Positions 1 to 32,000 of a DNA stretch of 32,000 nt are shown one piece after another. Numbering within the stretch: position 1 is the stretch's first letter; every line of letters begins with the position of its first letter. The notes below the pieces were generated by a model that saw only the letters and a program-made list of their open reading frames with translations, searched no databases and had not been told where the DNA came from. This DNA is from Crocosphaera subtropica ATCC 51142. Lineage in GTDB: Bacteria; Cyanobacteriota; Cyanobacteriia; Cyanobacteriales; Microcystaceae. The position numbers and the translations under genes were made by a program. Where the stretch lies: NCBI RefSeq assembly GCF_000017845.1, contig NC_010546.1:600001-632000 (forward strand). The letters run 5' to 3'.

Positions 1-1565
1 ACTTTCTTATAGTCTAGATTCCATAATTCTAAAGCACAATCATCTTGTGGATTAGAGGGAATAAGATGTAAATGCAGCTTTTTATATTCTTCATCATATT
101 TACAATGGATGTCCTTGATCGCACCAATTTGCCGACGATCTAAAGCCACAGCCACCCGTAACATAGCACTTAATTGTTTAATCCGTTTACGATATTGATC
201 AGGTAATTTACTATAAGCGTCATGTTTTTTCTTAGGGGTACTTTTTCGGTGATAACGGGCAATATTAGCAATGGTTTCAATTTCGATTTCTGTAAACCCT
301 AATAATTCTGCATGACGAATCAAATAATAAGAGTGTTTATGATGGGACGAATGACTAATGTAAACACCACAATTATGTAAAATCGCTGCTGACCATAATA
401 ATTCCCGTTCGGTTTTTTCCCAGTCATGGAGAACCCCAAAAAGTTGATCAAATAAACTAACGGCAAAAGTAGCCACCTTTTCTCCATAACCAAGATCAAC
501 TTGATACTTACGAGCAATTTTATAAACACTTCTTTGACGAACGGCGGTTTGAAAACTGAGTCGATCTTCAATGAGTCCGTGGGTTAACATCCAATCAACG
601 ATCATTCCTTCTCGTAAAGCCCTTTCACAAATGGTAATACTTTCTAGGTCTAACATGGTCATGGCTTCTAAAAGAATGACCGCCCCGGCAACAATGATCT
701 CAGCCCTTTTTTCGGACATTCCTGATAGATCAACCCGTTCTTCATAGGTCAAAGAAACGAATTTTTTGACCATATCTTTGAGGTCTTTCCGACTCATTTG
801 ATATCCCTGTAAGGGACTAGGTAGTTCCCCCAACGTTTGTATTGCATGGATACTAACTAACGTTTCGATGGTTCCTGATGTACCGACAGCTTGTGGACTT
901 TCTCCTAGTTTCAATTTCCGTTTAACTTCATCGATAGGCCTTTCTAACATTCCTCGCACATAAGCCCGCAAATAGGTCAATTCTGTCTCATCAATGGGAT
1001 CACTACTGATAAACTCATTGGTCAGACGAACGGCCCCTACTTTGGTACTGCTTAAAAATCGGGGTTCTTGGGCATCTGCTAGGACAATTTCCGTTGAACC
1101 GCCTCCAATATCAATGATAACGTGGGGTTTTTCCTGAAAATCCATCCCCGATAACACCCCTAAATAGATGCGACGGGCTTCTTCATACCCCGAAATCAAA
1201 TTAATCGTAATACCGATTTTTTCTTCAACCTGCCAGATAAAGTCTAACCCATTGGGTGCTTCTCGGGTGGCACTGGTGGCGGCCGCAATAATATGTTCTA
1301 CATTAAAACTGTCTGCTAAGTCTTTACATCGCCGAAGAGAAGCTAAAGAACGGGCGATCGCTGCTTCGGTTAAATTGCCGGTTTTGGGATCTCTCTCTCC
1401 TAAGCGGACTGTATCTTTTTCCCGTGAAATGATGGTAAAAGCGGGTAAGGTTTTATCAATTTCCACAATTACCATGTGAATGGAGTTGGTGCCAATATCA
1501 ATGGCAGCCAGGGTACAAGTTTGTTCAGAAACCATATTGTTTTGCAGGGGGTTGCTGTTGGCCAT
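1..1565 (-). CDS. ppx: Exopolyphosphatase (Ppx/GppA family); N-terminus at 1565, C-terminal end runs off the window
   Basis: Absent from the ORF track because no stop lies inside the window. My reverse-strand translation from ATG (1565-1563) stays open to position 3 (~521 codons). It reads MANSNPLQNNMVSEQTCTLAAIDIGTNSIHMVIVE...HVIIDIGGGSTEIVLA...GTSGTIETL, which carries the actin-like phosphate motifs of Ppx/GppA. An HD-type region follows (LHNCGVYISHSSHHKHSYYLIRH...IARYHRKS). Track ORFs 320-571 and 1168-1479 are off-frame or antisense inside it. Confidence 0.85.
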   Translation of the reverse strand, partial: MANSNPLQNNMVSEQTCTLAAIDIGTNSIHMVIVEIDKTLPAFTIISREKDTVRLGERDPKTGNLTEAAIARSLASLRRCKDLADSFNVEHIIAAATSATREAPNGLDFIWQVEEKIGITINLISGYEEARRIYLGVLSGMDFQEKPHVIIDIGGGSTEIVLADAQEPRFLSSTKVGAVRLTNEFISSDPIDETELTYLRAYVRGMLERPIDEVKRKLKLGESPQAVGTSGTIETLVSIHAIQTLGELPSPLQGYQMSRKDLKDMVKKFVSLTYEERVDLSGMSEKRAEIIVAGAVILLEAMTMLDLESITICERALREGMIVDWMLTHGLIEDRLSFQTAVRQRSVYKIARKYQVDLGYGEKVATFAVSLFDQLFGVLHDWEKTERELLWSAAILHNCGVYISHSSHHKHSYYLIRHAELLGFTEIEIETIANIARYHRKSTPKKKHDAYSKLPDQYRKRIKQLSAMLRVAVALDRRQIGAIKDIHCKYDEEYKKLHLHLIPSNPQDDCALELWNLDYKK

Positions 1566-1739
1566 TTAAGGTTAGGGACTGATATCTAAGTGTTTCTCTA
1601 TTGTTATATTGTGTCATCTTTAGCCCCGTCAAATCAGACCGAATCATGGACAAAGGGAATTAATTATTTATTTATATTTATTTAGGACTGTTAAGAACCA
1701 TGAGGAATCCCTACACAAATTTTGGTTAAATCGGTTACA

Positions 1740-1753
1740 GTATAAGCAGATAC
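1740..1753. promoter_or_regulatory. NtcA-type palindrome GTA-N8-TAC (GTATAAGCAGATAC) in the ppx/sigma divergent spacer
   Basis: Exact match to the GTA-N8-TAC core read directly. A TATTTT (TAN3T) box lies at 1770-1775, but only 16 nt downstream rather than the canonical ~22. A chance occurrence in a 733-bp AT-rich spacer is plausible. Confidence 0.25.
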
Positions 1754-2299
1754 AACAATTGTTTTTTTTTATTTTCTTTATTAAGTTATCTGAGATTATT
1801 CCTTAACAAAACTTTATCTCAAAAAGGATGAAAAATCCTCCTCGAATCAGATAAGTTAGTGAGTAACAAGAGAAAAAATTTCATTCCTAGTGTGAAGGAG
1901 ACAGTCAAATGTTAAAAATATTCTATAGTTTCATCGCAAAAGCTACTCTTTCCATTTTTAAAATTGTCTTTTTGTAATTAGATAGACAAAACATCCTAAT
2001 AATTCTGGTAGCCTGATAAACAGCCAGTATTCCCAAACCTTGATTGGTTGAGGCTGGAGGCGATAGTCACGCTAATTAAATAGCAAGGTTAAGTTTTGTC
2101 CTTTATTGATCTTTTTTCTGTTATTTGGCTATTGATTGGTATCTGTTAAGAACGCTAACAAATTATTAAGAGAATCTTAAAAAGTTTCCCGTTCAACTGA
2201 CACCAAATCATCCATAATTCCTGATATAGCTGACCTCGTCTCCTCTCCTATTGTTCCCAAACTTGTTAAACCTGTTTTACTCCTCGGAATTATCAGCTT

Positions 2300-3424
2300 A
2301 TGAATACGACACAAATGATGCAAACGGAATCCAACAATGAATTCAACCCTTCTCAAATCGAAACAGTGGAATTTGAACAAACGGAACATGAATTGCAATC
2401 TGTCGAAGTAGAAATTTCCTCTTTATCTGATGAGTTAGGTAATCAATATCCAGAGGGATATCGTAAAACGGTTTCAGATGATACAGTTGGGGCATTTTTT
2501 AAAGAAATGTCTCGCTATCCCCTGTTAAATGCAGAAGAGGAGGTGGAGTTAGCCCATCATGTTCAATTTTTAGTGCAAGCAGAAGAAACCAGACAACAAC
2601 TCCAAGAAGCGTTGCAACATTCCCCCAGTAAAGCAGAATGGGCTAAAGCGATGGGGTTTGAGACGCAAAAGCAATTTGAACATCGTTTGCATCGGGGACG
2701 GACGGCTAAACGGAAAATGATTCGTTCTAATTTGCGCTTAGTGGTATCCATTGCTAAACGTTATCTTAATCGTGGTGTTCCTTTTCTGGATTTAATTCAA
2801 GAAGGGGCGATCGGTTTAAATCGCGCAGCCGAAAAATTTGACCCCAACAAAGGCTATAAATTCTCAACCTATGCTTATTGGTGGATTCGTCAGGCGATCA
2901 CTAGAACCATCGCCAATGATGCAAGAACCATTCGTTTACCGATTCATGTTGTCGAAAAATTAAACAAACTCAAAAAAGCCCAACGGGTTCTTAAACAAAA
3001 ATTACAACGCAACCCTAATGAAAAAGAACTGGCAGATGAGTTAGAAGTGAGTCCTTCTCAACTGCGTCAATTATTGCAACTCCGTCGACAATCTTTGTCT
3101 TTAAATCATCGGGTTGGTAAAGGAGAAGACACCGAATTAGTAGATTTGCTTGAAGATCAAGACTTACAACTCCCTGAAGAACTGATGAATGAGGGAATGT
3201 TACGTTATGAAGTCTCAGCAGTATTAAGTGATGTCTTAACCCAACGGGAAAAGGATGTTATTTCTTTGCGTTACGGGTTATGCACTTCTCAACCTCACAC
3301 CTTAGAAGAAGTAGGGGGAATTTTTAACCTTTCTCGTGAAAGAGTTCGTCAAATTCAAAGTAAAGCCATGCGGAAGTTACGTCGGCCTCAAGTGGCCCGT
3401 CGTTTGAAAGGATGGCTTCATTGA
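2300..3424 (+). CDS. Group-2 sigma-70 family RNA polymerase sigma factor
   Basis: 374-aa ORF with sigma-70 region 2 (DLIQEGAIGLNRAAEKFDPNKGYKFSTYAYWWIRQAITR), region 3 (RTIRLPIHVVEKLNKLKK) and region 4.2 (LEEVGGIFNLSRERVRQIQSKAMRKLR). Size and the H..EKLNK.KK pattern fit cyanobacterial group-2 factors (SigB-E type). The paralog cannot be assigned. There is no clear SD before 2300, and Met6/Met7 are alternative starts. Confidence 0.9.
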   Translation: MNTTQMMQTESNNEFNPSQIETVEFEQTEHELQSVEVEISSLSDELGNQYPEGYRKTVSDDTVGAFFKEMSRYPLLNAEEEVELAHHVQFLVQAEETRQQLQEALQHSPSKAEWAKAMGFETQKQFEHRLHRGRTAKRKMIRSNLRLVVSIAKRYLNRGVPFLDLIQEGAIGLNRAAEKFDPNKGYKFSTYAYWWIRQAITRTIANDARTIRLPIHVVEKLNKLKKAQRVLKQKLQRNPNEKELADELEVSPSQLRQLLQLRRQSLSLNHRVGKGEDTELVDLLEDQDLQLPEELMNEGMLRYEVSAVLSDVLTQREKDVISLRYGLCTSQPHTLEEVGGIFNLSRERVRQIQSKAMRKLRRPQVARRLKGWLH

Positions 3425-3433
3425 ACAGATTGA

Positions 3434-3478
3434 AATAGGTATGGGGTGAGACTCTAAAACTCATTAATCATACCTATT
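3434..3478 (+). terminator. 10-bp perfect stem (AATAGGTATG...CATACCTATT) 10 nt after the sigma-factor stop
   Basis: Inverted repeat read directly, with a 25-nt loop that has internal TGAG/CTCA pairing. No clear U-tract follows, so it may be a 3' stabiliser rather than an intrinsic terminator. Confidence 0.4.
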
Positions 3479-3537
3479 CTCATTGCAAACCCTACAGTGA
3501 TGCAAAATGATGAGATATTTAAAGTTTTTAAATATAT

Positions 3538-3575
3538 AAAAATATTGGCTAGTGAATAGTTAAGTCTCACTAGCC
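3538..3575 (-). terminator. Intrinsic terminator of the HLIP gene
   Basis: 9-bp perfect stem GGCTAGTGA (3547-3555) / TCACTAGCC (3567-3575) with an 11-nt loop. On the minus strand it is followed by AATATTTTTA. It lies 37 nt downstream of the hli stop. Confidence 0.6.
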
Positions 3576-3611
3576 ATATCTATTTTAGTTTATTTTAAAT
3601 ACTTATCATCT

Positions 3612-3824
3612 CTAGAGATTGGTTAGCCAAGTTACTAAACCTTGTCCCGTTAAGCTTTCAAAGGCTAATAACGAAATAAAACCAATCATAGCAAGGCGAC
3701 CATTGAGTTTTTCTGCATATTTGTTAAATCCAAATTGTTTCTTTTGGTCAACATACATTTTTGGTTCAATAGCATAGTTATTTAAACGGCCTTGTTCTTC
3801 GGTTACATAACTGCGAGAAGTCAT
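3612..3824 (-). CDS. hli: High-light-inducible protein (HLIP/Scp, single-helix CAB family), 70 aa
   Basis: MTSRSYVTEEQGRLNNYAIEPKMYVDQKKQFGFNKYAEKLNGRLAMIGFISLLAFESLTGQGL contains the chlorophyll-binding ExxNGRxAMxGF helix typical of HliA-D. The track ORF (3612-3887) begins at a TTG and reads through the HLR1 box. The ATG at 3824 gives the canonical ~70-aa size. Confidence 0.85.
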   Translation of the reverse strand: MTSRSYVTEEQGRLNNYAIEPKMYVDQKKQFGFNKYAEKLNGRLAMIGFISLLAFESLTGQGLVTWLTNL

Positions 3825-3857
3825 AAATTTATTTTTTATTGAGTGCCTACATTTAGA

Positions 3858-3875
3858 AATGTAACAGAATGTAAC
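3858..3875 (-). promoter_or_regulatory. HLR1 element (RpaB binding site): GTTACATT-CT-GTTACATT
   Basis: The minus strand reads GTTACATTCTGTTACATT. That is two perfect (G/T)TTACA(T/A)(T/A) octamers separated by 2 nt, 34-51 nt upstream of the hli ATG. This matches the published HLR1 consensus exactly. Confidence 0.65.
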
Positions 3876-4138
3876 GAAGTATTGCAAGGTCTTGACTTAA
3901 AAAAATAGGAGTGCATACCGAACCAAAGACAATCAAGGTATAGTCAAGAGCAAGAATATTTCTAGGTTTCGCAGTTTTCTAAATCAATGTGATAGTGTAG
4001 GGCTAACCGTACAAACTTCTTTATTTTGTGAATTAACAGAGATTTGTTAAGCTAACCTCAATTCGGGATAAGCTAAAACGTTAATAAAATCGTTGCCTAA
4101 AACACCCATTATTTCGTTGCATATGCACTAACTTTCAC

Positions 4139-4166
4139 CTCCGAACTCCTAACTCCGAACTCAGGT
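4139..4166 (+). repeat. Heptamer tandem repeat CTCCGAA-CTCCTAA-CTCCGAA-CTCAGGT (STRR-like)
   Basis: Four consecutive 7-mers read directly. A near-identical array occurs inverted at 14811-14838. Confidence 0.7.
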
Positions 4167-4278
4167 TAAGCTAGTTATCTAATCAAAAATCATCTTCAAT
4201 CCCTATTTTCCTAGAACCATCAACGAAGCAATGTAAAATAAATAATTAATTTACTTATCTCAACAATAAAACAATTTT

Positions 4279-4306
4279 ATAGGGTTTGTCATAGACTTAA
4301 TTCTAT
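4279..4306. promoter_or_regulatory. NdhR (CcmR)-type operator: ATAG-N8-ATAG-N8-CTAT, with a perfect ATAG-N8-CTAT at 4291-4306
   Basis: ATAGACTTAATTCTAT lies 59 nt upstream of the ndhF3 ATG, with an extra ATAG half-site exactly 8 nt further upstream (4279-4282). ATAG-N8-CTAT is the published NdhR motif for the Synechocystis ndhF3 operon. Confidence 0.45.
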
Positions 4307-4364
4307 GAATCTGCTTTAATAGATATCAGTGAATTGACGTAAAACTTATCATCGATAAATACAA

Positions 4365-6203
4365 ATGATAGAAGCTTTAAGTCAAACAATTTGGCTAGTT
4401 CCTTTATACGCACTAATGGGGGGCATACTTGCAATACCCTGGTCCCCTGGAATTATTCGGGAAACCGGTCCGAGGCCATCAGGTTATGTCAATATCTTGA
4501 TGACTCTCATTGCCTTGATACATAGTTTAGTAACTTTAATAGAAACTTGGGGGAAACCTGCCAGTTATTTATCCTTTTCTTGGCTTCATGCTGCTGATTT
4601 AAACATCACTTTTGATATCGAAATTTCAACCATTACCCTTTCGGCATTAGTCTTAATTACTGCACTTAATTTATTAGCACAAATTTATGCCATTGGTTAC
4701 ATGGAAATGGACTGGGGATGGGCGAGATTTTACTCTTTGCTGGCTCTTTTTGAAGCAGGGATGTGTACTCTAGTTTTATGTAATTCCCTATTTTTCAGTT
4801 ATGTTGTCCTAGAAATTTTAACGTTAGGGACTTATCTATTGATTGGGTTATGGTTCAATCAATCTTTAGTGGTAACTGGTGCTAGAGATGCCTTTTTAAC
4901 CAAGCGGGTTGGGGACTTAATTCTACTCATGGGGGTAGTTGCTTTGTTACCTTTAGCCGGAACTTGGAATTATAACGAGTTGGCTATATGGGCGCAAACT
5001 GCTACCATAAGCCCGACTACAGCGACATTACTCTGTTTAGCCTTAATAGCCGGACCTTTAGCCAAATGCGCTCAATTTCCCTTGCATTTATGGTTAGATG
5101 AGGCCATGGAAGGGCCAATGCCGGCGACTATATTACGGAATACCGTTGTTGTCTCTACTGGTGCTTGGGTATTGATTAAATTACAACCAGTGTTAGCCTT
5201 ATCTGGCATCGCTTCTAACTTTATGATTTGCGTAGGGGCAGTAACGGCTATTGGTGCTAGTTTAATTGCCATTGCTCAAATTGATATTAAGCGATCGCTG
5301 TCCTATTCGGTGAGTGCATACATGGGTTTGGTCTTCATTGCCGTGGGAACCCAACAGGATACAGTGGCGTTAAAATTATTGTTGACTTATGCGATCGCCA
5401 TGTCGTTATTGGTGATGAGTGTGGGAGGTGTCGTATTAAACACCATTACCCAAGATTTAACCCAATACGGTGGTTTATGGTCCCGTCGTCCCCTTTCTGG
5501 CATCTGTTTCTTAGTTGGAGCAGCTTCACTGGTGGCGTTTCCGCCGTTGGGCTGTTTTTGGACATTGACAGAGATGGCCGATAACCTATGGTTGAGTTAT
5601 CCTCAGTTAGTGGTGGTGATGCTGTTGGTAAATGGGTTAACAGCCTTTAGTCTTACCCGTGAGTTTAGCCTGATTTTTGGCGGAAAAATCAAACAAATGA
5701 CGGTGCGATCGCCAGAAGGGTTATGGGCGTTAGTGTTGCCCATGATGGTAACAATGGGGTTTGCGCTGCACGTTCCCATTTTATTGTATCAATGGCAGTT
5801 ATTACCGATTTGGCAAGCATTAAATGTGACCGTCGCCGGATCATTAACCCTTACCAGTTTAATCGGTGCCGGAACCGCAGCTTATCTTTATCTCAATGAT
5901 GATATTTCTAAACCCATTCAGTTACCATCGAAAGCCTTACAAGACTTTTTTGCTTACGATCTGTACACCGAGAAATTTTATCGCACCACCATTGTTTTTG
6001 TTGTGGGTTTAGTGTCTCAAGTTATCTATTGGTTTGATCGTTATTTAGTAGATGGAGTGATTAACTTAGTAGGGTTAGCCACCATCTTCGGTGGCGAAAC
6101 CTTAAAGTATAATGCTTCGGGTCAAACGCAATTCTACTTTCTGTCAATTTTTCTAGGAGTTATTCTCTTTGTTGGCATGATTTTTTCCAATTTCATTATT
6201 TAA
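4365..6203 (+). CDS. ndhF3: NDH-1 subunit F3 (CO2-uptake NDH-1MS complex)
   Basis: 612-aa polytopic NuoL/NdhF antiporter-like protein. It is assigned to F3 by the operon context ndhF-ndhD-cupA and a size close to the known NdhF3 (~615 aa). Confidence 0.85.
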   Translation: MIEALSQTIWLVPLYALMGGILAIPWSPGIIRETGPRPSGYVNILMTLIALIHSLVTLIETWGKPASYLSFSWLHAADLNITFDIEISTITLSALVLITALNLLAQIYAIGYMEMDWGWARFYSLLALFEAGMCTLVLCNSLFFSYVVLEILTLGTYLLIGLWFNQSLVVTGARDAFLTKRVGDLILLMGVVALLPLAGTWNYNELAIWAQTATISPTTATLLCLALIAGPLAKCAQFPLHLWLDEAMEGPMPATILRNTVVVSTGAWVLIKLQPVLALSGIASNFMICVGAVTAIGASLIAIAQIDIKRSLSYSVSAYMGLVFIAVGTQQDTVALKLLLTYAIAMSLLVMSVGGVVLNTITQDLTQYGGLWSRRPLSGICFLVGAASLVAFPPLGCFWTLTEMADNLWLSYPQLVVVMLLVNGLTAFSLTREFSLIFGGKIKQMTVRSPEGLWALVLPMMVTMGFALHVPILLYQWQLLPIWQALNVTVAGSLTLTSLIGAGTAAYLYLNDDISKPIQLPSKALQDFFAYDLYTEKFYRTTIVFVVGLVSQVIYWFDRYLVDGVINLVGLATIFGGETLKYNASGQTQFYFLSIFLGVILFVGMIFSNFII

Positions 6204-6242
6204 TTATCTGAAATTTAGATCATCATTGAATTAGGAGAAAAA

Positions 6243-7745
6243 ATGCTGAGTTTTTTACTTTGGTTCCCCATATTAGGGTCAATTATTATCGGGTTAGTGC
6301 CAGGAAAACTAGAGTCTTCTCGCTTGCGTCAAATTACTGCAATTTTAGCTTTCATTATTTTTGGGGCTACGGTTTGGTTATTAACACAATTTGATTTGAG
6401 TGATCCAAGCTGGCAATTTTCTGAATATTTACCCTGGTCTGATTTTATTGGTTTAAGCTACAGTTTAGGAGTTGATGGTTTATCTTTGCCTCTCATTGCT
6501 TTAAATAGTCTCTTGACAATTATTGCAATTTATAGTATTGGTGAAAATGTAGAAAGACCCCGTTTATACTATGCTTTGACTCTGTTAATTAATGCAGGAA
6601 TTACCGGGGCATTAGCAGCACAAAACCTCTTATTATTTGTGATTTTTTATGAACTGGAATTAATTCCTTTCTATTTAATGATTGCTATTTGGGGAGGGGA
6701 AAAAAGAGGCTATGCGTCTACTAAATTTTTACTCTATACTGCTGTTTCTGGACTGTTAGTTTTAGCAGCATTTTTAGGCATTGGTTTTCTCAACGGTGCC
6801 AGCAGTTTCGACTACGACATTATCACCACAGAAGGGTTAGCATTAAACACCAAACTGATACTATTAACCGTTCTTTTAATTGGGTTTGGTATCAAAATTC
6901 CCTTAGTTCCTTTGCATACATGGCTCCCTGATGCGTATACAGAAGCCTCACCAGCCGTTACCATCTTATTAGGAGGAATTTTAGCAAAATTAGGAACTTA
7001 TGGCTTAATTCGCTTTGGTTTGCAACTATTTCCTGATGCTTGGGCCATTGTTGCCCCAGGATTGGCGATCATAGGAACCGTGAGTGTGTTGTACGGGGCT
7101 TTAAGTGCGATCGCTCAAAAAGATATTAAACGCATGGTCGCCTACAGTTCCATTGGTCACATGGGTTATATTTTAGTAGCAGCGGCCGCAGGGACTCAAT
7201 TAAGCACCCTTGGCGCAGTAGCCCAAATGATCAGTCATGGCTTAATTTTAGCCCTCTTGTTCCATTTAGTGGGCATTGTCGAGCGGAAAGTAGGGACCCG
7301 TGACTTAGATGTACTCAACGGGTTAATGAACCCCATACGGGGTTTACCTCTCACCAGTGCGTTGTTAATCACTGCAGGGATGGCCAGTGCCGGAATTCCT
7401 GGTTTAGTGGGCTTTGCTGCTGAATTTATCGTATTTCAGGGCAGTTTTGCCACATTTCCCATTCCGACCTTGCTCTGTATTGTTGCTTCTGGATTAACCG
7501 CCGTTTATTTTGTTATTCTGTTGAATCGTACTTGTTTCGGGAAATTAGACAACGAAAAGGCTTATTATCCCCCTGTTTTACCATCAGAAACTGTTCCTGC
7601 TCTGGTTCTCACCCTTATTATTCTAGTTCTCGGTGTACAACCTAACTGGTTACTCAAATGGATTGAACCGACAACCGATTTATTTGTCGTTAAAGTTCAC
7701 CCAATAGAACAAGTTGCAGTGAACAGTACAACCATAAGACCGTAA
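6243..7745 (+). CDS. ndhD3: NDH-1 subunit D3 (CO2-uptake NDH-1MS complex)
   Basis: 500-aa NuoM/NdhD-like membrane protein (LVPLHTWLPDAYTEASPAVTILLGGILAKLGTYG). AGGAG lies 7 nt before the ATG. It sits between ndhF3 and cupA. Confidence 0.85.
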   Translation: MLSFLLWFPILGSIIIGLVPGKLESSRLRQITAILAFIIFGATVWLLTQFDLSDPSWQFSEYLPWSDFIGLSYSLGVDGLSLPLIALNSLLTIIAIYSIGENVERPRLYYALTLLINAGITGALAAQNLLLFVIFYELELIPFYLMIAIWGGEKRGYASTKFLLYTAVSGLLVLAAFLGIGFLNGASSFDYDIITTEGLALNTKLILLTVLLIGFGIKIPLVPLHTWLPDAYTEASPAVTILLGGILAKLGTYGLIRFGLQLFPDAWAIVAPGLAIIGTVSVLYGALSAIAQKDIKRMVAYSSIGHMGYILVAAAAGTQLSTLGAVAQMISHGLILALLFHLVGIVERKVGTRDLDVLNGLMNPIRGLPLTSALLITAGMASAGIPGLVGFAAEFIVFQGSFATFPIPTLLCIVASGLTAVYFVILLNRTCFGKLDNEKAYYPPVLPSETVPALVLTLIILVLGVQPNWLLKWIEPTTDLFVVKVHPIEQVAVNSTTIRP

Positions 7746-7801
7746 GGTGGGCAAGTTAAGACATTATTCAAGATAGCAATAAAGATAAAATCTTGCCTAC
7801 C
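7746..7801 (+). other. Intercistronic hairpin starting immediately after the ndhD3 stop (GGTGGGCAAG...CTTGCCTACC)
   Basis: 10-bp stem with one G-U pair and a 36-nt AT-rich loop. The left arm shares GGTGGGCA with the 17-mer palindrome at 9247 and 29721. Confidence 0.5.
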
Positions 7802-7839
7802 CTACAACTGATAACTGAGTCAAAAAACAGAAATTTACC

Positions 7840-9141
7840 ATGACACAAGCAACCCTTAACCCTACCGCAAAAATTCCCCCATCAACCCATCAATTTGCTG
7901 ATATCATTCATCGCTTAGAAGCCGGGGGGTCCATGTTACCAGATACCCCAGAAAACCTAATGCAAATTATCGGCATTTATAAAGCCTATGCTGTGCCAAT
8001 GGACTTCTATTGGCGAGACTTATTATATATTGCTGAAAGAGTCTTTTTAGAACCCCTTCCCTTCTTTAAATATTTCCTACCACAAGACTATTTAGACTTA
8101 CACAATCATTATGCTGGTGACGATGCTGACTTAAGAATTTGGCGAGGAATAGCAAGCGCACACCCTGAACTTTTAGAGTTTATGGAAAAGGGAAAAACCG
8201 GAAAAATGCCTAAGCTATTTCATCATCTTAACCATGATCGCATTAATATGGAATTTGCAGAAGCTTGTATGCGAGCAATGTTATGGCATGGTCGAGATAT
8301 GGGGTTAGGTAAGTTTGATGCTTACTTAGACAGCGATGAATATAAAGCCAATGCGGATAAAGCAATTAAAGCTTATTTTAAGAATAATCCTGCTATGTTA
8401 GGGTTATATAAATTGTTCCCTGAAATGTTCATCGAACAAGTCAGACAGTTATCTTATTATTCCAATTTAGGACTGTTTTGGGAAGTAATGGCCCCTGTCT
8501 TTTTCGAGATGTCTGATATTTATGATGAAGGTGGATTTAAAGGGGTTCCTGATGCCATGAATTTTTTAATTAATGGTATTTTTGCGATTGCTGGCCGTCC
8601 GATTTATCATCATGTTTATATTGGGGATGAATGTTACGAAATTATCCCGAAATCTAAAGGGTTTATGTGGCTGTATGAAGCAGCCTTACCCTATGTAGAA
8701 GCCGTGTTTTATCGGACTGCACCTTTTAGGGGAACTAAGTCTTATAACGCCCAAGCAAAACAAGTTCCAGCCGATCAAAAAGACTTTCATTATGGCATTT
8801 TATACGCCGATGTTTTTCCCGTAGGAACCGCAGGTATTCCGCCCACATTATTAATGGATGATATGTATCACTTTTTGCCTGATTATCTAAAAGAATACTA
8901 TCAAAAACATTGTCGGGGTGAAAAGGATATGTTGATTCAATTAGGGATTACATTTCAGCGTTCGATGTACAATGTTACCTCTGCTGTCATTCAAGCGTTA
9001 AGAACCGCTTTACTCTATCCATTAGACGATGAAAATCCGAAACATTTACTCAAGAATCGTCAATTTTTTGAATCACAAATGGACAGATTTTTACGTCCAG
9101 AAGCCCGTTTAAGAGATATTCAAAGTCAATCTTACCGTTAA
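7840..9141 (+). CDS. cupA: CO2 hydration protein CupA (ChpY)
   Basis: 433-aa soluble protein directly downstream of ndhF3-ndhD3. Size and position match CupA/ChpY. Recognised by context and general sequence character, not by a searchable motif. Confidence 0.8.
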   Translation: MTQATLNPTAKIPPSTHQFADIIHRLEAGGSMLPDTPENLMQIIGIYKAYAVPMDFYWRDLLYIAERVFLEPLPFFKYFLPQDYLDLHNHYAGDDADLRIWRGIASAHPELLEFMEKGKTGKMPKLFHHLNHDRINMEFAEACMRAMLWHGRDMGLGKFDAYLDSDEYKANADKAIKAYFKNNPAMLGLYKLFPEMFIEQVRQLSYYSNLGLFWEVMAPVFFEMSDIYDEGGFKGVPDAMNFLINGIFAIAGRPIYHHVYIGDECYEIIPKSKGFMWLYEAALPYVEAVFYRTAPFRGTKSYNAQAKQVPADQKDFHYGILYADVFPVGTAGIPPTLLMDDMYHFLPDYLKEYYQKHCRGEKDMLIQLGITFQRSMYNVTSAVIQALRTALLYPLDDENPKHLLKNRQFFESQMDRFLRPEARLRDIQSQSYR

Positions 9142-9241
9142 AAGATTATGGACGATTACAAAGAGTTATTAGAGATTAGATTAATTTCCATTGTAGCCAT
9201 GAGTTTATCCTTTTTCCTTTATTTGATAACATGGTTATAGT

Positions 9242-9268
9242 GGTAAGGTGGGCATTGCCCACCTTACC
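9242..9268 (+). repeat. 12-bp perfect hairpin GGTAAGGTGGGC-ATT-GCCCACCTTACC carrying the 17-mer GGTGGGCATTGCCCACC
   Basis: Read directly, 100 nt after the cupA stop. The identical 17-mer recurs at 29721-29737. No U-tract on either strand. Confidence 0.75.
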
Positions 9269-9351
9269 AAACAAGAAAACAAACGCAATAAAAATGAATC
9301 CTTTAAGATTTAATAGGTACTTATGACCGTCTAACCCACGCTACAGTAATT

Positions 9352-9386
9352 CTGAACTCTTACCCCCTCACTGCGAACTCTTACTA
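9352..9386 (+). repeat. Degenerate heptamer array CTGAACT-CTTACCC-CCTCACT-GCGAACT-CTTACTA
   Basis: 7-nt periodicity read directly in the cupA-pgm spacer. Same flavour as the arrays at 4139 and 14811. Confidence 0.5.
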
Positions 9387-9442
9387 AACGTGACCTTAAA
9401 TGACGTAAAGTGGTTATAAATCATACCTAAGCATGGGTATAG

Positions 9443-11107
<1,665 letters not shown>

Positions 11108-11119
11108 CTTTTAATGCTC

Positions 11120-11170
11120 ATCTCTGTTGGGAGGCTTCTTTTGCTTCGAGTCCCCGACAGAGATTATTTT
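11120..11170 (+). terminator. Intrinsic terminator of pgm
   Basis: Stem ATCTCTGTTGGG (11120-11131) / CCCGACAGAGAT (11153-11164) is 12 bp with one G-U pair, followed by TATTTT. It begins 13 nt after the pgm stop. Confidence 0.65.
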
Positions 11171-11420
11171 AACTATGATAGAATAATTGAACTTTTATTC
11201 ATTCAACAGAGAGACAGAACACGGACTAAGGACGAAAAATACGATAAAGAATATTTAGATCAATACATAAGTCAATCATTCTTGATAAAAAAAATTTAGC
11301 CTTACTGATATTTTATCCAAAAGTCGCTATGATAAACAGTAGCAAGATTCATGAAATCTTAGCGACTTTCTTTATAGTTTACTCAAGACCACCCTTTTGC
11401 AATTTTAAGTTGATACTATT

Positions 11421-11696
11421 ATGATTGACTCATCTGTCAATACAATTGAAGAATTTGATCTCTCCCGTGAAGAGAGAGTCATTGAAATTCAAAACCTCAT
11501 TGAAACCCTGCGCATTGCTGATGAAATCGCTAATAAGGGTTATTTAATCACTAGCTCAGAATTAGCTGATTTAATGGACATCAATGCCAGTGCTGTCACC
11601 AGTCGTGGTGATCATTGGTCTTGGCGTAATTGGGTTGTTTCACGAGTTCGCCGAGAAGGAAATCAAATTCTTTGGCAACTTGAAAAGATTGATTAG
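11421..11696 (+). CDS. Hypothetical 91-aa protein, possibly helix-turn-helix-like
   Basis: Isolated ORF with its own strong terminator. The segment KGYLITSSELADLMDINASAVTSR looks like an HTH, but that is an impression only. No family recognised. Confidence 0.5.
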   Translation: MIDSSVNTIEEFDLSREERVIEIQNLIETLRIADEIANKGYLITSSELADLMDINASAVTSRGDHWSWRNWVVSRVRREGNQILWQLEKID

Positions 11697-11731
11697 GTCT
11701 GAAATCCAACCTGACTATAATCAAGTCATCA

Positions 11732-11785
11732 GGTGAGAATATGAGCGAGGGTTGACTCTTAATTCATATTCTCACCGTTTTAATT
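11732..11785 (+). terminator. Intrinsic terminator after the 91-aa ORF
   Basis: 13-bp perfect stem GGTGAGAATATGA (11732-11744) / TCATATTCTCACC (11764-11776) followed by GTTTTAATT. Confidence 0.7.
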
Positions 11786-11927
11786 ATAGTATATCTGAAC
11801 TGATCACTGACTTCTGTGTAACTTGCTTTTATCGAAATCAGGTTAAAAAGTGACTGCCATTGTGACCCGACTTTTGCTATAAATAACAGAATAGCAACTG
11901 CTTATAAAAAACCTACCTATAGTCACT

Positions 11928-13565
11928 ATGGCCTCTTCATATTTTCAAACCGCACCTATTCGCATTTTTAATTCTAATTTTATTCCTACCCTAGTTTCTG
12001 CGGGGCTTCATGGCTTAGCTTTATTTTTACTGGTTCCTTATGTTACCAATTTACCCACCTCTGAATCAGAAGAAACAAACACAGGACCCATCAATGTTCC
12101 TCTGATTGAATTAAACCCTAGCGAACAAAGTCGCCTACCTGACCAAAATTCAGGCTTATCCAGTATGCCAGAATTTCCTAATTCTACTTTAGAGGATCTG
12201 CCTCTGTTAGACTCCCCTTCTTTGGAGTCTTCTTTGCCTAACAATTTTAATAACTTACCCAGTCCTCCTGCTTTGCCCCCTCTCCCTCCTCTAAATCCCT
12301 ACAATGACTATAGTAGAATTCCTGTAGAACTACCGCCACAACGTTCCTTTCCCAGTCCCCCTCAAGCCACCATTCGCCTTCCTTCCCCTCCTCCTTCTCC
12401 TTCCCTAAAAGACCCAACCCCCAAAACCCCTCCAATTCCCGATACAGAATCTTCTGAACTAGCTAATCCTCGGCAAAATATTGATTTTGGCGATCCCACT
12501 CCTGCTAAACCGAATAATCCATTATTTCAAGGCGATCGCCCTACCTCTCAAAATCCCTTAGGAAATATGGCTGTTAATCAACCGCCATCCTCTTCTAATG
12601 CCAACAACAACATAAGCCGACAAGATGAAATTGCCAAAAATCTCCTCGAAGATACCTTAAAAGGAGCGGATAATTTAACCTATAATCCTCAAGGAACGAA
12701 ACGGGAAGAAGCTAGACGTAGGGATCTTGAATGGATGCAACAAACAGGAGTCACTTTGAAACCGAGTCAAATGATGACTATCAAAGCAACCTACCCAAAA
12801 GCGGCTTGTAACTTGAAATTAGAAGGAAGTGCCATTTACAATGTCTTGGTCAATAACAACGGACAACTAAGTAAACCCCCTTTTATGACTCGCAGTTCGG
12901 GTTATGGTATTTTAAATAATCGAGGATTACAAGAAGTTAAATCTCGTAGTTTTCCTCAATCGACAAGGGTGAAGGTAACCTTTCAATACGATCCACAAAT
13001 ATGTGGAACCGGCGTTGCTGAAGGGGAAAGAAACAGCCAACCTCAAGCCTCTCCTTCTTCTACACCAAAAACCCCGGCCGAACCTGTTCCGGCTCCTCAA
13101 ATGCCCCAAAATCAAACCCCTAAAGCTCCAACCGAGCCAAAAACCCCTAATCCTTCTCCCCAAAATTCTGAAAGTCCTACACCAAAACCTCCGACTCCTC
13201 AAACGCCCCAAAATCAAACCCCTAAAGCTCCAACCGAGCCAAAAACCCCTAATCCTTCTCCCGAAAATTCTGAAAGCCCTACACCAAAACCTGCGGCTGA
13301 ACCTGTTTCGGCTCCTCAAACGCCCCAAAATCAAACCCCTAAAGCTCCAACCGAGCCAAAAACCCCTAATCCTTCTCCCGAAAATTCTGAAAATTCTACA
13401 CCAAAACCTGCGGCCGAACCTGTTTCGGCTCCTCAAACGCCCCAAAATCAAACCCCTAAAGCTCCAACTGAGCCAAAAAGTCCACCAGACGTGAATAAAA
13501 CCTCTAATTCTCCTTCTGAGACTAAATTAGAAGGAGCAGTGGCTCCACCGGCTGGTAGAAAGTAG
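11928..13565 (+). CDS. TonB-like proline-rich membrane-anchored protein with an internal TonB_C-like domain and a repetitive P/Q/T/K tail
   Basis: N-terminal TM helix (IPTLVSAGLHGLALFLLVPYV) and a Pro-rich spacer (PSPPALPPLPPLNP...SPPPSPS). A TonB C-domain-like block follows (ATYPKAACNLKLEGSAIYNVLVNNNGQLSKPPFMTRSSGYGILNNRGLQEVKSRSF). The protein ends in a ~190-aa repeat tail. Confidence 0.6.
   Translation: MASSYFQTAPIRIFNSNFIPTLVSAGLHGLALFLLVPYVTNLPTSESEETNTGPINVPLIELNPSEQSRLPDQNSGLSSMPEFPNSTLEDLPLLDSPSLESSLPNNFNNLPSPPALPPLPPLNPYNDYSRIPVELPPQRSFPSPPQATIRLPSPPPSPSLKDPTPKTPPIPDTESSELANPRQNIDFGDPTPAKPNNPLFQGDRPTSQNPLGNMAVNQPPSSSNANNNISRQDEIAKNLLEDTLKGADNLTYNPQGTKREEARRRDLEWMQQTGVTLKPSQMMTIKATYPKAACNLKLEGSAIYNVLVNNNGQLSKPPFMTRSSGYGILNNRGLQEVKSRSFPQSTRVKVTFQYDPQICGTGVAEGERNSQPQASPSSTPKTPAEPVPAPQMPQNQTPKAPTEPKTPNPSPQNSESPTPKPPTPQTPQNQTPKAPTEPKTPNPSPENSESPTPKPAAEPVSAPQTPQNQTPKAPTEPKTPNPSPENSENSTPKPAAEPVSAPQTPQNQTPKAPTEPKSPPDVNKTSNSPSETKLEGAVAPPAGRK
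13062..13479 (+). repeat. In-frame tandem repeat, units of 117, 102 and 117 nt plus a partial unit of about 82 nt
   Basis: The unit anchor ACACCAAAAC occurs at 13062, 13179, 13281 and 13398. The anchor CCTCAAA(T/C)GCCCCAAAATCAAACCCCTAAAGCTCCAAC occurs at 13095, 13197, 13314 and 13431. The units are nearly identical. Confidence 0.9.
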
Positions 13566-13598
13566 AATGTGATAAAAAGCCATCATAACTACTATCTT

Positions 13599-13625
13599 TT
13601 ACTTCTTCCTAATAGGAAGAAGTAA
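13599..13625. terminator. Hairpin between convergent genes (TTACTTCTTCC-TAATA-GGAAGAAGTAA)
   Basis: 11-bp perfect stem with a 5-nt loop, between the TonB-like stop (13565) and the minus-strand stop at 13652. U-tracts are poor on both strands. Confidence 0.5.
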
Positions 13626-13651
13626 CTGTTAATTCTAATTATTCAAGTTAT

Positions 13652-14335
13652 TCACGAGCGTTTTTTCTTACCTCCAGACACTTGCTTTCCTGGGGTATTA
13701 GTTTGACGCTGAGCAGAATGATTATAGAGTTGTTGACGGCCATTGCGAACCACGCCTAACATTTCTCCTAACTCTTGTTCTAAGCGAGTGAGAACTGCGT
13801 CTGCGTATTCGTCAGCACCGTCTTGAATTTGTTGTGCTTCGGCTAAACTTTTTTGATATAACTGCTGCATTTCTCCATTGGCAAGCTGCCGTTGTTGCTC
13901 AATTTCCGCCATAGTTTGGGCTTGAATGGCTTCACATTCAGCTTGTACTTGTTGACGAATTTGATCCGCTTCATGCTGGGCCCGTTGAACAATTCCTGAC
14001 TCATCGAGAATTTCCTCAGCTTCTTGTTGCGCTTGCTGAATAATTCGCTGTGCATAGGCTTCAGCATTAGCAAGAATCTCTTGTTCTTGTTCTAAAACTC
14101 GTAATGCTTTTTTTATGGCTTCAGGAATCTTGGTGCCAATAAACTCTAGTTGTTCTAATACTTTATCTTCATCGATAATCGTCCATCTTGACACAGGAAT
14201 ATGAAAACTCTCATAAATTATCTCTTGAAGACGAGCTAACTCTTGTTGAATGTCAAAATCAGCCTCTCGATGAGAACTGGTACCGTTACTTTGACGATTT
14301 ATAGAAACATTAGGGGAAGAGTTGCGACGTGCCAT
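13652..14335 (-). CDS. Coiled-coil protein, DivIVA/Cdv3-like (often annotated as ATP synthase b-like)
   Basis: 227 aa with a long Q/E/A-rich heptad region (AEAYAQRIIQQAQQEAEEIL...QHEADQIRQQVQAECEAIQAQ) and a basic tail. It resembles cyanobacterial DivIVA-like Cdv3 proteins. The assignment is from memory of the family, not from a motif. Confidence 0.5.
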   Translation of the reverse strand: MARRNSSPNVSINRQSNGTSSHREADFDIQQELARLQEIIYESFHIPVSRWTIIDEDKVLEQLEFIGTKIPEAIKKALRVLEQEQEILANAEAYAQRIIQQAQQEAEEILDESGIVQRAQHEADQIRQQVQAECEAIQAQTMAEIEQQRQLANGEMQQLYQKSLAEAQQIQDGADEYADAVLTRLEQELGEMLGVVRNGRQQLYNHSAQRQTNTPGKQVSGGKKKRS

Positions 14336-14517
14336 AAGTAAATATTAATAATATATTTTAATAATAAAAATCTATCAACATCTGTCGGGAAAGTCGAGGG
14401 TCGACTAACCAAAGCTCAAGACTTTTAATCAAACCTTAATCAACAGAGAAAAGAGGTCATTATGAGGTTAGGTTAGGCTTGAACCAATGGGTTGATGAGT
14501 GAACCTAAGATCCCTTA

Positions 14518-14532
14518 TGCTGATTATCAGCA
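14518..14532. promoter_or_regulatory. Perfect 7-1-7 palindrome TGCTGAT-T-ATCAGCA abutting a TTGACC hexamer
   Basis: Read directly in the divergent spacer between 14335 (-) and 14616 (+). TTGACC at 14533-14538 is -35-like. No convincing -10 at 17 nt. Confidence 0.2.
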
Positions 14533-14615
14533 TTGACCCATAAGTATAGATGTGCTATTTCTTTTGTCAAATGTTAACCATAGTAAAACTTGAGACACTA
14601 TAAGAGTATCAGATT

Positions 14616-14798
14616 ATGAATCATCAAAATGAATATTTCCATTTAACAACCATAGGACTCAGTTTAGCAACCCTTCCTTTATTAGCAGGTTTAGTGATCA
14701 TGAAAACCATGAACCAAGACTTGCAAGCTTGGGGAGAAGAAAGTGAAGAAATTTTTAGAGGCGATCGCTTACCCCTCCTTAAATTTCCTCATGATTAA
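14616..14798 (+). CDS. Possible small membrane protein (60 aa)
   Basis: One predicted TM helix (TTIGLSLATLPLLAGLVIM) followed by an acidic tail. No recognisable family and no clear SD. Confidence 0.3.
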   Translation: MNHQNEYFHLTTIGLSLATLPLLAGLVIMKTMNQDLQAWGEESEEIFRGDRLPLLKFPHD

Positions 14799-14810
14799 AC
14801 TTTATTAAGT

Positions 14811-14838
14811 ACCTGAGTTCAGTATTAGGAGTTCGGAG
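14811..14838 (-). repeat. Heptamer array (minus strand CTCCGAA-CTCCTAA-TACTGAA-CTCAGGT), inverted copy of 4139-4166
   Basis: The reverse complement differs from the 4139 array at 3 positions of 28. Confidence 0.7.
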
Positions 14839-15486
14839 TGCGACTACGTCGTGCCACGCAACGCAGTTGGGTGTTTTTTAACCAGATAATAAGGGTTTGA
14901 GATTCCTTATTTTGACAAGTTACCTATAAATTTCCTTATATCGAACTCAGGTTTCAACTGCATAAACCCTTGGATATGTGGGAAGCCGTGTTTGACCATC
15001 CCAAGGACTGGAGTTTAGATAACGAAAAATTATTAACATGAATTTAAGTTCTCAAAGAGCAGAAATTAACTATAATTCAAAGTTAAATTTGTTGATTGAA
15101 AAAAGAAAAATTAGCTAATAACTCTACTGTTAGCGTCGTTAAAAATGACTTGATTAAATGATAAGTAATATTCCTGGCTAAACCTAGCCAATTATAAGTA
15201 TAAGTCCTTATTTTCTAAATTTGTTTTATATTATTCTTTGATTATTGATTCTTATTTTTGACTACAAAGGGACAATAAAATTAACTAATTACTGTTCTTA
15301 ACGGAATAATAATGGATAGTAAATTCTTAGCAGCAAAATTGAGGTATAACTTAGGTAACTGATTTCACTTTTTAACATGAATTACTATATTTTTTGTCTT
15401 TACAAAATTACTTATTCAATAAACCTAAGTAGTCGGACATAAATATACTTAACTGTCTTAAGAAATGTAAATAAGTCGTAACCCCT

Positions 15487-15521
15487 CTCCCTGCTCCCTG
15501 CTCCCTTCTCCCCGTTCCCCC
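15487..15521 (+). repeat. Heptamer tandem repeat CTCCCTG x2 then CTCCCTT, CTCCCCG, TTCCCCC
   Basis: Five consecutive 7-mers read directly, ~90 nt upstream of the chlH-like ATG. Confidence 0.75.
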
Positions 15522-15582
15522 GCTCACTTCACAGTAACGTTTATTTTTGTCCAGGTGCTTATCTTATAATAGAAGTAAGGGT

Positions 15583-15600
15583 GTTACAAAACTTTACGGG
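15583..15600 (+). promoter_or_regulatory. HLR1-like direct repeat GTTACAAA-AC-TTTACGGG
   Basis: The first octamer matches (G/T)TTACAWW perfectly, the spacing is 2 nt, and the second octamer matches 5 of 8. It lies between a TATAAT hexamer (15565-15570) and the ATG at 15609. Confidence 0.3.
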
Positions 15601-15608
15601 TTAAGGAT

Positions 15609-18600
15609 ATGTCACGCATTGTTGTTATTACTGGGTTTGAATCATTTAATCTTGACTTGTATCGACAAGCTGCACAGTTAGCACAGTCACGGTGTGAAGG
15701 GTTAGATATACAGATATTTAGCGATCGCAGTCTTTCTCAAGAACCAGAGATTATTGAGAATCCCCTAAAGGATGCAGATGTATTTTTTGCTAGTTTAATC
15801 TTTGATTATGACCAAGTGATTTGGTTAAAAGAAAGAGTAGAAAACATCCCCATACGATTAGTTTTCGAGTCAGCTTTAGAATTAATGAGTTTGACTCGCT
15901 TAGGAAAATTTGTTATTGGGGAAAAACCCAAAGGAATGCCCAAACCAATCAAATTTATTTTAAGTAAATTTTCCAGTGGTAGAGAAGAAGATAAGCTTGC
16001 TGGTTATTTAAGTTTCTTGAAAACAGGACCGAAATTATTAAAGTTTATTCCAGCCAAAAAAGTCCAAGATTTACGCAACTGGTTAATCATTTATGGTTAT
16101 TGGAATGCAGGGGGAACGGAAAACTTTGCTGCGATGTGTTGGACAATAGCAGAGAAATATTTAGACATCAAAGTAGGAGATATTCCCGAACCCATTGAAA
16201 CCCCGAATATGGGTTTACTTCATCCTGACTATGATGGTTATTTTACCTCTCCTCGTGACTATTTAAACTGGCATCAACAAGAAAAATCTTTAGAGAATTC
16301 TCTCGTTGCTATCCTTTTGTATCGTAAGCACGTTATTACGAAACAGCCCTATATTCCCCAGTTAATTCGTTTCTTTGAACAACAAGGGTTAACCCCTGTT
16401 CCCATTTTTATCAACGGTGTTGAAGGTCATGTCATTGTCAGAGATTGGTTAACTACTACTTATGAAACCCAACAACGAAACTTAGGGAATATAGAAATTC
16501 GTTCTTTAGTAAAAGATGCCCTTGAAGTCGATGCTATTGTCTCTACCATCGGCTTTCCTTTGGTTGGGGGTCCTGCTGGTTCGATGGAAGCAGGGCGACA
16601 AGTTGAAGTAGCAAAACGCATTTTAACCGCTAAAAATATACCTTATATTGTTGCTGCACCTTTATTAATTCAAGATATTTATTCTTGGACAAGACAAGGT
16701 ATAGGAGGATTACAAAGTGTAGTCTTATATTCTCTTCCTGAATTAGATGGTGCTATTGACACTGTACCTTTAGGAGGTTTGGTGGGTAATGACATTTATA
16801 TTATTCCTGAGCGAGTAAAACGGTTAACTGGAAGACTCAAAAAATGGATCAATTTACGCAAAACTGAAACTAAAGATCGGAAAATTGCCATTATTTTGTA
16901 TGGGTTTCCTCCTGGTTACGGTGCAACAGGAACCGCCGCTTTATTAAACGTTCCCCGTAGCTTACTCAACTTATTACAAGAATTAGAAAAACAAGGTTAT
17001 AACATAGGAGAATTACCCGAAGATGGGGAGATTATTATTAATCAAGTGAAAGCAGCCGATGAAGCTATTGTTAACCCTAATGATGATAGCAATAGCACAA
17101 CAACGGTTAATGTCAGAAAGTTAGAAGAATGGTTAGGCTATTTGTTAACCACTCGTATTGAAAAGCAGTGGAAATCATTAACAGAAACAGGAATTAAGAC
17201 TTATGGAGATGAATATCAAATCGGAGGAATTCAATTAGGAAATGTCTGGATAGGGGTACAACCCCCATTAGGTATTTCTGGTGATCCCATGCGGTTAATG
17301 TTTGAAAAAGATTTAACCCCTCACCCTCAATATGCAGCTTTTTATAAGTGGTTACAACATAATTTTTGTGCCGATGCTATCATTCATTTTGGTATGCACG
17401 GAACCGTTGAATGGTTGCCAGGTTCCCCATTAGGAAATACGGGCTATTCTTGGTCAGATATTTTGTTAGGAGATATCCCTAATTTATACATCTATGCTGC
17501 GAATAATCCCTCAGAATCTATATTAGCTAAACGTCGGGGTTATGGTGTGTTAATTTCTCATAATGTACCCCCTTATGGACGAGCAGGGTTATATAAAGAA
17601 TTGATGGCGTTACGAGAACTAATTGCTGAATATCGAGAAGATCCCAACAAAAATGAGATTTTGAGAGAGGGGATTATTCAAAAGATTGTTGACTCTGGTT
17701 TAGCCGCTGATTGTAAGTTTGAAGAAGGTAAAAAATTGGGTATTGACTTTACAGTAGAAAATGCAAAATTATTTAGTAAAAATGCTCTAAATGAGTATTT
17801 TTTCAAGGTTTATGAATACTTACAAATCGTTGAACAAAGACTATTTTCTTCGGGTTTACATACCCTGGGTGAAACTCCTAAGCAAGAACAATTAGACTCT
17901 TATCTAGAGGCTTATTTTGGAGAGAAATTAACCGATAGAGAAAGAAAAGCTATTACCTCTGAATCGCCAGAATTACAATATATATTAGAGTCAGCAAATG
18001 GTAAAAGTGAAACCATACAAGAAGCAATTTATATTAGAGATTTACTTAAACAAACCTCCGAAGAATTAACTAACCTATTACGAGGTTTAAATGGTGAATA
18101 CATACCCCCTGCACCGGGAGGAGACTTACTCAGAGATGGGACAGGAGTGTTACCTACAGGACGAAATATACACGCCTTAGATCCTTATAGAATGCCCTCT
18201 CCTGCTGCTTATGAGAGAGGCCGAGAAATTGCCAAGAAAACCATACAACAACATTTAGATGAACAGGGGAATTATCCCGAAACCATTGCCGTTTTATTGT
18301 GGGGTTTAGACGCAATTAAAACTAAGGGTGAATCGTTAGGTATTTTATTAGAATTAGTGGGTGCAGAACCCATAAAAGAAGGGACTGGTCGTATTGTTAG
18401 ATATGAGTTGAAACCCTTGGAACAATTAGAACATCCGAGAATTGATATTTTAGCCAATTTATCAGGCATTTTTCGTGATACATTCGTCAATATTATTGAA
18501 CTGTTAGATGATTTATTCCAACGGGCAGCAGAAGCAGAAGAAGACCCCAAAAAGAACTTTATTCGTAAACATTATTTACAATTAAAAGAGCAAGGTATAG

Positions 18601-19331
18601 AAAACGCTTCAGCGCGACTCTTTTCTAACCCTGCTGGTGATTTTGGTTCCTTAGTTAACGATCAAGTAGTGGACGGAAACTGGGAATCTGGCGACGAATT
18701 AGCGAATACTTGGGAAAAAAGAAATTCCTTTAGTTATGGACGCAAAGATAAAGGGCAAGCAAGACCCGAAATTTTAAATCAACTATTAAAAACTAGCGAA
18801 AGAATTGTTCAAGAAATTGACTCAGTCGAATACGGTTTAACCGATATTCAAGAATATTATGGTAATACAGGAGGATTAAAATTAGCAGCCGAAAAACAAA
18901 GCGGTAAAAAAGTAACTGCAAGTTTCGTTGAAAGCTTTTCTAATGATACCAACCCCCGAAAACTAGAAGACTTATTAAGGTTAGAATACCGTACAAAATT
19001 ACTCAATCCGAAATGGGCCGAAGCAATGGTTAACCAGGGTTCAGGGGGTGCTTATGAAGTGTCCCAACGGATGACAGCTTTGATAGGTTGGGGAGGAACA
19101 ACAGATTTTAAAGATAATTGGGTGTATGATCAAGCAGCACAAACCTATGCTTTAGACCCAGAAATGGCTGAAAAATTACGGAAAGCGAACCCTGAAGCAT
19201 TTCGTAATATTGTGGGAAGAATGATCGAAGCAAACGGTAGAGGTTTCTGGGATGCGGATGAGGAAACTTTAGAAAAATTACGTAGTTTATATGATTTAAC
19301 CGAGGAAGAGTTAGAAGGAGTTACTAATTAA
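15609..19331 (+). CDS. Magnesium-chelatase H-subunit family protein (ChlH/BchH-like, short 1240-aa form; CobN/Mg-chelatase superfamily)
   Basis: ChlH-type blocks are present: HFGMHGTVEWLPG, NLYIYAANNPSESILAKRRGYG, LPTGRNIHALDP, YPETIAVLLWGLDAIKTKGESLG and NPKWAEAM. The IHALDP and ANNPSE..AKRR motifs favour ChlH/BchH over CobN. It is about 90 aa shorter than the canonical cyanobacterial ChlH (~1330 aa). Confidence 0.85.
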   Translation: MSRIVVITGFESFNLDLYRQAAQLAQSRCEGLDIQIFSDRSLSQEPEIIENPLKDADVFFASLIFDYDQVIWLKERVENIPIRLVFESALELMSLTRLGKFVIGEKPKGMPKPIKFILSKFSSGREEDKLAGYLSFLKTGPKLLKFIPAKKVQDLRNWLIIYGYWNAGGTENFAAMCWTIAEKYLDIKVGDIPEPIETPNMGLLHPDYDGYFTSPRDYLNWHQQEKSLENSLVAILLYRKHVITKQPYIPQLIRFFEQQGLTPVPIFINGVEGHVIVRDWLTTTYETQQRNLGNIEIRSLVKDALEVDAIVSTIGFPLVGGPAGSMEAGRQVEVAKRILTAKNIPYIVAAPLLIQDIYSWTRQGIGGLQSVVLYSLPELDGAIDTVPLGGLVGNDIYIIPERVKRLTGRLKKWINLRKTETKDRKIAIILYGFPPGYGATGTAALLNVPRSLLNLLQELEKQGYNIGELPEDGEIIINQVKAADEAIVNPNDDSNSTTTVNVRKLEEWLGYLLTTRIEKQWKSLTETGIKTYGDEYQIGGIQLGNVWIGVQPPLGISGDPMRLMFEKDLTPHPQYAAFYKWLQHNFCADAIIHFGMHGTVEWLPGSPLGNTGYSWSDILLGDIPNLYIYAANNPSESILAKRRGYGVLISHNVPPYGRAGLYKELMALRELIAEYREDPNKNEILREGIIQKIVDSGLAADCKFEEGKKLGIDFTVENAKLFSKNALNEYFFKVYEYLQIVEQRLFSSGLHTLGETPKQEQLDSYLEAYFGEKLTDRERKAITSESPELQYILESANGKSETIQEAIYIRDLLKQTSEELTNLLRGLNGEYIPPAPGGDLLRDGTGVLPTGRNIHALDPYRMPSPAAYERGREIAKKTIQQHLDEQGNYPETIAVLLWGLDAIKTKGESLGILLELVGAEPIKEGTGRIVRYELKPLEQLEHPRIDILANLSGIFRDTFVNIIELLDDLFQRAAEAEEDPKKNFIRKHYLQLKEQGIENASARLFSNPAGDFGSLVNDQVVDGNWESGDELANTWEKRNSFSYGRKDKGQARPEILNQLLKTSERIVQEIDSVEYGLTDIQEYYGNTGGLKLAAEKQSGKKVTASFVESFSNDTNPRKLEDLLRLEYRTKLLNPKWAEAMVNQGSGGAYEVSQRMTALIGWGGTTDFKDNWVYDQAAQTYALDPEMAEKLRKANPEAFRNIVGRMIEANGRGFWDADEETLEKLRSLYDLTEEELEGVTN

Positions 19332-19373
19332 ATAATCCACAAGTTTATGATTTTAAAGATAAACTCGATAATT

Positions 19374-19811
19374 CTATAATTCCTGAGTAATAATGGAACG
19401 AATATCTTGAACAAACTGTGAAGGAGTTTGAATTATAATACCTGTTTTTTGGGCAACTTCTTGAGTGAAATCCTTAGTATTTAAACTAAGTAATCTATCG
19501 GCTTTAACTAATAAAGCAGCAGCAAGAATAGGTGCATCTTTAGGTTCAATAATATCAATGTAAGCTAAAAACTCTTCTAGAGAAGGATTAGGTAAAATTT
19601 CAAGATTTGTGTTATCAATAATCTCATTAAAAACAGGAATAGCTTTAGGGAGTTTTTTATTAATATTTCTCTGACATTCTTCTAACACTTGCTCTGAAAT
19701 TAATAACTTAAATAAACCGATTTCTGCCATCGTTAATACAACTCGACTCGCACCAGTTGAAGATGCAGACCCTGCAATTAAGATACTAGAATCAGCAAAA
19801 ATTAATTTCAT
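19374..19811 (-). CDS. PIN-domain toxin (VapC-like, PIN_3-type)
   Basis: 145 aa. Acidic PIN positions are plausible at FADSS (D7), LEEC, and PKDAPILAAA...LNTKDF. The start overlaps the antitoxin stop (TAATG). Confidence 0.75.
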   Translation of the reverse strand: MKLIFADSSILIAGSASSTGASRVVLTMAEIGLFKLLISEQVLEECQRNINKKLPKAIPVFNEIIDNTNLEILPNPSLEEFLAYIDIIEPKDAPILAAALLVKADRLLSLNTKDFTQEVAQKTGIIIQTPSQFVQDIRSIITQEL

Positions 19812-20077
19812 TATTCATATTTTTCTTGATATATCATCTTTCTTTCATGTTCTAATCCTTCCAATAACTCCTCTAAAGTGACATCTTCTTCTTCTCGAAT
19901 GGTAGTGATTTTTTCAATTAATTGAGGAACTTTAGGATTTTTTGATGTTAATATAATTAAACCTTCAATTTCTAAAAAATTTAAGTAATCCCCTTTACGA
20001 AGATTAAGTGCATCTTGAATCACTTTAGGAACCATTATGGTTCCATCTTGGTGTAAACGAACAGTAAATGATTTCAT
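19811..20077 (-). CDS. AbrB/MazE/SpoVT-family antitoxin
   Basis: 88 aa with an N-terminal swapped-hairpin pattern (VRLHQDGTIMVPKVIQDALNLRKGDYLNF). AGGA lies 8 nt upstream of the ATG. The 1-nt stop/start overlap with the PIN gene gives the classic antitoxin-toxin order. Confidence 0.75.
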   Translation of the reverse strand: MKSFTVRLHQDGTIMVPKVIQDALNLRKGDYLNFLEIEGLIILTSKNPKVPQLIEKITTIREEEDVTLEELLEGLEHERKMIYQEKYE

Positions 20078-20128
20078 ATATTGTTTTCCTCATTGGAAAG
20101 TAACTACAATCCTACCAAATTTTTAATG

Positions 20129-20407
20129 TTATTCAGTCTCATCTTCAGACAAATCATTAATTCCTGTAATAGCATCAAGAATGACCTCTAATTTACCCTG
20201 AAGTCGATTAAATTGATGTTCCATGTGATCTAAACGCCCATCAACCCGATCAATACGCTTATCAACTTGATCGAAGCGTTCATCTATATGTTCCTCTAAT
20301 GCAGAAAATGCTTCACTAATACGTCCTTCTGATTCAATATCTAATTCTAGAGTTTTAAAGCGAACCCTGAAGCATTTCGTAATATTTTCGGAAGATGATC
20401 GAAGCAA
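20129..20407 (-). CDS. Coiled-coil repeat ORF (92 codons, TTG start only), possibly 5'-truncated or chimeric
   Basis: ISEAFSALEEHIDERFDQVDKRIDRVDGRLDHMEHQFNRLQGKLEV parallels SLEEMFSRLEQKIDKLENKLDTKIDTLENKLD of the ORF at 24934. There is no ATG near the 5' end. Codons 1-17 (20357-20407) are antisense to the chlH-like remnant. Confidence 0.4.
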   Translation of the reverse strand: MLRSSSENITKCFRVRFKTLELDIESEGRISEAFSALEEHIDERFDQVDKRIDRVDGRLDHMEHQFNRLQGKLEVILDAITGINDLSEDETE

Positions 20408-20514
20408 ACGGAAGAGGTTTCTGGAATGCTGATGAGGAAACCTTAGAAAAATTACGAAATTTATATGAGTTAACCGATGGAGAGTTAGAAGGAGTTAGTA
20501 ACGTGGTAAATTAG
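20357..20514 (+). pseudogene. Displaced, frameshifted duplicate of the last 49 codons of the chlH-like gene
   Basis: 20357-20501 aligns with 19182-19327. The first 30 nt are identical. After that I count 13 substitutions and a 1-nt deletion (GGAAGAATG versus GGAAG-ATG) over ~117 nt. It reads KANPEAFRNIFGR* and then, shifted, MIEANGRGFWNADEETLEKLRNLYELTDGELEGVSNVVN*. Confidence 0.85.
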
Positions 20515-20602
20515 AAATGGCTCCTCAAAAATCCAAAACCCTAACGTTGATGGTAGAGGAGAATTGTCACATTAAACTATTTTGTATTAAAGGGAATTAA
20601 AA

Positions 20603-21355
20603 ATGCTGCCAAAACTCTCTACAGGTGACTTTAATGTAGCCTATGAAAAAGTCGTGCTTAATAACGATTTTTTTGAAAAAGATAACTATTATATACAACA
20701 AAAACCTCGCTATTTTAATTCTTTAAAGCAAGTTATAACAATTCCTCTGTCTAATTCAAGTAAAGTTCTCGAAATAGGAGGAGGACAGATTGTTTTATTA
20801 TTAAATGAAATGTATGGAATTCAAGGTGCAGTTGCCGATGTAAATGAAAAATATCAAAATAGTTTAGCTCAGTTTGGAATAAATTTTAGATCTTGTGATT
20901 TATTGCATGACGACTTACCAGAAAGAGATACTTATGATTTGGTTGTTTTGTGTGAAGTTATTGAACATATGCCCGTTCCTCCCTATATTATTTTAGAAAA
21001 AATCAAACAATGGATTAAACCAGGAGGATGGATTTTTTTGACAACCCCCAATCTTTACCGACTGAGAAATTTAGTAAGGTTAGCTTTAGGAATGAGGGTT
21101 TTTGATACTTTTTTTATTCCTGAAAAAGGCCAAGGAATAGGTCATCCCATTGAGTATAGTAAAGAGCAGTTTCAATGGCAACTTGAAAAAGCAGGATTTC
21201 ACTCAGTCCAGATAGACTTACAGCAATTAGATAATTCTGGTGCAAGCTTAGGAACACAAATAGGCAGAATGCTTTTAAGTCCTTTATTGTTACGGCCACT
21301 TTGGCGTGATAAATTAGTGGCGATCGCTCAAAAGCCGTTATTAAAGACTGTGTAA
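20603..21355 (+). CDS. Class I SAM-dependent methyltransferase
   Basis: Motif I VLEIGGGQ, post-II DLVVLCEVIEHMP and IKPGGWIFLTTPN. The specific substrate is unknown. Confidence 0.75.
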   Translation: MLPKLSTGDFNVAYEKVVLNNDFFEKDNYYIQQKPRYFNSLKQVITIPLSNSSKVLEIGGGQIVLLLNEMYGIQGAVADVNEKYQNSLAQFGINFRSCDLLHDDLPERDTYDLVVLCEVIEHMPVPPYIILEKIKQWIKPGGWIFLTTPNLYRLRNLVRLALGMRVFDTFFIPEKGQGIGHPIEYSKEQFQWQLEKAGFHSVQIDLQQLDNSGASLGTQIGRMLLSPLLLRPLWRDKLVAIAQKPLLKTV

Positions 21356-21386
21356 AAAGCCAGGCTCTTATGTAAAGGAAATCATC

Positions 21387-22655
21387 ATGAACAACAAAAG
21401 AAAGAAAGCTCTACTTATCATCGAACAATGTAATCCTGACTGGTCATCAGTTCCATTAGTAGGTTATAACTTCTACTATGAAATTAGTCAATTATGTGAC
21501 GTTACATTAGTTACTCACATCAGAAATAAAGCAGCCCTACAAAAACATCAAGAACACCAGGATATTATATATATTGATGAAAGTCAATTTAGTAAGAATT
21601 ATCATAAATTTATAGCTGCTTTAACATCAATTGGACGTAAAAATTGGCCACTATATATTGCTTTGAGTTATCCTATTTATGAAGAATTTAATAAACAAGT
21701 TTACCAGAAATTCAAAGATAAAGTTTTAGGGAAAGAGTATGACATTGTTCATGTTATCACCCCGATGATGCCCAGATATCCTGCTAAAATTATCCGAGCT
21801 TGTGTAAATACTCCTTTCATATTAGGACCGGTTAATGGAGGCGTTCCTTTTCCTCCTGGATTTCAAAAAGTCGCTAGACAAGAGTTTGCTTATTTTAACT
21901 TTTTACGAGCAATAGGACGGAAATTAATTCCAGGTTATGTAGAAACCTATCAGAAAGCAGACAAAATCTTAGCAGGTTCAACCTATACCTTAAATCTTAT
22001 TAAAGATTTATTCAAAATCCCAAAAGAACGTCTTGAGCTTTTTTATGAAAATGGAATTTCCAAGAACTTTTTTCATCAAAAAAAAACTAACACAAATAAT
22101 TCTGTAATTAATTTACTTTTTGTGGGTCGTTTAGTACCGTATAAAGGGGCTGATATGCTAATTGATGCTATTCATAATTTATCAGATGATCTTAGAAATA
22201 AAATAAAATTGACAATTGTGGGAGATGGTTCAGAGAAAGTTAAATTAGAAAATCAAGTCAAAAATTTAGGACTAGAAAAAGTTGTTTCTTTTACAGGTTG
22301 GATAAAACAAGAAGAAACAGTTGAATATTATAAGCAAGCTGATATCTTTTGTTTTCCTTCTATTCGAGAATTTGGGGGAGCAGTCGTCTTGGAAGCGATG
22401 GCTTGTGGTTTGCCTTGTATTGTTGCTAATAATGGGGGAATCGGAGAATATGTAACGCCAGAAACAGGCTTTAGCATAGAACCCAAATCGAGAGAATATT
22501 TAGTTAAAGAGCTAACTGCAAAAATACAAACCTTAGTAGAAAATAAAGACTTGAGAGAAAAAATGTCAGCTAAATGTTACCAAAGAGCTAGAGAATTTGA
22601 ATGGAGTAAAAAAGCTAAAAAAATTGTTGAGCTTTATCAGCAATTATTAAAATAA
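21387..22655 (+). CDS. Glycosyltransferase, GT-B fold, family 4-like
   Basis: The C-terminal domain carries LLFVGRLVPYKG and the E-x7-E motif (EFGGAVVLEAMACGLPCIV). Confidence 0.85.
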   Translation: MNNKRKKALLIIEQCNPDWSSVPLVGYNFYYEISQLCDVTLVTHIRNKAALQKHQEHQDIIYIDESQFSKNYHKFIAALTSIGRKNWPLYIALSYPIYEEFNKQVYQKFKDKVLGKEYDIVHVITPMMPRYPAKIIRACVNTPFILGPVNGGVPFPPGFQKVARQEFAYFNFLRAIGRKLIPGYVETYQKADKILAGSTYTLNLIKDLFKIPKERLELFYENGISKNFFHQKKTNTNNSVINLLFVGRLVPYKGADMLIDAIHNLSDDLRNKIKLTIVGDGSEKVKLENQVKNLGLEKVVSFTGWIKQEETVEYYKQADIFCFPSIREFGGAVVLEAMACGLPCIVANNGGIGEYVTPETGFSIEPKSREYLVKELTAKIQTLVENKDLREKMSAKCYQRAREFEWSKKAKKIVELYQQLLK

Positions 22656-22698
22656 AAGCATTCACTAAATTTTATCAGTTTCAAAAATAATTTAGAAA

Positions 22699-23298
22699 AT
22701 GATTACAACTCTATCCACTGAAAATCTACCTTTGGTTTTGCAACTTTCACCTGCGATCGCCATCACAGACGAACAATTCTTCGCGTTATGTCAATTAAAC
22801 CGAGATTATTGTCTTGAACGCAACGCCAAAGGAGAATTGCTCATTATGTCTCCTACAGATTTAGAAACGGGAAATCGCAATGCTAAACTAACACAGCAAC
22901 TTGCTAACTGGACAGACGAAGACGTTTCAGGAATTGGTTTTGATTCGTCCACAGGGTTTAAATTACCGAATGGGGCAAATCGTTCTCCTGATGCAGCTTG
23001 GATGACGTTGGAAAAGTGGAATTCCCTCACAGAAGACCAAAAAATTAGATTTGCACCGGTTTGCCCTGATTTTGTGGTGGAAATACGTTCCCCTAGCGAT
23101 CAACTGCAATCCCTTCAAGATAAACTACAAGAATATATCGATAACGGCGTAAAATTAGGCTGGTTAATTGATCGCAAAAATCGCCTAGTTTATATTTATC
23201 GACCCCAAACAGAAGTAGAATGTTTAGAGAATCCAGACACTGTAAATGGTGATCCTATTTTGTCGGGTTTTCAGTTACAAATGGATAAAATTTGGTAA
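22699..23298 (+). CDS. Uma2-family (DUF820) PD-(D/E)xK endonuclease-like protein
   Basis: SPDAAW...PDFVVEIRSPSD...GVKLGWLIDRKNRLVYIY is the typical Uma2 pattern that is expanded in cyanobacteria. Confidence 0.8.
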   Translation: MITTLSTENLPLVLQLSPAIAITDEQFFALCQLNRDYCLERNAKGELLIMSPTDLETGNRNAKLTQQLANWTDEDVSGIGFDSSTGFKLPNGANRSPDAAWMTLEKWNSLTEDQKIRFAPVCPDFVVEIRSPSDQLQSLQDKLQEYIDNGVKLGWLIDRKNRLVYIYRPQTEVECLENPDTVNGDPILSGFQLQMDKIW

Positions 23299-23313
23299 TT
23301 AAATTATTAGCTT

Positions 23314-24390
23314 ATGTCATTATCTAAAGAACAAAAAAGTATTTTAATCACTGGTGGTGCCGGTTTTATAGGTTCCAACTTTGTGCATCATTGGTCTAAT
23401 CATTATCCTGATGATAACGTTATTGTTTTAGATGCGTTAACCTATGCAGGAAATCGCCAAAATTTAGTAGATTTAGAAGATAGACAAAACTTTAAATTTA
23501 TTCAAGGAGATATTTGCGATCGCCCTTTAATTGATAAACTTTTAAAAGAAGAAAATATCACCACACTAGCACATTTTGCGGCTGAATCCCATGTTGATCG
23601 TTCTATTCTCGGGCCTGATGCGTTTATTCAAACCAATGTCATTGGAACGTTTACCTTATTAGAGAGTTTTCGTCACTATTGGAATGAGCAAGGAAAGCCA
23701 GAAGATTATCGTTTTCTTCATGTCTCTACCGATGAAGTTTATGGCAGTTTAGAAGCAGATGATCCAGCTTTTTCAGAAACAACGCCTTATGCTCCTAATA
23801 GTCCCTATTCTGCCTCAAAAGCAGGGAGTGATCACCTAGCAAGAGCTTATTTTCATACTTATAATGTACCCACAATTATCACCAATTGTTCTAATAATTA
23901 TGGGCCTTATCATTTTCCTGAAAAACTAATCCCGTTGATGTGTATTAATATTTTATTAGGTAAACCCTTACCTGTATATGGAGATGGCCAAAATATTAGA
24001 GATTGGTTATATGTAGGGGATCATTGTTCAGCATTAGAAACCGTTATTAATAAAGGAAAACCAGGAGAAACTTATAATATCGGGGGCAATAATGAAGTTA
24101 AAAATATTGACTTAGTCACCCTGTTATGTAATCTAATGGATGAGTTAGCCCCAGACTTACCGGTTAAACCGGCAAAAGAGTTAATTACCTTTGTTAAAGA
24201 TCGGCCCGGCCACGATCGCCGTTATGCTATTGATGCGACAAAAATTAAAACAGAATTAGGTTGGACACCACAAGAAACAGTAGAAAATGGCTTAAGAAAA
24301 ACCATTGAATGGTATTTGAATAATCAAGATTGGTGGCAACATTTATTGTCGAAAGAGTATCAAGATTATTATCAAAAAGTGTATGGATAA
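23314..24390 (+). CDS. rfbB: dTDP-glucose 4,6-dehydratase
   Basis: [10 protein letters not shown] Rossmann motif, catalytic [11 protein letters not shown], and [17 protein letters not shown] and [12 protein letters not shown] blocks. Confidence 0.92.
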
Positions 24391-24428
24391 TGAAATTTAA
24401 TTGATAAAAATAGAGGTATAAGTTAAGA

Positions 24429-24837
24429 ATGACTAACAGTTATGAAACTGATTTTGTGCAATGGTTTAGATGAGCAAGCTAACTTACTTTTAAAGGGTAA
24501 ATATGAGCAACTCGATGTTATTAATTTAGTGGAGGAAATACAAGCATTGGGGAGAAGTGAAGTTAGGGAAACTTTTAACCTACTAAAACAAATCATTGCT
24601 CATAAACTTAAGTTAGAATATTCTCAACTTATCTATCCTAGAAAACACTGGCAAGATGAAATTGATGAATTCTATGAACAGTTAGGATTATTTTTAACAA
24701 AAACTGTTAGAAATAAGTTAGATTTATATAAAATTTATCAAGCTGCCAAGAAAAAAGTTTTAAAACAATATGATGTAAATTTACTTAATAAATGTCCTTA
24801 TTCTTGGGATGATTTATTAGCTGAATTAGATGATTAA
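24429..24837 (+). pseudogene. DUF29-family gene with a +1 frameshift after codon 13 (alternatively an N-terminally truncated CDS 24442-24837)
   Basis: The ATG at 24429 gives MTNSYETDFVQWFR*. Removing one T of the TTT at 24465-24467 joins it to DEQANLLLKGKYEQLDVINLVEEIQALGRSE. That restores the canonical DUF29 N-terminus (YE.DF..W...QA.LL..G....LD..NL.EEIE.LGRSE). Confidence 0.55.
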
Positions 24838-24933
24838 TTAGTAACTATTTAAAATTTTGCGCTTAAGATATAATAAAAGCAGTCCTCTGGTAAACCAAAG
24901 GACGCACAACTAATACTATTCAGAGTGTACATC

Positions 24934-25314
24934 ATGAATGAACCAAGCAGGGTCACTTACTCCCTTGAGGAAATGTTTTCCAGATTAGAACAGAAAATAG
25001 ACAAACTAGAAAACAAGTTAGACACTAAAATAGATACCCTAGAAAACAAGTTAGACACTAAAATAGATACCCTAGAAAATAAGCTAGAAAACAACCAAAA
25101 AGAAGTTAATCAGAAATTAGATAAACAATCTGAAGAAATAGCCACTATTAAAGCTACATTACAAGCTCAACAGCAATTAATTCAAAAAATACCTGACTTA
25201 GCTGAAAAAGTAGGGGAATTAAAGAACTGGAGACAGATTGTTATTATTGCTTTAACTGCAACAATTAGTGCTTCAATTACTTGGCTTATTCGAGGAGGAA
25301 ACCTTAAACCTTAA
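24934..25314 (+). CDS. Coiled-coil protein with 11-residue repeats and a C-terminal TM anchor (XhlA-like architecture)
   Basis: MNEPSRVTYSLEEMFSRLEQKIDKLENKLDTKIDTLENKLDTKIDTLENKLENNQKE...WRQIVIIALTATISASITWLI. The track start at 24925 is a GTG. The ATG at 24934 is preferred. Confidence 0.6.
   Translation: MNEPSRVTYSLEEMFSRLEQKIDKLENKLDTKIDTLENKLDTKIDTLENKLENNQKEVNQKLDKQSEEIATIKATLQAQQQLIQKIPDLAEKVGELKNWRQIVIIALTATISASITWLIRGGNLKP
25006..25071 (+). repeat. Perfect 33-nt tandem duplication (LENKLDTKIDT x2), with a degenerate third unit following
   Basis: CTAGAAAACAAGTTAGACACTAAAATAGATACC at 25006-25038 is repeated exactly at 25039-25071. Confidence 0.9.
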
Positions 25315-25334
25315 TTAGAAAAGTTATGGAAAAT

Positions 25335-25877
25335 TTATGGGAAGCGATCGCCTTTTTGATTAAAATTGAATCGACCTAAACCTAAATATAAACCTTGGGC
25401 ATTTTCACCAGCCGGATAAGCAGTAATCGCAAATTGATAATCCCCACTCATTTCAGGGTTACTTTTAGGTTTCATAGCAATGGTAAAGGTTTTCCCTGGA
25501 GGAATGGGAGGATCAAAAATCACCGCAATCGTATTATTATCCAGATTTCTTTTAACCCTAGCAATGTTTAAATGACCATCTCTATTAACCGGTCTTCCTT
25601 CAAAAGCAATGGTATCATCTAAATAAAAATAAATCGTTTCTAATCCTTGAGTTTGTTGAATCGTCAATTGTTGTAAAGATTCTCCCACATCGGTCGGTAA
25701 GTGAACCGTAAAGTAATAAGTTGCCCCTTCGACACGAATACGACTTAAAGTGGTCACTGCATCGAGTAAACGGGGAGATTTATTAAATAAAGTGAGATTA
25801 TTCCCTGTATTCAGGGCTAACAGTGGAGAACTTAGAAAAATCGTGCTACTGATAATCCCTAATATCGTTTTGAACAT
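25335..25877 (-). CDS. Secreted DUF2808-like protein
   Basis: Signal peptide MFKTILGIISSTIFLSSPLLA. The pattern FNKSPRLLDAVTT...GATYYFTVHLP...LQQLTIQQ resembles the cyanobacterial DUF2808 family. The assignment is from memory. Confidence 0.55.
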   Translation of the reverse strand: MFKTILGIISSTIFLSSPLLALNTGNNLTLFNKSPRLLDAVTTLSRIRVEGATYYFTVHLPTDVGESLQQLTIQQTQGLETIYFYLDDTIAFEGRPVNRDGHLNIARVKRNLDNNTIAVIFDPPIPPGKTFTIAMKPKSNPEMSGDYQFAITAYPAGENAQGLYLGLGRFNFNQKGDRFP

Positions 25878-25884
25878 TGAACTG

Positions 25885-25919
25885 ACTCGAAAAACAAAAA
25901 CCTAGGTTAACCTAGGTTT
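25885..25919 (-). terminator. Intrinsic terminator downstream of pnp: perfect 22-nt palindrome AAACCTAGGTTAACCTAGGTTT
   Basis: The palindrome lies at 25898-25919. On the minus strand it is followed by TTGTTTTTCGAG. It is ~100 nt after the pnp stop and just upstream of the DUF2808 start. Confidence 0.65.
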
Positions 25920-26019
25920 CCATTTTACTGATTATTTTTTCATCCTTTCTGGTGATTTTCCCCTTATCTAACTCTAAATGTGAGTTTAGATAGAGAGATG
26001 TGAAGTCAGGATTTCTGGG

Positions 26020-28167
26020 TTAGAAGGTTTTGCGAACAGCGGCCGCTTCATCGGGATGAATACCCAAACGAGTTAAATTAAGACGGCCTTTATTGTCGAT
26101 TTCACGAACCTTAACCACCACTTCGTCGCCGACGGCCACTTCTTCTTCTACCTTACCGACACGCCTTTCGGCTAACTGGGAAATATGAATCATCCCTTCT
26201 TTCCCCGGTAAGACTTCCACAAAAGCCCCAATAGGAATAATACGGGTAACACGACCTAAATAAACTTCCCCTTCGTTCAGTTTACGAGTCATGTTAAAAA
26301 TGAGGTCACGGGCCCGTTCTGCTTTTTTCGCTTGAATAGCAGCAATGGTAACCGTTCCATCATCAGCAATATCAATTTTTGAACCAGTTTGTTCGGTGAT
26401 ACTCTTGATGGTTTTACCCCCAGGCCCAATGACTAAGCCAATTTGTTCTGGATCAATTTTCATTGTTAACAGACGCGGGGCGAAAGGAGAGAGTTCGGGG
26501 CGAGGTTGGTCAATAACAGCAAGCATCTTATCAAGGATATGTAAACGGGCTGGTAAAGCTTGTTCAATGGCTTTAGCAACAACATCCATTGATAGTCCCG
26601 TAATTTTCATATCCATTTGCAAAGCGGTGATGCCGGTGTCGGTTCCTGCCACTTTAAAGTCCATATCCCCTAAAAAGTCTTCAATGCCTTGAATATCGGT
26701 AAGGATACGCACTTCTTTCCCTTCTCTAATTAATCCCATCGCAGCGCCACTGACGGGTTTGATAATGGGAACGCCAGCATCCATTAAAGCCAAAGTCGAA
26801 CCACATACCGATCCCATTGACGTTGAACCGTTAGAAGAAACCACTTCCGAAACCACCCGAACCACATAGGGAAACTCATCTTGGGGCGGTAAAACAGGAA
26901 GAATAGCCCGTTCCGCTAAAGCCCCGTGACCGATTTCTCGTCGACCTGGGGAACGCAAAGGTTTCGTTTCTCCCACAGAAAAAGGAGGGAAATTGTAGTG
27001 ATGGAGATAGCGTTTTTCGTCTTCGGGGTGAAGATCGTCCCCTAAGTCTTGGGCATCCCCTGGAGTCCCTAAAGTAGCCAAGGAAAAGACCTGGGTCAGT
27101 CCTCTGGTAAATAAGGCACTACCATGTACTCTTGGGGGTAACAAGCCCACACGACAGGAAATGGGCCGTACCTCATCGAGTTTACGCCCATCCACCCGAA
27201 TGCCTTCGTCGACGATTTGCGATCGCATTAACTTTTTAGTTAACCCTTTGTAAAGATTGCCCACCGCTTTGGGATCTTCGCTGGTGGTCACTTTAATGGG
27301 ATCATCTTCGGGGAGTTCGGCGATCGCCTCCTCAATGGCCGTTTCTTTGATATTATCGAGAGCGCTATCTCTTTCTGCTTTACCGAGATCGTACTGAACC
27401 AAAACCTTTTTAATGGAGTCAGCCGCGCGATCGCTGATAAATTTTTCCAGGGCTTCATCGACTGATGGTGGTTCTGCTTTGGCAATTTCCATACCCAACT
27501 CTTCCATGATTTCGTATTGGGCCCCGATTAAATCTCTAACCGCTTCATAACCAAAATCAATGGCTTCGATGATGTCTTGTTCAGGGAGTTGGTTAGCCCC
27601 GGCTTCCACCATGACCACGCCATCAGGACTACCCGCTACCACGAGATCAAGATCCCCATTTTCTACTTCTCGATAGGTGGGATTAATGATAAAGTCATCT
27701 CCAATTAAACCCACTCTAACAGCAGCCATTGGCCCATAAAAAGGAATTTGTGCTTGAATCACCGCAATAGAAGACCCTGTCACCGCTAAAACGTCGGGGG
27801 GTACTTCTTCATCCATAGACAGGGTGGTAGCAATGATCTGGATGTCATTACGCCACCAATTCGGAAATAAGGGACGTAAGGGACGGTCAATTAAACGACT
27901 AATGAGGATTGCCCGTTCTGGGGGACGGCCTTCCCGTCTTAAAAAGCCCCCTGGGATACGCCCTGCAGCATAAAGTCTCTCTTCATAATCTACGGTCAAA
28001 GGTAAAAAGTCGATACCTTCTCTTCCTTTTGTTGTTGTTGCTGTCACCAAAACTGCCGTATCTCCGGACTGAATTAAGACTGCCCCGCCAGCTTGGGGGG
28101 CTAACAATCCTAGCTTTAGCCTAATATCCCGTCCGTCGAAGGATATTGACTTGTCAAACTCTTGCAT
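26020..28167 (-). CDS. pnp: Polyribonucleotide nucleotidyltransferase (PNPase)
   Basis: 715 aa with two RNase PH domains, a KH domain ([15 protein letters not shown]) and a C-terminal S1 domain ([34 protein letters not shown]). Confidence 0.95.
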
Positions 28168-28353
28168 GTAGCGTTGGTTCCTTTTCTTTTATCACGTTTC
28201 TCTTTCTGTCGCAATCCTAACATTTTTAAGGAACTTGACGCGATGGTTTGACCCATGTAACTGTAGTTACTTAACCTTTTTTGCATTCCCTTTACACTGT
28301 GGGTGAGGCAAGTTAGCTGCGTGGAACCCACGCAACAGGAGTTTAAAACAGTT

Positions 28354-29712
28354 ATGGATCGTAACGCCTTAAAAAATCAAGCAAATGTTGTTATCATTGG
28401 TGGGGGCTTTGGAGGGTTATACACGGCTCAAGACCTAAAAAATGCCTCTGTACAAGTCACTCTCATTGATAAGCGCAATTTTCACTTATTTCAACCTTTA
28501 CTCTATCAAGTAGCTACGGGAGTGCTTTCTCCGGCTGATATTTCTTCCCCCTTACGATTGGTTTTACGTCAACATAAAAATACGAAAGTTCTCTTAGATC
28601 ACGCCATTGATCTCGACCCTGAGAAAAAAGAGGTGATCTTAGATCATCACGAACCCATCCCCTACGACATGTTAGTATTGGCCACAGGGGTTTCTCATCA
28701 CTATTTTGGCAATGACCAATGGGAACCCTTAGCACCAGGTTTGAAGACCATTGAGGATGCCATTGAAATTCGTCGCCGTATCTTTATGGCCTTTGAAGCA
28801 GCCGAAAAAGAAACCGATCCCGTTAAGCGTCAAGCTTGGTTAACCTTTGTCATTGTGGGGGGTGGACCCACTGGGGTAGAAATGGCCGGGGCGATCGCAG
28901 AAATTGCTCACGGTGCCTTAGCTGGAGATTTTCGCAGCATCGATCCCAAAGAAGCTAAAATTCTCCTCATTGAAGGGTTAGATCGCATACTTCCTCCTTA
29001 TCCCCCCGAATTATCAGCCAAAGCAGCAGAAGATTTATGCCATTTAGGGGTAACCGTTCAAACCCAGTCGATGGTAACGGATATCAACGACCATGTGGTA
29101 ACGGTTCGTCAAGGGGAACAAATTAAACAAATTACCTCCCGTACCATTTTATGGGCTGCCGGTGTCAAAGCGTCAAGAATGGGCAAGGTATTAGCTGAAC
29201 GCACTGGAGTAGAATTAGATCGTGCCGGACGGGTTGTGGTTGAACCTGACCTCAGTATTCCAGGATATTCTGACATCTTTGTTATTGGGGATCTAGCTAA
29301 TTTTCCCCACCAAGGAGAACGGCCTTTACCTGGAGTCGCACCAGTAGCGATGCAGCAAGGGGCTTATGTCGCAAAATTAATCCAAAAACGTCTCCAAGGA
29401 GAGTCTTTACCCCCATTTGTCTATGATGATTATGGCAATATGGCGGTGATTGGTCAAAATAAGGCAGTGGTTAACTTAGGCTTTGCTAAACTGTCAGGGT
29501 TCTTAGCATGGTTTATTTGGGTTTGGGCCCACATTTACTATCTCATCGAATTTGATAACAAATTAGTAGTTATGATTCAGTGGGGTTGGAATTACTTTAC
29601 CCGAGGCCGCGGGGCCCGTTTAATTACTGGGGTTGGTGAAGGAAAACGTAAGGATCAACCCAAAGAAATAGCTCAAGAAATCACAAAAACCGTAACTCCT
29701 ATTACTCGTTAA
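28354..29712 (+). CDS. Type II NADH dehydrogenase (NDH-2, Ndb family)
   Basis: Two dinucleotide folds (VVIIGGGFGGLYTA and FVIVGGGPTGVEMAG) and GDLANFP. The ATG at 28354 places the first GxGxxG ~12 aa from the N-terminus. The track start at 28303 is a GTG, 17 codons upstream. Confidence 0.85.
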   Translation: MDRNALKNQANVVIIGGGFGGLYTAQDLKNASVQVTLIDKRNFHLFQPLLYQVATGVLSPADISSPLRLVLRQHKNTKVLLDHAIDLDPEKKEVILDHHEPIPYDMLVLATGVSHHYFGNDQWEPLAPGLKTIEDAIEIRRRIFMAFEAAEKETDPVKRQAWLTFVIVGGGPTGVEMAGAIAEIAHGALAGDFRSIDPKEAKILLIEGLDRILPPYPPELSAKAAEDLCHLGVTVQTQSMVTDINDHVVTVRQGEQIKQITSRTILWAAGVKASRMGKVLAERTGVELDRAGRVVVEPDLSIPGYSDIFVIGDLANFPHQGERPLPGVAPVAMQQGAYVAKLIQKRLQGESLPPFVYDDYGNMAVIGQNKAVVNLGFAKLSGFLAWFIWVWAHIYYLIEFDNKLVVMIQWGWNYFTRGRGARLITGVGEGKRKDQPKEIAQEITKTVTPITR

Positions 29713-29719
29713 AATCGTA

Positions 29720-29748
29720 GGGTGGGCATTGCCCACCTTTTTGTTTAA
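29720..29748 (+). terminator. Intrinsic terminator of the NDH-2 gene built on the 17-mer GGTGGGCATTGCCCACC
   Basis: GC-rich stem GGTGGGC/GCCCACC (29721-29737) followed by TTTTTGTTT. It lies 9 nt after the stop. Confidence 0.8.
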
Positions 29749-29932
29749 GTGAGATATTATCGTCGATCAGTTTATTTTTGTTATAAAGGTAAACCACTAT
29801 CTTTTTGTAGTTCTAAAGGTAATAATCCTTCAAGGGCATATTCTGCTGATGTATTGATTCAATTTTTAACTAAAGTCTAATCATTGACTATAATTTAAGA
29901 AAAGTTCTCAAACTGTTATAGGAATATAACTT

Positions 29933-30634
29933 ATGTCCTTAACTGCCGAACAATTAGCAGCGTTAATGCCTGATGCAACTCAAGTTGAAAGTGATGAACC
30001 GGAAATGGAAAGTAGTTTACATTATTTTCAATTAGCCTTATTAGTTTCCTGTTTAGAATGGCTTTGGCGTGAGCAAAATGATTTTTTTATTGGAGCCAAT
30101 CTCACCATTTATTTTAATCGTCAACAACTCAAAAATAAAGACTTTCGTGGCCCTGATTTTTTCTTAGTTAAACAAACCGAAAAACGTCCCCGAAAATCCT
30201 GGGTAACTTGGGAGGAAGGGGGAAAATATCCCGATTTAATTATTGAGTTACTGTCAGAATCAACTGAAAATGTGGATAAAACGATTAAAAAAGACCTTTA
30301 TCAAAATCGCTTTCGTACTCCAGACTATTTTTGGTTTTCACCGGATACTTTAGAATTTTCAGGGTTTCGTTTAGTTCAAGGAAAGTATGAAGAAATTGAT
30401 CCTAATGAGTTCGGTTGGTTATGGAGTGAAAGCTTAGGATTATACTTAGGAATTTATGAACAACAACTGCGCTATTTTACCCTAGAAGGTCAACTGGTTC
30501 CCACCCCCGAAGAAGACGCACAACAACAACGAAAACAGGTTGAACAAGTACAACAACAGGCTAACCAGCAACAACGACGGGCTGAACAGTTAGCTGCTCA
30601 GTTAAGAGCATTGGGAATAGAGCCAGAAGCTTAA
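29933..30634 (+). CDS. Uma2-family (DUF820) endonuclease-like protein with a Q-rich coiled-coil C-terminal extension
   Basis: GPDFFLV...YPDLIIELLSEST...DYFWF core, then TPEEDAQQQRKQVEQVQQQANQQQRRAEQLAAQLRALGIEPEA. Confidence 0.8.
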   Translation: MSLTAEQLAALMPDATQVESDEPEMESSLHYFQLALLVSCLEWLWREQNDFFIGANLTIYFNRQQLKNKDFRGPDFFLVKQTEKRPRKSWVTWEEGGKYPDLIIELLSESTENVDKTIKKDLYQNRFRTPDYFWFSPDTLEFSGFRLVQGKYEEIDPNEFGWLWSESLGLYLGIYEQQLRYFTLEGQLVPTPEEDAQQQRKQVEQVQQQANQQQRRAEQLAAQLRALGIEPEA

Positions 30635-30695
30635 AAGTATCTGGTTAGAACCTGTAAAGTTAAATTATCGTAAAATTAATCTACAACCTGACAAC

Positions 30696-31226
30696 ATGAT
30701 AAAAATTCTAACACCAAGACTTAAACTAAGGGAATGGAAAGAAGAAGATAAAGAACCATTCTTTAAGCTTAATTCTGATCCTAGAGTGATGGAATTTATG
30801 CCAAAACTATTATCAAAAGAAGAAAGCGATAATTTTGTTGAACGTATCAAAACTCATTTTCAGACTTATCAGTATGGACTATTTGCAGTCGAATTAATCG
30901 AGAATCAAAACTTTATCGGATTTATTGGTTTATCGATTCCTAAATTTGATGCTTTCTTTACCCCTTGTGTAGAAATTGGTTGGCGTTTAGCTTATGATTA
31001 TTGGGGAAAAGGTTACGCAAGCGAAGGGGCAAAAGCATCTCTTAATTATGGATTTCAAGAATTAAGTTTATCAGAAATTGTTTCCTTTACTTTTCATGAT
31101 AATGTTCGTTCTCGTCAGGTGATGGAACGCATTGGTATGAAATATATGGGTGAATTTAATCATCCAGCATTACCGAAAGGACATCCGTTAGAAAAGCACG
31201 TTTTATATAAAATAATGAATAAATAA
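30696..31226 (+). CDS. GNAT-family N-acetyltransferase (RimJ/RimL-like)
   Basis: 176 aa. LREWKEEDKEPFFKLNSDPRVMEFM is followed by the acetyl-CoA loop WGKGYASEGAKA. Confidence 0.8.
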   Translation: MIKILTPRLKLREWKEEDKEPFFKLNSDPRVMEFMPKLLSKEESDNFVERIKTHFQTYQYGLFAVELIENQNFIGFIGLSIPKFDAFFTPCVEIGWRLAYDYWGKGYASEGAKASLNYGFQELSLSEIVSFTFHDNVRSRQVMERIGMKYMGEFNHPALPKGHPLEKHVLYKIMNK

Positions 31227-31231
31227 TAAAT

Positions 31232-32000
31232 TTATAGCCAATTTCCAACAAGAGTATAAGCTGACCAATAAAAAGGATGTTTGTACCAACGGTTTTTTAA
31301 CATAGCTAATTGTGCTTGTCTTAAAGCCTCTGCTTTTGATAATTTATTAGTAGATAATTGCTCATAAACTTGAGCCATAATGACTGCAGTAGCTTGGTCA
31401 TTCACTGACCATAATGTGGCTAAGGTACTTCTACCACCAGCACGCACGGCAAACCCTGCTAACCCAAGAGCAGCACGACTATCTCCTGATGCCGTTTCAC
31501 AAGCACTTAAGATTAATAATTCTATGGGTTTGTTTCCTCTGGGGTCATTTTCTTTCAGTAATTGTTCTAATTCTAATACGTTAATATAACTATCCCAAGC
31601 AACGATATAAGTTTGTTCAAATTGAGAACTAAATTGACCATGAGTGGCAAAATGAACAATGGGAAATGACTGATTTTCTAAGATATTTTGTAAATTATCT
31701 AAGGTAAATTCTTCATTTAGTAAAGCAGTGGTCGGAACTTGTTGTTGAATAGCTCTTAATTCTTGTTTAACATAAAATAAAGGAACCAATCCTTCTTGTT
31801 GAAACGTCTCTGTGAGTCCCCCAAAAAGCGTATTTAATCCCTGATTTTGTAGGGGTTTGGGTGATAGTAAACTTAACCCAGGACTTAAGGCTACTCGATA
31901 GTTTTCAATAAGATATTTTTTACCATCATATAAAGCACCCATCGGCGCATTTCTAAATATGCCATCTGGTACAAATACTAAGGTTTTAATTTTATTTTTT
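31232..32000 (-). CDS. CHAT-domain (caspase-like) protein, C-terminal part; N-terminus beyond the window end
   Basis: HFATHGQF (His) and LILSACETASGD (Cys) form the dyad, and the protein ends in PFYWSAYTLVGNWL. The reading frame stays open upstream of the track Met (…KTLVFVPDGIFRNAPMGALYDGKKYLIENY) as far as position 32000. Confidence 0.8.
   Translation of the reverse strand, partial: KNKIKTLVFVPDGIFRNAPMGALYDGKKYLIENYRVALSPGLSLLSPKPLQNQGLNTLFGGLTETFQQEGLVPLFYVKQELRAIQQQVPTTALLNEEFTLDNLQNILENQSFPIVHFATHGQFSSQFEQTYIVAWDSYINVLELEQLLKENDPRGNKPIELLILSACETASGDSRAALGLAGFAVRAGGRSTLATLWSVNDQATAVIMAQVYEQLSTNKLSKAEALRQAQLAMLKNRWYKHPFYWSAYTLVGNWL

Follow-up and report, generated by a model that had tools for sequence, protein, structure and literature searches.

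A duplicated chelatase gene end in Crocosphaera subtropica is probably a recombination scar at the edge of a flexible islet

Introduction

Some integrative elements target the 3' ends of protein genes and bring a replacement end with them, as e14 does in icd of E. coli. A locus of Crocosphaera subtropica ATCC 51142, cce_0611 to cce_0614, resembles the sites of such elements. A direct repeat of a gene 3' end flanks the DNA between the copies, one copy completes the gene while the other is an orphan, and the identity between them is highest at the promoter-proximal edge. The locus lies in a stretch of 32,000 nucleotides (the window), and an earlier note made from the letters of the window alone had proposed that it might be a small element with an att-like core. 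Elements of the e14 type, however, have an integrase and one fixed core, whereas here there is no recombinase, the edges are variable and cut a gene, and the supposed cargo is resident without any duplication.

Type II VapBC-like modules, which combine a PIN toxin with an antitoxin of the AbrB/MazE fold, are stabilizers of chromosomal segments. Two of the genes between the repeat copies are similar to these modules in that they form a two-gene operon with overlapping stop and start codons, encode small proteins under purifying selection, and are scattered over unrelated cyanobacterial contexts. They differ in that the predicted pair looks like long-resident, sometimes decaying islet genes and not like the passenger of a recent insertion.

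Kirchberger et al. (2017, PMC5361080) provide a precedent for orphan 3' ends that are left by homology-facilitated illegitimate recombination and by "sequential displacement". With reference to Jackson et al. 2009, they name the former process as the source of C-terminal or "sequential" displacement at Rhs, CDI, and T6SS effector loci. As at those loci, an intact gene is followed here by one or more orphan 3' fragments that are each still joined to their own former downstream genes, the conserved 5' part serves as the homologous anchor while the other end is illegitimate and no integrase takes part, and arrays can stack, here as in the loci L020 and L040. The displaced tips of the effector genes are variable toxin domains with cognate immunity genes, and their retention is selected. 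The chelatase tail described here is instead conserved, the stub is a decaying by-product, and the haplotypes differ in their downstream genes rather than in the tail.

In an experimental system, a circular molecule that carried a partial gene end duplicated 109-950 bp of that end by a single crossover in 56 of 60 E. coli recombinants (Amarir-Bouhram et al. 2011, PMC3240628). There too, gene-end duplications flank the inserted DNA and host recombination alone suffices, but the molecule was a plasmid in E. coli, whereas a circular intermediate at the Crocosphaera locus is only hypothetical.

Results

Anatomy of the duplicated gene end

The features of the locus are collected in Table 1. The protein encoded by cce_0611 matches ACB49962.1 of C. 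subtropica ATCC 51142 exactly, scores 1567.7 bits against TIGR02025 BchH (cutoff 829) and 1094 bits against PF02514, and has a dN/dS of about 0.04 versus relatives. This chelatase gene is the conserved left border of a variable islet. Its 3' end occurs a second time, and the repeat coordinates and difference counts given in the earlier note are correct. Copy A aligns with 20357-20502/3 of copy B; the first 30 nt are identical, and the remainder differs by 13 substitutions and by a 1-nt deletion (20394/20395) that frameshifts copy B. Copy B also extends 12 nt beyond the position of the copy A stop codon (...AGT AAC GTG GTA AAT TAG, with the stop at 20512-20514), and this B-type extension is GTG GTA AAT TAG. 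The private changes of copy B are mostly non-synonymous. The A-type stop position is found in 14 of the 15 live Crocosphaera chelatase tails examined; the exception is L010, which differs at the extreme end.

Three ORFs separate the copies, namely PIN, AbrB/MazE, and coiled-coil reading frames (the last at 20129-20407), and as in the earlier note all lie on the minus strand, antisense to the chelatase gene. The note would have given up its reading if the duplication were absent from independent assemblies or reads. The entire duplicated structure is present with 100% identity in a Logan assembly of SRR26036489 (L001, 9.5 kb), which rules out an assembly artefact as its source.

Table 1. Features of the chelatase locus and its islet, in positions of the window
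Feature	Position	Strand	Basis
BchH-type magnesium chelatase H-subunit paralog, cce_0611, 1240 aa, intact	15609-19331	+	profiles, exact match
Copy A, live last 49 codons and TAA stop of the chelatase gene (...ELEGVTN-stop)	19182-19331	+	
PIN-domain protein cce_0612, 145 aa, VapC-like predicted toxin	19374-19811	-	PF13470, NCBIfam
AbrB/MazE/SpoVT-type predicted antitoxin cce_0613, 88 aa	19811-20077	-	PF04014, TIGR01439
Coiled-coil gene remnant, codons 25-99, 5'-truncated	20129-20356	-	alignment with full-length orthologs
Illegitimate junction TTTTAA/AGCG	20353-20362	not assigned (.)	alignment with L012, L004, L085, and copy A
Copy B, orphan chelatase tail, pseudogene fragment	20357-20514	+	
30-nt block	20357-20386	+	identical to 19182-19211
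B-type native spacer, chelatase stop to methyltransferase	20515-20602	+	L086 939-1024
Methyltransferase	20603-21355	+	Pfam; L086 87% nt
GT4 glycosyltransferase	21387-22655	+	Pfam; L086 83% nt
Uma2, where the variable part of the islet ends	22699-23298		
Dehydratase/epimerase, where the variable part of the islet ends	23314-24390		

The sharp edge of copy B truncates a conserved gene

Full-length orthologs of the coiled-coil gene (99-112 aa, beginning MSEQEQNKRINQLRRQLANAVERIKTLELD...) occur in L012, L004, and L085, and the family has 168 members across Chroococcales. This conservation led us to reject the coiled-coil ORF as cargo of the toxin-antitoxin pair. The window gene lacks codons 1-24 and has the antisense stub in their place, so that the first 17 codons of the annotated ORF cce_0614, which begins with a TTG codon, are antisense copy B sequence. 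Its 92-aa product is identical to P0073/ACB49965.1, and the same chimeric ORF is also recorded for strain ATCC 51472. We conclude that cce_0614 is a chimeric remnant and not a real gene.

Because the stub replaces the first 24 codons of the coiled-coil gene, the left edge of copy B is an illegitimate junction at AA(A/T)GCG. The two source sequences are ...TTTTAATGCGTTC in the coiled-coil gene and ...CGGAAAGCGAAC in the chelatase gene, and the microhomology at the joint consists of the AA and GCG common to coiled-coil TTTTAATGCG and chelatase GGAAAGCG. The earlier note was right that this edge is razor sharp, but its reading as an att site fails because the edge truncates a conserved gene and has microhomology at the joint. 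Illegitimate joints have affected this gene elsewhere too: the BG0011 copy breaks off near codon 41, where it is fused to Uma2, and L007 retains only codons 1-29. In L012/L087 the coiled-coil gene alone follows the chelatase gene, with no duplication. The window remnant is 96% identical to L012, the window spacer is L008-like, and sliding-window identity along the chelatase gene gives no clear crossover breakpoint. The region is a mosaic of small patches.

Copy B matches a live alternative haplotype

The metagenome contig L086 has a live chelatase gene with the B-type end GTGGTAGATTAG (...EGVTNVVD-stop), directly followed by a spacer, a methyltransferase gene, and a glycosyltransferase gene that are collinear with the copy B side of the window. 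The window spacer after copy B is 69% identical to that of L086, compared with 48% for an unrelated spacer. The same B-type end is common to copy B, the stubs of C. chwakensis (L014, 8373-8477) and L085, and the live L086 gene. Since L086 carries the B-type arrangement in live form, copy B can be recognized as the orphan tail of a chelatase-to-methyltransferase haplotype. The earlier note had predicted that copy B is an orphaned native tail and that an empty site, with the chelatase gene leading directly to the methyltransferase gene, should have a tail like copy B; L086 bears out both points. Both L085 and L086 were recovered by a protein-seeded scan of metagenomes. A degenerate exact pattern for the B-type end (GAAGGASTTASTAAYGTGGTARATTAGAAA) had no match in metagenomes because these two differ from it at a few bases. 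A further arrangement occurs in L007/L090, where Uma2 and the epimerase directly follow the chelatase gene.

The PIN and AbrB genes look like a resident pair

The PIN protein matches PF13470 PIN_3 (E = 2.5e-5, 25.5 bits, cutoff 27) and the NCBIfam RSP_2648-family PIN profile (E = 2e-12), and its partner matches PF04014 (E = 5.7e-5) and TIGR01439 (E = 1.4e-6); the PIN and AbrB domain scores are both slightly under the curated cutoffs. The antitoxin stop codon and the PIN start codon overlap by 1 nt at 19811, and the genes form one operon. They fit a type II VapBC-like pair, with toxicity and neutralization as predicted functions. Ratios of dN/dS are 0.15-0.25 for PIN and 0.12-0.42 for AbrB (six and ten pairwise comparisons, respectively), by which measure both genes are maintained by selection. 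Homologs of the PIN protein with 58-67% identity are found across cyanobacteria in unrelated contexts, always with a small upstream gene adjacent.

The pair lies 3' of the chelatase gene in at least seven Crocosphaera lineages (L004/L084, L006, L008, L011/L088, L014, BG0011, and the window), where it is the sole copy at that site and mostly comes without a duplication. It follows the chelatase gene, with or without the coiled-coil gene and with no repeat, in L004/L084, L008, L011/L088, and BG0011. Decay is lineage specific: 33 nt of the PIN gene are left in L004, it is interrupted in L008, and it is deleted in L012, L085, and L007. Occurrence at the same site in seven lineages together with lineage-specific decay fits a resident module and not a recent insertion. 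Between the window and L014, dS is 0.08-0.12 for PIN and AbrB versus 0.405 for the chelatase gene.

The 30-nt block is not an att core

The 30-mer that begins both copies occurs exactly twice in the window and never in 100 shuffles. With 14 differences over 147 positions, the probability that the first 30 positions are free of differences is 0.035, and the probability of a run of at least 30 anywhere is 0.48. The earlier note had proposed that an att-like core should be better conserved than the rest of the tail. The mean pairwise divergence among orthologs is 0.107 for the block and 0.106 for the remainder, so the block has no such advantage. Its identity is restricted to the two window copies, as 18 other tails differ from it at 1-5 sites, and the G of its GCG is private to the window pair. 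The block is not an att core: it is unconserved in homologs, the edges vary among relatives, and the edge cuts a gene. Among all ORFs of at least 80 aa in the 32-kb window, Pfam and NCBIfam scans gave no match to an integrase, transposase, or resolvase, in agreement with the remark in the note that the proposed element carries no integrase. The window also has no tRNA or tmRNA and no match to Rfam families, and no terminator or unusual promoter signal was found at 19100-20700.

Stubs with different edges recur

Three species have a B-type stub on the right side of the coiled-coil gene, and its edge differs in each. L085, which has no toxin-antitoxin pair, retains a full-length coiled-coil gene, with a gap of about 70 nt to a stub whose start is near chelatase position -52. 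In the window, where 24 codons are gone, the stub starts at tail position +1. C. chwakensis (L014) retains only a 3' remnant of the coiled-coil gene, which alignment puts at about 17 codons, and has a stub that begins at +55. C. watsonii has an independent stub with its start at about -88. Counted back from the end of the stop codon, the starts lie at 150 nt in the window, about 202 in L085, 230-238 in L006, 97 in L014, 123 and 156 in L020, 103 in L025, 105 in L040, 111 in L042, and 161 in L050; stubs in other orders begin 97-161 nt before the stop.

Downstream of the L006 stub lie its own spacer and then PIN and AbrB remnants. C. watsonii WH8501 has a tandem unit of 1143 nt in which the second PIN and AbrB genes are decaying. 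We had considered this second unit to be foreign (86.8% versus 93%), but at finer resolution the two units proved to be sister-like, apart from a 60-nt spacer patch. Leading identical runs between copies reach 57 nt in L042 and 24 nt in L014, and stubs are stacked in L020 and L040. At the stub junction of L020, an Abi_2 gene is cut so that only profile positions 114-184 of 184 match and 1-113 are missing. Chelatase-end stubs beside Abi, PIN/HTH, and GmrSD genes recur in other cyanobacteria, and stubs were found at 8 of 158 chelatase loci compared with 0 of 467 other ORFs, in addition to 5' stubs in Waterburya. Stubs elsewhere adjoin non-addictive genes, which counts against the idea, taken up below, that toxin-antitoxin genes favor retention.

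Discussion

At the edge of a flexible islet, combined homologous and illegitimate recombination probably left copy B as a scar, which a deletion would subsequently have shortened. The fallback offered in the earlier note, a decayed islet or capture of the toxin-antitoxin pair by homologous recombination, is close to these data, and its 1.2-kb att element is not. The DNA from the chelatase gene to Uma2/epimerase is a small islet with alternative arrangements among Crocosphaera. In the A-type arrangement, the chelatase gene (...GVTN-stop) is followed by PIN-AbrB and the coiled-coil gene on the opposite strand; in the B-type, the chelatase gene (...NVVD/N-stop) leads to the spacer, methyltransferase, and glycosyltransferase. 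The window is probably a splice of the two, and either side could be resident or incoming. Foreign DNA would have been taken up by transformation or another route. One end of the splice would have formed by homologous recombination in a shared flank, in the chelatase body or on the glycosyltransferase/Uma2 side, and the other by illegitimate joining beside the coiled-coil gene. With one homologous and one illegitimate end, the chelatase tail of the second haplotype would be carried along or left as a stub.

The shared partners and shared 3' end of the stub suggest that it had a single origin in three lineages, in which case the splice would be older than the C. subtropica, C. chwakensis, and L085 lineages or have been shared among them. 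L085 lies outside the group of the window and L014 on the chelatase tree, so a single origin requires lateral spread or ancestral polymorphism. About 200 nt at the microhomology AA(A/T)GCG would later have been deleted in the C. subtropica line, with loss of the 24 coiled-coil codons, the upstream spacer, and at least the first 52 nt of the stub, and this deletion would have produced the sharp edge of today. The frameshift and non-synonymous changes would represent subsequent decay. The basic splice model does not predict the 30/30 identity with its private G. This identity most likely reflects either a later homologous exchange between the copies (a conversion or crossover patch) or chance (P of about 0.03). 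It is also plausible, as speculation, that a clean double-homologous replacement of the islet would delete the addictive pair and that rare scar-bearing recombinants that keep the pair would be favored.

An alternative that stays entirely within one genome at the start is possible but unlikely. Sister chromosomes would have exchanged DNA, unequally or illegitimately, at the AA(A/T)GCG present in the chelatase and coiled-coil genes, producing a 1175-nt tandem duplication of the tail, PIN, AbrB, and the 3' part of the coiled-coil gene. The second unit would later have been lost or replaced, and a B-type haplotype would have contributed the 3' end and methyltransferase side of the second tail through a crossover within it. 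The 1143-nt tandem unit of C. watsonii WH8501, with its decaying second PIN and AbrB genes and two sister-species-like units, is such a duplication, and if the crossover fell about 30 nt inside the second tail, this would explain why the first 30 nt equal copy A, whereas the remainder resembles copy A no more than it resembles other species. When a deep A/B split was tested with four taxa, 0 of 20 variable sites supported it, though the test is confounded by the more recent coalescence of PIN-AbrB and the stub relative to the chelatase gene. With 0 of 20 sites grouping A versus B copies, the tails would have been nearly identical when joined, and this lack of a deep split fits an intragenomic duplication equally well. 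However, at least two events are then needed for the window, and L085, with its stub from -52 upstream of an intact coiled-coil gene and no toxin-antitoxin pair, is unexplained unless it arose separately. Collinearity of the stub, spacer, and methyltransferase with a natural haplotype is more simply accounted for by a single splice.

Two further explanations place the crossover or the integration site within the 30-nt block itself. It is improbable that a fragment from the chelatase tail to the coiled-coil gene was circularized illegitimately and entered the tail of a B-type genome by one homologous crossover, as in the E. coli plasmid system, even though the block, which would be the sole one long enough for RecA, is the longest identical run between the copies (others are at most 17 nt) and B-type native downstream sequence follows copy B. 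Such an event predicts divergence on both sides of the crossover unless this fell at the very edge, it needs extra deletions for the different edges in L085 and L014, and the private G in both copies would require a donor and host of the same lineage, even though the other 117 nt are 12% divergent. Least credible is a small cassette of PIN-AbrB and the coiled-coil ORF that integrated site-specifically at a 30-nt att core in the chelatase 3' end, with copy A as the replacement tail, copy B as the displaced native one, and a recombinase acting in trans or since lost. The displaced tail that it predicts is present in L086, the 30-nt identity with its private base is unique to the window copies, the leading identical runs of L042 and L014 are similar, and the stub stacks of L020 and L040 resemble reused att sites. 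These likenesses are outweighed, as the model is already contradicted on four defining features. Its edge truncates a gene that is full length elsewhere, as the Abi_2 gene of L020 is likewise cut; the start of the same B-type stub varies from -52 to +1 to +55, with other positions in C. watsonii and other orders; its cargo is present without duplication in many relatives; and its core is unconserved among orthologs in a window that has no integrase, transposase, or tRNA.

A broader reading is that BchH-type chelatase ends are a preferred docking point in several cyanobacterial orders. Host recombination would suffice to insert integrase-less defense or addiction cassettes (PIN-AbrB, PIN-HTH, Abi, GmrSD) that bring a replacement gene end, often with HIP1 palindromes providing the joint, and the survival of recombinants would be biased by addictive cargo. 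We regard this as quite doubtful, but if it is true, then the stubs would be a readable stack of past acquisitions.

These results correct a tempting reading, as the window contains no miniature mobile toxin-antitoxin element with an att site. It would instead hold a clean trace, in a marine nitrogen-fixing cyanobacterium, of natural recombination that was homologous at one end and illegitimate at the other and took place at a flexible-islet border. The alternative haplotype is known from L086, and different species show three successive states of what may be one scar. If the recurrence of stubs at the chelatase gene holds genome-wide, then orphan gene ends could be used to date and order gene gain in cyanobacterial islets.

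The duplicated chelatase tail

Four proteins encoded at 15609-20407 match cce_0611, cce_0612, cce_0613 and cce_0614 of C. subtropica ATCC 51142 exactly. The first is a magnesium chelatase subunit H whose 3' end recurs downstream, and only a PIN gene, an AbrB/MazE gene and a coiled-coil ORF lie between the two copies, all antisense to the chelatase as an earlier note had described. The alignment of copy A with copy B (to 20502/3) spans 146-147 nt and agrees with that description: positions 1-30 are identical and are followed by 13 substitutions and a 1-nt deletion between 20394 and 20395. Copy B runs 12 nt beyond the copy-A stop position and ends at its own TAG (20512-20514). The duplication is real, because L001, a Logan assembly of an independent run, is 100% identical to the window over 9.5 kb and strain ATCC 51472 shares the chimeric ORF adjoining copy B. 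A direct repeat, GAAAAATTACG, occurs in the chelatase tail at 19170-19183 and 19272-19285, 102 nt apart.

The remaining window genes are ordinary chromosomal ones (sigma factor, NDH-1/ChpY CO2-uptake, phosphoglucomutase, PNPase, NDH-2, two Uma2, dehydratase/epimerase and DUF29). No integrase or transposase is found among the window's genes, and its 32 kb contain no tRNA and no match to an Rfam family. The first of the two Uma2-family (putative restriction endonuclease-like) genes forms the conserved boundary on the right side of the variable islet downstream of the chelatase, and it directly follows the chelatase in the related locus L007/L090.

The leading 30 nt had been read as an att-like core, but among orthologs this block shows no extra conservation over the rest of the tail (divergence 0.107 vs 0.106). 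Its identity is confined to the two window copies, with the 18 other tails differing at 1-5 sites, and the G of its GCG is private to this pair. In copy B the remaining 117 nt differ from copy A at 14 positions, from the nearest tails of other species at 11-13 and from the most distant at no more than 24, and they are no closer to copy A than to those tails. This pattern hints that gene conversion or a crossover between the repeats later left a patch here, or it may reflect chance; an identical run of at least 30 nt has P = 0.035 if it must lead the alignment and P = 0.48 if it may fall anywhere. No att core is needed to explain the block, and the other tests argue against such a core.

Chelatase copies, stubs and neighboring genes in the window and in related loci (L numbers)
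Feature	Location	Strand	Remarks
cce_0611, magnesium chelatase subunit H, ACB49962.1			1240 aa; BchH-type paralog (TIGR02025 1567.7 bits, PF02514 1094 bits)
Copy A	19182-19331		live chelatase 3' end
PIN	19374-19811	minus	between copies A and B
AbrB/MazE	19811-20077	minus	between copies A and B
cce_0614, 92-codon ORF	20129-20407	minus	between copies A and B, adjoining B
Copy B	20357-20514		stub
Uma2	22699-23298
Uma2	29933-30634
C. chwakensis stub	L014:8373-8477
Metagenome contig stub	L085:6143-6251		coiled-coil gene at 5733-6071
C. watsonii WH8501 tandem unit	L006:7262-8900		1143-nt unit; also in L089
Xenococcaceae MAG stubs	L020:6744-8570		two stacked; cargo, Abi_2 gene 5'-truncated exactly at its stub and PIN/HTH_17 pair
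Microcystaceae MAG stub	L025:5739-5834
Hyella patelloides stubs	L040:4938-5063 and 6201-6332		two stacked
Stub	L042:7998-8108
Stub	L050:9033-9179		cargo, GmrSD restriction enzyme
Waterburya orphan 5' ends	L053:2436-2637; L061:2547-2637; L072:2541-2627		small unknown ORFs between orphan and gene

A microhomology joint at the left edge

The ORF adjoining copy B is a member of a conserved coiled-coil family, whose proteins are small (96-112 aa) and which has 168 matches in Aphanothece, Synechocystis, Microcystis, Snowella, Prochloron, Xenococcaceae and Crocosphaera. Its full-length Crocosphaera orthologs (L012, L004 and L085) start with MSEQEQNKRINQLRRQLANAVERIKTLELDIE…, whereas homology in the window begins at …KTLELDIE, so that codons 1-24 are absent and copy B, read in antisense, supplies the annotated N-terminus. 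The joint reads TTTTAAAGCGAAC in the window, compared with TTTTAATGCGTTC in the coiled-coil gene and CGGAAAGCGAAC in the chelatase, and AA and GCG are common to both parents. Instead of the integration boundary that had been proposed, the sharp edge is the mark of an illegitimate joint, mediated by microhomology, that cuts into a gene.

Annotated as a 92-aa 't-SNARE coiled-coil' protein, cce_0614 is a chimera of 17 antisense stub codons and codons 25-99 of the coiled-coil gene; RefSeq also carries an 84-aa version. This gene is cut at other points in C. chwakensis CCY0110 (L014), C. watsonii WH8501 (L006), Cyanothece sp. BG0011 and L007, which makes it a recurrent casualty of rearrangements at this site. 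The cut in BG0011 lies near codon 41 and fuses the gene to Uma2.

A resident toxin-antitoxin pair and an empty-site haplotype

The comparison draws on 21 Crocosphaera-type loci and about 140 from other cyanobacteria, recovered in a scan of species-representative genomes and another of metagenomes; BG0011 (L163) was added through a PIN protein look-up. PIN-AbrB lies directly downstream of the chelatase in L004/L084, L006/L089, L008, L011/L088, L014 and BG0011. Its decay differs by lineage: L004 retains 33 nt of PIN, L008 has an interrupted PIN gene, and the pair is deleted in L012, L085 and L007 with different end points in each. Both genes are under purifying selection (dN/dS 0.12-0.42). These observations argue that the pair and the coiled-coil gene have long been resident at the site and are not a recent 1.2-kb insertion.

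The contig L086 supplies an empty site. Its live chelatase ends …LEGVTNVVD*, with GTGGTAGATTAG. Next come a spacer with 69% identity to 20515-20602 (48% for an unrelated spacer), a methyltransferase (87% nucleotide identity to the window) and a glycosyltransferase (83%). Copy B, its spacer and these two downstream genes are therefore collinear with a natural haplotype that is without the toxin-antitoxin pair. Crocosphaera that lack the pair and carry other downstream genes (L003, L005, L007, L009, L012 and L013) have the copy-A stop position; the L010 tail differs from it at the extreme end.

The C. chwakensis stub has the same peculiar end as copy B, GTGGTA(A/G)ATTAGAAA, and part of the next spacer. 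It begins at position +55 of the tail, counted from the first nucleotide of copy A, and beside it no more than the 3' part of the coiled-coil gene survives, some 17 codons by alignment. The metagenome contig L085 shares this end and spacer, but its coiled-coil gene is complete and is followed by ~70 nt of native upstream DNA and then by a stub starting near chelatase position -52. An internal 102-nt deletion in this stub removes exactly the interval that separates the paired GAAAAATTACG sequences, a classic case of slipped deletion at short repeats. Three edges with the same partners would most simply reflect a single older splice and then separate deletions across its joint, of which the window's edge would be one. 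Since L085 falls outside the sister pair formed by the window and L014 on the chelatase tree (97% bootstrap), the arrangement either moved between lineages or was sorted out of an ancient polymorphism.

Mosaicism of the islet

PIN and AbrB of the window differ from those of C. chwakensis (19374-20077 vs L014:7543-8246) by dS values of 0.12 and 0.08, against 0.405 for the chelatase, which indicates that the toxin-antitoxin allele was recently shared or swept; the stubs of the two species differ at 15/93 sites. The BG0011 PIN gene is 96% identical to that of the window but its AbrB gene only 83.5%, which indicates recombination inside the pair. In the window, the spacer between chelatase and PIN resembles that of L008, and the coiled-coil remnant shares 96% identity with L012. 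C. watsonii WH8501 carries an independent tandem unit that comprises the last ~238 nt of the chelatase, the spacer, PIN, AbrB and the coiled-coil 3' end. Its second unit is decaying (PIN down to 32 nt, AbrB to 72 nt) and has a spacer like that of the sister species L011, while the unit 1 spacer has a C. chwakensis-like patch. Together with the BG0011 joint, these affinities mark the islet as a hotspot, both for homologous exchange and for illegitimate events of small size.

Chelatase stubs in other cyanobacteria

Five cyanobacteria outside Crocosphaera likewise have orphan chelatase 3' ends downstream of the intact gene; the neighbors there, apart from the cargo in the table, are small unknown ORFs and a GT87-like membrane protein. 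Three Waterburya genomes have an orphan chelatase promoter region with the first ~40 codons, located ~1.1 kb upstream of where the intact gene starts; it corresponds, at the 5' end, to the tail stubs. When both ends of 467 other ORFs of at least 200 aa were searched in the same 160 loci, stubs were found for 8/158 chelatase genes and 0/467 other ORFs (Fisher p = 1.5e-5, with a rough and heterogeneous control). Several joints coincide with the cyanobacterial HIP1 palindrome GCGATCG(C) (L042:7998, L020:8564-8570, L053:2629-2637 and L061:2629-2637), which suggests that HIP1 can supply microhomology for illegitimate joints. None of the 17 HIP1 sites in the 32-kb window is at its own junction.

Origin of the duplication

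The best-supported account, and probably the correct one, is that the duplicated tail is a recombination scar. Two islet haplotypes would have been spliced through one homologous and one illegitimate joint, after which a microhomology deletion at the edge and decay of the stub would have followed. Such a splice would be compatible with either direction of transfer, and candidate routes are linear one-ended, Campbell-type, or tandem duplication with replacement. There are two published analogues. Homology-facilitated illegitimate recombination has left orphan 3' ends at T6SS and Rhs loci by 'sequential displacement' (PMC5361080), and in E. coli a circular molecule with part of a gene end, integrated by a single crossover, duplicated 109-950 bp of lacZ in 56/60 recombinants (PMC3240628). 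A variant in which the event was intragenomic is unlikely, and the Campbell variant is more doubtful still.

Least credible is integration of a PIN-AbrB mini-element at an att site in the chelatase 3' end. The displaced-tail component of this model stands, with copy B as the orphaned native tail that L086 confirms. Its att core and 1.2-kb element are not supported, because the edge cuts the coiled-coil gene at a microhomology joint, the same stub partners meet at three different edges (the window, C. chwakensis and L085), the 30-nt block is no better conserved than its surroundings, and the pair and the coiled-coil gene are long resident.

The feature is a fresh example of an already known sort of recombination scar and, taken alone, is modestly interesting; the repeated appearance of such scars at the chelatase gene is the more interesting lead.
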